Part shown: positions 1 to 64,000 of the stretch, piece after piece
Layout of the letters: every line of letters starts with the position of its first letter
How positions within the stretch are numbered: the first letter of the stretch is position 1
Assembly: GCA_965261545.1 (NCBI GenBank)
Contig: CBDHDF010000010.1
Location: 544,001 to 608,000 of the forward strand
Reading direction: 5' to 3'
Length of the DNA stretch: 64,000 nt
DNA from: Bdellovibrionales bacterium
GTDB taxonomy: Bacteria; Bdellovibrionota; Bdellovibrionia; Bdellovibrionales; UBA1609
Translations under genes and position numbers: made by a program
The notes under the pieces: generated by a model
What the model was told of the DNA's origin: nothing
The model's input: only the letters and a program-made list of their open reading frames with translations
Database searches by the model: none

Positions 1-1
1 T

Positions 2-271
2 TTGGAGGGAGACTGTGATTCGCCACGCCTCTTTCACCTCCTCGGTCACTCCCTGCGCTGCTTGGAAACCACTGGAGACCTCAATAAATTGAAATTCTTC
101 TTTGAAGCAAAGCTTATGGAGCAACAAGGGGTTCTCCCCTTCGACACTTCCCTTCGAGAAGTGATCTCCACCTCTATTCTCGACCATGAACAGGTTTCTA
201 GTAGCTCCGAAGATTGGAGGATGGCAAGATCCCTCGTTCGTCATAGTCTACAGGATTATTTAAATATATGA
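2..271 (+). CDS. recO: Probable DNA repair protein RecO, C-terminal part (truncated by window start)
   Basis: Helical C-terminus with FEAKLMEQQG, similar to the RecO 'FElkLL...G' motif; only 89 aa visible. Confidence 0.55.
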   Translation: MEGDCDSPRLFHLLGHSLRCLETTGDLNKLKFFFEAKLMEQQGVLPFDTSLREVISTSILDHEQVSSSSEDWRMARSLVRHSLQDYLNI

Positions 272-280
272 GCTTAGATC

Positions 281-375
281 TTTTAAGATGTTTAGAAATA
301 TTTCAAAATGCTCAGAAGTATTTTAAAATATTGGGAGATATTTTAAAATGTTATTAAAAGAAATGTTATTAAAAG
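281..375. repeat. Degenerate 20-bp tandem repeat (x3.5) followed by a 15-bp duplication spanning the yggS start
   Basis: ttttaagatgtttagaaata/tttcaaaatgctcagaagta/ttttaaaatattgggagata/ttttaaaatg, then aaatgttattaaaag x2 (MLLKEMLLKD). Confidence 0.75.
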
Positions 376-1058
376 ATAGGGTTGCGCAAGTTTTAGAAAA
401 AGTTTTTTTGTCATCTGAAAAATCAGGTCGCAGTGGAAAAGATATTTGCATCTTGGCTGCGTCGAAGAAGCACCCCCCCCCTCTTATTCGAGAAGCCTTT
501 CATTGTGGACTTTGCAATTTTGGTGAAAATTATATTCAAGAATACCATGATAAGGTGAAGGTTTTAGATGACTTAAAAATAATTTGGCATTTTATAGGCC
601 CCTTGCAGAGCAATAAAGTTAAAAGTATTGTAGGAACTTTTGCTATGATTCAGTCTGTGGGACGTCTCAAGATTCTTCATGAAATTCACCGGCAATCCAT
701 GAAAAAAAATCTTGTTCAAAAAATTCTTCTTCAAGTCAATTTCTCAAAAGAAAAAAGTAAATCGGGTTTTTTTGAAGAGGAAATACCTTCTGTTTTAGAG
801 GCAGCCCAAAGTTGTCGTGGCCTTCAGGTATGTGGACTTATGGTGATGCCTCCTCCTGTAAATCATGAAGAGTGCAATCGAGCCATCTTTGCAAGGGCAA
901 AAAGCGAATCTGAATTATGGAAAAAATATCTCAACCATGAACATCACCTAGGGGAATTATCCATGGGGACATCTCAAGATTTTTCTATAGCTATTGAAGA
1001 GGGGGCCACCATGGTGCGCTTGGGCTCTCTTCTCTTGGGTCCTAGAAAAATAAGCTAG
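348..1058 (+). CDS. yggS: YggS/PLPBP family PLP homeostasis protein
   Basis: AASK, FGENYIQE, WHFIGPLQSNK, LSMGTSQDF..AIEEGATMVRLGS motifs. Confidence 0.95.
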   Translation: MLLKEMLLKDRVAQVLEKVFLSSEKSGRSGKDICILAASKKHPPPLIREAFHCGLCNFGENYIQEYHDKVKVLDDLKIIWHFIGPLQSNKVKSIVGTFAMIQSVGRLKILHEIHRQSMKKNLVQKILLQVNFSKEKSKSGFFEEEIPSVLEAAQSCRGLQVCGLMVMPPPVNHEECNRAIFARAKSESELWKKYLNHEHHLGELSMGTSQDFSIAIEEGATMVRLGSLLLGPRKIS

Positions 1059-1288
1059 AAAGGCTTCAGAAAGGTCCTACATTCTCACTCGCTATAGAGT
1101 CGTGGGGCATCCCACTCCCACCGCATCTCTCACAAATGAGATTTAAGAAATATGGACCTTTGTATAGTTCTATACTTTTTTATTATCAACAAAGTAAAGA
1201 CAATATATAATATTTATTGATGAATAATATTAAATTTATATTTATCAACCTATTTTAAAAAAAACCTATTTAAAAAAAGGGGGGGGAC

Positions 1289-1651
1289 ATGAAGTCCTTT
1301 GTTCATTTTACTATTGTCGCTGCCATTTGTGGCTTGATATCAACCATAGCCTTGGGACATAACAACTCCGATACTTGGGGATATATGCGTGTCGATAATG
1401 ATGGAGCCTATGTCATTGCAACAAGGTGTTACGACATCTACGGCAACGATGTCAATTCATGGCAACGCACTCCCATTGGCGGATTTAGAAGTTGCCACGG
1501 CGCATACATAAGAGTGGATTTTCTCTTTCTCGATGCCCATAAAACGCAACGCTTCTGGCGAAGTGACTATGATTGTGGCAACAAAGGTCTCTATGTGACA
1601 CTCAAAGGAACCATTGATTTCTTTACTAAAGTAGAAGTTCGCTGTGAGTAA
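1289..1651 (+). CDS. Small secreted 4-Cys hypothetical protein (paralog of 36674-37066)
   Basis: Signal peptide, purine-rich RBS, AT-rich upstream region; shares WGY.R.DN, CYD.YG, FRSCHGAY.R.DF and CG.KGLY with the paralog. Confidence 0.8.
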   Translation: MKSFVHFTIVAAICGLISTIALGHNNSDTWGYMRVDNDGAYVIATRCYDIYGNDVNSWQRTPIGGFRSCHGAYIRVDFLFLDAHKTQRFWRSDYDCGNKGLYVTLKGTIDFFTKVEVRCE

Positions 1652-1822
1652 AGATGAGGCATCACCATATGCGATGGTTGTAGGATCCTTTTGACACAGA
1701 GATTAAAAAAAAGTTACCATGAATCTGGTTAGGGTTCTACAGTAGGATCCTAAAATAGTTGTAAGTAAAATAGAGAATTTTACAAAATTAACACATTAGT
1801 CTTGATTAATGAAGATTCATGG

Positions 1823-1878
1823 GCTAGTAGGTCTCTTTAGCTAGTAGGTCTCTTTAGCCAATAGGCATCATGGGCTAG
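1823..1878. repeat. 17-bp tandem repeat (2 perfect copies + 1 degenerate)
   Basis: GCTAGTAGGTCTCTTTA x2, then gccaataggcatcatgg, gctag. Confidence 0.85.
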
Positions 1879-1986
1879 AGATCCACAAATCAAATGCGCT
1901 TATCTTATAGATCTCCCGCAAAGATGACTTATAAGGTGACGTTGCGATCAGTAAGCCCAAAAAAGCCTCAAGAAGGGAGTTGTTAA

Positions 1987-3186
1987 GTGAAGCTACTGCT
2001 ATCCACTTTATCCACAAAACCAGCTGTCGCCGTGTTTGCTGTCGCTATTTTTGTCACTTTCATTCCAAAAGCAAATTCCAAGAATGTGAAGAGTTTTCAA
2101 GGGGGCGAAGAGGTGACCCAGGGGGAGGAAGCCGAAGTTAGGTGGAAATCCTACTACTATGAAGTTCAACGAGGTGAAACACTTTATTCGCTACTGCAGC
2201 AGTCTGGCTTCTCTGATCGTGAGATAAGTGATTTTATAAAAGAGTCTGGTCTTTCAGAAAACTTTTTTCTTGAAATAGGACAAACTTATTTGGAGAAAAG
2301 GAGGCCGGGGCATACGGAGTTACTTCTCTTTCAAAACGAGAGCAACCAAGCCCATGTTTTTACCAAGAAAGTGGGAGAGAAGTCTCGGAGTGTTTCCACA
2401 TACCATATTCAAAAGCAGCCCTTGAGAACTGAAGTCCATGAAGCGAAAGGACAAATGGTGGGCTCTATCTTGGGAAGCCTACAAAAGGTGGTTCCCGATA
2501 GGTTTATTGGCCTCCGCTTTCTAGATGCATTTGTTTTAGATTTTCATCTTGTGAGTGAGGTTCAGCGAGGCGCTCGATTTATAATCCGTTATGAGAAGAA
2601 AATGCTGGGGCCGAATATAATTCGCTATGGAGAACTCCTTTATGCAGAGTTGGAGATATCAGGCCACACCTACAAGCGTTACTTTATCCCTCTCGCACGC
2701 GGAGGGGTTTTTGTGGGAGAGAACCTCCATGACCAGCGTCCTTTATTTGCGCCCGTTGACTATATTCATATTTCTAGCCTTTTTCAAAAAAATCGTTATC
2801 ACCCTATTTATAAAAGGGTGATGCCCCATCGAGGAGTGGATTTTGTGGCAGCCACGGGAACTCCGGTTTATTCTGTGGCTTCAGGTGTTGTGGAAAAAAG
2901 GGGATACAGTCGTTCGGCGGGTTATTATGTGTCTGTCAAGCACGAAGGGGGATTGTCTAGTCATTACAATCACCTTCATAGAATTTCAGAAAATATCTCC
3001 TTAGGAGAATTTCTCCCTGCGGGAGTTCAACTTGGAAAAGTGGGGTGTACAGGTCTATGCACAAAGGCTCACTTGCACTTTGCTGTCAAAAGGGGTGGAG
3101 AATTTATCAACCCCATAGGCCTATTGAAAAATCACTCTTTTTTCCAAAAAAACCATTTGGAAAGAGAATTTGCCAAACTTCACTAA
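1987..3186 (+). CDS. M23 family metallopeptidase (MepM/NlpD-like, LysM-like N-terminus)
   Basis: HRGVD and HLH zinc motifs; YEVQRGETL LysM-like segment; signal peptide. Confidence 0.92.
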   Translation: MKLLLSTLSTKPAVAVFAVAIFVTFIPKANSKNVKSFQGGEEVTQGEEAEVRWKSYYYEVQRGETLYSLLQQSGFSDREISDFIKESGLSENFFLEIGQTYLEKRRPGHTELLLFQNESNQAHVFTKKVGEKSRSVSTYHIQKQPLRTEVHEAKGQMVGSILGSLQKVVPDRFIGLRFLDAFVLDFHLVSEVQRGARFIIRYEKKMLGPNIIRYGELLYAELEISGHTYKRYFIPLARGGVFVGENLHDQRPLFAPVDYIHISSLFQKNRYHPIYKRVMPHRGVDFVAATGTPVYSVASGVVEKRGYSRSAGYYVSVKHEGGLSSHYNHLHRISENISLGEFLPAGVQLGKVGCTGLCTKAHLHFAVKRGGEFINPIGLLKNHSFFQKNHLEREFAKLH

Positions 3187-3325
3187 AGATATCACCAAAT
3201 CTCACTAGAAATATAAATATTCACCATAAAGCCTATCTTGAGGTATTCTATAGACTTGAGGCATTCTTATAGATAATTCGTAGATAGAGAGTTTACCCAC
3301 AGTTCAAAAGCAGCTATAAGGGGTC

Positions 3326-4639
3326 ATGGATGTAAGAGACCCCATTCACGGATCGATTGCCCTCAGTTCTGCCGAATTAAAAATCATTGATAGTGTGGCC
3401 TATCAAAGGCTTAGGGCGATTAAACAACTGGGCTTTGCAGAGCTTAGCTTTCCAGGGGCCACCCACAACCGCTTTCTTCATTCCATAGGGGTTTGCCATC
3501 TTGCGGGGAGAATCTTTGACAGTGCTCTTCACAACTTTAAGTTTGGTTCTTCTGAAAGCACAACACGCTTGAGGCAATGCCTTAAACTGGCGGCCCTTCT
3601 TCACGATATTGGCCATGGACCTCTCAGTCATACCACGGAAGAGGTCATGCCCCCTGTGAAAGAACTCAATATTCCTGCATACAAAAATCGCCGCTCCGAC
3701 ATTGAGATTGAGCCCATGGATAACTCTCGTCAAGCCAACCATGAAGATTACACCATTAAATTTATCACTGATTCCTCCTTGTCTGTCATCATCCGACGTG
3801 AATTCCCCCAAATGGATCCCATTCATGTTGCCTGCCTTGTGGATAAATCCCTTCTTTGCCCCGATGATTTTTTCAAAGAGGGAGGCTTTGATCTTCGCCC
3901 CATTCTAAGCCAAATTATCAGTTCTGAAATGGACGTGGATCGCATGGACTACCTTGAAAGAGATGCTTATTTCTGTGGAACCAGTTATGGAAAAGTTGAA
4001 CTCGACTGGTTGCTTGCCAACACAACCCATCACCTTGTGGACGACCAGGTGTATTTGTCCTTACAAAGGAGGGCCCTTTACACTTTTGATGATTTCTTGC
4101 TCGCCCGCCATCACATGCACCTCATGGTTTATTTTCACCATAAAAGTATTATCTACGAAGAGCTTCTTTATAGATACTTAACTTCCAAGGATTGTCACTA
4201 TAAAATTCCCAGTCAGATTGAAGAGTACATTCATTGCACAGATTATGGTTTTTACCAACACCTCACCCAAGTCGACAATTTATGGGCAAGACGCATTGCC
4301 GATCAGATTCCCTATCAGAGACTGTTTGAGTGGCATTTCGTAGAGACTTCTTCACCTCGCACCAAGAAGATGAAAGAAATTCTTGCCAGTGAGGGTATTG
4401 ACACCATTGCTTCGAATTCAAAGGCTCGGCTTAGTAAGTGCCACTCCTCTCACCCCATTGAAAAATCCTTTCCCATTTATGTTGTGGACCCTTACGATAT
4501 TGGAGGTCAACCCCACAGCATTCAAGAAAGCACAGAAATTTTTAGTAAGTATGAAGAAATTCGTAGCATTGATCGCCTTTATGTGGCCCCTGAAAATTTG
4601 GAAAAATCCAAACAAATTCTTGTGGATCGAGGACTTTAA
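3326..4639 (+). CDS. HD-domain phosphohydrolase (YdhJ/SAMHD1-like)
   Basis: RDPIHG, QRLR.IKQLG, H.RF.HSIG, LLHDIGHGPLSH, DVDRMDYL.RD. Confidence 0.92.
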   Translation: MDVRDPIHGSIALSSAELKIIDSVAYQRLRAIKQLGFAELSFPGATHNRFLHSIGVCHLAGRIFDSALHNFKFGSSESTTRLRQCLKLAALLHDIGHGPLSHTTEEVMPPVKELNIPAYKNRRSDIEIEPMDNSRQANHEDYTIKFITDSSLSVIIRREFPQMDPIHVACLVDKSLLCPDDFFKEGGFDLRPILSQIISSEMDVDRMDYLERDAYFCGTSYGKVELDWLLANTTHHLVDDQVYLSLQRRALYTFDDFLLARHHMHLMVYFHHKSIIYEELLYRYLTSKDCHYKIPSQIEEYIHCTDYGFYQHLTQVDNLWARRIADQIPYQRLFEWHFVETSSPRTKKMKEILASEGIDTIASNSKARLSKCHSSHPIEKSFPIYVVDPYDIGGQPHSIQESTEIFSKYEEIRSIDRLYVAPENLEKSKQILVDRGL

Positions 4640-4691
4640 GAGCATCGAAGACTTTAAGAGCATAGAGAACTTTAAAAGTATAGAACACTTT
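4626..4691. repeat. 18-bp tandem repeat x~3.7 spanning the HD-gene stop codon
   Basis: ATCGAGGACTTTAAGAGC/ATCGAAGACTTTAAGAGC/ATAGAGAACTTTAAAAGT/ATAGAACACTTT. Confidence 0.9.
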
Positions 4692-4708
4692 CATGGAGGT
4701 CTGATATT

Positions 4709-5272
4709 ATGATTCAGGTATTGTTTGTATGTTTGGGAAATATTTGTCGCTCTCCAGCCGCAGAGGGAGTCATGAAAAAAATGATTGAAGACCGGGGATT
4801 TCAAAACAAAATATCTTGTGATTCGGCGGGAACTTCGGGCTTTCACCATGGACATCATGCAGACTCCCGTATGCATGAAACCGCATCCCAAAGGGGTTAT
4901 CAACTCACCAGCCGTTCAAGGAAGTTCACTGTCGATGATTTTCAACGCTTTGACTATATTCTGACTATGGATAACCAAAACTACAAAGATGTCATGAAAG
5001 GTGTCACAAAGGATGTTATGAAAAATATCACGAAGGATATCATGGATGATTCCCCGATGAAAAAAGTCCTTGGGAAAAAGGAGCATGGAGAAAAAGACCA
5101 AACTCTTGAGGATAAGGTTTACAAATTTGTGGATTTTTGCCAGGCCCACAATATATCTGAAGTGCCTGATCCCTACTACAAGGAGGACGAAGGCTTTCAG
5201 TTTGTCATGGACCTTCTTGAAGATGGTTGTAAAAATCTTTTGGATAAGATCGTCAAGGAAAATCAATGGTGA
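4709..5272 (+). CDS. Low-molecular-weight protein-tyrosine phosphatase
   Basis: CLGNICRS P-loop, DSAGT, VPDPYY; contains a repeat-derived insertion KDVMKGVTKDVMKNITKDIM. Confidence 0.95.
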   Translation: MIQVLFVCLGNICRSPAAEGVMKKMIEDRGFQNKISCDSAGTSGFHHGHHADSRMHETASQRGYQLTSRSRKFTVDDFQRFDYILTMDNQNYKDVMKGVTKDVMKNITKDIMDDSPMKKVLGKKEHGEKDQTLEDKVYKFVDFCQAHNISEVPDPYYKEDEGFQFVMDLLEDGCKNLLDKIVKENQW

Positions 5273-6288
5273 GCACCCAAACCTTTCAAAGCTTTAGAGT
5301 TCATGAAGCTAAAAAGGCAGGTCACCTTCAAGATATTTACCTCCATGACCTTACACAGGGAGATACGGTGATAAGGTCCTATTTTTCCAGTCTCAACTAT
5401 AAAGATGCCCTCGCTGTTACAGGTAAGGGCAAGATTCTCAAGCGTTTTCCACTCAATCCTGGTATTGATGTTGTGGGGGAAGTTATACAATCCTCAGACC
5501 CTCAACTTCATTCAGGCACCTTTGTCGTTATTACGGGCTGTCAACTGGGTGAGTCCTATGATGGTGGCCTTTCGGAAATTGTTCGTGTTCCCTCTTCCAT
5601 TGCCATCCCCCTTCCCCAAGGTCTTTCACCTAGAAATGCTATGATCTATGGAACAGCTGGTTTTACAGCAGCTCTTGCTATTTTAAGAATGGAAATCAAC
5701 GGACAAAAACCAAGTGATGGTCCCATTTTAATCACAGGTTCTAGTGGAGGAGTCGGTTCTTTTGCTGTGGCCTTCCTTCACCAAAGAGGATATGAAGTTC
5801 ATGCTCTGAGTGGCAAACCATCACAGCACCAAAGGCTTAAAGATTTAGGGGCCAACCAAGTGATGCTTCCTGAAGACCTTCATTTGGGTCATCGTCCCCT
5901 TGAAAAAGGTCTATGGGCGGGAGTCGTGGATAGCGTGGGCGGCGAATTGCTGTCCAAACTGATTCCACATATCAAGTTATGGGGTCAAGTGGCCTCTATT
6001 GGTTTGGCTGGAGGAGCTTCTTTTTCTGGAACAGTGATGCCACATATTTTAAGGGGCGTTTCCATTCTTGGTATAAGTTCCAATAATTGTCCTTGGGACA
6101 TGCGATTAAAAATTTGGAATGATTTGGCCTCTTTTGGGAAAGTGAAAAATTTGGATTCTTTTGTCAGCCAAAATATTCATCTAGAGGGAGTGCTCCGAGC
6201 TTGTGAGCAGATGCTCCATCGCAAAACCTTTGGTCGAATTCTCGTTGAGATACCGAGACCCACTTCGGGTTTTTCACTACGATTATAA
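5266..6288 (+). CDS. acuI: YhdH/AcuI family NADPH oxidoreductase (acryloyl-CoA reductase-like)
   Basis: SSLNYKDALA, GTAGFTAAL, ITGSSGGVGS, PHILRGVSILGI. Confidence 0.85.
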   Translation: MVSTQTFQSFRVHEAKKAGHLQDIYLHDLTQGDTVIRSYFSSLNYKDALAVTGKGKILKRFPLNPGIDVVGEVIQSSDPQLHSGTFVVITGCQLGESYDGGLSEIVRVPSSIAIPLPQGLSPRNAMIYGTAGFTAALAILRMEINGQKPSDGPILITGSSGGVGSFAVAFLHQRGYEVHALSGKPSQHQRLKDLGANQVMLPEDLHLGHRPLEKGLWAGVVDSVGGELLSKLIPHIKLWGQVASIGLAGGASFSGTVMPHILRGVSILGISSNNCPWDMRLKIWNDLASFGKVKNLDSFVSQNIHLEGVLRACEQMLHRKTFGRILVEIPRPTSGFSLRL

Positions 6289-6307
6289 AAAAACATAAAA
6301 AAAATAA

Positions 6308-6384
6308 TGGTAGCGAGGGAGGGACTTGAACCCCCGGCCACCGGATTATGATTCCGATGCTCTAACCAACTGAGCTACCTCGCC
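6308..6384 (-). tRNA. tRNA-Met(CAT), elongator type
   Basis: Reverse complement GGCGAGGTAGCTCAGTTGGTTAGAGCATCGGAATCATAATCCGGTGGCCGGGGGTTCAAGTCCCTCCCTCGCTACCA: cloverleaf, CAT anticodon, G2-C71/C3-G70, encoded CCA. Confidence 0.93.
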
Positions 6385-6622
6385 ATGAGGGCTGAATAAG
6401 ATTCGCCAGTAGACGATCTAACCCCACAGATAAATTTAATGAGACTCCCAGTGAGGGATAATGAGGTTGGATAGTAACAATGTGGCAGCATCGAGTCAAA
6501 CAGCGTCAGAAACTTTATACACTCTATGCGTTATTCAACCCCCTATGAACGAACTCAATCACTTAAATAAACCCCTCACATGGCTCCAACCGCTGCCTCA
6601 ATCACCAGTGGGCACTTTCCAG

Positions 6623-7936
6623 TCACGGATTGAAGGAGTCCAGAGAGAAGTTCTTTAAGAAGGAATCTTCCAGTAAACGCCCTATCACAGCCCAAACCTG
6701 GGTGAGTTCCTCTGGAGTTATACAATAGGGTGGTAATACATAGAGGATGTTTCCAAGGGGTCTTAGAAAAACTCCCTCTTCCATGGCTCTTTGGGTAATG
6801 ATTTGAGAGAAAGGGGACTCATACCCCCTCTGGTCTGAGGCAAGTTCGATGGCGGCCACAGTGCCACACACTCTTGTATCCACAACACAGGGGTGACTTC
6901 TATAAGGAGCTATATTTTTCATATGAATATGGTGAATTTGTTCCCATTTTGATTTTAAGACGTGATCTTTCATAAGTTGAGTGCTCGCTGTCGCTGCGGC
7001 ACAAGCTATTGGATTGGCCGTAAAACTGTGACCATGAAAAAGCATTTTACTTTTTTCTTCATCGAGAAAACATTGATAAACTTCAGGTGTGGCTATGGTC
7101 AAAGACAGAGGGAGAAAACCGCCCGTAAGACCCTTTGACAGACAAATTATATCTGGCTTTTCGTCAATATGATCCATGGCAAAATTTCGCCCTGTTCTTC
7201 CAAAGCCTGTCATGACTTCATCAAAAATAACATAAGCTCCATGTTTACGTGCCACTTGCACGACTTCGCTCAAAGCCTGAGGGGGCCACATAATCATTCC
7301 ACCGGCACCCTGGATAAGTGGCTCCACAATAAGAGCCGCCACACGACTGCCATGCTCTTCCATTTGATTCTTAAGGTCATCCACATAGGAAGTCCATGGG
7401 GCTGTACTCTTTGTGCCTTGTTCAACATGAATGACATCAAAGAGCATTTCCTTGTAGGGCTGGGTGAAAAGACTCGGTCCGCCCACACTCATAGCGCCAG
7501 CTGTATCGCCATGATAAGCCTGCTTAAAGGCGACAAAACGATTTCTCGTAGCTTCCCCCTTTTGTTGACAAGCCTGGAGAGCCATTTTTAAAGAAACTTC
7601 CACGGCTGTGGAGCCGTTATCTGAGAAAAAGAAATGTTTGAGGGAAGAGGGAAGGAGTTCTTGCAAAGATTCTATGAGTTGCTCAGCTGGTTCATGAGAA
7701 AAATTTCCAAACAAAACCTGATCCACTTGTTCAAGTTGTCTTTGAACTGCTTGAACCACTTGGGGGTGGCAGTGGCCATGGGTAATTACCCACCAAGACG
7801 AAATGGCGTCAATAAGTTCTTGCCCATTTTCCAAAAACAACTTGGCTCCACGGGAACCCACAACCCTAGGGGGAGGGGCCGCTAACTTCATTTGCGTAAA
7901 AGGACGCCAGAGAGAAGAGTTCATATCATGACTCAT
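6623..7936 (-). CDS. bioA: Adenosylmethionine-8-amino-7-oxononanoate transaminase
   Basis: LWRPFTQM, DAISSWW, DNGSTAVEV, YHGDT, FDEVMTGFGRTG, LSKGLTGG, LRPLGN. Confidence 0.97.
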   Translation of the reverse strand: MSHDMNSSLWRPFTQMKLAAPPPRVVGSRGAKLFLENGQELIDAISSWWVITHGHCHPQVVQAVQRQLEQVDQVLFGNFSHEPAEQLIESLQELLPSSLKHFFFSDNGSTAVEVSLKMALQACQQKGEATRNRFVAFKQAYHGDTAGAMSVGGPSLFTQPYKEMLFDVIHVEQGTKSTAPWTSYVDDLKNQMEEHGSRVAALIVEPLIQGAGGMIMWPPQALSEVVQVARKHGAYVIFDEVMTGFGRTGRNFAMDHIDEKPDIICLSKGLTGGFLPLSLTIATPEVYQCFLDEEKSKMLFHGHSFTANPIACAAATASTQLMKDHVLKSKWEQIHHIHMKNIAPYRSHPCVVDTRVCGTVAAIELASDQRGYESPFSQIITQRAMEEGVFLRPLGNILYVLPPYCITPEELTQVWAVIGRLLEDSFLKNFSLDSFNP

Positions 7937-8675
7937 AGGGGCCTCGCTTACTTATAAGGGCGTGTTTATTCAAGAGAGGACTCGCAAATTTTTGATCTTG
8001 AGGGGGTGGCGTAGCCTCTTGGTGAAAAACGGCCTTTTGGGGTATGACCTGTGGAGGCATGGCCTTTTGGGGGACTGCCTCCATCCAAGAATCGAGCAAA
8101 CATTTAAAAGCAGCTTCTTCTTTGTTTGCAAATATTTTTTGTCTCTGAGGGGCTTTTTCTGGATCCAATTCATAAATGAGAAAGCGCATTGTTTCTAGGT
8201 GAGAATTTTCTTCGTTGAGAATCCCTTGCAATTTGAAAGTTCGCTCCTTGTATAATTTAAACGGCCTGATGATCTGAAGATAGAGTGTATAAACAAAAAT
8301 GGCTCTCTCTTCGATAAGCCATGTTACATAGAGATAATTGAGCCGAGTGTTCGTCACTTGTAACTCATGGGTCACCATGTGATCGAGAGATTGGAAATAA
8401 TCCTTAGAAGACTTTCCCGCAAGCAGTGCATCTTCACTGTAATTGGGGCAAGCTCCTGGCAGAGTTTTTTCTGAAAGCTTCTTAAAAAAATAAGCATGGC
8501 GAGTTTCTTCAGCAATATGCTCCATCATCATAAGGTCTAAGCTATGGGCCTCTTGACTCTTGATAATTTTGCGTGCTCCGATGTATTCTAGAAGTGAAAG
8601 GGTATTGAGCCATTTTGCATGGTGCAAAGGTTCGTGGGCAAGGGTATTTAAAAAATTGATAATTGTTTGGTGCAT
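7926..8675 (-). CDS. bioE: Ferritin-like di-iron protein inside the biotin operon (BioE-like pimeloyl-generating oxygenase candidate)
   Basis: Helical protein with E...ExxH (LLEY...EETRH) and E...ExxH (IEER...EENSH) di-iron motifs; sits between bioD and bioA and overlaps the bioA start. Confidence 0.6.
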   Translation of the reverse strand: MHQTIINFLNTLAHEPLHHAKWLNTLSLLEYIGARKIIKSQEAHSLDLMMMEHIAEETRHAYFFKKLSEKTLPGACPNYSEDALLAGKSSKDYFQSLDHMVTHELQVTNTRLNYLYVTWLIEERAIFVYTLYLQIIRPFKLYKERTFKLQGILNEENSHLETMRFLIYELDPEKAPQRQKIFANKEEAAFKCLLDSWMEAVPQKAMPPQVIPQKAVFHQEATPPPQDQKFASPLLNKHALISKRGPYES

Positions 8676-8759
8676 ATGTTTTTCACCTCTGCATATGTTT
8701 TTTTACTGCTGTTTCTCGGTAAATCCTAATTCTCGACAAGTCCTTATTTTCGACAAGTC

Positions 8760-9365
8760 CTAGGCCCAAAAAAAACCGTATCCAAGCTTGAGATCTAAAT
8801 ATTCAAAATTCTCTAGATTTTCAAGCCAAGGAAACTCAAAAACTGGTATCTTTGATAAACGCTCTATGGTTTGGCGGTTGGACTCATTGGGGGGGCCCAC
8901 CATCACCACAGAGTGAATATTCAGGTTTCGTTTTTTAAGAGCCTCAATACTGAGCAGGCTATGATTTAAGGTGCCAAGAGAGCTTTTTGCAACAAGAATG
9001 ACGGGTAAGCCTAGGTGCGACATTAAATCCATCATATTGTGCTCCCATGTTATGGGCACGTAAACACCTCCTGCACCCTCCACAATAAGGGGCTGAGGTC
9101 CCAAAGGCATCTTGCAATGGGTGGTGGTGATATCCAAGTCAATACCTTCTAGCTCAGAAGCTCTATGGGGGGAGAGGGGGTGCTTTAATTTATAAGCACT
9201 CGGGTGAACTTTGGTGCTTCCCACAAGGTCCCTCACAGTTTCTTCATCGGATGGCTCTCCGCACTGAATGGGCTTCCAATATTTACCACCACCACACTTT
9301 GTGAGGTAGGCTGAAAAAATTGTTTTGCCAATATCTGTGTCTGTTCCCGTAACAAAATAGCTCAT
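8760..9365 (-). CDS. bioD: Dethiobiotin synthase
   Basis: YFVTGTDTDIGKT, WKPIQCG, PLSPH, VEGAGG, LGTLNH. Confidence 0.97.
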   Translation of the reverse strand: MSYFVTGTDTDIGKTIFSAYLTKCGGGKYWKPIQCGEPSDEETVRDLVGSTKVHPSAYKLKHPLSPHRASELEGIDLDITTTHCKMPLGPQPLIVEGAGGVYVPITWEHNMMDLMSHLGLPVILVAKSSLGTLNHSLLSIEALKKRNLNIHSVVMVGPPNESNRQTIERLSKIPVFEFPWLENLENFEYLDLKLGYGFFWA

Positions 9366-9386
9366 AAATTTTCCTCTATGCCTCTT

Positions 9387-10592
9387 CTATGTCTCCTTAA
9401 TGAAGTGAAACACCTCTTCGAGTTGCTGGCGAGTCTGTGTACTTTTTAAGCAGATTCTTAAGCGTTCATTGCCCTTGGCCACTGTGGGGTAGCGAATGGG
9501 CTTAATATTAAAATTTTTTCTTTGAAGACCCTCTGCCACCCTTGTTACTTGTCGGCTGCCAGGAACCAAAACAGAAACGATATGACTCCTTTGGGTTCCT
9601 CTCCCATCACTGTGGGCATAACTGTGGTTTTTACCTAGGTGGGTCCAAAGCCAATCCATATGCTCCCATAGCTTCTGGCGAAGTTGGGGTTCAGATTCCC
9701 ACACCGTCCAAGCTGCCATCCACTGCTCCATCACCAGAGGAGAGGGGGCTGTTGTGTATATAAAACTCCTGGAAGTATTGATAAGCCACTTTTTAACTTC
9801 CTCCGAACAAAGGACAAAGGCCCCCTGACTTCCAAAAGCCTTCCCCATAGTGTGAACGGAGATGATATTTCTTTTGCTCTCTAAATCATCCACAAAACCC
9901 AAGCCCTTTTGTCCATAAATCCCCGTGGCATGGGCCTCGTCAATGAACAACCAAGCTTCATGTTTTTGAGCGAGGGCGTAAAGATCTTGGAGGGGAGCAA
10001 AGTCACCCTCCATGCTGAAGAGACTTTCACTGATGATAACCTTAAAGGGGGGGGGCTCCAGGGGAGCCTTTTCTATGAAGGGAGCTTTTTCCATAGGTGA
10101 CTGGGGAGAAGGATGACCTTCAATTTGAGACATTTTTTCTTCTAGGTCCCTAAGGTCGCAATGTTTATAAATGGACTTTGAGGCCCCCGAAAGTCGAATG
10201 CCATCGATGAGGCTTGCATGGTTGAGTTCGTCAGAAAATATATGGACATTTGAAAATATATGGGTATTTGAAAATAAAGAAGTTATGACACCAACATTGG
10301 CTAGGTAACCACTTCCATACACCAAGGCGGATGGACGCTGAAATTTGTGGGCTAGAAATTTTTCCACCTTTTCATGCTGCAGATGGTGACCACAGAGGAG
10401 TCGTGATCCCCCTGAACCCATGGGTACCCCCCTTTGCAAAGCTTCTATAAGAGTTTCGCGAATATGCGGATGATGAGATAACCCCAAAATATCGTTGGAC
10501 GAAAAATCTACACCCGTGGATAGAGATAGTTGGCGGCAAAGACCCTTTTCTTCTAGTTGAGTGAGCTTTCTACGGAGGGTGTTTTCAAGCAT
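9387..10592 (-). CDS. bioF: 8-amino-7-oxononanoate synthase
   Basis: FSSNDILGL, GSGGSRL, SGYLAN, DELNHASLIDG, DEAHATG, TMGKAFG, IRYPTV. Confidence 0.96.
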   Translation of the reverse strand: MLENTLRRKLTQLEEKGLCRQLSLSTGVDFSSNDILGLSHHPHIRETLIEALQRGVPMGSGGSRLLCGHHLQHEKVEKFLAHKFQRPSALVYGSGYLANVGVITSLFSNTHIFSNVHIFSDELNHASLIDGIRLSGASKSIYKHCDLRDLEEKMSQIEGHPSPQSPMEKAPFIEKAPLEPPPFKVIISESLFSMEGDFAPLQDLYALAQKHEAWLFIDEAHATGIYGQKGLGFVDDLESKRNIISVHTMGKAFGSQGAFVLCSEEVKKWLINTSRSFIYTTAPSPLVMEQWMAAWTVWESEPQLRQKLWEHMDWLWTHLGKNHSYAHSDGRGTQRSHIVSVLVPGSRQVTRVAEGLQRKNFNIKPIRYPTVAKGNERLRICLKSTQTRQQLEEVFHFIKET

Positions 10593-11620
10593 TCCATGGG
10601 CTCCATGGGTTTTAGGCTTAAGTCTTCAAAAAGCTTTTGATCTTTTGAAACTTCAGGATTGGGGGAAGTCAAAAGTCTTTCCCCTAGGAAAATAGAATTG
10701 GCCCCTGCATAAAAACAGAGAAGCTGCTCAGCAGATGTCATGTTAATTCGCCCCGCACTGAGGCGAATCATGGAATTTGGCATATGCACCCTTGCCGTTG
10801 CAATGACCCGCACCACATCCAAAGTTTCCACAGGTTTTTGTTTGGCCAAAGGTGTGCCCTCGATGGCCACAAGAGTATTGATGGTGACACTTTCTGGTTG
10901 AGGGTTCATTTTTACCAGTTGGTGTAAGAAGTGAATGCGATCTTTATGGGCTTCTCCCAGCCCAAGAATCCCACCCGTGCAAACAGTGATCCCTGCTTCA
11001 CGCACATGGCTTAATGTTTTCAGACGATCTTGAAACTGACGGGTCGAAATGACCTTCTCATAAAAATCTTCAGAGCAATCTATATTGTGGTTGTAGGCGT
11101 AAAGCCCGGCATCTTTAAGTTGTTGGGCTTGATGCTTTTTCAGCATACCTAAGGTGCAGCAAACTTCCATATCCATGGAACTTATACGTCGTACCATCTC
11201 TAAAACACGATTGAATTGAGGGCCGTCACGGACCTCTCTCCAAGCGGCTCCCATGCAAAACCGTGTCGCCCCTTCAGCTTTGGCCCTTTGGGCTTCAAAG
11301 ATAACTTCATTCACTTCCATGAGGTCTTCTTTTTGAACCCCCGTTTTGTAATGGGCCGACTGGGGGCAATAGGCGCAATCTTCAGGACAGCCCCCTGTTT
11401 TAATAGAAAGCAAACGACTTGTTTGAATGGTCATGGGGTCGAAGCAAGACCTATGAATTCTATGAGCCTTTTCGATAAGCTCCACCATGGGAAGTCCATA
11501 GGTTTTTTGGATAGATTGAATAGATTGTATAGAAAAAGCAGACTGTATGTCGCCACTGGAAGAATCAGATTGAAGTTGAGTTTCAAGCTCCATAGAAGCG
11601 ATAGGTTCCTCCAATATCAC
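10553..11620 (-). CDS. bioB: Biotin synthase (radical SAM)
   Basis: CPEDCAYC, RFCMGAAWR, YNHN, RLSAGR, GANSIF. Confidence 0.97.
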   Translation of the reverse strand: MILEEPIASMELETQLQSDSSSGDIQSAFSIQSIQSIQKTYGLPMVELIEKAHRIHRSCFDPMTIQTSRLLSIKTGGCPEDCAYCPQSAHYKTGVQKEDLMEVNEVIFEAQRAKAEGATRFCMGAAWREVRDGPQFNRVLEMVRRISSMDMEVCCTLGMLKKHQAQQLKDAGLYAYNHNIDCSEDFYEKVISTRQFQDRLKTLSHVREAGITVCTGGILGLGEAHKDRIHFLHQLVKMNPQPESVTINTLVAIEGTPLAKQKPVETLDVVRVIATARVHMPNSMIRLSAGRINMTSAEQLLCFYAGANSIFLGERLLTSPNPEVSKDQKLFEDLSLKPMEPMECLKTPSVESSLN

Positions 11621-11714
11621 TGAAAAAGCAAGGCTTGTTGCCTACTGTTAAGTTTGATGACAGGCGTCGGTTTTATATTCATTATTCTCTCAAGGAAGTT
11701 TTTAGAAGGTCTTT

Positions 11715-11760
11715 TATTTCAACAACTTACCAATCGCCTTCCCAGGCACTCTATTTGCTC
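11715..11760 (+). promoter_or_regulatory. Putative sigma54 (-24/-12) promoter with upstream IHF-like site
   Basis: AGGCAC-N5-TTGCT (GG 11745-46, GC 11757-58) and TTTCAA-N4-TTA at 11717-11729; same architecture at 40081-40126. Confidence 0.6.
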
Positions 11761-11903
11761 CATAAAACATCAAGTTGTCGAAGCAAAGGTTAGGGGAAAC
11801 CTTTGCAACTTGAATTTGTTGCAAAACGAACAATGAGCTGAATAGACTCTCATGTGGGAAGTCCCCGTTTCCATGATGGGTTACAAATCCTTAGGAGGCA
11901 AAA

Positions 11904-12785
11904 TTGAAACAAATATCTTCATTATTTATACTCTGGTTCTCATCCCTGTTTTTAATGGGGTGCTTTGGACAAAACAGCGAATTCGATAACAAGTCTGTTG
12001 AGATTGTTGAAAGTCAGAGCCTCCCATCCAATACGGATACAAATACAGAGAGTACTCGCAACACGGATACAAATACAGGAAGTAATGACAATAAAGAAAC
12101 CAGTAAAAATAATGAAAATAGCGAAAAGAGCGAAAATATTATTTGTAATCCTTTTGCGGAATCGAAGAAGTGTTCCCCTACCCAGTCGTCGTCCCAGACA
12201 AATGGTCTTATTGGGTACATATACTATTTAAAGTCTCTTCATGGCTCTTACTGGGGGCTTTATCATTCATCTCTCGACGATTATTTCGACTACGGTATCA
12301 AGGTTCCAAACCTTGTTCAAATGAGCCAAATCAATATTCCTGCGAGAGCTTTTCTGAAAGGTTTTAAAGTCGCCGATGGAAGTATTATTAAAGATAGGAA
12401 TGGCAATAAATTGTATGAATGGTTCTCATTGCGTCTTTCAGGTTTTATCATGCCCAATCGTAGCTCAAAAGAAAGGAGCTATGAATTTTCTATGCTGTCT
12501 GATGATGGAATGAGAGTTGTTATTGATGGACAAGTTATTCTAGAAGATGATGGATTGCACGAACCTCGATGGAGCTGTACCTCTCAATCTTATGTATTTA
12601 AGCCTTTAGCGAAAAAAAATATTGAGATTCATTACTTTCAAGGCCCTCGGACACACATTGCTATGACACTCATGTATCGCGTGGCAGGCACAGGTCAAGG
12701 GTGCCCTTCTAGAGATGTCGTCGAGCCATCCCATGGGAATTGGCAAGTCGTACCTTCAGATTTTTTTTATCCGAAGAAGCCCTAA
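11904..12785 (+). CDS. PA14-domain lipoprotein
   Basis: Lipobox LMGC, low-complexity linker, EWFSL, SDDG, DDGLH, YFQGP motifs of PA14. Confidence 0.85.
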   Translation: MKQISSLFILWFSSLFLMGCFGQNSEFDNKSVEIVESQSLPSNTDTNTESTRNTDTNTGSNDNKETSKNNENSEKSENIICNPFAESKKCSPTQSSSQTNGLIGYIYYLKSLHGSYWGLYHSSLDDYFDYGIKVPNLVQMSQINIPARAFLKGFKVADGSIIKDRNGNKLYEWFSLRLSGFIMPNRSSKERSYEFSMLSDDGMRVVIDGQVILEDDGLHEPRWSCTSQSYVFKPLAKKNIEIHYFQGPRTHIAMTLMYRVAGTGQGCPSRDVVEPSHGNWQVVPSDFFYPKKP

Positions 12786-12801
12786 AGTCAATCTTGGTCG
12801 C

Positions 12802-13533
12802 TCATTTTGCACACATCACCCAAGAACCTCCCACAACGGCGGCGGGCAATAAAAGAAGGGTTAGGCCAGGCACCAACAAAGAAAGGCTCAACATGGTCGC
12901 CATACCTGAAAACTCAGGGAGGTGATTTCTAAAATATTTAAATCTCTGGGCAAGGCCCATCTGTTGAGCTTCAAATGAATAATCCATAGAGTCAAAGGCC
13001 ATAATAAGGGTCAAACCAAAAACTGCCAACACATTGACAAGAGGAATAAAAGAAAAAACAAACAAAATGATACCAATAAGGGCAAAGACAAAAGAACGCA
13101 CCATAGAGACCATGAACATACGAAGACTGTTGGTCAACCAAGCACTCCCATAAGAAGAAGAACTTTTCAAAAGTCCATAGTGGACCAAAGTCTTTTCAGC
13201 CATGATGGCATTAAAGGGGGCGGCAATCACTGTGGATAACAAAAAAGTCGCATACAAGAGCAAGCCCACAAATACCACCCAAAAGAAGAAGCCGAGCAGA
13301 GGTGAAAGAAGAGCATAGGCCCAACCACTGGAGTCACTAAAAATACGCTCTAGAGCCTGAGTTTTCCATGCAGACACCTTCTCTCGACCTACAGAAAAAC
13401 CAAAGATCAGAATAAGCCCATCAATAACAAAGGGAATTACGGCCCAAACCAAGAGACCTGGAATACCAAAGATCGCCTTGATTCCCTGAAAAACAAACGC
13501 CATTCCCCTGCTATAACGATAGAGTAAAGTCAT
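12802..13533 (-). CDS. EI24/CysZ-like membrane protein
   Basis: Multiple TM helices, IAAPFN..MAEK, IPLVN, DYSFE. Confidence 0.8.
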   Translation of the reverse strand: MTLLYRYSRGMAFVFQGIKAIFGIPGLLVWAVIPFVIDGLILIFGFSVGREKVSAWKTQALERIFSDSSGWAYALLSPLLGFFFWVVFVGLLLYATFLLSTVIAAPFNAIMAEKTLVHYGLLKSSSSYGSAWLTNSLRMFMVSMVRSFVFALIGIILFVFSFIPLVNVLAVFGLTLIMAFDSMDYSFEAQQMGLAQRFKYFRNHLPEFSGMATMLSLSLLVPGLTLLLLPAAVVGGSWVMCAK

Positions 13534-13571
13534 ACACGCCTTTTATATAGAATTATAGTCATACATATTTT

Positions 13572-14771
13572 TTATTTTGTCTTTGTGCTTTGTTTAGTCT
13601 GCTTTAAGTAGGCCACAAACTTTCTCTCATGTTGCCCTAGAATGGTAAACAAGTTGGTAACCCAAGGGCTCTTCCCAATCTCCCAAATTCTCCCTTTCTT
13701 AAGGTTTTGAAGGCAACTTAGAACCCTTTGCACCATTTTTGTCTGAACAATTAAATGCTTGCGAATCTGTTGTTGAGAAAGATTTTCTGATGGCTTTTTA
13801 TTGGCCTCTTCCCACAAGCCATCATAAACTTCAATGAGATGGTGCAAAGCCCTGTTGGACCATATTTTACTGTCAAACTCCACAGCCCTTAGAAGATAGA
13901 GTTGCTGGTGATCTAAGGCACCCACAGACCTTTTGCTTGGTCGCCTTCCTTGAAAAAATAAAGCCCTTTGATTGACCTTTCCCATGAGAAACAAAGTTTT
14001 TGCAAAGAGTTCCTTTTGTTTATAGGGGTCGGTCTTTTTGTTTCTCAAGGAGCGAAGTCCCTCTTCAGCCTTACTAAAGAAATGACGAGCCATCTTTTTA
14101 TTACCAAGCCTTAGGTAAGCCGCTCCAAGGCGCGCTGGAATCTCAGCCTTTCCGACTTCTTTGGGAAAGAACTCCACCTTCTGAAGGGCACCCATAAGGC
14201 TGGTCACCACTCTCTCATCTTTTCTTAAACACTCATAGGCATAGCTCAATCTCAAAAGAGACTGAACTTCAATCTTAGATAATTCCTTCCGGCGAGAGAC
14301 TTGAACTGCTTTTTTAAAGTAGCGAGCGGCTGTCTTACATTTTGCCAAACCCTCATAAGCACTTCCCACATTGTAGAGAGCCAGCAGTTCGAGTTGAGAG
14401 TCAGGGTGCTTTGCAAGAAGAGAGCGAAAGGCTTTCACAGCCTTTTTGTACTCTTCCTTATCCATATGCTTTAAGCCCTTCTGAAACTTCTGTAAGGCCG
14501 CCTCACCGGGTAAGAAAGCTTGATGATTCACCTTTCCTCCATGGGGAGAACCATTTTCTTTTCCTATATTTTTTCCAAGATTTGTTCCTATATATTTGCC
14601 CATGTAAGAGCAACCCAAGCAAAAATAAGTGACTGCAATAAGCCCCACCAAACCCATCCAAATCTTGACTATGGAAAAGAATCTCATTTTTCTGAACAGG
14701 ACTTTTATTTTTCTACATAGGACTTTCTTTTTTCTAAACAAAATTTTCATTTCTTTGAACAGGACTTTCAT
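13572..14771 (-). CDS. TPR-repeat lipoprotein (BamD/CpoB-like N-terminal region); real start probably downstream of the repeat-derived N-terminus
   Basis: Lipobox CLGC, TPR-like ALYNVGSAY / SLLRLSYAY helices. Confidence 0.65.
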   Translation of the reverse strand: MKVLFKEMKILFRKKKVLCRKIKVLFRKMRFFSIVKIWMGLVGLIAVTYFCLGCSYMGKYIGTNLGKNIGKENGSPHGGKVNHQAFLPGEAALQKFQKGLKHMDKEEYKKAVKAFRSLLAKHPDSQLELLALYNVGSAYEGLAKCKTAARYFKKAVQVSRRKELSKIEVQSLLRLSYAYECLRKDERVVTSLMGALQKVEFFPKEVGKAEIPARLGAAYLRLGNKKMARHFFSKAEEGLRSLRNKKTDPYKQKELFAKTLFLMGKVNQRALFFQGRRPSKRSVGALDHQQLYLLRAVEFDSKIWSNRALHHLIEVYDGLWEEANKKPSENLSQQQIRKHLIVQTKMVQRVLSCLQNLKKGRIWEIGKSPWVTNLFTILGQHERKFVAYLKQTKQSTKTK

Positions 14772-14813
14772 TTCTTCTCCCCTCTTTTTGATGTGAGCTA
14801 TTTTCGATATGAG

Positions 14814-15959
14814 CTACCTCTTCCAACTCTTGTAAAGAATTTGTCCAAACTCCTCCAAACTCTTTTGTCCCACCACTCCTCCCCTCAATTCAGGAACCAT
14901 CACAAAATCAGACCCCTCCCCAAGAGAAGTCTGAATTTGCTGGAGGGAAGAAATCTTTTCTCTGTACTCCAAAGAGAGACCACGACATAGGTCTGTCAAC
15001 CGAGGATCCGAAAACTCCATCTCTTTTCCTTCAAATTCTTCAAACCCCTCCCCCTCCATCCACGATGGATAGCAGCGATTCACAATCACCCCGTAAAGCC
15101 CTTGCCCTCTTTTCTTAAGTTCATGGGCCAAATAGCTCACCTCCTTATTTTTACTCTTATTTCCACTGGCGACAAGAAGAACTCTCGTGCTTTCACGACC
15201 AAGAATCTCTTCAAATCGACAACTGCTATGGACAATGGCCTGTTGGAGGTCCTGAGCACTGATAAAAAACTCTCTGAGTTCATCCACAAAATCAGGCCCT
15301 GTCACAAGCTCCATGGCTTTAAGAACTTGAAGAGTTCCCCGGTGAACAACCTTTCTAAAAAGACCCTGCTTCTCCGCCGGCTGGAGAAACCACTTAGAAA
15401 CAGAGTCATCAAAAAGGGCTCGAAGTTTTCCAGGAGCTTCTAAGAAATTCACGGCATGTTGTGTGGGAGGGGTGTCTAAAACAATGAGGTCATATTGACC
15501 CGAGCCATGGAACTCAAGGAGCCTTTCCAGAGAAGAAAACTCCTGGGACCCACTTAAAGTTGTGGAAAGCTGTTGAAATAATTTGTTGTTAAGCAGCCTC
15601 CCCGCCAGGTGGGCATCGGGGATCGAGCGCCTCACAAAGGAGCGAAAGGATTCTTCGGGATTGAGAAGATAGGCAAAAAGAGAACCTTCCCCCATAGTCG
15701 TGCTGGTGCCCACAGAGACCACGCCCGGACCTTGGGCTGCGGAGCTTAACCCCAAACTTGTGGCAAGCCGAAGAGATGGGTCAATGGTCATGACAAGAAC
15801 TCTTCGCCCTTGTTGGGCCGCCCTCATACCTAGGGAAGCTGCAAGGGTTGTCTTTCCCACTCCTCCACTGCCCATAACAAGAATAATTTTTGATTTTTCA
15901 AGAAGTTCATTCACTCTGCATCTACTTTCCATAGGTCTTATGGGACCAACGAAGACCAC
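14814..15959 (-). CDS. ArsA/Get3-family ATPase (single domain)
   Basis: GSGGVGKTT, TIDP..RLA, DLIVLDTPPT, VIVNR. Confidence 0.9.
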   Translation of the reverse strand: MVFVGPIRPMESRCRVNELLEKSKIILVMGSGGVGKTTLAASLGMRAAQQGRRVLVMTIDPSLRLATSLGLSSAAQGPGVVSVGTSTTMGEGSLFAYLLNPEESFRSFVRRSIPDAHLAGRLLNNKLFQQLSTTLSGSQEFSSLERLLEFHGSGQYDLIVLDTPPTQHAVNFLEAPGKLRALFDDSVSKWFLQPAEKQGLFRKVVHRGTLQVLKAMELVTGPDFVDELREFFISAQDLQQAIVHSSCRFEEILGRESTRVLLVASGNKSKNKEVSYLAHELKKRGQGLYGVIVNRCYPSWMEGEGFEEFEGKEMEFSDPRLTDLCRGLSLEYREKISSLQQIQTSLGEGSDFVMVPELRGGVVGQKSLEEFGQILYKSWKR

Positions 15960-16846
15960 CGAATTTTACCCACAAGATCGTCCACTCTCTGTCGACCACT
16001 TTCTCCAAAACCCATGGGAGACACAATCACCTTCAAGCCTTCAGCCTCAAACTTTTTCAAGGCTTCTTTCTTGTAGGAAAGATGGGCCCGAACATCACCT
16101 AAAAATTCTCTTTGCCTCATAGAAAGAGATTCTTTCTCCAAAGAAACCACAGTACTCCCTACAGCGTTCTCCACATTGGGGTAAACACGATTGAGAACCA
16201 CCGTGGGCTCAAGGTTGTGCTCTTTTCGCAACTGCTGACAGGTTTCTAGGGCTTCAACTACAGGCATCTCCTCCACTGTTGAAACCATATAAAGAGAAAA
16301 AATAGCTGGATTGAAGACCACATTTAAAATAGAACGACTCTCACGCCCCGCAGCTCCCTTGGAAACCACATAGCCTATACCCTTGGGAGCCATGAGAAGG
16401 GCCCGGCAATGCCCTGTGGAATAGGCATCAACAACCATCTCATCATAATCCATGGGAGGACCTATGCCCCGTGGCCCACTGGTGATTTTTCCCAAAATAG
16501 CAAGCTCACTTAAAGCGGGTGCGGCTCTTATTAAAGCCCCCATCACCTTGCTCTCAAAAAACAAGTCCACCAACTTGGAAACCTTTAAATAATAGGCCAA
16601 AAATTCTTTTAAACAATCCACCCCCGTCCACCGACTTACATGCAAATTAGGCAAAACCTCACGGGCCTCAAAGCCTATCGGTGCATTTGTAGGTGCATTA
16701 AAAAGTTGGGAGAACTCACTCACCAAACCCAGTTCGACCAAGAGAACTCGCTTTCCTGCCTTGGCCAAGTCCATAGCAAGCACAGCCGCCATGGTCGATT
16801 TACCAACTCCCCCCTTACCTGTAATTAAATGAATTCTCTGGCCCAC
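15938..16846 (-). CDS. ArsA/Get3-family ATPase (single domain)
   Basis: TGKGGVGKST, VVDAYSTGH, EEMPVVE, VVLNR. Confidence 0.88.
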   Translation of the reverse strand: MGQRIHLITGKGGVGKSTMAAVLAMDLAKAGKRVLLVELGLVSEFSQLFNAPTNAPIGFEAREVLPNLHVSRWTGVDCLKEFLAYYLKVSKLVDLFFESKVMGALIRAAPALSELAILGKITSGPRGIGPPMDYDEMVVDAYSTGHCRALLMAPKGIGYVVSKGAAGRESRSILNVVFNPAIFSLYMVSTVEEMPVVEALETCQQLRKEHNLEPTVVLNRVYPNVENAVGSTVVSLEKESLSMRQREFLGDVRAHLSYKKEALKKFEAEGLKVIVSPMGFGESGRQRVDDLVGKIRWSSLVP

Positions 16847-17190
16847 TCTTGATTCCTATTCTACAGATCACAGTCCAAACCCAACCCACCTCATCTTTTC
16901 TCCAAGTTCACTCTGTGTCAACTCTCACCCCGCAATGGTTCAATGAGCAACTTGAGAGTCCGCAGTTTTTTGTCCATAATGCCTAAATTATCTAAATACT
17001 TGTACTTGTCCTTGATCCGTGGAAGTTGATGGGCTATAAACCAGCCACAGTTTGCTTAAAACACTTTCTACTTCTTTGGAAGGACTTCATTTGAGACATC
17101 GTTAATATAAATTTAATATTTAATATTTAATATTTAATATAAAAATATAAATCTAATATAAAAAAAATTTCATGAGTATAAGGAGAATCT

Positions 17191-19068
17191 ATGTCGCATC
17201 GCGCCTTGATCCAAGGTTTCTCATTTATAGCACTGGCCCTTATAATTATTTTTATAGACACACATTCTCCAGCGAGTTCATGGACCCACTCTCTCCAACA
17301 AGCCCGTCGATACCATATCGTTCGAGATGACTCTTCTTTCAACTATACGCAGACAGTTCTTCCCACCACGAAAGGACAGTTTAAACTCATTGGCCCTGAT
17401 AAAGGACGTCTCTCATTAATGACAAAATTGCAAATGATCCGTAGAGCTAAATACACCCTTGATATAGGCTACTATATTTTAAAGAGAGATATCTCTGCTT
17501 ATTCTTTATTGCACGAAGTTTGTAAAGCCATAGAAAGAGGTGTAGATGTCCGCATTCTCATCGACTCCCTAGGGTCCATTCATCATTTCCACGGCGAATT
17601 AAAAGCCCTTTCTTACTGCCCAAGAGGACTTATGCTGGATGAAAGCGGTCGACACAATCGAGAAAATATCCGCTCCAAAGTGCAATCTGTAGTTTTTAAT
17701 TCTCTCTTTCACCCTATTGGTGATCTTCTAGACTTAATCCGAGGACTTGGCCGTGTCATCAAAAACATCGCCCAACAAAAGACAAACAATAGACCCTTTA
17801 AAAATTGGGCAAACCGCCGTATGCATGATAAAATCATTCTCATTGATGGTCGTATTCCTGAGTTTGCCATGGGCCTTATCGGTGGTAGAAATATATCTAT
17901 TAATTATTATAATATTGACAAAGAAGGCCGGGCCCAAAATGAAACCTATCAAGATATAGAGATTCTTTTTAAAAATGCTGAACGAGGAACTGTTGACAAC
18001 CATCAACAGCTTGGTGCCATTGTTTCTGATTACTTCGATATACTGTTTACACATATAGGCAACAAAAAATTAGTTCTAAACATCCCTCTTTTCACTGGGC
18101 GTCATCTTAACATCATGAAATCCAAGCACCATCAACTTCTCAACGCCCCCGGAGGAAGAAAGACTTACAATGAAGCTTATGAATTTCTTGATTCAAACTT
18201 CATTGAAGCTGAAGGTCGATGGCTCCATGAAACCTACAACTTATTTAAAAGGAGACATCTTGCCAGAGCCTTAGATGATGCTTCAGATTCAAAAGATACG
18301 CTGCCTTATGTTGCCGAGCAAGAAAATGCTTCATCCAATTCGATTTATCACTTTATGAGAAATGCTATGCTCACTTCGCAGAAGCGTCTTGTTATTATCT
18401 CTCCTTATTTATTTTTTAACAAACAAATCAATGCCAATATGCCTTTTTTTGATCACGTAAATGAGTATGCCCTCATTCAAGAATGGTTGGGTGGAGACTC
18501 CGAAAGAGTCGTGGAGATTATCACAAATTCTGTACTCACAAGCGATAATTTCTTCGCTCAAGCCATCATCGATCAGGAGGTCTTTCCCCAGCTAATGACA
18601 TTTCAAGAAGAAAACTTCTCCCTCATCCCTGAATTTCGTGAGCTTGCACCCAAGATAATGTCCCAGGACGAATGGAATCAAATTATTGATGAAGGTCGAA
18701 TTCAAATTTGGGAATACGGTCAAATGGATAGTGTTCAACTGGGGGGTGACCTCGCCTATGGAAAACTTCATATAAAAACCTCAGTGATAGACAGTGACAC
18801 TATAATGATTACAACATCTAATCTGGATTTTCGCTCAAGGCATTACAATACGGAATCTGGCCTTGCCATATTTAATCCCCAACTGGTCGCCCAATTTGAG
18901 AAGGACATCGAAGAACTCAAATCTCATTCACTGCTTTGGGGAAGCCCTGAGTGGAAACAAGTGCGAAAAGAAGTCGCCCAGAAAGGCGGGATAAGAAGTC
19001 TTTCAGTAAAGCACCAAAAGGCCATTTATCAGTTACTTTCTGCATCTGGCCTTCGTTGGCTTTTCTGA
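17191..19068 (+). CDS. Secreted phospholipase D family protein (ClsC/YmdC-like)
   Basis: Two HKD motifs (HDKIILID..GGRN; HIKTSVID...SNLDFRS), N-terminal signal/TM. Confidence 0.88.
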   Translation: MSHRALIQGFSFIALALIIIFIDTHSPASSWTHSLQQARRYHIVRDDSSFNYTQTVLPTTKGQFKLIGPDKGRLSLMTKLQMIRRAKYTLDIGYYILKRDISAYSLLHEVCKAIERGVDVRILIDSLGSIHHFHGELKALSYCPRGLMLDESGRHNRENIRSKVQSVVFNSLFHPIGDLLDLIRGLGRVIKNIAQQKTNNRPFKNWANRRMHDKIILIDGRIPEFAMGLIGGRNISINYYNIDKEGRAQNETYQDIEILFKNAERGTVDNHQQLGAIVSDYFDILFTHIGNKKLVLNIPLFTGRHLNIMKSKHHQLLNAPGGRKTYNEAYEFLDSNFIEAEGRWLHETYNLFKRRHLARALDDASDSKDTLPYVAEQENASSNSIYHFMRNAMLTSQKRLVIISPYLFFNKQINANMPFFDHVNEYALIQEWLGGDSERVVEIITNSVLTSDNFFAQAIIDQEVFPQLMTFQEENFSLIPEFRELAPKIMSQDEWNQIIDEGRIQIWEYGQMDSVQLGGDLAYGKLHIKTSVIDSDTIMITTSNLDFRSRHYNTESGLAIFNPQLVAQFEKDIEELKSHSLLWGSPEWKQVRKEVAQKGGIRSLSVKHQKAIYQLLSASGLRWLF

Positions 19069-19106
19069 AAAGCTTCTAGGGGAATTTTGGGGAATCTTGG
19101 AGAATC

Positions 19107-19913
19107 TTAGGGAATCTTGTTGAGACTCCAATTGTATGCACTGTAACTGATGGAGAGTTTCCCACCATAGAGTTTGGCTTTGATAGCAGGGTCATCTGTA
19201 ATGTACTTAGAGACAAACCTCTGAACTGTTTGCTCTCCCTTTGTAAAATCCTCTTTAAACCACTTAAAAATTTTAGAAATTTTAAGGGTACCACCTTGGA
19301 TGTGATTGCGAGAAGTATCTCGGAGAAAACTTTTGGTTTGCTTTTCCAATTGCTTTTCCAACTTGTTTTCCGTGAAAGCTTCATTGAGAAGAGCTGGGCA
19401 TCCAATAGAGGCACAATTCACGGCAAAATGAGTTCGTGGCTCATTGAATTTTACTCGTAGTATCTTGTGTTCTATTTCATCGAGATGGCGTTTTTCTCCA
19501 AGAAGAGTAAAAAACTTTTTTTCCCATGGAGTTCTCAAGGGAAAGAACGTGCCCAAATCTTTAATGGAATCTAAAGGATAGTTATCAATAATAAGTTTCA
19601 CAGTGTAAGCGTTGTAGGCATTGACCCAAAAGACATACTTTTGCCTTTGATTCCAGGAGTTAAATTTCTTTTTGTCAATGGCCTCAAGTTTTCTGAGATA
19701 AGTCTGAAGTTTTCCAGAGTCTCGCTTTAAACCTACATAATTCACCTGGCTGACAGGACCTCTCACCGTGACATACTTTCTTAGAACTTCTGTCCAAAGA
19801 CTATGGGAGTGATCAAAGTCCATGGATGAATCTCGTGCCCCTTGGGACCAAACAAGGGATGCCATAAGAAAAACCGAGCTTCCCAAAATTCCTATACTTC
19901 CCATACTAAGCAC
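19107..19913 (-). CDS. DUF547 domain secreted protein
   Basis: FWVNAYNAYT, LDEIEH.ILR, EPRTHFAVNCASIGCP, SKIFKWF.EDF, YNWSLN. Confidence 0.9.
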   Translation of the reverse strand: MLSMGSIGILGSSVFLMASLVWSQGARDSSMDFDHSHSLWTEVLRKYVTVRGPVSQVNYVGLKRDSGKLQTYLRKLEAIDKKKFNSWNQRQKYVFWVNAYNAYTVKLIIDNYPLDSIKDLGTFFPLRTPWEKKFFTLLGEKRHLDEIEHKILRVKFNEPRTHFAVNCASIGCPALLNEAFTENKLEKQLEKQTKSFLRDTSRNHIQGGTLKISKIFKWFKEDFTKGEQTVQRFVSKYITDDPAIKAKLYGGKLSISYSAYNWSLNKIP

Positions 19914-21393
19914 CCCGCCTCCAATTAAAAAATTTCTCTAAGAATTTCAAAGCCTCTTCAGGCTTACGGGCCTTCTTCCACTCTCCAGCCAAATATTTAT
20001 TGGCCTCGGCCATGGTGGGATAAATATGGATCGTGCCCAAAATAGAATTCAAACCAAAACCATTTTTCATAGCGGCAATAAACTCTCCAATAAGGTCACT
20101 GGCGTGATACCCAGCAATGGTGGCCCCAATAACCTGATCGGTACCAGGTTTTGTAAGGACTTTCACAAAGCCATGGTCTTCACTGTCAGCAATGGCTCGA
20201 TCCAAGTCGTCGAGACCGTAGGTAGAAACCTCGTAATCCACCCCTTGCTCCGTGGCTGTCGTCTCTGTTAGCCCTACCGTGGCGACCTCAGGATCTGTAT
20301 AAGTCGCCCAGGGAATGACACTATAATCAACTTTAAAGCTTTTATTAAAGGGGGCGGGTATAATGTTTGTAAAAGGCTTAAAAAGAGCATTCACACAGGC
20401 ATAATAAGCTTGGTGAGCGGCCGTGTGTGTGAACTGATAGGGACCCGCAACATCTCCACAAACAAAGATATTATTGTAGTTTGTTGCCAAGAAATCATTG
20501 GCCTTGACGGTGCCACGGTCTGTGAGTTCCACACCTAAGTCTTCAAGACCAAAACCCTTCACGTTGGCCCGGCGACCAAGAGCAATAAGAACTTCATCAA
20601 ATTCAATTTCTTTTTCCTGCTTGTCGTGTTCAGCGACCAAAATCTTTTGCATTCCATCCACCTTAAAGGATTTGGCTGTGTGATTGGTATAAATTTGCAT
20701 TCCCTCAGACTCAAATTTTTTCATTACAAGAGTAGAAACCTCTTTGTCCTCACGGGCCATAATGCGAGGAGATCGCTCCACAAGAAGAACCTGAGAACCC
20801 AACCTTTGAAAACTTTGAGCCAACTCAGATCCAATGGGCCCTCCTCCAAGAACGAGAAATCTTGGGGGTTGCTTGCGAATCTCCCAAATATTGTCTGAAG
20901 TTAAATACTTTATCTTATCAAGCCCTGGAATGGGCGGGACAAAAGGTCCTGCACCTGTAGCCACAATAATCGCACGGGTTGTAAGAACTTTGCCATTGAC
21001 TTCAATTTCGTAGGGCGAAAGGATCTTGGCATCCCCTGTGATACACTCCACTCCCAAGCTACTATAGCGCTCTATGGAGTCATGGGGTTCGACTTTTTTA
21101 ACGACGTTTTGCACACGCTCCATTACCTCCGCAAAATCATAATCAATTTTGGCTGATTTAAAACCAAAATCTTTGGCCCTTTTTGCATAAGCCATCATTT
21201 TTGCCGACCTGATAAGAGCTTTTGAGGGAACACAACCCGTGTTGAGACAATCTCCTCCCATCTTGTGCCTTTCAATCAAGCCCACCCGGGCTTTGAGAGT
21301 GGCGGCAATATAGGAAGACACAAGCCCTCCACTCCCCGCACCAATGACAAGAAGGTTGTAATCAAATTGACTTGGTTTTTTATATGATTTCAT
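19906..21393 (-). CDS. Class-I pyridine nucleotide-disulfide oxidoreductase (MerA/LpdA-like, no C-terminal CC)
   Basis: GAGSGG, GGDCLNTGCVPSK, GGGPIGSE, GDVAG, HIYPTMAE. Confidence 0.9.
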   Translation of the reverse strand: MKSYKKPSQFDYNLLVIGAGSGGLVSSYIAATLKARVGLIERHKMGGDCLNTGCVPSKALIRSAKMMAYAKRAKDFGFKSAKIDYDFAEVMERVQNVVKKVEPHDSIERYSSLGVECITGDAKILSPYEIEVNGKVLTTRAIIVATGAGPFVPPIPGLDKIKYLTSDNIWEIRKQPPRFLVLGGGPIGSELAQSFQRLGSQVLLVERSPRIMAREDKEVSTLVMKKFESEGMQIYTNHTAKSFKVDGMQKILVAEHDKQEKEIEFDEVLIALGRRANVKGFGLEDLGVELTDRGTVKANDFLATNYNNIFVCGDVAGPYQFTHTAAHQAYYACVNALFKPFTNIIPAPFNKSFKVDYSVIPWATYTDPEVATVGLTETTATEQGVDYEVSTYGLDDLDRAIADSEDHGFVKVLTKPGTDQVIGATIAGYHASDLIGEFIAAMKNGFGLNSILGTIHIYPTMAEANKYLAGEWKKARKPEEALKFLEKFFNWRRGA

Positions 21394-22079
21394 GAATCCA
21401 CCTTTTTCTTTTTAATAAGTCCAATGATTTTTTTAGATATCAATGGGAAAATTCCCAATATAACAAATGAAACAATAAGCTTGGGTGATAAGATACCCGA
21501 TAAGGAATCTATTTTGGCAAGTTCTGTTCCCGCATTGACATAGACAATGGTCCCAGCCAACATTCCAATTTGGCTTACAATAAAAAAATGAAGAGTCTTA
21601 ATTGGTGTTAAACCCATGACAAGGTTTATGACAAAGAAGGGAATGGCTGGAATCAAACGCATGGTAAATAAATAAAACATCCCCTCCCTTTCAATGCCTT
21701 CATTGATAACCTTAAGCTTATCACCAAATTTACTCTGAATGGCATCCCGGAGCATAAATCGGGCCACCAAAAAAGCCGAAGTGGCTCCTATTGTACTGGC
21801 GAAAGAAACAAGAATCGTTCCCGTCAAAAGACCAAACAGGGCTCCCCCAAGAAGTGTGAGGATGGCGGCCCCCGGGAGAGAAAGGGCGGTGACAACAATA
21901 TAACTGACCAAGTAAATGACAATGGTGAGAGTGGGGTTTCCCTCCTTATAAGCTTGAAAATCCGATTGTCTCTGTTTAAGGTACTCAAAACTAAGGTATT
22001 GACCAAGGTCAAAATAAAAGAAGGCCCCCAAAAGAGCAATAATAAGAACAATAACAACATATTTAAAAGAATTTTTCAT
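21390..22079 (-). CDS. TVP38/TMEM64 (DedA-superfamily) membrane protein
   Basis: SLPGA..LTL.GG.LFG, ASTIGAT, RLIP..PFF..N. Confidence 0.9.
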   Translation of the reverse strand: MKNSFKYVVIVLIIALLGAFFYFDLGQYLSFEYLKQRQSDFQAYKEGNPTLTIVIYLVSYIVVTALSLPGAAILTLLGGALFGLLTGTILVSFASTIGATSAFLVARFMLRDAIQSKFGDKLKVINEGIEREGMFYLFTMRLIPAIPFFVINLVMGLTPIKTLHFFIVSQIGMLAGTIVYVNAGTELAKIDSLSGILSPKLIVSFVILGIFPLISKKIIGLIKKKKVDS

Positions 22080-22120
22080 AAGATTCCCTTCTTGTATTTA
22101 TATATTATTCTTATTTACTA

Positions 22121-22147
22121 TTATCGGCCCTCATTTCTCAATTTCTA
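22121..22147 (-). promoter_or_regulatory. Putative FliA (sigma28) promoter of the TVP38-oxidoreductase-DUF547 operon
   Basis: Minus strand TAGA-N15-GCCGATAA, ~40 nt upstream of the start at 22079. Confidence 0.55.
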
Positions 22148-22263
22148 AACCTTGTTTTCTAAAAAATACCTTATGAAAGTAAAATCTAGATATAAATGGA
22201 GCTATAATCAGGATCAACGTCTTAAGATGAGTGGCTTAGAATGAATAATTTGGGACGAGTCAC

Positions 22264-23811
22264 TTATGATTTTGACTTATAGACCCCTTGGACCATTCGG
22301 TCCATCACCATGGCACACAAAAGAATGGCCAGCCCAGCGAGAAGTCCTTGCCCTTTGGCAGCGTACTGTAAAGCTTCAAGAATAAGGGCACCTAAACCCT
22401 CGGCCCCAATCAATGAAGCAATCACAACCATGGAAAGACTCATCATAATGGTTTGGTTGATACCTGTCATAATGGATGGCATGGCCAGGGGAAGTTCCAC
22501 ATGCCATAACAACTGCCCCCTAGAGCAACCAAATGCAATGGCAGCCTCTTTTGTGGTTTTGGGTATATTACTTATTCCGAGGGCCGTGAGGCGTACCACA
22601 GGGGGCATGGCAAAAATAATGGTGGCCAAAATGCCAGGAGGTTTGCCCGTTCCAAAAAAGGCAATAATGGGGATAAGGTAAACAAAAGCAGGCATGGTCT
22701 GCATGAAGTCAAGAGCCGGCCGAGCCAAAGAGTAGGCTCTAGGGTTATGCCCAAACCAAATTCCCAGGGGAATACCAAAGACAAGGCAAAGCAGAGACCC
22801 CACACCAATGAGAGAAATGGTCATCATGGCCACTTCCCAGAGTCCTAAAAAAGCTAGGTAGGAGATGGCAGCGGCTGTAAAAATGGCCATTCGAAGCCCC
22901 CCCAGACGAAAGGCCGTGACAATAAAAACCAGCCATACAACAGGCCATGGAGTTACAATGAAGAGGGTCTCACATATTTTAATAAGGCTGGAAATAACAG
23001 TCACCACCCCCTCAAATACATCTCCAAAGCGGCGAGCAATGGAATCAAAAGCCTTATCTCCCAAGTCGGCCAGCTTAAAAAAGAGTTCTTTTTCCAAAGG
23101 GAACTTGGTGATGGGAAAACCTATGATTTTTTTAAAGACAGCATCAGGATGAGAGTGGGTAAAACGAAAGATGGTGAGAGGGGCAATGAAGAAGGTCAGA
23201 AAAAAACCCATGATAAAGTGGGCCCAACTCACACCTTTTTTGTATTTGTCTGGAAAAGCGAGCCAGTGTCGATATTTTTTCTCGTAGGCCACATTGGCGT
23301 AGAAACCTTCGACAATTTTGACGAAGATAAGTAAAATCACTCCAAAGATAGCCCAGGGAACAAGACTTTCTTGGGCCAATTCTTGTTGAAGCTGGCTGGC
23401 TGTGAGTTGAAGGTTATCGAGAATCTGGGAGGCCGTTTCCAAGTTATTTGACTCCCCTTGAGCCATAGCTTTTTCCATTTGCTCTTTGCGATAAGCTATA
23501 TTTTTCATAATTTGCTCATAACGGAGCCTCTTCTCTCCCCCAGGTTCGGCCCATAGCCCTCGGGCTATGGTGACAAAGGAGATAAGTTCCGCAATGAGAA
23601 AAAACCAGAAGAACCCCCACATTTGTCGCCAAGCTCCCCAGAGGGGACCAAGGACACAAGCTGCCATGTTCCATGAAAAAACAAGGTCTTTCGCTTCTTG
23701 GAGCCTTTGGAATTCTCGCATGTAATACTTTTGACGATGCAGGGTAAAGGCACCAGTTTGCTCACTTAAATTCTTCAATTTTTCTTCCTTACTTTTTAAT
23801 TTACTTTGCAA
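22264..23811 (-). CDS. proW: Glycine betaine/proline ABC transporter permease with long N-terminal (DUF2628-like) extension
   Basis: LDFMQTMPAFVYLIP, EAA.AFG loop, GINQTIMMSLSMVVIA; N-terminal FSWNMAA..LGPLW. Confidence 0.88.
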   Translation of the reverse strand: MQSKLKSKEEKLKNLSEQTGAFTLHRQKYYMREFQRLQEAKDLVFSWNMAACVLGPLWGAWRQMWGFFWFFLIAELISFVTIARGLWAEPGGEKRLRYEQIMKNIAYRKEQMEKAMAQGESNNLETASQILDNLQLTASQLQQELAQESLVPWAIFGVILLIFVKIVEGFYANVAYEKKYRHWLAFPDKYKKGVSWAHFIMGFFLTFFIAPLTIFRFTHSHPDAVFKKIIGFPITKFPLEKELFFKLADLGDKAFDSIARRFGDVFEGVVTVISSLIKICETLFIVTPWPVVWLVFIVTAFRLGGLRMAIFTAAAISYLAFLGLWEVAMMTISLIGVGSLLCLVFGIPLGIWFGHNPRAYSLARPALDFMQTMPAFVYLIPIIAFFGTGKPPGILATIIFAMPPVVRLTALGISNIPKTTKEAAIAFGCSRGQLLWHVELPLAMPSIMTGINQTIMMSLSMVVIASLIGAEGLGALILEALQYAAKGQGLLAGLAILLCAMVMDRMVQGVYKSKS

Positions 23812-23874
23812 CTAGATGCTTTGAACTTTTATAACTAGCTGCTTTGAACTTTTATAACTAACTGCTTTGAACTA
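23811..23874. repeat. 23-bp tandem repeat x~2.7 bridging the proV stop and proW start
   Basis: ACTAGATGCTTTGAACTTTTATA/ACTAGCTGCTTTGAACTTTTATA/ACTAACTGCTTTGAACTA. Confidence 0.9.
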
Positions 23875-24730
23875 AAGGTGACGACTTTGCGGGGAGGTCT
23901 TCGGGATTCACAGAGCAATTACTCACAAATTGCCTCACATAGTCGTCGGCGGGATGAGATAAGATTTCTTGGGGCGAAGCCACCTGGACAATGCGCCCCT
24001 CGCACATAATAGCAATACGGTGCCCAATGCGAACGGCTTCATCTAAGTCATGGGTAATAAAAACAGAGGTCTTTCCAAGCTCCTGTGACAAAACCATAAA
24101 TTCATCTTGCAGTTCACGACGAATGAGGGGGTCAAGGGCTGAAAATGGCTCATCCATAAGCAAAATTTCAGGGTCGAGGGCAAGAATTCTTGCCAGGCCC
24201 ACTCGCTGCTTCATGCCACCAGAGAGTTCCGAGAGATGGCGCTCTCCGTGACCCTTGAGTTTCACCAACTCTAAACACTCTTGGGATTTTTTCCAACAGT
24301 GAGCCTTGGATTCTTGGCGAAGGCGCAGGGGTAAGTTGATATTTTCTCGCACGGTGAGGTGGGGGAGGAGAGCTGTGTGTTGAAAGACCATTCCAATTTG
24401 CCGGGCGCGCATATACCTCAACTCTTGGTGGCCCATTCGTAAAATATTTTTACCTAAAACAGTGATTTTACCTGCTGTGGGATGAACGAGGCGGTTGATG
24501 TGTCGAAGAATGGTGGATTTACCAGAGCCTGATAAACCAATAACACAAAAAATCTCCCCTCTTTGGACTTCAAAAGAAGCATTTTGAACTCCCACAAAGC
24601 AGTTATATGTTTTAGTGATCTCTGAGGCTGTTTGGCCATGACGCATAGAATCTAAAGCCTCCAAGGCTCGACCACCAAAAATCTTCCACACCCCATCAAG
24701 TCGAATAACAGTTTCTTCTACTTGAGCCAA
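23858..24730 (-). CDS. proV: Glycine betaine/proline ABC transporter ATPase
   Basis: [45 protein letters not shown]. Confidence 0.92.
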
Positions 24731-25821
24731 GAATCCACCAGGGAAGAGTTTTTAGCGATCCATTCACGGGCAAATAATTCTGGCGGCATTTTTTTCACAG
24801 TAAGCTGGTAGCTCATGGACTCCATATCTTTTTCTGAAAAACGAATGCGATTAAGAAGTTGCACTACTTGGGAATGGAACTTCTCCAAGGAAACTGAATA
24901 ATGCATACTTATGGTAGCACTTTTCCAAGCTGTTGTGGCATAGGATTTTTCCAACCACTGAGGGTCCTCTTTTGGAAGTAAAATCTTCCACTTGGAGGGA
25001 TCATGGGGGTCTTCCTTTAACTTTTTAAGTTTATGAAGGGTGAATATGTGGTGGGGAGAGTAACAAAAAAAGGCAATATTTTGTTTTTTGTTAATAGCGG
25101 CATCCACTTCGACCATGGCAAGAGCTTCCTCCATCACCTTAAGCTTCATGGTATTATTGTAACCATATGATTTGGCCCGAATTTTTTCAGCAGGCGTGGA
25201 TCCCCAACCCACAGCTCCAATCCACATTTCGCCCTGCCCATCACCATCTGTGTCAAAATGTTGGGCCATGACTGGATTGCTAAGTTCAGCAACACTTTTA
25301 ATGCCTGTTCTCTCGGCTGTACCTTGACTGACACAAATATTTTGATAAGCAAGAGTTGGGGTATCTGTGACCGTGTCTTTAATAGACTTGTTCTCCTCCA
25401 CATATTTTTTAGTGAAATTATCGTGATTGGGTGACCATGTTTCGGGGTGAATATGCATGGCGGATCGATCCAGTGCTTCAAAGATCACGGCGTTGGAACC
25501 ATTTTGAAGTTCAACTTGAAGTCCGAAATTATCGACAATCAAGATCTTAAGGATATTGGCCCTTGCGCGCCCTGAGGGCCAGTTGGGAATCCCAATGACG
25601 ATTTTTTCAATGGACTTTTGGCTCCCACTCTCGGTAGGAAGAAGCTGATCTGAAGCCTGTTGGTTTTGAGTCGGCTCCTGTGGAGGAGTGTCAGAAGTAT
25701 TTGAAGCCGGTGAAGAGTTGGAGGCTGTGGGGAGTTGAGTAGGTTCTTCTATAAAAATAAAAAAGATCGACACAATGACAGCTACAGCCAGTAGAACGAT
25801 AAAAAGTGCATATTTTTTCAT
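24718..25821 (-). CDS. proX: Glycine betaine ABC transporter substrate-binding protein
   Basis: [29 protein letters not shown]; operon with proV/proW. Confidence 0.85.
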
Positions 25822-25977
25822 ATGTTTTCTTCCTTTGTTTAGTTTGTTTAACTCACTAGGTTTAATTTATTTCTCCTTTAGCAGCAATTGTGCGACAAGT
25901 CAATATTGATCTTCGCACCATTATCCTTCTGTCGCTTTATGGTTTTACAGCCACTCATCTATTTTGTTAAGTGTTGT

Positions 25978-27045
25978 TTATAGTATTTTAGGTGTTAATT
26001 TCCAAGTGAAGGTGTATTGAGCTTCGCTAATATGTTTCTGTTGATTGCGAGAAATCACAGTGGTCACAAAAATCCATCGAGAGTTACTGTGCCTTCCCAA
26101 AAAAACCAATCCTAAAGAAGTTGCATGGCGTTGATCCCGTTTGACTTTAAGAGAAGGGTTCAAATAATCATAGCGTGTCATCAACTTGAATTTGCGATGG
26201 AGTATGTAATTGAAATCCATATACCATGATTGAAATGAATCTGCTTGGGGATTGAACTCTTGATCTAAAGAACCATAGGTATATTCGGCTAAAAACTGGA
26301 AATGATCTTTTTTATACCAAAGAAAATAGGGGTTGAAAACTTGCCAACGAGACTTCAAGCTAAGGTCGACCCCAGCAAGATGAGACGATTGTAAAAGGGT
26401 GGAGTGAGGCTGAGTTGTTCCAGCATGTCCCGACAACCCTAATTCTATGTTATTGTAGTGCCACCCCCAAGAGGCGGTGCAATAAAAATCTCCATCGAGA
26501 TTCTGACCAGATTCTCCATTGTGAATGGCTAATTTTGTGTAAAAACCTTGATGCTCAATAAAATAACTCAGCCCAAGATCTCTCAACCCAATAATTCTTC
26601 TCGAAAAGATAAGCCTGCGAGGAAAATCTATTTGATATTCTTGAGTCCGGCCATTGACCCCAAAATCAAGGGGAATGAGCCCCATGCGTATCCTCCCATA
26701 GATGCCCTCATACTGACCATAGGCTTCGTAAAACCCTATGTCATTTATTGTGGTTTCTTGAAAGATCTGAGGCGGATTGATAAGCTTTTTGGAACCAAAA
26801 CGAACCCTACTTGAAAGCCAAGGGCTTTTCTCCCACAAGATCGATATAGAACTTTTATCAAAATAAAAGCCTCCGAGAGCTCCCTCCGGAAAGTGAAGCT
26901 GGGCTTCAACCAAAATGTTGTCTATGGATATTTTCCCTAGGTTTTCTTCACCTAGACTTTCTTCACCTAGACTTTCTTCAGAAATCCATAGAGAAGATAA
27001 CAGAAAAACTATTATAGAAAACAATAATATTGTGCGTAAATGCAT
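25978..27045 (-). CDS. Probable outer-membrane beta-barrel (porin-like) protein
   Basis: Signal peptide, alternating aromatic beta-strand pattern, EAY..Y, R.G....FG, RD.G, NG motifs as in phosphate-porin-like barrels. Confidence 0.5.
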   Translation of the reverse strand: MHLRTILLFSIIVFLLSSLWISEESLGEESLGEENLGKISIDNILVEAQLHFPEGALGGFYFDKSSISILWEKSPWLSSRVRFGSKKLINPPQIFQETTINDIGFYEAYGQYEGIYGRIRMGLIPLDFGVNGRTQEYQIDFPRRLIFSRRIIGLRDLGLSYFIEHQGFYTKLAIHNGESGQNLDGDFYCTASWGWHYNNIELGLSGHAGTTQPHSTLLQSSHLAGVDLSLKSRWQVFNPYFLWYKKDHFQFLAEYTYGSLDQEFNPQADSFQSWYMDFNYILHRKFKLMTRYDYLNPSLKVKRDQRHATSLGLVFLGRHSNSRWIFVTTVISRNQQKHISEAQYTFTWKLTPKIL

Positions 27046-27181
27046 TCTCAGTATTATAAATGAAAATCGAGGAATCTAAAAGAAAATGCATGTTTTAGAA
27101 GGTACCTCTCTACTAATGTCTAAAACAATGTCTAAAAATACTTCTGTTCAAGAAAACCCAAGAGACTTATGGCAAGAAATC

Positions 27182-27208
27182 TAATAGAAATTATGATGGG
27201 GCCGATAA
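27182..27208 (+). promoter_or_regulatory. Putative FliA (sigma28) promoter
   Basis: TAAT-N15-GCCGATAA; no long ORF directly downstream. Confidence 0.45.
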
Positions 27209-27603
27209 GAAACCTAAGGAGTGGTAAAAGGTTAAATAGAGAGCTGAATTAGCTTTTGATTCTTCGCTGATTTGACTTTGCCCTTCCCTGTAAATCATTC
27301 CCAGCACACTTTGGGCGTCTCACTTTGATATTTGCTTTCCTCATACTTTCAACCTAGTTATAGAATAACGTCATACATGTCGAGACTTTTGTTTAATTTA
27401 TTCTTTAGTAAACTCAGTTACTTATGTTGCTTTATAAAAAAAAATTAGGTACTAGCAACTAGGTCAGGTTAAAACAATTGCATGAAATGTCGCAAATACA
27501 ATACTGCCGCTAAGCTCATATTGACCCAATCATATTAAATTGTTACAATAAAATAAACCACTTTCACTTTACTGGTTTGTTACCAAAACCACTAGAGGTC
27601 ACA

Positions 27604-28519
27604 ATGAAAAAAAAACGTGCAAATTGCCTTATTGGGAATTTTCTTTTTGGTCGTACCATTATTTCTATTTCAAAACTGTTCCAACGAACTCCCCAGTGCA
27701 AATGACGCATCATCTAAGTCTTCCGGTACAAGTGAGCCTAATGAAGTGCCTATCGGTTCTAGCGAATATGGATCTATTATTATTCCATCTTCCACCAACC
27801 CAAATGATCCCAGTGATGTGGTTGTAGGCCCCAACAATTTAATAAATATACAGCCAAACACTTTCATTGAATCGCCAGTGAATTGTACAAACATTTGTCA
27901 AGAGCAACAGCAGTGTGCCTCTCAAAAAAGCAGTAGTGAAAGATTATCCTGCCGAAACTCTTGCAATAGAAGAACGGGCCTCTGTGCACCTTTTGAGCTC
28001 CATCGAGACCCCTACACTTTAACAAGTTTTGTTGTTCCTGGGGGATATAAAAAAGTCAATATCACCTTGGAGCACTGTACAGATCGAAACGATGTTTTAG
28101 TGATTGAAGGCCCCTATCTTCACTTTAAAACGCTTAATTCTGGAGCTATATGGAATGCTCGATTTGGTGCCAATGTGGGCAGAGGTCCTCGATGTAAAAA
28201 AGAAGATTTATTGGATCATGCGAAAGTGAAGGTAAGAAACTTTAATAAGGCTGGAAACTTTCAAAGCGAAAAAGTATATATTTGGAAATTTCCTGCTGCC
28301 CTCTCCTACCCACTCAACGTGATAAACGATATTGATATCCAAAAACCCGTTTTTGTTCATGTGAAAAGTCTTAAGGGGCCAGGAGTTAAAATTCATAGAA
28401 TTTATGACAATGAAGCCTACAACAAACAATTATCTTTTATTTTAGAGTATATTTTTTGGTATGACCCTAAGTACACCACTAACTTTGATCTCTATTATAA
28501 ACCAAAAGAATCTAACTGA
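27604..28519 (+). CDS. Cys-rich 'FQNC'-type lipoprotein; RBS-associated ATG (27604) is out of frame by one A in an A9 tract (ORF track starts at GTG 27617)
   Basis: Hydrophobic stretch ending LFQNC; GAGG RBS then ATG AAAAAAAAA C GTG; with A8 it reads MKKNVQIALLGIFF...FQNC. Confidence 0.65.
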
Positions 28520-29765
28520 GAATACCAATCACACAACCGGTGCAGCAAGTGGCTAACAGACCTGCCACCAAACTCTTCCAAGCCAGTCCAAGGATTTCCT
28601 TACGCCGCTCTGGTATGAGCACAGTCAAACCACCCACCATAATGCCAAGCCCTCCAAAGTTGGCAAAACCGCACATGGCATAAACCAGAATGAGGCGGCT
28701 GCGTTCCCCCAAACTGCCCTCGGGCAACTGAGCCAGCTCCGCGTAAGAAACCAATTCGTTGAGTACAACCTTGGTGGCCATCAATCGACCTGCCTCAGCA
28801 CACTCCGCCCAGGGGATCCCCATCAACCAGCAAAGAGGGATCATCACCAAACCTAGAATTCGCTGCAAAGTGATGGCTCCACCGGCCACATGGGGCAACA
28901 AGCCAAGCAGATCATTGGCCAAGTGAACAAGGGCGACCAGCGAAATCAGCATGGCAATAATGAGAAGCACCATATTGAGCCCCTGCTGCGTGCCCACAGA
29001 CAAAGCCTCCATGGCACTTGATGTTTCCCGTAGTGGCAGATGACTACGAAGTTGAAGTGATTCTCCATCATTGACCGGCACCATCAAAAGAGCGATGGCG
29101 ATGGCAGCAGGGGCACTGATCACCGAGGCAATCAAAAGTTGGCCAGTGGCATTGGGCAAAACGGACGTTAGGATGCCAGCGTAAAGGACAAAAACGGAAC
29201 CGGCGATAGTAGCCATCCCGGTGGTCATCAAAACAAACAACTCACTACGGCTGAAATACTTGAGATAGGGGCGAACGAAGAGTGGTGCTTCAGTCATGCC
29301 AATGAAGATATTGGCAGCACTCGCCAAACCAATGGCACCACCAATGCGAAAGCTTCGCTCCAACACGAAGCCCATAATCTTCACAATCCAGGGTAGAATT
29401 CGCCAGTGGGTGAGCAACGAAGTCAATGCACTTGTCACCAAAACAATGGGAAGAACTTGGAAAGCTAAAATAAAAGTGGCACTGGCCTGAATTTCTGCAA
29501 AAGGCAGTGGCCCACCCCCCAGATAGCCAAAAACCATACTGGTGCCCTGGCGAGTGGCCATCTCCATGCTAGTGACAACATGCCCTAGGGAAGCCACCAT
29601 ATCTGCAATCAAAGGCACCTTGAGGAATACCAAGGCGAGAACCAACTGGAGGGCAATGCTGGCCAAAGCAATTTTCCAGGCTTCAAGCCGTCGCTTCTCC
29701 CCCATAGCCCAAGCCAGGACAAGTAGCACAACCAAGCCTAAGGCACTCTGTAACTCTGGCATCAC
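28512..29765 (-). CDS. nupC: NupC/CNT-family nucleoside transporter
   Basis: ANIFIGMTEAPL.VRPY, SRSELF..MT.GMATIAGSV, K...NE..SY, CGFANFG. Confidence 0.92.
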   Translation of the reverse strand: MMPELQSALGLVVLLVLAWAMGEKRRLEAWKIALASIALQLVLALVFLKVPLIADMVASLGHVVTSMEMATRQGTSMVFGYLGGGPLPFAEIQASATFILAFQVLPIVLVTSALTSLLTHWRILPWIVKIMGFVLERSFRIGGAIGLASAANIFIGMTEAPLFVRPYLKYFSRSELFVLMTTGMATIAGSVFVLYAGILTSVLPNATGQLLIASVISAPAAIAIALLMVPVNDGESLQLRSHLPLRETSSAMEALSVGTQQGLNMVLLIIAMLISLVALVHLANDLLGLLPHVAGGAITLQRILGLVMIPLCWLMGIPWAECAEAGRLMATKVVLNELVSYAELAQLPEGSLGERSRLILVYAMCGFANFGGLGIMVGGLTVLIPERRKEILGLAWKSLVAGLLATCCTGCVIGILS

Positions 29766-29879
29766 CTCGATTCTCCTTTCTCTTAAAGAATGAAGTTGAT
29801 AAGGCTCTGCTACTATAATTGATTCTGATGGCTATGGCGACCCTAAAATGGATCACCCTGAAGATGTCTCACTGGCAAC

Positions 29880-31496
29880 TCATTCCTCTTGGGGGGGGGG
29901 AGTGTACTGGCGAAAAGTCTCACCACCCACCTTAAGACCTATGAAAGGATCTCGTCCCAATTTTTGCACGCTGTACTTGAGAATACCTATATTGCCAGGA
30001 TCAGGTTGCAACACTTGGATATAGTAAACGAGCACGGCGTTTTCCTTGGCCTCATGCTCAAGACCCGCCAATGTGTGGCCAGCCTTAACAGTCAGTGTTT
30101 CATACATAGGTAACACCGTTTGTTCAAAGACGTAACACTCCCTTGACAAGTCATCTATGGGCGTCAGACTTGTATCATAGGCTATGACATCAGAATCTTT
30201 GAACCAGGGGTTTCTATGATCCTTAATTTGCACAAGAACACTTTCTTCACCATCGGGATTATCCTTGAGATTTTCACTATCAAGAGCTGCTGTGTAGCGA
30301 GTTGTCCTCCCTGTGCTTTGGGATGCAAAATAAACAAAAGTTTCAACTCCATCCAATATTCCGTCTCTATCTGTATCAAAAACTTCGGGATTCCCCTTTG
30401 TCATACGGCTGTCCTTGCTAGAACGATTTTCAAGTTCATCCTCCTCACACTTTGTCAATAAGTCAAAGTCCTGGTCTGAACGATCATGGCATGGAGTCAA
30501 TGATTTTCCTGGGTATCTAAAGCGCAGCCAATGAAAAAAATCTCCATAGCCATCTCCAAAGCTAAAACGATTGGCGGGGTCAAAAGATTTTCCCTCTTGA
30601 CTTAATTCCTCAGCATATAAGTTGTTCATTGCAATTTCATCGCGATCACACATTCCATCTACATCTGAATCCACATCGATCTTACCGTCCAAACAAAACC
30701 CAGCATTGAGATTATAAACTAAAAATTCCTTAAGACTCCATGGAATCACGTCGCCAGTGACAATCAGTTGATCAAAATCCCAACTTTCATCATCTTCAAA
30801 ATTGACAAAATGACCACGTCCCGCACTCGCCATATCTTCCAGTCGCTGAATAGCATCTTCACTTCCCCTTCCATAGTAGGCTGAACTTAGATAAATGGGG
30901 CGTCCTTTTGTGTTGATAAGACTGGAGACTTGGGAGTTAGTATTGCCATCTTGGGGCTCTCCATCTGAAATAAAGAATATGACATATCCTGAAGATTCAT
31001 TGGGATACTTAAGAACGTCATCTTCAATGGCTTGCTTGACCATATTGAGGGCTGGCTTGTAATTTGTATTACCACGGTAGGGATTTTGACGAATCTCATC
31101 GCTCGCCGACTTCACTTCATTGAGATCTTTTGTGAAAATAGCCCTATTGCTATCTCCTTCCTCATTGATAAGAGCCACGGGGCTATCGTCGAATAAGATG
31201 ATTCCGTACTGATAACCTTCTTGTTGAGAAAGTCCATCCACAAAATTGTCAATATTATCAGCACGCTTAAGCCCATATGGATCTGTGCTGGCGTTGCTTC
31301 CTGAAACATCCACAACAAACATAACTTTTGTGTCACCCTCGATTTCCACAGGGTCTACAATACAAAAACTATCTTCTGATGTGATAGAAAGAGCCTCTGG
31401 AGACTCTGGAGTTAAACTCACATTGAGACAGCCGCTAAGCCAGAGAGCAAAGAAACTCAAAAAAATTCGTAAAATGGCTCGCCCAATCATGGCCAT
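29880..31496 (-). CDS. vWA-domain lipoprotein with Ca-binding DxDxDG (TSP3-like) repeats
   Basis: Lipobox LSGC, MIDAS DVSGS, T.Y..AL, FISDGEP; DSDVDG.CD.DE, DTDRDG..DG.E. Confidence 0.85.
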   Translation of the reverse strand: MAMIGRAILRIFLSFFALWLSGCLNVSLTPESPEALSITSEDSFCIVDPVEIEGDTKVMFVVDVSGSNASTDPYGLKRADNIDNFVDGLSQQEGYQYGIILFDDSPVALINEEGDSNRAIFTKDLNEVKSASDEIRQNPYRGNTNYKPALNMVKQAIEDDVLKYPNESSGYVIFFISDGEPQDGNTNSQVSSLINTKGRPIYLSSAYYGRGSEDAIQRLEDMASAGRGHFVNFEDDESWDFDQLIVTGDVIPWSLKEFLVYNLNAGFCLDGKIDVDSDVDGMCDRDEIAMNNLYAEELSQEGKSFDPANRFSFGDGYGDFFHWLRFRYPGKSLTPCHDRSDQDFDLLTKCEEDELENRSSKDSRMTKGNPEVFDTDRDGILDGVETFVYFASQSTGRTTRYTAALDSENLKDNPDGEESVLVQIKDHRNPWFKDSDVIAYDTSLTPIDDLSRECYVFEQTVLPMYETLTVKAGHTLAGLEHEAKENAVLVYYIQVLQPDPGNIGILKYSVQKLGRDPFIGLKVGGETFRQYTPPPQEE

Positions 31497-31647
31497 TCCT
31501 TTCCATTATAACACAATCCCTGAAAGCCAGGATGAGTTGTGAACAAGATTCAGATGCCAAAATTTATCTGCTAGAATTTATCTACCAAAATTTATCTTCT
31601 AGGATTCATCAATGATGAAGTCTTACTTCTCTTAATATCCTAATAAA

Positions 31648-31664
31648 AGCAATTATGGGGCCAA
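31648..31664 (-). promoter_or_regulatory. Putative sigma54 promoter of the vWA lipoprotein gene
   Basis: Minus strand TTGGCCCCATAATTGCT (GG-N10-GC). Confidence 0.55.
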
Positions 31665-31849
31665 GTAGCCAAATTATAAACTCAAGTTTTCTTAGGTATT
31701 TAAGAAAAAAAGAAGATAGAATTTTTAATGAAAATTGTATAGTGAGAGATTTGTAAAAGAATTTTTACTAAAATAAAAGAAATTAATAAAAAAATTTCCT
31801 ATCCTATGGACTTTCCCGAGCACATCCATATTAATCACACCCATGATTA

Positions 31850-32302
31850 TTAATAAATAATAATCGAAGAAGAGTGGCTCTCAATATTAGAAGGACTCCG
31901 AACCTTAGACTCCTTCTGCATCGAATCTTGTTGTTTTTCCACCATTTGAGTCTTTTTTGTCTCAGTTTCACCTTCATGAAGCTCCCCAAGGGTATTAAGG
32001 GCATCAAAATTATCTTCACCTTCACTTTTACCTTTCTTACCTTTTGATAATCCAGTGACTCCTAAAGAAGTTTTCAATTGATCTATGAGTTGAGCCTGCT
32101 CTCCCAGTGAATCTGATATCTTAGATTCCCACTCCTCATCCTTTACAACCTCTCGAACTTCATGGGCTATTTGTATATTAGGTATATTGAGAACCTCCAC
32201 AAGCTTTTTCGTCTCATCCACTGCCACCTCTTGGCCACCCACAGTAAGTATCCACCCCAAAGTCAGTAACACTTCTATTAAGATACATCTCCATAGATTC
32301 AT
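31850..32302 (-). CDS. Hypothetical secreted protein
   Basis: ATG at 32302 after GGGGGAG RBS, signal-like N-terminus, charged low-complexity body. Confidence 0.5.
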   Translation of the reverse strand: MNLWRCILIEVLLTLGWILTVGGQEVAVDETKKLVEVLNIPNIQIAHEVREVVKDEEWESKISDSLGEQAQLIDQLKTSLGVTGLSKGKKGKSEGEDNFDALNTLGELHEGETETKKTQMVEKQQDSMQKESKVRSPSNIESHSSSIIIY

Positions 32303-32456
32303 GATAGCTCCCCCGCCTTTTCTCATTTTTGAACTGTCAACCCTAAATTGTTTAATGCAAGAATGTCGCCAAGTGAGAACCTCATTTATTTCAAAAGAAG
32401 GCATCATGAGTGTTTAGGAATTACACAAAAGACTTATATTTAAACAAATATGTACC

Positions 32457-32496
32457 TTCATGGGGGCGCCTTGCTTCCCCACCCACGCCCATGAAT
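32457..32496. repeat. REP-like palindromic repeat, copy 1
   Basis: TTCATGGGGGCGCCTTGCTTCCCCACCCACGCCCATGAAT, identical to 33813-33852; ends are self-complementary. Confidence 0.9.
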
Positions 32497-32676
32497 GTTA
32501 TGTATTAAAATAGGATTTATTAATAAATCCAGTATTTTAGACGAAAAAAATTCATAGGAACTATTTAGGGAGTACCGCATTAATTCGAGCAATAAAATTT
32601 GCATCCTCACCAAAATCTGTGGGTTAAAGGAGGCTCTCAATCAAACAAATGGGCCTAGAATTTCTAGAAAAAATGC

Positions 32677-32693
32677 TTGGCTCTGGCTTTGCT
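32677..32693 (+). promoter_or_regulatory. Putative sigma54 promoter of the endonuclease gene
   Basis: TTGGCTCTGGCTTTGCT (GG-N10-GC). Confidence 0.4.
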
Positions 32694-32834
32694 AGGTTAC
32701 ATTTCTCTTTGCGTCAAATTTTGGACCATTCTGGAAAATTTCAGAAAATTTTGGTGAAAATAGCTACTTTTTCTTGCAAATAGATCACAATCTGTCAGCC
32801 TTACCTAGGATGTAAATTATACAAAGGAGCCACT

Positions 32835-33722
32835 ATCAATCGTATCAATCGTTTATGGTTAGCTTTTGTTTTCTTCCTTTACTCTTTTGTCGTCACGGCA
32901 TCTCCATCTAACTCAGATAAATACTATGGTCCTTTCTTGGGTCATTTGCTGTATTCTCCACATATGACAAGTGATGAAGTTAGGTCTCACCTCTACAACA
33001 TACTCACAGGAACCCATGTGACTCACTCAGAGGGGGCTCCTGATATGATCTTTACATCTTGCACACCTGAAACATGCGAAATATGTACTGACAGACATTG
33101 TTATCGGCATATAACAAGAGATTATAGAATCACAAAAAGAATTCTCTTTGATATTGATATCAATGAAGATGGCGAGGATTTTTTCTTTCGCAGCTTTTAT
33201 TGCAAATATGATTTTCACTCTAAAGACCACCCCTCAGTGGCTCCGGGAAAAATTCCCAACTCCTTTAAATTAAATGTGGAACACCTATGGCCACAAAGCC
33301 ATTTCTCAAAACAGCAATCTAAAAAAGAACAAAAAAATGATCTCCATCACTTACAAATTGTCAATATGAGAGTGAACTCAACAAGAGGCAATAGAAGATA
33401 TGGTGAAGTTAAGGAAGTTTCAAAACAAATATGTGAGGGTACTTTTCTTGGAAAAGATCAATCTTCCGAAACTATCTTTCAGCCTCGTTTTGAAAATCGA
33501 GGAAATATTGCAAGGAGTCTTTTTTATTTTTCCATCAGATACCAAGTTGAGATCTCCCCGGAAGAGGAAAACTTTCTAAGGAAGTGGCATAGAGAAGATC
33601 CTGTGGATGCACAGGAGCGGGCACGCCATGAAATGATTGCCTTTTCACAAAAAAACCGAAATCCCTTTGTAGATTATCCACAACTAGAAGATAAGATCCT
33701 CAACTTTGGAAGCTCGAAATAA
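32835..33722 (+). CDS. Secreted endonuclease I (EndA/NucM/Bsn) family nuclease
   Basis: NVEHLWPQS, DLHHL, N..RGN, RGNIAR..FY, W...DPVD..E..R, Q.NRNPFVDYP; frame stays open upstream of TTG 32937 through a signal peptide to ATC 32835 behind AAGGAG. Confidence 0.9.
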   Translation: MNRINRLWLAFVFFLYSFVVTASPSNSDKYYGPFLGHLLYSPHMTSDEVRSHLYNILTGTHVTHSEGAPDMIFTSCTPETCEICTDRHCYRHITRDYRITKRILFDIDINEDGEDFFFRSFYCKYDFHSKDHPSVAPGKIPNSFKLNVEHLWPQSHFSKQQSKKEQKNDLHHLQIVNMRVNSTRGNRRYGEVKEVSKQICEGTFLGKDQSSETIFQPRFENRGNIARSLFYFSIRYQVEISPEEENFLRKWHREDPVDAQERARHEMIAFSQKNRNPFVDYPQLEDKILNFGSSK

Positions 33723-33776
33723 AGCTGGTCTTTGATTTTTACTTCTGACTCCTGCTTTGATAACATCTTCATATCC

Positions 33777-33852
33777 GCGCCCCCATGAATGTTACAAACA
33801 TTCATAGTAACATTCATGGGGGCGCCTTGCTTCCCCACCCACGCCCATGAAT
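33777..33852. repeat. REP-like palindrome cluster: perfect 19-bp inverted repeat overlapping copy 2 of the 40-bp repeat
   Basis: GCGCCCCCATGAATGTTAC (33777-95), 11-nt loop, GTAACATTCATGGGGGCGC (33807-25). Confidence 0.9.
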
Positions 33853-34004
33853 CTTTCTAGGCCCCCACTTCTTTGCACGAAGCAACTCGGTGGACAGCTT
33901 CGCTGGTCTATATAATTGGCCTCTTTTAGTTACTCTGGACTTTTGATGGTATTTTTGTCATGTATGATTCCGATACAATAAAGGATAAAGCAATAACATT
34001 ATTG

Positions 34005-34198
34005 GAAGGTGATAAGATGAGTGGCCGTTGAATAGATTGGTAATTTTAATTCCGTGAAGTAACATGGTCTTGAGCTTTGGATCGAACCCACGCATGTACC
34101 TGCACTCTGAGTGTATGGACGTATAGTAAGTTGACCTATTTTCGCTTTAGAATTTATGGCAAAATCCCAAGGCTCTAGTTTTATCACCTTCTTTTTTT
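34005..34198 (+). ncRNA. Predicted IS110 bridge RNA
   Basis: Closing stem GAAGGTGATAA(34005-15)/TTATCACCTTC(34181-91) followed by T7; inner stems GGCCGT/ATGGTC and GAGCTTTGG/CCAAGGCTC; loops contain TGAATAG and ATAGTAA matching the right junction. Confidence 0.65.
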
Positions 34199-34219
34199 CT
34201 AACAGAAAGGAGGAGTCAT

Positions 34220-35422
34220 GTGGATATTATTTATAGTTCTGTTTGTGGAATAGATGTTCATCAACATATGTTGATGTGTACGATTGTCAAAGTGGAAGAC
34301 GGTAAGAAGAAGTTTTTCACAAAAGAGTTCAAGAATTTTCCAAAAAATTTTCCTAGAATGCGCTCTTGGATGAAGCCACATAAGGTTGAGAGAGTTCTTT
34401 TTGAGAGCACAGGGATTTATTGGAATTCTTTATACGATGATTTGACAGAAAAAGGTTATGAAGTAGATGTTATCAATGCCTTTCATGTCAAAAATATTAC
34501 TGGTAAAAAAACTGACGTGTTGGATAGCCAGTGGATTGCAGAGCTTGGTGCTTGTGGTCTTCTAAGAGCTAGCTTCATTCCTCCACGTGAGATTCGTTCT
34601 ATTAGACTTTTGGCTCGTTATCGTACAAAAACGATCCGCCAAATATCTTCGGAACAAAATCGTATGTATAAGGTTCTTGAATATTCAGGCATTCGTTTAA
34701 CCTATGCAATGTCTAAAGCTGACTGCGTATCTGGTATGGCCATGATTCGTGCCATAGCTAATGGAGAGAGATCAGTTTCTAAATTGATGTCTCTTGCCAG
34801 AGGGTCTTTACGTCAAAAGACCGAAGAATTTTCTTACGCCCTGTCGGGAAAGATGACGGAAGAAAATCGTTTTGTTCTTCAACGCATTCTTGATCGAATA
34901 GATTTTTTGAAAAAAGAATGCTCTCAAATTGAAGAAGAACTTTTCATTCGTATGAAACCCTATGAAAGGCAGTGGCATCTACTCCAGACTATACCTGGAA
35001 TTGACGAATTAAGTGCAGCGCTTTTGATTGCAGAAATAGGAGGCAATGTGAAGTCTTTTAAAAATAAAGGAAATTTTTGCTCCTGGATGGGGATTTGCCC
35101 ATCCAATAATGAGAGCGCAGGAAAAAAAAAGTCTTCACGAACGAGGAAAGCGAACACATATGTGAAATCGTTGGTATGTGAGATGGCCAATAGTGCTATT
35201 AAGACGAATTCACAATTCAAAGGCAAATACCAATCACTTGTTATAAGGCGTGGGCACAAGAGATCAGTGATTGCCGTTGGTCACAAAATGATGGGAGTTG
35301 TTTATTCAGTCATAAGTAATGACACCCCCTACAAAGACCCTGGAATTGACTATGAAAAGCTCATGGTGAAAAAAAATGCACCAAGGTGGATTAGAGCGTT
35401 AAAAAAGTATGATTTCATGTAA
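34220..35422 (+). CDS. IS110-family DEDD recombinase/transposase, apparently intact
   Basis: GIDVH, FESTG.YW, KTDVLDS (DEDD); TIPGI, AEIG, W.G.CP..NESAG (catalytic Ser); AGGAGG RBS. Confidence 0.96.
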   Translation: MDIIYSSVCGIDVHQHMLMCTIVKVEDGKKKFFTKEFKNFPKNFPRMRSWMKPHKVERVLFESTGIYWNSLYDDLTEKGYEVDVINAFHVKNITGKKTDVLDSQWIAELGACGLLRASFIPPREIRSIRLLARYRTKTIRQISSEQNRMYKVLEYSGIRLTYAMSKADCVSGMAMIRAIANGERSVSKLMSLARGSLRQKTEEFSYALSGKMTEENRFVLQRILDRIDFLKKECSQIEEELFIRMKPYERQWHLLQTIPGIDELSAALLIAEIGGNVKSFKNKGNFCSWMGICPSNNESAGKKKSSRTRKANTYVKSLVCEMANSAIKTNSQFKGKYQSLVIRRGHKRSVIAVGHKMMGVVYSVISNDTPYKDPGIDYEKLMVKKNAPRWIRALKKYDFM

Positions 35423-35514
35423 TGTAGGATGATTTAAAAACTCGGACATTTGAAAAAATTCGAAGAACGGATAGTGGATTCGTGCGTCCAAACTACCCCG
35501 GAGATTCATAGTAA

Positions 35515-36579
35515 CTATTCATTATCGAGACCTTGATCAATAATGGTCCAGTTTCGAGCGATGAGAGCATTTCGTGCATCCACAGCACTATTGTTGTACT
35601 GTGAATTTCCTCCATGAAACTCAACGTCATCTTGTTGAGAAGTACTGTGAATTTGGTTGAGCAGGTGGCTATACATATCTGTGGGAAGAGTGATGCCTTC
35701 AAGCATGCTTTCCATAGTTGTAACACTGTGAAAATTCCATTGGGCCATATTGGGTTGTGCCACCTGGGCTTCTGAGAATATATTGCTCATGTCTGTGACC
35801 TTGGATGTATCCCAGCGACTGATATCAGGACTGGCAGCTCCTGTATCAGAAAACATATAACTCATATTTGTGACCTTGGATGTATCCCAGAGTCTTACGT
35901 CAGGATTGGCAGTTTCTGTGGAAGAAAACATATAACTCATATTTGTGACATTGGATGTGTCCCAGCGGCTTACGTCGGGATTGGCAGCACCTACATATGA
36001 AAACATATACCCCATGTCTGTGACTTTGGATGTATCCCAATGACTGATCTCAGGACGGACCATTATGGCATTATAAAACATAGAGTTCATGCTTGTGACA
36101 CTAGAGACGTTACCTCCGCTGAGGCTTTCTAAATTCCTACAGCTACTAAAGGCTCTGTTTAAATTTTTCCAACCCACATCACCGAGATCTTTCACAGATA
36201 TGAGTTTAATACTGTATTCGGGGGCAATGTCTTCAAAATTCCAAGCCTCAAGGGTTCCTGAAATGGTCACAGTGTAGTCTCCAGACTCTGCGTAGGTATG
36301 GGTGGTGTCACTGTCATCATGGGTTGTAATTTCGCTGAATGAACCATCTCCCCAATTCACCTTGAAATTATAATTATATCCAGGGGGCAAAGGGAGAACG
36401 ATAGCTTCGTTGTTGTTAGAAGTTCTCCAAATAGAGATAAAAGGAGGAGAGGTAGGACTACTGAAAGAGGATCCATATTGATCTTTTCCATCATTTCCAC
36501 AGCCCAGAAAATTAATGCTGGTGAGACAAATGATAATTAAAGAAAAAGTCCATTTTTTAAAAAATTTTAATTGAATCAT
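35515..36579 (-). CDS. DUF285/BspA-like surface lipoprotein with PKD-like domain
   Basis: Lipobox FLGC, V.WGDG..HTY..SG.YTVTISG, five to six 25-aa repeats WDTSKVT.MSYMFS. Confidence 0.9.
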   Translation of the reverse strand: MIQLKFFKKWTFSLIIICLTSINFLGCGNDGKDQYGSSFSSPTSPPFISIWRTSNNNEAIVLPLPPGYNYNFKVNWGDGSFSEITTHDDSDTTHTYAESGDYTVTISGTLEAWNFEDIAPEYSIKLISVKDLGDVGWKNLNRAFSSCRNLESLSGGNVSSVTSMNSMFYNAIMVRPEISHWDTSKVTDMGYMFSYVGAANPDVSRWDTSNVTNMSYMFSSTETANPDVRLWDTSKVTNMSYMFSDTGAASPDISRWDTSKVTDMSNIFSEAQVAQPNMAQWNFHSVTTMESMLEGITLPTDMYSHLLNQIHSTSQQDDVEFHGGNSQYNNSAVDARNALIARNWTIIDQGLDNE

Positions 36580-36597
36580 GGTTTATTTCCTGACCCG

Positions 36598-36654
36598 GAG
36601 GAGTTAGAGGTTCAAATCTTTAAAGAATGGAACCTCTCACTAAACGAATGCCAT
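36598..36654 (-). mobile_element. Isolated inverted, diverged copy of the left ~60 bp of the IS4-type element
   Basis: Reverse complement atggcattcgtttagtgagaggttccattctttaaagatttgaacctctaactcctc aligns with 37381-37438. Confidence 0.85.
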
Positions 36655-36673
36655 GCCCCCCATGGGTGGTGAC

Positions 36674-37066
36674 CTATTGACATTTTTTTCTTAGTTTATA
36701 GCTCCCTTGACTTGCGTCACTTAATTTCAAGTAGAGGCCTTTGTCCCCACAATTTCGCCAAGCACGCTGAGTTATTTTTGTAGGAAAGAAGTCCTCAGGA
36801 CTCCTATTCGCATAGAAGTCCATTCTCATGTAAGCACCATGGCAACTTCTAAAGTGGTTCTTCCCAGTTGTTCTCCAACTTCCACCTTTACCATACCGAT
36901 CATAACACTTTGTATAAACAGGATAATCACGCTTGTTGTCAATACGAATATATCCCCAATTATCTGTATTTGGTCCATCATGTGCCAAGACCATGGTCGA
37001 TATAAGACCCAAATTCATAAAAATAACTATGATAAAAGTTGTCATGAGATGAATAAATAAGTTCAT
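36674..37066 (-). CDS. Small secreted 4-Cys hypothetical protein (paralog of 1289-1651)
   Basis: GGAGG RBS, signal peptide ending VLA-H, FRSCHGAY motif. Confidence 0.8.
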   Translation of the reverse strand: MNLFIHLMTTFIIVIFMNLGLISTMVLAHDGPNTDNWGYIRIDNKRDYPVYTKCYDRYGKGGSWRTTGKNHFRSCHGAYMRMDFYANRSPEDFFPTKITQRAWRNCGDKGLYLKLSDASQGSYKLRKKCQ

Positions 37067-37378
37067 AAAACCTCCTATTGTTATACATTTGCAGTGATCT
37101 GGAAAGTCCGCAGTTTTCGGGCTTATTTCGGAAGATCACGCATAAAGTCTAGAAGTTCCCCCCCTCTTCTTCTTGTGTAAAATTGTTTTGCACAAAGGGG
37201 GACCATCTAGGTTTGATGGTAGCAAAATGGAATGTGCTTTGCAAATGCGAGAAGCTTTTTCTGAGGATATTTAGACCACAAAAAATCTGATAACTGGCCG
37301 TCTCTTTTTTCCGCGAAAGGTCCCTATTTTAGAAAAAGTCTATCCGCCCACGACCTTCCATCATCACCCCCCGCCGCC

Positions 37379-39932
37379 CAATGGCATTCGTTTAGTGAGA
37401 GATCCCATTCGGTTAAGGATTTGAACCTCTAACTCCTCGGGGGTGGGCTAACCCCAAGTTTTTTTCTTTGATCCATGTGATTATCCGTTGGCCATAGCCC
37501 CCCTAACCTCTTTACTGGGTCTCCATACTCCGATGGGTTTTCTAGAAACTCGGTCGTAATGCCTATTCGGACGTAGCCTTTGTCGGCAGGTCTTCATATT
37601 TGTAATGATGCAATTGAGGGTTTTACTAAGCACTACCTTTTGTTGAAGAAAAAGACCTTCAATATTTCTTGCAATTGTCAGTAAATTGTTTTTAAAGTTT
37701 GTCTGCATGGTTTGTTTTTTACTATGGGATTGAGATGTATTAAGACGGTCTTCCGTGTAGTTGGAAAATAATCTTGTCAGAGTGATAAGTGTGAAGTGTG
37801 CAAACAATTCTTGTTTGACTCCCCTTTCACTTTGAGAATGAAACTCTTCAATGGTCATCAGTTCTTTGGATATTTTGTACAGTTCCTCTATACTCCAGCG
37901 TCCATGATAGAGATTGGCCAGATCATCAATGGAATATTTTTTTTGATCCATTAAGGTTGTTCCTAGAACAAAAGTAGTTTGTCCAATTTTATATTTGACC
38001 AAACGCAAAGCGTAGGCTTTGAAGTCGTCTTGTGGCTTTTTTTTATGTAGTTCTTTCAGAATTTGCTTGCTAGAAATGACTTGGATCACTGAGTCTTTTT
38101 GATCATTATTAATAAATTCATCAAAAACAGTGTTGGCATTTCTCCTTATCCTAAACACCGCATGCAGACTTCGCACCTTATGCTCATGAAGCATTTCGTA
38201 GGAATAATAGCCACGATCATAAACCACAACATCGTTTTCAAACAATTTTTTGAAATGAGTTTGTGCAGCCTTTCTCTCATTGTTATGGGCAAAGAGATCA
38301 AAATCCACAGGAATCTTCGACTGTAGTTGGTACAGGCAACTGACAAGACCTTGAGGGTACCATGCTTTTTCCCATGGTTGCTGATACCCATTATCTACGA
38401 GTTGACGTGGTAAATTTATTTTCGATCCATCCACTGCGAAAACCTTATGGCCCTTCCATAAGGTACTAGAATTGGATATACCGTCTTGTTTAAGAATTTC
38501 ATCATGCAAAACTTTAAATATATTTTCATCTACTTTAGCCCGTGCACTACACATAGTGGATGCCCGAACTGGTTTAGGTTGAGGGAGTTCAATGTCTAAT
38601 ATGCGACACTGCTCCCAAAGTTCAATCAAAGTTGTATCATAACCTTGTTTTCCTTTAGAGAAAACAAGTCGGAAGATGAAAAGTATAATCAACAATGTAT
38701 TCAAGACACGTTGACGCTTTTGCCAGGTTCGGTCGTACTCATCTGCAATGATAACCACTGTCTTGATGATGTTTTGCCAAAGATGCACAAAAGAGTCCTC
38801 TAGCATAGGCTCAGCCAAGTTCTTATGTGGCTTGATGGTGGGTTTCCCGACGGGTTTCTTGATAGCGCATTGGGGGCCATTCAATAAGATAGACTGATAA
38901 TTCTTTGTCAGAGGTTGAACATAAACACCTTTTTGAGTTTTTCCCTTTACATTTTTGTAGGCACGACTCCCATTTGTTTTGCCCAAATAAAGCCAGTTGG
39001 CAGCACGATAGCTCGTGGCATTAAATTTGGTAAGGTCGACAAAAGTCTCCATGAGTACAGGTTTGAAAGCATGTTTTAACTCCCAGTCTGTGGGAAGTTG
39101 GCGAGTTGCCATAGATAAAGCCATCGAAGCAAGATGGCGAACCTTTACCCAGGGAAAGATCAAAAATCGACTATTGTTCACCACTAAATTCAAGTGCTTT
39201 TTGTAAGCTCGATTTTGCCAACCGATCCATTCATCACGGCAAGGCAACGTGGATGTGCCAGCTTCAAATAAAAGACAACCCAATCTTCGCCCACAATTAT
39301 CTAAGATGAAATAGCGTAAGTGGGGACCAAAGGGACGTCTGTAATTGAGATAATGATGCCGATCGACAACTTCATTCCATTCCTTAATGGCCTCTTGATC
39401 AGTTACGATTTGCAAAGAAAGTGGGGTCAATGAGTCTAGTTTATCGTTGATGAGAGGCTTTTCATCTGTTCGGTGTGTCCAAGTGATTTTTTTGGAGGGG
39501 ACACTCCGCTTTGACATGTCTTTTTCTGGCAGGGATAGAATGTCAAGTTCCTCTAGCGTCTCAAGCATACGAAGGCACGATTGGATGCGATGATCACCTT
39601 TGGGAGTTAGCCAACCAAGATGCTCACAAACTGTATAACCCAGTTCACGGCGACTTAAAGAAGGAAATAGCGCCACCGTCTTTTGAATGTCGGCAATTTG
39701 CTTGCGCGTCAAGCGTCTTCCAAAAAAAGTTGTTGAAGGCAATGTCTCTATGCGTGGGTCCATTTGAGTCTCTCCCCTTTGGGAATGGTTCAAATATAAT
39801 GTGACACAACGATGGGGTGGACTCAAGTATTTTTTTTCGGAAAAAGAAAAAAGATAAAAGCCCCCTTAACTCAGTATGTTAGAGGGAGTCAGAAAAATGT
39901 GGAAAAATCTTCTGCAAAAACGAATGCCATTG
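37379..39932 (-). mobile_element. Complete IS4-family element, 2554 bp
   Basis: Perfect 15-bp TIRs CAATGGCATTCGTTT / AAACGAATGCCATTG; 10-bp TSD CCCCGCCGCC at 37369-78 and 39933-42. Confidence 0.93.
37481..39763 (-). CDS. DUF4338 (DruA-like) domain fused to IS4-family DDE transposase
   Basis: N-terminal HHYL.Y...G..LRY, RDEWIGW, NNSRFLI.PWV...LAS..L, ETFVD...YRAANW...G.T; C-terminal AVDGS, VYDRGY, Y..RW.IE..YK..K; start at ATG 39763 behind GGAGAG. Confidence 0.9.
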   Translation of the reverse strand: MDPRIETLPSTTFFGRRLTRKQIADIQKTVALFPSLSRRELGYTVCEHLGWLTPKGDHRIQSCLRMLETLEELDILSLPEKDMSKRSVPSKKITWTHRTDEKPLINDKLDSLTPLSLQIVTDQEAIKEWNEVVDRHHYLNYRRPFGPHLRYFILDNCGRRLGCLLFEAGTSTLPCRDEWIGWQNRAYKKHLNLVVNNSRFLIFPWVKVRHLASMALSMATRQLPTDWELKHAFKPVLMETFVDLTKFNATSYRAANWLYLGKTNGSRAYKNVKGKTQKGVYVQPLTKNYQSILLNGPQCAIKKPVGKPTIKPHKNLAEPMLEDSFVHLWQNIIKTVVIIADEYDRTWQKRQRVLNTLLIILFIFRLVFSKGKQGYDTTLIELWEQCRILDIELPQPKPVRASTMCSARAKVDENIFKVLHDEILKQDGISNSSTLWKGHKVFAVDGSKINLPRQLVDNGYQQPWEKAWYPQGLVSCLYQLQSKIPVDFDLFAHNNERKAAQTHFKKLFENDVVVYDRGYYSYEMLHEHKVRSLHAVFRIRRNANTVFDEFINNDQKDSVIQVISSKQILKELHKKKPQDDFKAYALRLVKYKIGQTTFVLGTTLMDQKKYSIDDLANLYHGRWSIEELYKISKELMTIEEFHSQSERGVKQELFAHFTLITLTRLFSNYTEDRLNTSQSHSKKQTMQTNFKNNLLTIARNIEGLFLQQKVVLSKTLNCIITNMKTCRQRLRPNRHYDRVSRKPIGVWRPSKEVRGAMANG

Positions 39933-40080
39933 CCCCGCCGCCCCTTCTTCGATCGCAGATGGGGGGGCCTTCAATATTAGGCATGGAAATTGAAAATAAT
40001 GGTACCGCAGCGACGTGGTTGTTTTGACACCTGTTAGGTTTATATTCAATTGGTCTTCTAGAGAAAATAAAAAAGTCCCA

Positions 40081-40126
40081 TATTTCAATACCTTATCAAT
40101 AGTTCGTTTAGGCTCTAAATTTGCTC
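40081..40126 (+). promoter_or_regulatory. Putative sigma54 promoter with IHF-like site
   Basis: TTTCAA-N4-TTA (40083-95), AGGCTC-N5-TTGCT (GG 40111-12, GC 40123-24); same spacing as 11715-11760. Confidence 0.55.
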
Positions 40127-40245
40127 TTATCTAAAGATAAATAATTATATAAATCCATATCATCTCTGTAAATATCATATCAATATCAATTTATGGAGAG
40201 CATTGTAGAATATATTGTAGAGAATAATTGTAGGGGATATATATT

Positions 40246-41664
40246 ATGAAGAGTATATACATTATAATTATGAAGAATAAGCTCTTTAAGCCTAAAAAGT
40301 TCTTACAAGCCTTGGCTTGGACCTTTGTTCTCGTGATTCTTGTTGGGGGACATGTATTGAGGCAATTCCAAGCGGATCAACCTGATCTTGCTTTTAGAGC
40401 CATAGAGTTGAGTTCCATTCGTATTTCCCAAAAGAAGTTGAAAAAGGAAAAAGATATAAGGATGATCGACCCAGCCATGTCGCAAATGTGGGGTCTTCAA
40501 TCCGTTCAAACTCAGGAGGCATGGAAAAAACTCAATGCCCTGGGAAGTCGCCATATTAAGGTCGCCATTATTGATACAGGCATTGATAGAAGCCACCCGG
40601 ATCTGGAAGGCAATCTTTGGGTCAACCCAGGAGAAGTGGGTTATGATGAGTATGGAAGGAATAAAAGAAACAATGATCGGGATGACGATAATAATGGCTG
40701 TATTGATGATGTTCACGGATGTAACTTTATTAAAATGACGGGGGATATTACAGACAATCACGGACATGGGACCCATGTGGCAGGCATCATTGGAGCTATT
40801 CGAAACAACGGTATTGGAATTAGTGGCGTTTCTCCCAAAGTCAGCCTCATGGTTCTTAAATATTACGACCCTAAAACCACGGGCTTTGATAATCTTAGCA
40901 ACACTGTGAAGGCCATTTACTATGCGATTCGCCAAGGTGCTCATATTATCAATTATTCGGGGGGAGGAATTTCTCCTAGCTACCATGAGAAAAAGGCCAT
41001 AGAGCTTGCTCGCAAAAAGGGAGTTCTCTTTATCACGGCCGCAGGAAATGAAAAATCCAACCTTGATGCCAAATCTAAAAGCTATTATCCTGCCGATTAT
41101 TCATTGAGTAATATTGTTTCTGTCACAGCTTTTGACAAGGCTCAGAGGATTCTTCCCACCAGTAACTATGGGGCTATTTCGGTGGATATTGCCGCCCCTG
41201 GGAATAACATTTTTTCAACTCTTCCCGGTGGGAAGTATGGACATATGACAGGAACTTCCCAGGCCACAGCTTTTGTCACAGGTGTGGCAGCTCTTATCAT
41301 GTCACAATATCGAGACTTTGAAGCTTCTAAGGTGATTAAACATCTCACTCTTACAGGGGATTTGGAGCCCAATTTGATAGGCAAAACTATTTACCGCCGA
41401 AGACTTAACACATATCGTGCCCTTGCTATGCTTGACCAAGGGGTGAGTGTGACAGGTATTGTGGCAACCAATACCTCCAATATGGGAGCTTTTGATTCAT
41501 CATTTACAGGGAAAAAGGCGAAGGGCTGGGGGGGAAATAATTCCTTAGGCAGTTTGTCTTCGTCTTCTGGGAATTCTTCCATATCCTCCTTTGGTAAGAG
41601 CCTTTACAAAATGATCGTGAAAGATAGCCAGATGAAAAAGTCGAAACTCATGAAAAATAGGTAG
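40246..41664 (+). CDS. Secreted S8 (subtilisin-like) serine protease
   Basis: IDTG, HGTHVAG, AAGNE, GTSQAT catalytic motifs. Confidence 0.95.
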   Translation: MKSIYIIIMKNKLFKPKKFLQALAWTFVLVILVGGHVLRQFQADQPDLAFRAIELSSIRISQKKLKKEKDIRMIDPAMSQMWGLQSVQTQEAWKKLNALGSRHIKVAIIDTGIDRSHPDLEGNLWVNPGEVGYDEYGRNKRNNDRDDDNNGCIDDVHGCNFIKMTGDITDNHGHGTHVAGIIGAIRNNGIGISGVSPKVSLMVLKYYDPKTTGFDNLSNTVKAIYYAIRQGAHIINYSGGGISPSYHEKKAIELARKKGVLFITAAGNEKSNLDAKSKSYYPADYSLSNIVSVTAFDKAQRILPTSNYGAISVDIAAPGNNIFSTLPGGKYGHMTGTSQATAFVTGVAALIMSQYRDFEASKVIKHLTLTGDLEPNLIGKTIYRRRLNTYRALAMLDQGVSVTGIVATNTSNMGAFDSSFTGKKAKGWGGNNSLGSLSSSSGNSSISSFGKSLYKMIVKDSQMKKSKLMKNR

Positions 41665-41795
41665 GGTCTATATGTCTGCTGCGGCCCTATTAGGTCGTGG
41701 TTGGAGTATTAGTGATGGTGGACTCGATGAAAGTGTCGATGATGGTGGTTAAAGTCAATGAGACAGCCGTTTCCTTGAGCCACGCTGGACTATAG

Positions 41796-42176
41796 CTATA
41801 GTAGGGAGGAGTTTTTATCTTCTGTTTCTAAACCAAGTTGGTTCCATAAAACCATTCCCCCTTGCATGTTAAATACATTTTTAAAGCCCTCTTCTAGGGC
41901 AAAGGCGGTGGCTCTTGCGGAGCGGCCCCCTGAACGACACACAAAGACAATGGTTTTGTCCTTGGGAAGCTCATGGGTTCTCTCGGGAAGGGTTTCCACT
42001 GTGAGAAGCTGAGCCCCTGGAATATGTCCCAATTCTCCCTTAAATTCATCGAGGCGACGGACATCAATAATGCGTATAGAGTTTTTCTTTTGAAGAACAC
42101 TATGAGGGTGAACATCCATGACTTGTTGCAAGGATGCGTTAGGCTCTGCATGACTAAAATTCACAAAGAATTCCAT
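41796..42176 (-). CDS. Rhodanese-like domain protein
   Basis: IIDVR...E...GHIPGA, CRSGGRS, GGM..W. Confidence 0.92.
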   Translation of the reverse strand: MEFFVNFSHAEPNASLQQVMDVHPHSVLQKKNSIRIIDVRRLDEFKGELGHIPGAQLLTVETLPERTHELPKDKTIVFVCRSGGRSARATAFALEEGFKNVFNMQGGMVLWNQLGLETEDKNSSLL

Positions 42177-42245
42177 ATTTCATAAAGTCCTTTGACATAG
42201 GTTTGAAATTGGTCTTGAAATAGGATTCTTATGTTTCTACTTTAG

Positions 42246-43076
42246 GTGCTCAAAGTCAAGGGTCTAGGAATGATAAAATCAAATGCAGGGTGGCGAAAAA
42301 AGCTCTATGTCATTATTTTTGAAGCGGACACATATGGTGGAAAATTTTTTGATGTGGGCTTGTTGTGGGCCATACTTTTGAGTGTTTTTTGTATTGTTTT
42401 AGAGTCTGATGCTGAAATAAGGCGAGATTACGGAGTTTTTCTTCGCTATGTGGAGTGGAGTTTTACTATTATTTTTACCATTGAGTATGTCGTGCGCATT
42501 GTGTGTTCTAAAAATCCTTTCACCTATATAAAAAGTTTTTTTGGTATCGTTGATCTTATTTCGATTGTTCCAGCTTATTTGAGTTTGTTGATTCCTGGCG
42601 CTCAATTTTTATTAGTGACTCGCACCATTCGCTTGTTGAGGGTCTTTAGGGTTCTTAAGCTGGCGAGATATTTACAAGAGTCTCGTGTTCTTCTCCAAGC
42701 CCTTGGGGCGAGTCGTTATAAGGTGACGGTTTTCTTAGGGGTTGTTTTGACTGTGATCTTAATACTCGGAACTATTATGCATTTAGTGGAGGCAGGCAAC
42801 CCGGGGTTTTCAACGATTTTTCATGGTATGTATTGGTCCATTGTCACAATGACGACGGTGGGTTATGGCGATGTTGTTCCTCTCACTGGAGTAGGTAAGC
42901 TCCTCGCCTCCATCATTATGGTTATGGGCTATGGTATCATAGCCGTTCCAACAGGTATTATCAGTGTGGAAATCAACCAAGCTATGCGTCAACCCATGAT
43001 TAAATGTAATATCTGTGGAACAGGGAAAGCTCATCAACAGGCCAAGTTCTGCCATGAGTGTGGAGAGCTTTTTTAA
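42246..43076 (+). CDS. Voltage-gated potassium channel (ion transporter)
   Basis: S4 R..RLLRVFRVLKL.R, selectivity filter TTVGYGD, C-terminal CxxC...CxxC. Confidence 0.93.
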   Translation: MLKVKGLGMIKSNAGWRKKLYVIIFEADTYGGKFFDVGLLWAILLSVFCIVLESDAEIRRDYGVFLRYVEWSFTIIFTIEYVVRIVCSKNPFTYIKSFFGIVDLISIVPAYLSLLIPGAQFLLVTRTIRLLRVFRVLKLARYLQESRVLLQALGASRYKVTVFLGVVLTVILILGTIMHLVEAGNPGFSTIFHGMYWSIVTMTTVGYGDVVPLTGVGKLLASIIMVMGYGIIAVPTGIISVEINQAMRQPMIKCNICGTGKAHQQAKFCHECGELF

Positions 43077-43181
43077 TTTTAAGGAGTGGGGCATATTGAG
43101 GCATTGGGAGACTCAACACTATGTGTCAGAAAACAAAAAATGGGCCTTTCTGGACAGGAACTACTTAAGCAAGGGGCGCCC

Positions 43182-43604
43182 TTAAGAGGGTGGGGTGTGT
43201 GAAGAGTGCTTTTTAAGAATTTCGTTGAGGAGTCCATTGATAAAGCCAGGGGAATCCTTCGAGCCATATTTTTTGGCCAATTCCACGGCTTCGTTGATGG
43301 CCACTTTGGCTGGCACTTCATGGGAGTACTCTGTGATTTCAAAGCAGGCGAGGCGTAAAATACTTAAGTCCACAAGAGTCATGCGGTTGAGGTTCCATTG
43401 GGGGCTGACAGCTTGAATTCTCTCGTCAATGATGCTTTGCGCTTCCAACAAGTGAGTTCCCATACTGTGAGCGTACTTTTGAGCCTGCGGTGGTATCTTG
43501 GAAGTTGTATTAAGAAGCTGTAAGCTCTGCTTTATATCCAAGTCTCCATGGTATTCTCTTTGAAATAAAATTTTTAGCATGGCTTCGCGAGCGAGTCGTC
43601 TCAT
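43182..43604 (-). CDS. nusB: Transcription antitermination factor NusB
   Basis: RRLARE, W...R...VD..ILR, VAINEAVELAK.Y, FINGLL. Confidence 0.96.
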   Translation of the reverse strand: MRRLAREAMLKILFQREYHGDLDIKQSLQLLNTTSKIPPQAQKYAHSMGTHLLEAQSIIDERIQAVSPQWNLNRMTLVDLSILRLACFEITEYSHEVPAKVAINEAVELAKKYGSKDSPGFINGLLNEILKKHSSHTPPS

Positions 43605-43686
43605 GACCTCTCCTTAAGAGGGTAGTTGCGATAGGTCAAGTTGTAATGCAGAATGGGGAAGTAATGAAAAGGAAAATAAAAACACC

Positions 43687-44784
43687 ATGAAAGTATCTTC
43701 TGAGATTGAAGACCTTATTCCCTATATACCCGGAAAGCCTATTTCTGAGACCCAAAGGGAATATGGGCTGGAGAGTGTTTTGAAGCTAGCTAGTAATGAA
43801 GCTCCCTATGGCCCAAGTCCAAAAGTGGTGGAGGTCATCATCTCCTCTCTCCACCACTTAAATCGTTATCCTGATGCTGGAGCCTATGAAATGGGGGAAT
43901 TCTTTGCCAATCACTATGATGTGTCAAAAGACAGTCTGGTCTTTGGCAATGGCTCCAATGAGTTGATAGATCTTTTGATCCGGGTTTTTTGTGAACCAGG
44001 TCAGTTTATACTGACATCGGAGTCTGCCTTTATTGCCTATAAAATTTGCGCCCAAGCTGCAAGGGTAAGGGTCTTGGAAACCCCCATGGTTAATATGGGC
44101 TTTGACCTGTCAGCCATGAAAGAAAAGGTGGAACAATACCCTGTGAGAATTGTTTTTATAGCGAATCCCAATAATCCCACGGGCACCTACCTCAATAAAA
44201 TGGAACTGTCAGGTTTTCTAAATTTTATGGACGACTATCCCGAAACTCTTGTTGTTCTGGATGAAGCTTACACTGAGTTTGTTCGAGCGGAGGATTATCC
44301 TTGTAGTTTGGAGCTATTTCGTCAACATTCCAATGTCGTTGTGCTTCGCACCTTGAGTAAGGTTTATGGCTTAGCGGGTCTTCGACTGGGGTTTCTTGTG
44401 GGGGACTCAGTCATCGCTAACTACCTTCATCGTGTGAGAAATCCATTTAATGTCAACTACTTGGCTCAGGTTGCCGGAAGAGCAGCTATTTCAGATAGGG
44501 ATTATGTGAACCAACTTTGCCAGATGCTTTGGAAGGAGCTTGATGGCTTTTATAAAAAATTTGAACAAATAGGCATCAAATACTTTAAGTCGCAGGGAAA
44601 TTTTGTTCTTATAGATTTGGAGCGTGAGGCGAGCCCCATTTATAAAGCTCTTCTTCAGAGGGGAGTGATCACTCGCCCTGTAAAGGGCTATGGACTCAAG
44701 AATCACTTGAGACTCACCGTGGGACTTCCCAGGGAAAATAAGGTCGCCATGGAGCATCTTGCTGATATTTGGAGAGGTTTGTGA
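43687..44784 (+). CDS. hisC: Histidinol-phosphate aminotransferase
   Basis: KLASNE, GNGSNELI, ANPNNPTG, DEAY, RTLSK.YGLAGLRLG. Confidence 0.93.
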   Translation: MKVSSEIEDLIPYIPGKPISETQREYGLESVLKLASNEAPYGPSPKVVEVIISSLHHLNRYPDAGAYEMGEFFANHYDVSKDSLVFGNGSNELIDLLIRVFCEPGQFILTSESAFIAYKICAQAARVRVLETPMVNMGFDLSAMKEKVEQYPVRIVFIANPNNPTGTYLNKMELSGFLNFMDDYPETLVVLDEAYTEFVRAEDYPCSLELFRQHSNVVVLRTLSKVYGLAGLRLGFLVGDSVIANYLHRVRNPFNVNYLAQVAGRAAISDRDYVNQLCQMLWKELDGFYKKFEQIGIKYFKSQGNFVLIDLEREASPIYKALLQRGVITRPVKGYGLKNHLRLTVGLPRENKVAMEHLADIWRGL

Positions 44785-44868
44785 TGGGCCAGAATCACAA
44801 TAATCACGACCCCCATAAAGGGCATTGTGGTTACGATGGTCATAGTCATCACGGTCGTCATGAATAGG

Positions 44869-45564
44869 ATGATGAGAGTTATCACCATTGATGGGCCAGC
44901 GGCTTCGGGAAAATCTTCTGTCAGCCGTGGAGTGGCTGAGAAGTTGGGGTGGCTCTGGTTGTCCACGGGGGCTTTTTACAGAGGTTTGGCTTTTGTTGCC
45001 CAGCAGAAGAGGGTGGATTTGGAGGCCGAGGAGGAGTTGGCGGCTCTGTGCAAGGACCCCTCCTGGGAGGTGAGTATGACTCCTGCCATCACCAAGGTTT
45101 TTTTGAATGGGGATGATGTGACAGATGGGATTTACACCGAGTCTATAGGGAGTGTTGCAAGCCAAATCAGTTTTTTTCCAAAAGTGAGAAAGAATTTACT
45201 TGTTGTGCAAAGGGCCTGCTCCCTTCAAGGTGTGGGGCTTATTGCCGAGGGAAGAGACTGTGGAACGGTGGTTTTTCCCCAGGCTTTCATTAAATTTTTC
45301 CTCACCGCAGAAAGTGGCCAAAGAGCCTTGAGAAGAACTATGGAGAAGCAAGGTAGGACTTCAGAAGATATTTCTACAACCCTTGAAGCGCAAAGAGAAA
45401 GGGATGCCAAGGACGCCCAGCGAGCTTGTGCTCCCATGAAAGTTGCTGCGGGAGCCCATGTGGTTTGCACAGATGATATGGGCCTTGATGAGGTCATCGA
45501 GTATGTTTACAGCCGCTGTGTGGAGTTTTTTTTCAATGCTGGAGAAAAAGTGAAGGATTCTTGA
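44869..45564 (+). CDS. cmk: Cytidylate kinase
   Basis: ITIDGPAASGKSS, TGAFYR, AEGRDCGTVVFP, RD..D..R; start taken at ATG 44869. Confidence 0.95.
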   Translation: MMRVITIDGPAASGKSSVSRGVAEKLGWLWLSTGAFYRGLAFVAQQKRVDLEAEEELAALCKDPSWEVSMTPAITKVFLNGDDVTDGIYTESIGSVASQISFFPKVRKNLLVVQRACSLQGVGLIAEGRDCGTVVFPQAFIKFFLTAESGQRALRRTMEKQGRTSEDISTTLEAQRERDAKDAQRACAPMKVAAGAHVVCTDDMGLDEVIEYVYSRCVEFFFNAGEKVKDS

Positions 45565-45856
45565 TCTGTAAAGTGCGTAAAAGCATGTGAAAGTGATAAA
45601 AGTTACGTGAAGGAAAAGCACTTGAAAGTGCGTGAAAGCATTGTAGAGTAAATTTTTCTTTGACTTTCGCCATTTTACCTCTATAAAGAAAATCTTATAC
45701 CTCATAGATTGTAGGGGGCTCCGGTTATGGGTATCCCATGGATGGATTGTTAAGGATCCCATGGTCCCATGGATTATAATGGGTTATAAATTGTGTTATA
45801 AATCAATGAAGAGGGAAAGTCGTGGCGAGCTGCTATTTTCCAGGAGGAGGTTATGT

Positions 45857-47809
45857 TTGAAAGGTATGGAAAGTAAATCTACAAAGTCAAAGGCCCAGTT
45901 GGCCCAGGAACGAGTTCTCGCTGAGTTAGATGCTGCCGATGGGGAAGTTCCTCAAAATCCAGGTTATGAGTGGGAAGGCAATGGCGCATCAGATCACTCC
46001 TTTGCGGATCTATTTGAAATTTCCTTGGCAAAAGAAGGGGTGAGTGTTGGTGATGTTGTCAAGGGAGTGGTTACGGACGTCCATGATGATTTTGTTCTCG
46101 TGGATATTAATTACAAAAGTGAGGGTATGATTCCACGAAGTGAGTTTCGTACTTCTTCTCAGGAGATCTCTGTGAAAAAGGGTTCTGAGGTTGATGTTTA
46201 TATTGATCGTATCGAAAATGACAGTGGCATGGTGGTTTTATCCAAAGACAAAGCCGATATGCTTCGCGCTTGGAATGACATTGCCCAGGCGGCTGAAAAC
46301 GAGACAGTCATTGAGGGGACAATCATTGACAAGGTGAAGGGAGGACTTAGTGTTGATATTGGTGTGAAGGCATTTTTGCCAGGGAGTCAGGTCGACCTGC
46401 GCCCTGTTCGCAATATGGATACTTATATTGGTCAAACTTTTAAATTTAAGGTGATTAAATTTAACAAGCGCCGGGGCAATATTGTTCTTTCTCGACGAGT
46501 TCTCTTGGAAGAAGAGAGAGAGAGTTTGCGTTCACAGACCCTAGACTCCATTCAGGAGGGAGCTATTGTTAAGGGGATTGTTAAAAACATCACTGATTAT
46601 GGAGCCTTTGTGGATCTTGGTGGCATGGATGGGTTGCTGCATATCACAGATATGAGTTGGGGCCGTATCAAGCACCCTTCAGAAATTCTCAAGGTGGGCA
46701 ACGAAATCGATGTGAAGGTTCTCAAGTTGGATGACTCCAAGGAGCGTGTAAGCTTGGGAATCAAGCAGTTGCAAGAGGACCCTTGGTCCAATGTGGTGAG
46801 AGATTACCCTGTGGGTAGTAAATTGAAGGGCAAGGTGATCAGCCTCACCGACTATGGTGCCTTTGTGGAGATTGGAGAGGGCATTGAGGGCCTGGTACAT
46901 GTCAGTGAAATGAGCTGGACGAAGCGCATTAAGCATCCGTCTCAGGTGGTCGCTGTGGGTGGCGAAGTGGATATTATGGTTCTCGAAATTCGATCGGACA
47001 ATCGCCATATCATACTTGGAATGAAGCAAATGAAGCCCAACCCATGGCTTCAGGTCAAGGAGACCTATCCTGTGGGCACCATCATTGAGGGTGAAGTTAA
47101 ATCTCTTATCGAATTTGGTGTTTTTGTGGGTATTGAAGAAGGCATTGATGGGCTTGTGCATATTTCTGATTTTTCTTGGACCAAGCGTGTGAATCATCCC
47201 TCTGAAATTTTCAGCAAGGGCGAAAAAATACAGGCTGTGGTTCTTGATGTGGATGTGAGCCATGAGCGCATTAGCTTGGGTGTGAAACAATTACAGGAGG
47301 ATCCTTGGGCCAATATTGAAAACAAGTATGGCATTGGCACCCAACATGAGGTCAAGGTGGTCAAGACTGCGGACTTTGGTGTTTTTGTGGAGTTGGAGCC
47401 AGACCTTGAGGGTCTCATTCACATTAGTGAGCTTGCCACTCAGAGGGTTGAGAAACCCGAAGAGGTGGTCAAGGTAGATGATGTTATCAAGGCAGAGATC
47501 ATCACCATTGACAAGGATTCTCGAAGAATTGGTTTAAGTGCCAAACTAGTTGCTCTTCGCGATCAGCAAGTGGATGTGAAAGAACACGCTAAGAAAGTGA
47601 CAGCTACTTCACGGGCAAGCTTGGGCGATCTCTTTGGACAAACCCTTAAAAGTGCCAGTCAAGAAAGCTCCAGTACCGGTGGCACCAACCAAGAGAGTGT
47701 TACGGCCAGAGTTAGTGAGGAGAGTGCTACGGTCGGTGAAGCCAGCAAAGAGAGTGTTGCTCCAGGCCCTGCCGGTGAAGCCAGCGAAGAGAACTTCGAG
47801 AAAAATTAA
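45857..47809 (+). CDS. rpsA: 30S ribosomal protein S1
   Basis: Six S1 repeats (YGAFVDLGG.DGLLH, FGVFV...GL.HIS); TTG 45857 lies 6 nt after AGGAGG. Confidence 0.97.
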   Translation: MKGMESKSTKSKAQLAQERVLAELDAADGEVPQNPGYEWEGNGASDHSFADLFEISLAKEGVSVGDVVKGVVTDVHDDFVLVDINYKSEGMIPRSEFRTSSQEISVKKGSEVDVYIDRIENDSGMVVLSKDKADMLRAWNDIAQAAENETVIEGTIIDKVKGGLSVDIGVKAFLPGSQVDLRPVRNMDTYIGQTFKFKVIKFNKRRGNIVLSRRVLLEEERESLRSQTLDSIQEGAIVKGIVKNITDYGAFVDLGGMDGLLHITDMSWGRIKHPSEILKVGNEIDVKVLKLDDSKERVSLGIKQLQEDPWSNVVRDYPVGSKLKGKVISLTDYGAFVEIGEGIEGLVHVSEMSWTKRIKHPSQVVAVGGEVDIMVLEIRSDNRHIILGMKQMKPNPWLQVKETYPVGTIIEGEVKSLIEFGVFVGIEEGIDGLVHISDFSWTKRVNHPSEIFSKGEKIQAVVLDVDVSHERISLGVKQLQEDPWANIENKYGIGTQHEVKVVKTADFGVFVELEPDLEGLIHISELATQRVEKPEEVVKVDDVIKAEIITIDKDSRRIGLSAKLVALRDQQVDVKEHAKKVTATSRASLGDLFGQTLKSASQESSSTGGTNQESVTARVSEESATVGEASKESVAPGPAGEASEENFEKN

Positions 47810-47820
47810 GGGAAAAAATC

Positions 47821-48756
47821 ATGATAAAGCACTTTACTGCCAACTTTGTCCATTTCTGTTTAACTATTTTTATTGTGATCTTTTTGGTAGCTCTAGGTTC
47901 TTTGATGTCGAGATTTTCCATTGATATGAAGATGCCTGTGCGAGAACCCTCCATTCTTAAGTTGAACTTAGAGGGTGTGATTATCGATGGTAAGGATTTT
48001 TTAAAGGAGTTGAAAGCATACCGAGAGGATAAGAATATTAAGGGCATTCTCATCCATGTGGATTCCCCAGGTGGTGTGGTGGGCCCTAGTCAAGAAATCT
48101 ATTCGGAGTTATTAAAGGTTCGCAATGAGCTACAAAAGCCTGTGGTTGTTTCCAGTGGGGCTGTGGTTGCCAGTGGAGCTTATTATGTGGCTCTAGCGGC
48201 TGACCAGATTGTCACAAATCCTGGCACTCTTATGGGATCCATTGGTGTCATTATGGAGTTTGCCAACCTCAAGGGACTGTATGATTGGGCCAAAATTCAG
48301 CGCTACACCATTAAAACGGGGGCTTTAAAAGATGCAGGAGCTGATTACAAGGAAATGACTTCTATAGAAAAAGAATACTTTCAGTCTGTGTTGAATCGAG
48401 TGCAAGTTCAATTTGAGTCAGCGGTGGAAGCGAACCGCAGCTTGGATAAATATGTCATTGATAAATATGCTGATGGTCGCGTTTTTACGGGAGAGACGGC
48501 GGTAAAGATAGGTTTTGCCGACCAGTTGGGAACTCAGTCAGATGCTCTTAGCATTGTTGGAGAGCTATCCGGGCTGGGAGATAGCCCCCCTGTTTTTACT
48601 CCTACCAAACTTTCAAAACATAGGTTTAATTTCCTGAATTTACTGCTAGATCAATGGACTTTTCGTTCCCCAGAATTGAAAGAGTTGAAGCACCCATTCA
48701 ATATGCTTAGGCTCTTAGGCAAGCCCCTTTATATCATGCCTGGAACTTTAGAATGA
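47821..48756 (+). CDS. sppA: Signal peptide peptidase SppA (36K type)
   Basis: DSPGG, ASGAYY, GSIGVI, DGRVFTG. Confidence 0.94.
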   Translation: MIKHFTANFVHFCLTIFIVIFLVALGSLMSRFSIDMKMPVREPSILKLNLEGVIIDGKDFLKELKAYREDKNIKGILIHVDSPGGVVGPSQEIYSELLKVRNELQKPVVVSSGAVVASGAYYVALAADQIVTNPGTLMGSIGVIMEFANLKGLYDWAKIQRYTIKTGALKDAGADYKEMTSIEKEYFQSVLNRVQVQFESAVEANRSLDKYVIDKYADGRVFTGETAVKIGFADQLGTQSDALSIVGELSGLGDSPPVFTPTKLSKHRFNFLNLLLDQWTFRSPELKELKHPFNMLRLLGKPLYIMPGTLE

Positions 48757-48784
48757 AGATTTTATTGATAGTGGTGTTTTCATT

Positions 48785-49309
48785 TTGATGGATGAAAAGA
48801 AGATTTTATCCCATGATATCTGGCCTCAAGAGCGTGACCTTATGGTGCGTCCCGAGCGCTATAGATATGTGAGAAAACTTATTAAGCCTCAGGGGTGTGT
48901 TTTTTGTAAGGCGGCCTGTGAGCCACCCAGCTTCAAGACCCTTTGTGTCCACAAAACAGAGCATTCCATGTTGCTTATGAATAAGTTTCCCTACAATACA
49001 GGCCATGCCCTGGTGATTCCCATCAAGCACCATGGGGATATGGATCAGTTGAGTGATGAGGAGTTTTTGAGCCTCAGCGTTCTCCTTAAAAAGACCATGG
49101 AGGTGGCCAAAGATACCTATGAGTGTCAAGGACTGAATGTGGGAATGAACCTTGGTAAGGTGGCAGGAGCAGGAATTCCTGATCATATTCATTGGCATGT
49201 GATTCCACGGTGGCATGGAGACACAAATTTTTTTCCACTTGTGGCAGAAACTAAAGTGCTTTCAGAGAGTTTAGAGCAAAGCTATGAGCGATTTAAAAAG
49301 TCCTTCTAA
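48785..49309 (+). CDS. HIT family hydrolase (Ap4A phosphorylase-like)
   Basis: CVFC, NKFPY..GH, G.N.G..AGAG...HIHWHVIPRW.GD. Confidence 0.93.
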   Translation: MMDEKKILSHDIWPQERDLMVRPERYRYVRKLIKPQGCVFCKAACEPPSFKTLCVHKTEHSMLLMNKFPYNTGHALVIPIKHHGDMDQLSDEEFLSLSVLLKKTMEVAKDTYECQGLNVGMNLGKVAGAGIPDHIHWHVIPRWHGDTNFFPLVAETKVLSESLEQSYERFKKSF

Positions 49310-49811
49310 AAATCCTAGCCCTCGCCGACTCTCTCGTCCATCAAGTTCCTCAGCGGATTCCTCAGAGTGGAATCGGGGTCCTTGGGGAGGGGCTCTGGGA
49401 GACTACGAATTTGATCATGTGGGAATCGCCGTGCCTTCTATTAAAGAAGGGGCTTTTTTTTACAATGCCTTGGGATACCAGTTGGGTGAGATTGAAGAAG
49501 TGCCCAGTGAATTTGTTCGTGTGGCGATGTTTGAATTGGCCAATAGCTCTCGCATTGAGCTTTTAGAACCCCTGGGAAATGAGGGCCCTGTGGCCAAATT
49601 TTTATCCAAGAGGGGACCGGGGGTTCACCACATTTGTCTCAGGGTGCACAAGATTGAGAATGTGGTGGATCGTCTCAAAGAGGCGGGTGTTCATTTGATC
49701 AATGAAAGACCTCGTTTGGGAGCCGGGGGTTGTCGGGTTGTCTTTGTGCATCCATCTTCTCACAATAAAATTTTGTTGGAGTTATCTGAGAAGGCGGGGG
49801 AGAACCTGTGA
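49284..49811 (+). CDS. mce: Methylmalonyl-CoA epimerase (VOC family)
   Basis: DHVGIAV, IELLEP, FL.KRG.G.HHIC, GAGG..V.F.HP, LLEL. Confidence 0.88.
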   Translation: MSDLKSPSKNPSPRRLSRPSSSSADSSEWNRGPWGGALGDYEFDHVGIAVPSIKEGAFFYNALGYQLGEIEEVPSEFVRVAMFELANSSRIELLEPLGNEGPVAKFLSKRGPGVHHICLRVHKIENVVDRLKEAGVHLINERPRLGAGGCRVVFVHPSSHNKILLELSEKAGENL

Positions 49812-50554
49812 ATCAACACCAATTTCAGGCAGTGGTTCCCCTCACTCCTATGGTGAAAAAGCTTATCATACTCAACACGGGTCTTTGGATTTTCTTAGTT
49901 CTTATTGTTCAGCAGTTCTTTATGAGTCAAGACTACATCTTTTTTGGTCTGGGTTTGTTGCCCATGAGACTGATCGAAAACTTTTGGTTATGGCAGCCTT
50001 TCACCTATATGTTTATCCATTCTCACAATGTCTTTCATGTGTTGTTTAATATGATTCTCCTATGGTGGCTGGGTTCGGAATTGGAGCAGCTTTGGGGACG
50101 AAGATTTTTTCTTCTCTACTACATGGTTTGTGGCGTGGGGGCTGCTTTGATTTACCTGTTTGGAGTGTTTTTATATTATGGCATGACGGGCCACAGTGGC
50201 CCATTACAGAGCCCTGTGGTGGGAGCCTCGGGGGCCGTCTTTGGCCTTTTGTTAGCCTATGGGATTCTCTTTTCTGAGAGAACGATCTATTTGTTCTTTA
50301 TATTTGCCATGAAGGTGAAGTATTTTGTAATGCTTCTAGGGTTTATTGAGGTTGTCACCCTCTTAAGTTCGGGCTTTAATAATGATGTGGCAAATTTAGC
50401 TCACCTTGGAGGACTTATAGCGGGCTTTATCTTTTTGAGCACATGGACCTATCTTAAGAAAAAGAAGGATCGGAGACAGACAAAGAGGCGTGGACGACGG
50501 CTCAAGTTGGTGATAAACAACAAAGAAGAAGGTTCCCCTAGATATTGGCATTAG
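49808..50554 (+). CDS. Rhomboid intramembrane serine protease
   Basis: WQPFTYMF.H, H..FNM, GASGA, AHLGG. Confidence 0.94.
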   Translation: MNQHQFQAVVPLTPMVKKLIILNTGLWIFLVLIVQQFFMSQDYIFFGLGLLPMRLIENFWLWQPFTYMFIHSHNVFHVLFNMILLWWLGSELEQLWGRRFFLLYYMVCGVGAALIYLFGVFLYYGMTGHSGPLQSPVVGASGAVFGLLLAYGILFSERTIYLFFIFAMKVKYFVMLLGFIEVVTLLSSGFNNDVANLAHLGGLIAGFIFLSTWTYLKKKKDRRQTKRRGRRLKLVINNKEEGSPRYWH

Positions 50555-50574
50555 TTTAGTTAACATTAATCTAA

Positions 50575-50844
50575 GTGCGCCACGAGGCGCAAATACGAGG
50601 TGAAAAAATGGGTGAAATAAATTCAATGAAATACAACCTTCGCACGGCCACAGAAAAAATGAAGTTTGATATTCGCCTTCTTGAGACTCATCTCAAGAAG
50701 GAGGAAGGCTCCACTGATGAGTACCAGCAATACCTCTCCCAGTTGCCTGACCTTATTGATGAATGCACTCAATTTAAGTTGGGTGAATTTATCGGTGTGG
50801 GTGAGGTTAAGAGTGAAAGTGAGGGTGATGAAGTTCAGGGTTAA
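50575..50844 (+). CDS. Small hypothetical protein
   Basis: ORF continuing the operon; FD.RL.E..L....YL..LPD pattern; start uncertain. Confidence 0.5.
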   Translation: MRHEAQIRGEKMGEINSMKYNLRTATEKMKFDIRLLETHLKKEEGSTDEYQQYLSQLPDLIDECTQFKLGEFIGVGEVKSESEGDEVQG

Positions 50845-50902
50845 CCTGAGGCTGAGGGTGTCAGCGTCAGTGTCAGTGTCAGTGTCAAAGTATGAGCGAA
50901 GA

Positions 50903-51913
50903 TTAGGGGACTGTGGGTGGGACCTTTTCGTGCAAGTCCCAAAGAAATTTTACAATTGTATTTTTACCTTTTTCCTTAGCATCGTAAAGGGCGTGGTCAG
51001 CATGGCGCACAAGCTCTTTTGAACTCATCCTTGATTGAGAATTGGCCACGATAAAACCTAAGCTCACTGTAAGCGTGGCTTCATGGAGGCCATCTTTGAA
51101 ATGGTATTTTTCGATGGTGCTTCGGAGGTGTTCACAAAATACTCTGACTTCATCCTCGCTTTTGACTTTTTTCATGACAATGAGAAACTCATCCCCACCG
51201 TAGCGTGCAGCAAAGCTATCGCTCTGGAGGGCTTGGGCAATGATCTCACCTGTTTGCTTGATGACAAGGCTTCCGAATAAGTGGTCATTCCTGTCATTGA
51301 CAAGTTTGAAGTCATCCAAGTCTAGCATGATGCAGGCTATGTGGCCTTGGGAGATTTCAGTATAATTTTGAGAGGTCTCAGTATCACTCAGGGAAGTTTT
51401 AGTGGCTTCAAGGGCGGAGTCGATCTTATCGTAGACAGACCTCATATTGTAAAGGCCGGTGAGATAATCCAAATCCACAAGTTCTTGGAGTTTTTTGTTG
51501 GTTGCAAGAAGATTCTTACGAAGATCATTGCTTTTGAAGATAGATTCAATGCGTACCAGAAACTCCTGGAATTGAAAGGGCTTATGGATAAAATCATCTG
51601 CTCCTGCCTTGAACGCATCTGTCATTATATTGGAACCTTTTCGATCAGACATCACAATGACATTGGTGTGGATTTTTTGTTGCCTTAACTCCCTGAGAAG
51701 CTCCAGTCCCGTCAAGCCTGGCATTTCACAGTCTGTAATGACAAGGTGGGGAACAAAAGACCTTATGGTATCAAAAGCTTCTTCAACATTTTCCACAAGG
51801 TGAGTTTCGTAGCCGTGGAGAGATAAAGATTCTTGGATAAGGCTTCTAACTGCTTCCTCATCATCGAGAATCAGCACTCTTTTGGGAATCGTTGGTTCTT
51901 TTACGCTTTTCAC
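50903..51913 (-). CDS. Response-regulator (REC) diguanylate cyclase
   Basis: ILDDE, DCEMP, GADDFI.KP; D.LTGL.N, D.DDFK.VND, RYGGDEF, ADHALY.AK; no RxxD I-site; start taken at GTG 51913 just after the dgcB stop. Confidence 0.9.
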   Translation of the reverse strand: MKSVKEPTIPKRVLILDDEEAVRSLIQESLSLHGYETHLVENVEEAFDTIRSFVPHLVITDCEMPGLTGLELLRELRQQKIHTNVIVMSDRKGSNIMTDAFKAGADDFIHKPFQFQEFLVRIESIFKSNDLRKNLLATNKKLQELVDLDYLTGLYNMRSVYDKIDSALEATKTSLSDTETSQNYTEISQGHIACIMLDLDDFKLVNDRNDHLFGSLVIKQTGEIIAQALQSDSFAARYGGDEFLIVMKKVKSEDEVRVFCEHLRSTIEKYHFKDGLHEATLTVSLGFIVANSQSRMSSKELVRHADHALYDAKEKGKNTIVKFLWDLHEKVPPTVP

Positions 51914-51920
51914 AAAAAAA

Positions 51921-52847
51921 TTAGGCTTCTGATACAGTGACTTTATTTCGACCATTTTCTTTGGACCGATACAAAGCCTTGTCTGCTCTTTGAAAAATGT
52001 TTTGCCAGGATTCATCCCCTGCCATGCGAGAGGAGACTCCTGCGGATATGGTGATGGGAATTTTCGTATCTTCAAAAGTGAAATTATACCCTTCGATGGT
52101 AGTTCGAATGCGTTCAGCCACCTCTTCGGCCTGGCTTAATTCCCCACCCAGTAGGAGGAGGCAAAACTCTTCCCCTCCTGAGCGAGCAAAAAAATCATTG
52201 TCACGGATCAATTTAGTGCGGATTTCTGTGGCGACTTTTTTGAGAACATAGTCTCCAGCGGCATGGCCATGGGTATCATTTACTTTCTTAAAAAAGTCGA
52301 TATCAAAGGTGACGAGGCTGAGAGGGGCTCCAAGGAGTTCGGCCCGTTTGAAAAACTCCATGCCTCGAACCTCTAGGGCTCCTTTGTTATAAATTTCTGT
52401 CAGTGCGTCCATTTGGGCTCGGTCAAAAGCTTGGGCCGCAGAAATAGACTCAATATTTCCCTCTTCAAGGAATTTAAAAATGACATTTCCTGTTTTGACC
52501 TGGTCGTTATTGCTGAGTTTGTGGGGAATCTGTGGAGGAAGAATGGCTCCGTTGATAATGGTCTTATTTGTGGATTGAAGGTCTGTAATAGAAACTTCAC
52601 CTTCGTGCACTGTGATCTTTGCATGTTTTTTGCTTACGCTTCGATCTTCCACACAAACATCTGAGGTCTCTCCACGTCCAATGGTGCAATCCTTTTCTTC
52701 AAGTTCCCATTGTCGACCTACAGAGTGGGAGGGGCCGACCAACATGACTAGGCTAGGTGGGGCCTGTCCCGCTTGTTGCAGGCGTACCTTAAAGGTATCA
52801 CTTTGAACAATGCTTGTTTTATCTAAGGGGTGGTCATCTTCTGACAT
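51921..52847 (-). CDS. dgcB: FHA-GGDEF diguanylate cyclase, Bdellovibrio DgcB-like
   Basis: N-terminal tail LDKTSIVQSDTF, FHA (IGR, VSKKHA, STN.T), RDND I-site, GGEEF. Confidence 0.85.
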   Translation of the reverse strand: MSEDDHPLDKTSIVQSDTFKVRLQQAGQAPPSLVMLVGPSHSVGRQWELEEKDCTIGRGETSDVCVEDRSVSKKHAKITVHEGEVSITDLQSTNKTIINGAILPPQIPHKLSNNDQVKTGNVIFKFLEEGNIESISAAQAFDRAQMDALTEIYNKGALEVRGMEFFKRAELLGAPLSLVTFDIDFFKKVNDTHGHAAGDYVLKKVATEIRTKLIRDNDFFARSGGEEFCLLLLGGELSQAEEVAERIRTTIEGYNFTFEDTKIPITISAGVSSRMAGDESWQNIFQRADKALYRSKENGRNKVTVSEA

Positions 52848-52908
52848 GTGTATATATTACAATGCAAAGGGGGGTGAAGTCCATCATTTGTTGAGAAGCT
52901 GGGCTTTT

Positions 52909-53062
52909 CATTTTGGTCCAAGTTGTTTGTATTTTAGGTGAAAAGTGGTTCGTATTTTAGGCTAAAGTTTCTTGCACTGCTTTAGATAAAGTCTTTTGCA
53001 TTTTAGTCGAGGTCCTTCGTTCTTGAGTCCAGGCCATTTGCGCTTTAGCCCAAGTCTCTTGC
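52909..53062. repeat. Highly degenerate ~21-bp tandem array (x7) upstream of dgcB
   Basis: cattttggtccaagttgtttg/tattttaggtgaaaagtggttcg/tattttaggctaaagtttcttg/.../cattttagtcgaggtccttcg/.../cgctttagcccaagtctcttg. Confidence 0.6.
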
Positions 53063-53106
53063 ACGCTCACTTAGTTTTTTGAGCGGTGCTCCTCAACAAA
53101 TGACTA

Positions 53107-54234
53107 TTACTTTTTGAGAAGCGGTTGTAACTTTTTTTTGATCTTAGGCAGTTGGCTGAAGATGGCATAGGCTTTTCGAGCTTGTGAAAATGGCATGAGG
53201 GGAAAGCCCATGTACTGTCCGGATTTTTCGACATTACGGTGGACAAAGCTGTAGGCATTGAACATGGATTTATTGGTGATGTGGAGATGGTCCCCAATAA
53301 GGGTGCGCCCTCCAATAATGCAATGGCTTCCAATAGAGGTAAAACCACCAAAAATGACACCTGCGAGGAAAATATTGTGGGCACCTATAGTGGCGCTTTG
53401 GGAGATATAGCAATGATTATCGATTTTGGTTCCCTCGCCAATAAGAGTGTTGCCTAAGATGCCCCTTTCCACTTGAACGCAGGAGGCTAACTCGACAAAA
53501 TCTTCAAGAATCACTCTTCCATAAAAGGGGTTGTTGGAGGTGTTAGAACCTAGGGTGGATTGGGATTGAATGCGGCAGTGATTCCCAACGGTGACATGGT
53601 GGTGAAGCGTAACACTTGGTTCAATAAGACTATGGTGACCGATATGGGAGTGCGGACCCAAGTAGGAGTTGGCTCCAATATAGCTATGATTTCCAACAGA
53701 CGTTCCCTCCGAGATAATGGCGTGTGGGCCAATGACAACTTGTTCCCCGAGGCTTGCCGTGGGAGAGATGATCGCTGAGGGGTGGATGCTGTGCCCATTC
53801 ACTTTTTGGGGGGTGAGAGGGGCTTTGAAAAACTCTTTGAGAATCAGGGCCATGGAAAGGGAAAGCATGGGGGTGGATAAAATGCAAGGAGAGTGGGGTG
53901 GTTGTTCTTGAGACAGCTTTGGGTGGGATTGTTTCCATGGAGTAGGCTGCTCCATGGGGGAGGAGGTAAGCTTAGTATTTAGCTTTTTGGCAATCTTGGC
54001 ATCTACGATGATCACACTGACTTCGGCGTCAAAGCAGGGGGTGAGCCACTTGGGGTGGGAGACGAAGCAAAGGGCTTTGATCTGGGGGGCCTCGCAGGAG
54101 CAAGGAGCTTCGGCTTGAAGTTCAAGGGGGCCTCTTACATGTTGGATAAGATTGGGGAAGATTTTGAGAATTTGTTGTCCATTGACCACGAAGGGGCTCC
54201 TTTGAAGGGTATTGCTGGAGGTGGCATTTGGCAC
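53107..54234 (-). CDS. lpxD: LpxD-like left-handed beta-helix acyltransferase homolog, catalytic residues substituted
   Basis: N-terminal uridine-binding-like domain, hexapeptide repeats, IGEGTKIDN; but QIAHN is replaced by YISQS. Confidence 0.75.
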   Translation of the reverse strand: MPNATSSNTLQRSPFVVNGQQILKIFPNLIQHVRGPLELQAEAPCSCEAPQIKALCFVSHPKWLTPCFDAEVSVIIVDAKIAKKLNTKLTSSPMEQPTPWKQSHPKLSQEQPPHSPCILSTPMLSLSMALILKEFFKAPLTPQKVNGHSIHPSAIISPTASLGEQVVIGPHAIISEGTSVGNHSYIGANSYLGPHSHIGHHSLIEPSVTLHHHVTVGNHCRIQSQSTLGSNTSNNPFYGRVILEDFVELASCVQVERGILGNTLIGEGTKIDNHCYISQSATIGAHNIFLAGVIFGGFTSIGSHCIIGGRTLIGDHLHITNKSMFNAYSFVHRNVEKSGQYMGFPLMPFSQARKAYAIFSQLPKIKKKLQPLLKK

Positions 54235-54422
54235 TTGAAGCTCAAGGCATGGAACTTGAAGTCGGTAGAGATTAGAGATTCAAGTTCTAGCTCTTCATAG
54301 AACACTTGGGGGGTTGAAAAAAGTATAGGTGCGTCGCTACAGAGTCGAACTTTTTAAGATTTTATTGTATACTACCCCGTAAGTGTTAAATGTGTAGGTG
54401 GTAGGGGGGTTGAGCGTGGGTC

Positions 54423-54728
54423 ATGGGGTGTGCTGGGAGGTATGGTTTGGTGACAGCCAAGAGTAAAAGCAAAAGCAAGAAGATGACCAAGGTGGAGTTA
54501 GAAGCTCAAGAGCTTCAGGGGAAGTTGGCTAAGAAGTGGATTGGCCTTTACAGTCGATCTAAATCCATTGAAACTTTACCTTACAATATGAAGCAAACGT
54601 TTCAAGAAAAGACAGCTATTGCTCACAAGGTTTTAGGTTGGGGTTATATTTTATCCAATGAGAACCATCGCCTTGAGGTTCTGTTTAAAGATGGTGTAAA
54701 ACAACTTATTTCTAACTACAAGGTGTGA
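54423..54728 (+). CDS. Hypothetical basic protein
   Basis: Y.M...F.....I.H..LGWG......RLEVLF.DG pattern; GGAGG RBS near 54447-54450. Confidence 0.65.
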   Translation: MGCAGRYGLVTAKSKSKSKKMTKVELEAQELQGKLAKKWIGLYSRSKSIETLPYNMKQTFQEKTAIAHKVLGWGYILSNENHRLEVLFKDGVKQLISNYKV

Positions 54729-54775
54729 GTTTATGTACAATTGGGGTGGCTTGATGGCAAAACTATGGTGGGCTT

Positions 54776-54994
54776 ATGGCAAAAGATGATTTAGCTCAAG
54801 TGGAAGGCACAGTGATTGACTCTGGAGTGGGGGGGCTTTATAAAGTGAAGTTGGAAAACGAGGTTGAAATTTCAGCCAAGCTCTGTGGGAAGATGAGGAG
54901 ATTCAACATTCGTGTGGTGGTGGGGGACCGGGTGGTTGTTGGAGTTTCTCCCTATGACCTCTCCCATGGTCTTATTATGTATCGTCATAAATAA
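54776..54994 (+). CDS. infA: Translation initiation factor IF-1
   Basis: MAKDD..QVEG.V, GKMR...IR...GD.V...SPYDL..G.I.YR. Confidence 0.97.
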   Translation: MAKDDLAQVEGTVIDSGVGGLYKVKLENEVEISAKLCGKMRRFNIRVVVGDRVVVGVSPYDLSHGLIMYRHK

Positions 54995-55063
54995 ATAAGT
55001 ATGTATTGTCAGTATTATCATAAATAAAATATCCCTTGGGGTGAGTGGTAACAAGGTCGATTT

Positions 55064-57595
55064 ATGGGGCTTTCTTTAGATCCAAATTTTCAAAAGTATT
55101 CAGATGTTAAGCTCAGTGGCTTGTCTAAGTCATCCATTGCAGCGGTGTTGTCTTTGGCCTCCGAGGGAGGCACCATTCCATTTATTTCCAGATATCGCAA
55201 GGAGGCCACAGGTAACTTGGATGAAGTTCAGGTTCGTACCATTGTGGAGGCTTTTGAGGACTGGAAGGAATTGGACAAAAGAAAGACCTTTATTCTGTCT
55301 GAAATCGAGAAAAAAGGTGGTCTAACCCCGGAGTTCAAATTACAAATTCAGACTTCCTTGGAGATGTTTGAATTGGAGGAACTTTATCGCCCCTTTAAGC
55401 GACAAAAAAAAACCAAGGCTCAGTTGGCCAAGGAGGCAGGAATAGAGCCATTGGCTCATTGGATTTGGTCTCAGGGACAGGGTGAAGCCCCTGAGGGTTC
55501 CACCACATTGGAGGTGAAGGCCAAGGAGTACATCAAGCCTTCTGCGGGGTATCCGACTTACGAGGAAGTGCTCCGTGGCGCCCAACACATCATTGTCGAG
55601 AAGCTCGTGAGTTTTTCAAATTTGCGCCAAGCTATTAAAGATGAGGCTTTTCAAAGGGGAACAGTGAGTTCCAAGCCGACCTCTAAGTTCAAGACTCATT
55701 CAAAATATGAAATGTATGCTGACTTCTCAGATTCTGTACAAAATCTTTTATCTAAGAAAGCTTCCCATCGGTACTTGGCTTTGCGTCGTGGCTGGCAAGA
55801 GGGGGAGTTAAAGGTCAGTTTGGAGTTTCCCGAGGAAGAACTTGTCAAGCAATTTGAGGCTGTGGCTGTGAAGCGAAAAGAGAGCCATGTGAGTTCGTTG
55901 CTAAAGCAGGCGGCGCAGACAGCTCTTAAGGTTCATCTCATTCCATCGGTGGTCAATGAGCAACACAGCTTGCTTAAGGAAAGTGCGGATAAATTTGCCA
56001 TCGAGGTGTTTTCTCAGAATGTGCGAAAAATATTGATGTTTAGCCCCTTTGGGGCCCGTGTTGTCTTGGGGGTGGATCCTGGTTTGAAAACGGGCTGCAA
56101 GCTTGCTCTTGTGGATGAACGTGGGCAATTTATTTCTAGTACGGTTTTGTACACCTTGGGAGAGGGAGCGAAGGTCAAGGCAAAGAATTTGTTTGAGGAG
56201 GTGTTGAAGCAAATTCAGATAGAGGCCATTGCCGTGGGTCACGGAACGGGAGGTCGTGAGGCAGAGACTTTTATTCGTGATGCTTTAAAAGAAATTGGCA
56301 AAGAAGAGGTGCCAGTGGTGATGGTCAATGAGGCAGGAGCCAGTGTTTACTCAGCCTCGGATGTGGCCCGTGAAGAGTTTCCCGACTTGGATCTCACGGT
56401 GAGGGGAGCTATTTCCATTGCTCGTAGATTGCAGGATCCCCTTGCGGAGTTCGTCAAGGTTCCACCTAAGAGCATCGGTGTGGGGCAATACCAACATGAT
56501 GTCTCCCAGGGTCGTCTTAAGAAATCCCTCTACGGAGCTGTGGAATCATGCGTGAATGAGGTGGGTGTCGATTTAAATACAGCATCGAGTTCATTGCTTC
56601 AGTATGTGGCGGGGATTGGCCCTGCTCTCGCGAAGGCCATTGTGAGCCATCGCAAAGAAAAGGGTCTTTTTAAGGAGCGTGGTGAGTTGATGAAAGTGGC
56701 TCGCTTTAGTTCCAAAGTTTTTGAACAGTCCGTAGGCTTTCTTAGAATACGGGGAGGGGGTGTGCCCTTGGATGGGACGGGTATTCACCCCGAGCGCTAC
56801 ATGGTGGTAGGGGACATGGCCCGTGAGGTGGGGGTTTCTGTGGCTCAACTTCTGCGTGGATCAGGACTGGAGACTTTGAGACTCCAGGGTGACAAATGGT
56901 CTCACCTTGTGGGGGAGTACACGCTGGGAGATATTATGGTCGAGCTTGAAAAGCCCGGGCACGACCCCCGTGATCCCTATAAGGTTTTTAAATTTCGGGA
57001 AGATATCCACGAGATTAAGGATTTGAAAAAAGATATGCTGTGTCCTGGTGTTGTTACAAATGTCACAAACTTTGGTGCCTTTGTGGACATTGGGGTTCAT
57101 CAAGATGGTTTGGTTCATATTTCTGAACTGTCCCATGTTTTTGTTTCTGATCCCCAGCAGGTGGTGGGTCCAGGAGAGCAAGTTCAGGTGAAAGTTCTGG
57201 CTGTGGATAAAGCAAAAAATCAGATTTCTCTCACCATGTGTTTGAAAGACAAAGTTTTGTCATCCATGAATCAGAGTCGTTCTTCGGATTCGTTGAAAGT
57301 GGGTTCAAGCCGCCCCTCTCTGCCCTCTCATCCAAATCGGCAGCAGAAGGTGGAAGATCGGCAGCAAAATTTGGGGGCGAAGCCGAAGCTAAAAAGCCTT
57401 TTTAAGCAAGATAAGATTAAAAAAATCAAAGGCAAAGGCTCCTCAAAGACATTTCAACATAGAGCGAAGAGCGAGGGAGGGGGGCATAGAAAGGCTTCTT
57501 CAGGGAAAACATCTTCAGGGAAGGCTCGCTTGGGACGACGAACTTCTCAACCCTTTAACAATCCTTTTGCCGCTTTGACGGAGCTTAAAAAGTGA
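55064..57595 (+). CDS. tex: Tex family RNA-binding transcriptional accessory protein
   Basis: TIPFISRYRKEATG.LDE, GVDPG..TGCK, EAGASVYSAS, SIARRLQDPLAE, GVGQYQHD, C-terminal S1. Confidence 0.95.
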   Translation: MGLSLDPNFQKYSDVKLSGLSKSSIAAVLSLASEGGTIPFISRYRKEATGNLDEVQVRTIVEAFEDWKELDKRKTFILSEIEKKGGLTPEFKLQIQTSLEMFELEELYRPFKRQKKTKAQLAKEAGIEPLAHWIWSQGQGEAPEGSTTLEVKAKEYIKPSAGYPTYEEVLRGAQHIIVEKLVSFSNLRQAIKDEAFQRGTVSSKPTSKFKTHSKYEMYADFSDSVQNLLSKKASHRYLALRRGWQEGELKVSLEFPEEELVKQFEAVAVKRKESHVSSLLKQAAQTALKVHLIPSVVNEQHSLLKESADKFAIEVFSQNVRKILMFSPFGARVVLGVDPGLKTGCKLALVDERGQFISSTVLYTLGEGAKVKAKNLFEEVLKQIQIEAIAVGHGTGGREAETFIRDALKEIGKEEVPVVMVNEAGASVYSASDVAREEFPDLDLTVRGAISIARRLQDPLAEFVKVPPKSIGVGQYQHDVSQGRLKKSLYGAVESCVNEVGVDLNTASSSLLQYVAGIGPALAKAIVSHRKEKGLFKERGELMKVARFSSKVFEQSVGFLRIRGGGVPLDGTGIHPERYMVVGDMAREVGVSVAQLLRGSGLETLRLQGDKWSHLVGEYTLGDIMVELEKPGHDPRDPYKVFKFREDIHEIKDLKKDMLCPGVVTNVTNFGAFVDIGVHQDGLVHISELSHVFVSDPQQVVGPGEQVQVKVLAVDKAKNQISLTMCLKDKVLSSMNQSRSSDSLKVGSSRPSLPSHPNRQQKVEDRQQNLGAKPKLKSLFKQDKIKKIKGKGSSKTFQHRAKSEGGGHRKASSGKTSSGKARLGRRTSQPFNNPFAALTELKK

Positions 57596-58899
57596 AAAAT
57601 GGATGTTGCAAAATGAAGAGTGGGTGCTACAAACTCCTTAAATTTCTTAAACTTCTTAAATTTCTCTGTGTCCATGTTTATGTTTGTTTTTCTTCTTTAT
57701 TTTCTTCTTTGTTTTTTTCTTTGTTCTTATGTTTATTTTCTGGAGAAACTCCTCACCTACATGCTCAGTCCTTGGTGGAAGAAAGCTACGAGGGTGTGAG
57801 TTCTAAAACTTCGCCTCTAGAGGCTCGCCAAAATATTTTGAAGAATGCAAGGAGGAGTGCTTCCTTAAAATACATTCAACATCTTGCCTCTCACTTCAAT
57901 ATTCTTCAGCGTTTGCCTGTTTTTGAGCAGAAGATTCTTAAGCACCATGAAAAGTATATTCTTTTTATGAGTGGTGGGGAGCTTCAGAAGGTAGAAGATG
58001 GTTATACAATGTTGGTAAAAATGAAGATTTCTTTGAAGAATCTTCGTGAAATATTATTGGCAGAGGGATTGTTGTACAAATCTGATGGGCCGCCAGCCAT
58101 TATTCCTGTGGTTTCCTTGAGGGATAAAGTTCATGGAGTTCAACTGAACTGGTGGGATCAGGGGTCTTCTTCCAATACCTATCTCTATGAGTACGGGACT
58201 CACTGGGAGCGACATCTGAAGAAACAACTTTTAGAAATGGGGTTTTATCTTATTTCTCCCATGGAGCATCGCCTTCAAAACTCACTGCCCTTGGCTTTAC
58301 GTAGGGAAAAACTCACAGAAGCCGACCGTCAAAGTGTGGCTGCCTTTTTAGGGGCCACAGTAGTGGTGGATGGAAGCATCACTCTTCAAGATGCCCCTGG
58401 GAAAAAGGCCCTAGGGGCTGATAAATCCAAGGGGGCTTTTAAGATTGATATTCATTTACGGGGAAGCTCTACCTACAATGGGCGAGTGATTGCTGAGGTT
58501 GTAAGAACTTATACCACTCCTGTGGGTTCTTTGAATCAAGTTGTCTTTCAGAAGCTTCTTGAGGTTTATCCTGGTATTGCCAAGGATTTAACGGCTCAGT
58601 TCCATGACTCATGGAAGCGGGGAATATTGGATTCCTCTTTGGTGAAACTCACTCTTCATGGCTCTGTGAATTACCATCAGCTTAAGCAGTTTAAAAAACT
58701 TCTTATCCAACAAGTGAAGGCGATTAAACAGGTGAAAGAAAGGCTGTTTGAACCCTCAAAAGTTACATTGGATTTAGAAGTGGATGGGAGTTCCCAGGAA
58801 TTGGCTGTTCATCTACAAAAGGAACAATTTCCCCGTTTTCATGTGGAGGTTTCCTATGTGGGGGCCCAGCGGATCGATCTTAAAATCTCAAGTTTGTAA
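57592..58899 (+). CDS. Secreted hypothetical protein (repeat-expanded N-terminus)
   Basis: Long ORF overlapping the tex stop; hydrophobic signal ending LHA-Q. Confidence 0.7.
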   Translation: MKNGCCKMKSGCYKLLKFLKLLKFLCVHVYVCFSSLFSSLFFSLFLCLFSGETPHLHAQSLVEESYEGVSSKTSPLEARQNILKNARRSASLKYIQHLASHFNILQRLPVFEQKILKHHEKYILFMSGGELQKVEDGYTMLVKMKISLKNLREILLAEGLLYKSDGPPAIIPVVSLRDKVHGVQLNWWDQGSSSNTYLYEYGTHWERHLKKQLLEMGFYLISPMEHRLQNSLPLALRREKLTEADRQSVAAFLGATVVVDGSITLQDAPGKKALGADKSKGAFKIDIHLRGSSTYNGRVIAEVVRTYTTPVGSLNQVVFQKLLEVYPGIAKDLTAQFHDSWKRGILDSSLVKLTLHGSVNYHQLKQFKKLLIQQVKAIKQVKERLFEPSKVTLDLEVDGSSQELAVHLQKEQFPRFHVEVSYVGAQRIDLKISSL

Positions 58900-58906
58900 G
58901 TAAATT

Positions 58907-60454
58907 ATGAACTTTAAGGTGAAGACTCTGATTCAAAAAATCATTCAAGCCACGGCCTCCTTGAAATTGGCAGTTGTTGTTATCTTATTGTTGGGTACTA
59001 TTTCGGCTGTGGGGACTCTTGTAGAGTCTCGCTATGATGCCATTACAGCCCAGAAACTTGTTTATCACTCTTCTTACATGTATGCCACCATAGCTTTATT
59101 GTGTATCAACCTTATTGGTGTCATGGTGGACCGGTGGCCTTGGAGGTTTCACCACATGGGTTTTGTCTTTGCTCACACAGGCATTATTATCACTATTTTG
59201 GGTGCTTGGTTGACCAAGGAGCATGGTATTGATGGTTCTTTACAGATTCCTGTGGGAGAAAAAAATCGATTTGTGATTTTGCCCCAGGAGGAGTTGAGCA
59301 TTTCTTCCGCTTTTTTAGGAACTCCCATGGAGATTCTTTTAAGAAAGGAGGTGGATTTTTTAACGAAACCTCCAGAGAGGTATCCCTTGGTGTATCCTTT
59401 GGAAGAGGGAAATTTGCATGTGAGACGCTATTGGCCCTATGCCGTGCCACGGGAGAGAATGATACATTCCAAGGATCATCGTGGGGGGCCTGCCGTGCGA
59501 ATTCAGTTGTTTAATGACAAAATTTCTGAGACCCATTGGCTTTGGCTGAAGCGGCAAGGAGAAGAGAAAAGTGAGGTGAACCTAGGACCTGCCAAAGTCA
59601 TTTTGGCACCTCACCCCTATACATACACGGAGAATGGCAATGCCATTGTCTTAGAGGTTGTTGTCAATGAAAAGTCCCTTGCCTTGGAGGGTGACACAGG
59701 CAAACCGGCTTCTTTAGATGGTGGCAAGCCTGCTTCTTTGGGTGGTGACTCTGGAAAATCCCTGGCCTTGGAGGCTGAGACCCGCTCTGTTCAGCTGCTC
59801 CAATCTCTAAGGTATCAAATCCACTCCCAGCGAAGGGGAGGTTTGTTAAAAAAGGGGAAAGTGACCCCTGGTGATATTGTCGACACCGGCTGGAGAATGG
59901 ACCTTCAGTTGAGAGTGATTTCCTTTCTTCCCAGTGCCCAGAGGGAGTACCTCTATGAAAAGAGAGAAAGACCCTTAGAAGGGATGACAACTCCTGCCAT
60001 TGAGATCGAATACAGGGGGGACAAGCGTTGGTTGGGGCTTGGTGCCATCACTCGTTACTTTTTAGAGAATCGTGCCTATATTGTGAGTTACCGTCGTTCT
60101 TATTTGCGTCTTCCCTTTGACTTGGAGTTGAGAGATTTTCGTGTAGGAAGGTACAAGGGATCCATGAGAGCGGCTTCTTACGAAAGCGATGTGTTTATCA
60201 AGGGCTTTGGAGAGGTGACAATTTCTATGAACCAACCTTTGAAATATCAAGGTTTGACCTTTTATCAATCAAGCTTCCAAGAGGCTGAGTCAGGGCGCCC
60301 CTATATATCGATTTTTTCTGTGAATCATGATCCAGGGCGATATATTAAGTACTTTGGTTGTTTTCTCGTTGTTTTGGGTTCTATTCTTCTATTTTATTTG
60401 AAGCGTAGAAAGATGTACCCCTCCAAGGTGCACTCCCCAAAGGTGTATCTTTAG
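58907..60454 (+). CDS. resB: Cytochrome c biogenesis protein ResB/Ccs1 (system II)
   Basis: SLKLAV...GT..E, G...AH.G, L.DF....Y, Y.S.V, I.MN.PL.Y.G..FYQSSF, V..DPG. Confidence 0.88.
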   Translation: MNFKVKTLIQKIIQATASLKLAVVVILLLGTISAVGTLVESRYDAITAQKLVYHSSYMYATIALLCINLIGVMVDRWPWRFHHMGFVFAHTGIIITILGAWLTKEHGIDGSLQIPVGEKNRFVILPQEELSISSAFLGTPMEILLRKEVDFLTKPPERYPLVYPLEEGNLHVRRYWPYAVPRERMIHSKDHRGGPAVRIQLFNDKISETHWLWLKRQGEEKSEVNLGPAKVILAPHPYTYTENGNAIVLEVVVNEKSLALEGDTGKPASLDGGKPASLGGDSGKSLALEAETRSVQLLQSLRYQIHSQRRGGLLKKGKVTPGDIVDTGWRMDLQLRVISFLPSAQREYLYEKRERPLEGMTTPAIEIEYRGDKRWLGLGAITRYFLENRAYIVSYRRSYLRLPFDLELRDFRVGRYKGSMRAASYESDVFIKGFGEVTISMNQPLKYQGLTFYQSSFQEAESGRPYISIFSVNHDPGRYIKYFGCFLVVLGSILLFYLKRRKMYPSKVHSPKVYL

Positions 60455-60486
60455 AGGTTCTCTTCAGCAAAGGATGAAAACGCAGT

Positions 60487-62286
60487 ATGGTTTTATTGTC
60501 TTCGTATTTATGGACTTGTCTTTTATGGATTTTGCCCTTTTTTTTTCTCTGCCCATGGGTTCAGGCTTCGGAGGATCGTGAGGCTCTTAGGTACCTGCCT
60601 GTTCAAGATTCCCACGAGGGTCGCATTAAGCCCTTTGATACTTTTGCCCGTGAAACCTTACAACTCATTTATGGGCGAGAGACCTTCAAGAAAACAGTGA
60701 AAAATCGATGGCATGAAGAACTTTTGAGTTCTCAAGGGGAGGTTTCTACAAATTCCCAAAGGGAGACCACTATAAAGACTGTAAAAATTGAGGCTGTGGA
60801 TATGGTGGCCATGTGGGCCTTGTGGCCCGAGGAGTGGGGGCAGCAGGAAATTGTTCAAGTTCGGCATGTTGGTTTACGAGAAGCTTTGGGTTGGGAGAAC
60901 AAGGCAAGAATTTACTTTTCTCCCTCGGAGATTATGGATAACCCCAACTTTGCATTGCTGACCCAAGAACTTCGCTCAAAGCAGAAGTCTCGTGAAAAAC
61001 TCACCCCCTACTTTCAAGCCATTCAAACCCTTGAAAGTCAGATTCGTATTTTTGTGGCCATTGCCAAAGGAGTGATTCCTCGAATCATGCCGCAGATTGA
61101 AGGTGACCACTGGCTTTCCATGGGTGAGTTGAAGGGTGAAGATGCTAGGTCCTTTTACCCTGTCATTGAAAACCTTGTGGGCTATATCGCCACCCATGTG
61201 GCTCATGTCAAAAAAGAAGAGGGTCGCACTTTTGATGAGGGCCGCCTTCGCAGTTCTCTTGAGCAATTTCAAGTGAGAGCCTACGGTAAGTTTCCAGATA
61301 AGTATGGAAATCCCACTTTATTAAGGGCTGAGGTTCACTATGAGAAAATGCAGCCTTTTATGTGGGCATGGATTCTTTATCTCATGACTATCTTTTTCTT
61401 GATGGCTTCCCAAGGGCAAGGGAGACTTTCCCTCTCCCTTTACAAGGTGGGTTGGTTCTTTGTCGTCCTAGGTGGGGCTTTGCACACCTATGGAATGGGC
61501 CTTCGTATATTTATTCAGCAGCGTCCCCCCGTGGGCACTATGTACGAAACAGTGATTTGGGTTCCCTGGGTGGCCTTGGTGGTCGCTATGGTTATGGAGA
61601 TTCGAAGAAGGAAGCGAGGCCCTGTGGTGAAAAAGGGGATTGTATTGATGTGTGCCTCCCTGATTTCTGTTCTTTGTCTCATGGTGTCTGATCTCGCCCC
61701 TGTGATTTTAGATGATTCTATGAAACCCCTAGAGCCTGTATTGAGAGATAATTTTTGGCTTCTCACCCATGTGGTGATTATTGTCTCTAGTTATGGGGTT
61801 TTCTTTTTATCCTTTGCCTTGGCAGATATTGTTCTCTTTTATTTCCTTTGTGGAGAAAAAAAATATAGAAAAGAAATTAAAGCAGGGGCTCACGCCATTT
61901 ACAAATCCATCCAACTGGGTTTTTTATTATTGGCTGTGGGAACTATTCTTGGTGGGATTTGGGCTGATTACTCTTGGGGTCGCTTTTGGGGTTGGGATCC
62001 CAAGGAGACTTGGGCTTTTATAGCACTTATGGGTTACTTGGCTGTGCTTCACGGACGACTTGCAGGATGGTTGAGAGACTTTGGCATGGCCGCAGGGGCA
62101 TTGCTTAGTTTTTCCCTTGTTATTATGGCTTGGTATGGGGTGAACTTTGTGTTGGGAGCGGGGCTTCACTCCTACGGCTTTGGAGCTGGGGGCGTGGAGT
62201 ATGTGAGTGGTTTTGTCCTTGTTCACTTTGTATACTTGGGCTATGTAGCCACAGTGTTGCGCTATAGAAGAGTCCGGGGCGCTTGA
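60487..62286 (+). CDS. ccsA: Cytochrome c biogenesis protein CcsA/ResC with N-terminal extension
   Basis: GRIKP.DT, PVL...WL..HV, WWD motif GGIWADYSWGRFWGWDPKETW, GLHSY. Confidence 0.94.
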   Translation: MVLLSSYLWTCLLWILPFFFLCPWVQASEDREALRYLPVQDSHEGRIKPFDTFARETLQLIYGRETFKKTVKNRWHEELLSSQGEVSTNSQRETTIKTVKIEAVDMVAMWALWPEEWGQQEIVQVRHVGLREALGWENKARIYFSPSEIMDNPNFALLTQELRSKQKSREKLTPYFQAIQTLESQIRIFVAIAKGVIPRIMPQIEGDHWLSMGELKGEDARSFYPVIENLVGYIATHVAHVKKEEGRTFDEGRLRSSLEQFQVRAYGKFPDKYGNPTLLRAEVHYEKMQPFMWAWILYLMTIFFLMASQGQGRLSLSLYKVGWFFVVLGGALHTYGMGLRIFIQQRPPVGTMYETVIWVPWVALVVAMVMEIRRRKRGPVVKKGIVLMCASLISVLCLMVSDLAPVILDDSMKPLEPVLRDNFWLLTHVVIIVSSYGVFFLSFALADIVLFYFLCGEKKYRKEIKAGAHAIYKSIQLGFLLLAVGTILGGIWADYSWGRFWGWDPKETWAFIALMGYLAVLHGRLAGWLRDFGMAAGALLSFSLVIMAWYGVNFVLGAGLHSYGFGAGGVEYVSGFVLVHFVYLGYVATVLRYRRVRGA

Positions 62287-62386
62287 TTTGTTTAGGCACG
62301 AACCCAACAAGTGCCACTACAAGGCAATGTTCCAAAATGGAGATGAACGATCTGAACACCATCGGCAAATGTATATAATATTATAC

Positions 62387-64000
62387 CTACACATAATTAA
62401 GTAAATATTGACCAGTATGACTCTGTCGACACTTCATAATTTTATCCGGAGAGCCTTGGGCAATGATTTGCCCTCCCTTTTGTCCGGCCTCGGGGCCAAT
62501 ATCTATAATGTAATCAGAGTGACGAATAAGTTCCAAGTTGTGCTCAATCACAAGAACGCTTCCCCCTCCTTCAATAAGACGATTTAGAACCTTAATAAGT
62601 AATTCAATTTCTCTAAAGTGAAGTCCCGTTGTGGGCTCATCGAGAATATAGAGAGTTCCTTTCTGTTGGGTCGAGTTGAACTCTCTGGCAATTTTAAGCC
62701 TCTGACTCTCCCCTCCACTAAGAGTACTGGAAGGCTGGCCCAGTTGAATATAATCGAGACCCACTTCCTTAAGAATAGAAAGACCCTTTCGAATAGAGGG
62801 GTGGGAAATAAAAAAAACCATAGCTTCGCTCACGGTCATACTTAAAATATCATTAATATTCTTCTTGTTATAAACAATTTCAAGGACTTCATCACGGTAT
62901 TTAGAGCCACCACAAGCCTCGCAGATGATTTGAAGATCATCCATAAAGACCATGTCAATGACTTCAAAGCCCAACCCTTTACAAACAGGGCAACGCCCCT
63001 TCTCCGTGTTAAGGCTGAAAGTACTCGCGGTGTATCCACGGCGACAAGCCTCATCGGTTCTGGCCATAATGGATCGAATGGCATCAAAGACCTTTAAATA
63101 AGTGGCTGGCTGACTTCGAGCGGAGGTACTGATAGGAGATTGGTCAATAAATAGAACATGGTTTAAGTGCTGAAAGCCATGAATAGACATATAGGGAAGG
63201 CTTTTTTTATAATCAACCTTGAGTTCCTTTGCCAAAGCCGGATAAAGGGTCTGGCTGATAAGAGATGATTTTCCGGAGCCACTCACACCTGTGACGGTGA
63301 CAAAGCGATGGAGGGGAGTGGACAGGTCTATATTTTGCAGATTATTTCCCTGGCACCCCTTAATATCCAGAGTGTAATTGTAATCCTTAATTTCAGTGGG
63401 GCGAGTGGAAAGCAAACCTCTTTGGCCTTTTTTAGTTATGAGATATTCCACCGTATTGGATTCCTTGGCTTTGTAAAAATCTTGTTTTTTGCCAGAAAAA
63501 ATAACCTTTCCACCAAGATGGCCTGAACCAGGACCCATTTCAATAATATGAGAACTATTTTGAATGACATCCTGATCATGTTCAACAACGACAAGAGTGT
63601 TTCCCAGTTCTTGAAGTTCGTGAAGTATATGAATGAGACGGGTGTTATCTCTTGGGTGAAGGCCAATTGTGGGCTCATCCAAAACATAGAGAGTTTGTGA
63701 AAGCTCCATTCCCAATTGATTGGAAAGCATGATTCTCTGATACTCACCACCAGAAAGCGTAGAGGTAGGGCGATTCAATGTGATATAGCCTAAACCCACT
63801 TGATTTAAGAATTGAAGGCGAGAAATCATTTGTCGATAAACTTCTTGGCAAATGGTCTTTTGCTCCTTCGTCAAGTGAAGAGACATGATAAATTCATAAA
63901 GATCCTCTATACTCATAGATGTAATTTCTGCAATGGACTTGCCTCCCACAAGAACCTGTCGTGCCTCAACCTTGAGTCTCGTTCCCTCGCAAGACTCACA
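62387..64000 (-). CDS. uvrA: Excinuclease ABC subunit A, C-terminal part (runs off window end)
   Basis: Two LSGGE signatures, LDEPT.GLH x2, GVSGSGKSS, C..C.G.G zinc fingers; frame open to 64000. Confidence 0.95.
   Translation of the reverse strand, partial: CESCEGTRLKVEARQVLVGGKSIAEITSMSIEDLYEFIMSLHLTKEQKTICQEVYRQMISRLQFLNQVGLGYITLNRPTSTLSGGEYQRIMLSNQLGMELSQTLYVLDEPTIGLHPRDNTRLIHILHELQELGNTLVVVEHDQDVIQNSSHIIEMGPGSGHLGGKVIFSGKKQDFYKAKESNTVEYLITKKGQRGLLSTRPTEIKDYNYTLDIKGCQGNNLQNIDLSTPLHRFVTVTGVSGSGKSSLISQTLYPALAKELKVDYKKSLPYMSIHGFQHLNHVLFIDQSPISTSARSQPATYLKVFDAIRSIMARTDEACRRGYTASTFSLNTEKGRCPVCKGLGFEVIDMVFMDDLQIICEACGGSKYRDEVLEIVYNKKNINDILSMTVSEAMVFFISHPSIRKGLSILKEVGLDYIQLGQPSSTLSGGESQRLKIAREFNSTQQKGTLYILDEPTTGLHFREIELLIKVLNRLIEGGGSVLVIEHNLELIRHSDYIIDIGPEAGQKGGQIIAQGSPDKIMKCRQSHTGQYLLNYV

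Follow-up and report, generated by a model that had tools for sequence, protein, structure and literature searches.

The closest described systems to the element treated here are IS621 and ISCro4 (IS622), in which, as here, a recombinase with DEDD and Tnp domains is accompanied by a 5' non-coding bridge RNA with two loops (PMC11208160, PMC11208158), and in which the target is built as 7+2+2 bases, with a dinucleotide core that has T at position 9 and with handshake guides. Reversed guide order has been described for the RNAs of the IS1111 type (PMC11187229). For CazIS110-1 and IS621, top-strand-only excision, single-stranded circles and a usable single-stranded donor are reported (10.1101/2025.10.25.684509; 10.64898/2026.08.31.748434). 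Whether the circles of IS110 elements are single- or double-stranded, and whether one strand or both are exchanged, is disputed (10.64898/2026.08.31.748434, 10.1101/2025.10.25.684509, PMC13626964).

We have taken up one IS110 element, found in a window of 64,000 nucleotides (the whole stretch of a Bdellovibrionales contig that was analysed), and have asked one question of it: with what does its left donor guide pair? In IS621 the guides pair with opposite strands of the duplex junction; here the left donor guide matches a site of its own sense inside the left end. That arrangement is an unexpected, clade-wide donor architecture within the IS110 family and is what is new here; reversed guide order and the targeting of transposon ends were already known.

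The element, its RNA and its target

The recombinase reading frame matches PF01548 and PF02371 in a domain search and the IS110 model NF033542 with 245 bits (cut-off 140), and the DEDD and catalytic Ser signature of the family is there, the residues D12, E62, D99, D102 and S299 all being present. Twenty-five full-length copies, plus fragments, lie in the genome, and 24 of them have the same bridge RNA. Every right end finishes in ATAGTAA, and the genome copies have an AA core at both junctions and no longer target duplication. One off-target copy, inside the recombinase gene, starts with TTAA, as its target does, so GT belongs to the target, which leaves AA (TT on the minus strand) as the core. 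The first-pass annotation had suggested a different, AA/TT-like core; AA/TT it is, though not new in kind, since IS621 accepts a TT core, with only the second T near-invariant (PMC11208158). That annotation ran the element from 33990 to 35521, with the right junction correctly placed and the left end, at 33807-33811, outside; its extent in the window is 33811-35514, with 409 bp of non-coding DNA upstream of the gene and 92 bp downstream. Eight right-end/left-end junctions of tandem copies have the sequence of the circle junction; no circle joint was seen in the contigs, where its absence would carry no weight. Judged by sequence, this is a real, high-copy and recently active IS110 bridge recombinase.

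Several searches came back empty: a promoter scan for a plus-strand sigma-70 promoter in the linear sequence 33700-35600, a scan for a terminator by its own rule, a single-protein locus scan, a search of 400 genomes of the phylum at E 1e-90, a plasmid search at E 1e-80, and Rfam, which has no match near the gathering score in the region upstream of the recombinase frame. As a test for a single-stranded step, orientation was set against GC skew: the counts are 13 of 24 in the element's own genome, where the skew is scrambled, and 39 of 59 in genome G429 (34 of 54 with neighbours merged, p 0.08), where it was taken from twenty 20-kb samples.

Features of the element and its surroundings (positions in the window)
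Feature	Positions	Strand	Basis
Older nest left of the element: inverted 19-bp left-end copy (33777-95), then right-end remnant of a mini-element (33796-806)	33777..33806	.	
Left junction GTAA: two target-derived bases and AA core (TT on minus strand)	33807..33810	+	GTAA in 41/46 left ends (short derivatives counted)
Junction left-donor arm LD, ATGAATG on minus strand	33811..33817	-	Two core-proximal bases match target-loop handshake guide
Spacer hairpin, GGGG/CCCC stem	33818..33836	.	Stems compensatory in homologues
Internal site LD' (ACCCACGCC)	33837..33845	+	Same sense as left donor guide (7/7, 8/9)
Left subterminal inverted repeat ATGAATCT	33847..33854	+	Perfect inverse of 35502-09
Predicted bridge RNA, ~195 nt, closed by 11-bp stem and T7 run	34004..34198	+	Predicted ends
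Left target guide TGAATAG	34029..34035	+	Exact reverse complement of 16/35 right flanks
Right target guide (GTAA paired; 34059-62) and handshake guide CA (34063-64)	34054..34064	+	
Left donor guide ACCCACG-CA	34086..34094	+	Both loops share one symmetric register
Right donor guide (ATAGTAA, 34123-29) and handshake guide GT	34121..34131	+	
IS110 DEDD recombinase, 400 aa, intact in the window copy	34220..35422	+	Domain and motif matches
Right end: subterminal repeat AGATTCAT, right donor arm AGT, AA core	35502..35514	+	
Left target arm TGAATAG, in this copy the final codons and TAG stop of a DUF285 gene; most of the other on-target copies have an IS66-type terminal repeat there	35515..35521	-	

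The letters on which the first-pass annotation rested (the closing stem, 34005-15/34181-91, and the seven T at 34192-98; the TGAATAG and ATAGTAA of the two loops; the junction ATAGTAA/CTATTCA at 35508-21) stand where it placed them, and GTGAAGTAAC lies at 34054-63, within loop 1; the chance expectation for each 7-mer match in the 221-nt region is ~0.03. Its fold fared less simply. Folded alone, the RNA has a z of -2.1 and a minimum-energy structure that pairs loop 1 differently, with the two-loop fold 4 kcal/mol above it; the two-loop stems do covary in homologues. In an alignment of the element's own 5' region with 31 homologous ones, 86.7% of stem cells are paired, against 68.3% when shuffled and at most 47% with partners slid, and 21 of the 24 stem pairs show compensatory change across the 32 sequences. 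These figures lean towards the structure, because RNAalifold had drawn 15 of the pairs from this very alignment and the other 9 were placed by hand. With the domain matches and these covarying stems, the gene is an IS110 gene and the predicted 5' bridge RNA is real, as had been proposed.

For the guides we fetched 160 homologous loci, and of 153 upstream regions 48 gave a profile match to the RNA; 40 loci yielded a donor loop and 36 a left end, which became 28 distinct elements, one guide of them hand-corrected, after 8 copies of the same element were dropped. The two loops are symmetric: each runs through nine bases to a conserved T and an inner stem, followed by G-N6-AA and a pair of handshake bases. 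The target-loop handshake bases equal the first two left-end bases in 28/28 elements (permuted mean 8.9), so the left junction is correctly placed; the pair of bases just ahead of AA is the same as in the left flank in 26/28; and the right donor guide equals the right end at 7/7 in 23/25, a count that favours agreement, the end motif having been picked among candidates by best match. A correct junction, together with the symmetry of the loops, puts the left donor guide at 34086-94. These junction and handshake matches bear out the claim that the guide order relative to the reading frame is reversed compared with IS621. TGAATAG, the left target guide, is kept in a relative whose neighbouring bases differ.

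Loop 1 is target-binding and loop 2 donor-binding, as first read, for the guides match the junctions of genome copies and homologues. The predicted RNA is structured, and its target guides match insertion sites. Of the 35 right junctions in the genome, 15 enter a terminal repeat, GTAACTATTCAG, and the one in the window enters the same 7-mer at the stop codon of the DUF285 gene (35515-36579, minus strand), which is left whole; 8 run directly into another copy's left end, and 11 lie elsewhere, among them two near matches and two that reach a left end by way of a right-end fragment. The first-pass annotation had staked its reading on the sites of the other copies, and 16 of these 35 junctions continue with CTATTCA. 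Only the last four bases are conserved among 30 distinct left flanks. Elements occupy 15 of 33 GTAACTATTCAG ends; the genome also has 14 variant (GTAT-type) ends, which have no AA core, and not one right flank of the 35 enters their common body. Right junctions, left flanks and variant ends together make the target TGAATAG-TT-AC on the minus strand, as the earlier reading had it, and this is the 11-bp tip of IS66-type terminal inverted repeats. The repeat GTAACTATTCAG ends a 1715-bp IS66 element and several other elements; the host element has a transposase that matches NF033517 with 285 bits (cut-off 180), terminal inverted repeats, 8-bp duplications and a length of 1714-1715 bp, and it may belong to the ISBst12 group.

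Since the element's own right end closes with GTAA as well, a perfect target is restored at every insertion and the IS66 end stays whole, which would also explain the tandem copies. This homing into IS66 ends, with a target that renews itself, is a smaller addition to the cases in which one element homes into another's ends. In two multi-copy relatives the right target guide fits two flank bases in 16/16 and 11/12 cases, and the match of the left target arm is loose. We had thought of the left end as a captured IS66 mini-element and dropped the idea, the homologues sharing the same left-end layout; its resemblance to IS66 may be mimicry. Also present are three short derivatives that carry 8-bp duplications. 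Neither the IS66-repeat nature of the target nor the internal match of the left donor guide was in the first-pass annotation.

The left donor guide and the site inside the left end

In the correct register, the left donor guide agrees with the junction arm ATGAATG at 3/7 positions, and with the internal site, at 33837-43, at 7/7 and in the same sense. Across the 28 distinct elements the mean match is 5.9/7 at the internal site against 1.9/7 at the junction arm. The five variable guide positions agree with the internal site 97 times in 140 (76.6 +/- 3.7 when permuted), and when only the 12 distinct guides are counted the figures are 42 and 29.9, with p 2.6e-4; the homologues are related, so the p-values overstate. 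A held-out set was drawn from 104 other loci, of which 77 had the internal repeat motif and 27 had none in range, leaving 67 distinct elements, and it was scored blind to register, the internal site being set against the best candidate guide in its own or in another RNA. The mean is 5.46 for the own RNA and 4.37 for others; 32/67 reach at least 6/7 with their own, compared with 10% of cross pairs; and the sum is 366, the permutation maximum being 325. A comparison with the nearest relative that has a different guide (68 to 16) we set aside as biased by construction.

The fit is uneven. In the first set the guide does not vary at positions 2-4, and at position 6 no more than 13/28 elements match; L021 and L026 fit at 4/9 and L017 at 3/7, and 19 of 100 elements are at 4/7 or less. 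The asymmetry of wobble pairs favours the minus strand in the first set, essentially at one position, and is mixed in the held-out set (13 against 7 among 30 single mismatches). Even so, covariation shows that the left donor guide corresponds to LD' and not to the junction arm, and we hold it very probable that the two pair in some role. The two donor guides share plus-strand sense, and the minus ("top") strand is therefore the only one with which either can pair.

Around this site the left ends of the clade have one order: core, LD (7-8 nt), a hairpin, LD' (9-10 nt), one base, and an inverted repeat of the right end. LD' starts 20 to 27 bases inside the left end; in the window element the site lies about 30 bases in, and the subterminal repeats, 8 bp long, stand at 36 bp and 3 bp from the cores. 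Hairpin sequences differ between elements, but the pairing persists: 101/140 pairs are Watson-Crick in the first set (39 shuffled, 59 between elements), and in the held-out set the count is 58/67, with 23 shuffled. The left repeat matches the right end at 6/7 or 7/7 in 25/25 elements, and in 39/58 of the held-out ones (9 shuffled), with compensatory variants. Four mini-elements of ~105 bp in the same genome have kept the hairpin, a near-intact LD' and a compensated repeat pair. The layout can be seen by eye in named isolates of Alicyclobacillus, Bacillus and Comamonas; at a Streptomyces locus, L216, the left end was not recognised.

A proposed folded single strand as donor

What would a guide do with a copy of itself placed well inside the left end? 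We argue that the donor is probably a single strand folded back on itself and inserted by single-strand transfer. The minus strand of the excised circle would fold back at the junction, the spacer hairpin forming the outer left arm and the two subterminal repeats the outer right arm, so that LD' would come to lie opposite LD, to which it is not complementary, and would replace the missing bottom strand in a bubble opened in advance. The donor loop would bind LD' and the core with RD, and after exchange the handshake guide would catch LD positions 6-7. Only the top strand would be transferred, because cutting the stand-in strand would scramble the end, and replication would fix the insertion. 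So folded, the minus strand at the circle junction would have the donor arrangement of IS621 with its bubble ready; the structures of IS621 formed only with mismatches engineered at those positions (PMC11208158). On its own, the junction strand has little tendency to fold (z -0.5 against dinucleotide shuffles), LD' is buried in the best fold, and the fold-back bubble, 10 nt against 12, is two bases short of the IS621 geometry. IS621 is also reported to excise on half matches (10.64898/2026.08.31.748434), so that the element may be able to dispense altogether with a matched left donor arm.

The same covariation of guide and LD' would be seen if the pairing took place on double-stranded DNA, with a hairpin or cruciform extruded at the left end only inside the excision complex, and with the circle then integrating as a duplex by exchange of both strands or on half a match. 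When LD' is kept unpaired, the best fold of the element's strand joins the repeat to LD and leaves LD' as a 9-nt bulge, a form that could arise at a linear left end without the right end; CAT or CAC stands before 38 of 48 perfect stems. The extrusion reading gives no reason for the 6-10 bp of complementarity between the internal and the right-end repeat, or for their changing together, and a duplex circle would present no guide-matched bottom strand at the junction. We regard this reading as unlikely, if the most serious of the alternatives.

Or LD' might be a site apart, regulatory or tethering (for promoter control, say, or for a second donor-loop complex), the repeats being bound by protein as in IS1111, the hairpin acting in RNA, and recombination proceeding through the right donor guide and handshake only. 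Half-match recombination and recombination between donor loops are reported for IS621 (10.64898/2026.08.31.748434), IS1111 has subterminal repeats 7 and 3 bp from its ends (PMC11187229), and one genome copy sits in DNA that encodes another copy's right donor guide, with a match of the right arm only. A free-standing site, however, would not need a fixed register, and the hairpin directly between LD and LD', with the repeat one base after LD', sets LD' opposite LD in 36/36 parsed left ends, in a parse that imposed the 9+1 spacing; we give this reading little credence.

That the match is a relic of duplication or shared ancestry, with no pairing, in an ordinary IS110 element whose left donor guide has decayed, would suit the constancy of ACCC in the closer relatives and the poor fit of some elements, and is improbable in view of the distant ones, where guide and site have changed jointly (ACAACGA in L050, L060 and L144; ACCAATC in L137; ACCACC in L143 and L157); an element's own RNA also beats that of its nearest relative 37 to 13 (100 distinct elements, 50 tied), across proteins 31-48% identical to the query. 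The canonical duplex donor of the first-pass annotation, ACGCATG-TT-ACTAT, is almost certainly wrong: its register gives 5/7 against the true arm in one element, but it is three bases off that of the target loop, every left end in the genome gives ATGAATG and none ACGCATG, and guide and junction arm agree as poorly as stated above in the 28 elements.

Relation to known systems

In the running text of mostly open-access papers we found no description of same-strand donor guides, of a fold-back donor or of targeting to IS66 ends (10.64898/2026.08.14.744561, 10.1101/2025.05.14.653916, 10.1101/2024.06.21.599552, PMC3971601, PMC13604230 and PMC13626964 were among those covered), and no ISfinder name that shares the clade motifs is among the matches listed in the IS110 tree table (PMC11208160 supplement, 13 places per term). 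The largest covariation survey (10.64898/2026.10.21.760802), as far as its open text goes, takes ~25 donor bases on each side of the core, and its clusters could include the clade; with LD' 20 to 27 bases inside, such a window largely excludes it, and screens of this kind could miss these enzymes or fail on them. For this clade, a donor site reconstructed from nothing but the junction is incomplete. A donor end that makes sense only as a folded single strand would offer the strand dispute a natural and directly testable case and, if the reading is true, a programmable recombinase suited to single-stranded donors.

Compared with IS621 and ISCro4, the protein here (400 aa) is distant (E 3e-15 and 2e-13), the guides are reversed relative to the reading frame, and the donor loop has an extra hairpin. 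As in IS621, the right donor guide pairs with the core and right donor arm, and the target-loop handshake guide matches donor positions 6-7 in every one of the 28 elements; unlike IS621, the left donor guide has no more than the 3/7 given above (1.9/7 on average) for the bottom strand beside the core, and the left donor arm is in the left end, not the right. In IS621 the junction also forms the promoter; here the scan of 33700-35600 gave no plus-strand sigma-70 site.

With the IS1111 group, IS4321 and IS5075 included, the element shares guide polarity, a subterminal inverted repeat 3 bp from the right end (PMC11187229) and a multi-loop donor arm (PMC11208160). It differs in having its RNA upstream, where that of IS1111 is downstream, in its longer protein, and in a left repeat 36 bp inside instead of 7; nor is the long non-coding region downstream, and there are no repeats of 11-13 bp at 7 and 3 bp from the ends. 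IS4321 and IS5075 reportedly also target another transposon's terminal repeat, the target here being an IS66 end and not a Tn21 end.

A DNA hairpin takes part in recognition in ISPpu10 as well (10.64898/2026.03.19.712850); there it lies in the target and raises efficiency, and the donor guides pair with opposite junction strands. CazIS110-1 (10.1101/2025.10.25.684509) and IS621 excision (10.64898/2026.08.31.748434) supply the chemistry that the fold-back model needs, top-strand-only excision and transfer with a single-stranded circle as donor, with guides that pair at the junctions and, in the open text of these reports, no folded donor.

We incline, then, to the view that a broad clade of IS110 enzymes of ~400 aa, spread over many bacterial groups, may be built for single-stranded transposition, its bridge RNA reading both donor guides on one folded strand: an RNA-guided counterpart of integron-type recombination that would take single-stranded cargo bounded by short ends (~45 and 13 bases) and, in a single strand transfer, insert it into a double-stranded target that can be programmed. 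Integron attC cassettes, the CTX phage with XerCD, and IS200/IS605 all use a folded single-stranded substrate, the exchange of one strand and completion by replication; they do so with tyrosine or HUH enzymes and without RNA guides, and the likeness is one of working, not of kinship.

Make-up of the left end and its shortened forms

Because 65 bp within it are about 95% shared with another repeated element, one present at dozens of sites, the left end of the IS110 element is a mosaic and exceeds those of its relatives in length. Three left ends are truncated 1–3 bases past LD′, the internal site matching the left donor guide, and these could record cuts at the stand-in strand (LD′ in place of the missing bottom strand of the proposed folded donor) or simply chance. 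Four mini-elements without a gene join the left-end hairpin to a variant right end; two are followed by a TIR-like CTGCTCAGGGGG flank, and the other two directly precede a full or partial copy of the element. These mini-elements suggest what the minimal ends are, and mobilization in trans.

Locations of the features in the window and in the element's own genome (G000, contigs C2–C11)
Feature	Location	Detail
Shared segment of left end	window 33889-33953	65 bp
Truncated left ends	C6:183450, C7:89102, C11:1052984	
Mini-elements	C2:233621(-), C3:20865, C6:3544, C11:725859	~105 bp
Left-end derivatives	C2:618569-618619, C6:99928-99978, C10:204619-204662	44-51 bp
Insertion into own copy	C10:1020986 and 1009942	
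A run	near window 35122	9 A
DUF285/PKD lipoprotein gene	window 35515-36579	large paralogue family
Fusion transposase	window 37481-39826	781 aa, DruA (DUF4338) + DDE_Tnp_1
Other IS66-capped elements	C2:85471, C6:289778, C2:63263	

The recombinase gene, its copies and their surroundings

The A run in the recombinase gene has 9 bases in 14 copies, 8 bases in 3 copies and 7 bases, a frameshifted form, in 18; many of the shortened runs may be assembly errors, since the main contig of run X1 carries the intact form. Three database homologues (P0005, P0006 and P0015) are broken at the same A run. One copy is joined into DNA encoding the right donor guide of another, which is self-targeting through a right-arm match, and further copies have gone into the gene or the left end of the element itself. 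In the window, the element lies immediately beyond the stop codon of the lipoprotein gene, which stays intact; a fusion transposase is also encoded there. Along the large contigs of the genome, the GC skew switches sign repeatedly, a pattern that fits either extensive rearrangement in a genome rich in IS elements or misjoins in the assembly.

The left end and IS66-type repeats

Elements with different contents, too, end in the IS66-type terminal repeat: IS4-like and IS91-like genes (judged by eye) and short noncoding units. The short left-end derivatives are bounded by inverted GTAAC and flanked by perfect 8-bp target duplications, the kind made by IS66. The left end may serve as an IS66 terminal repeat, and composites of IS110 and IS66 might therefore move as one.
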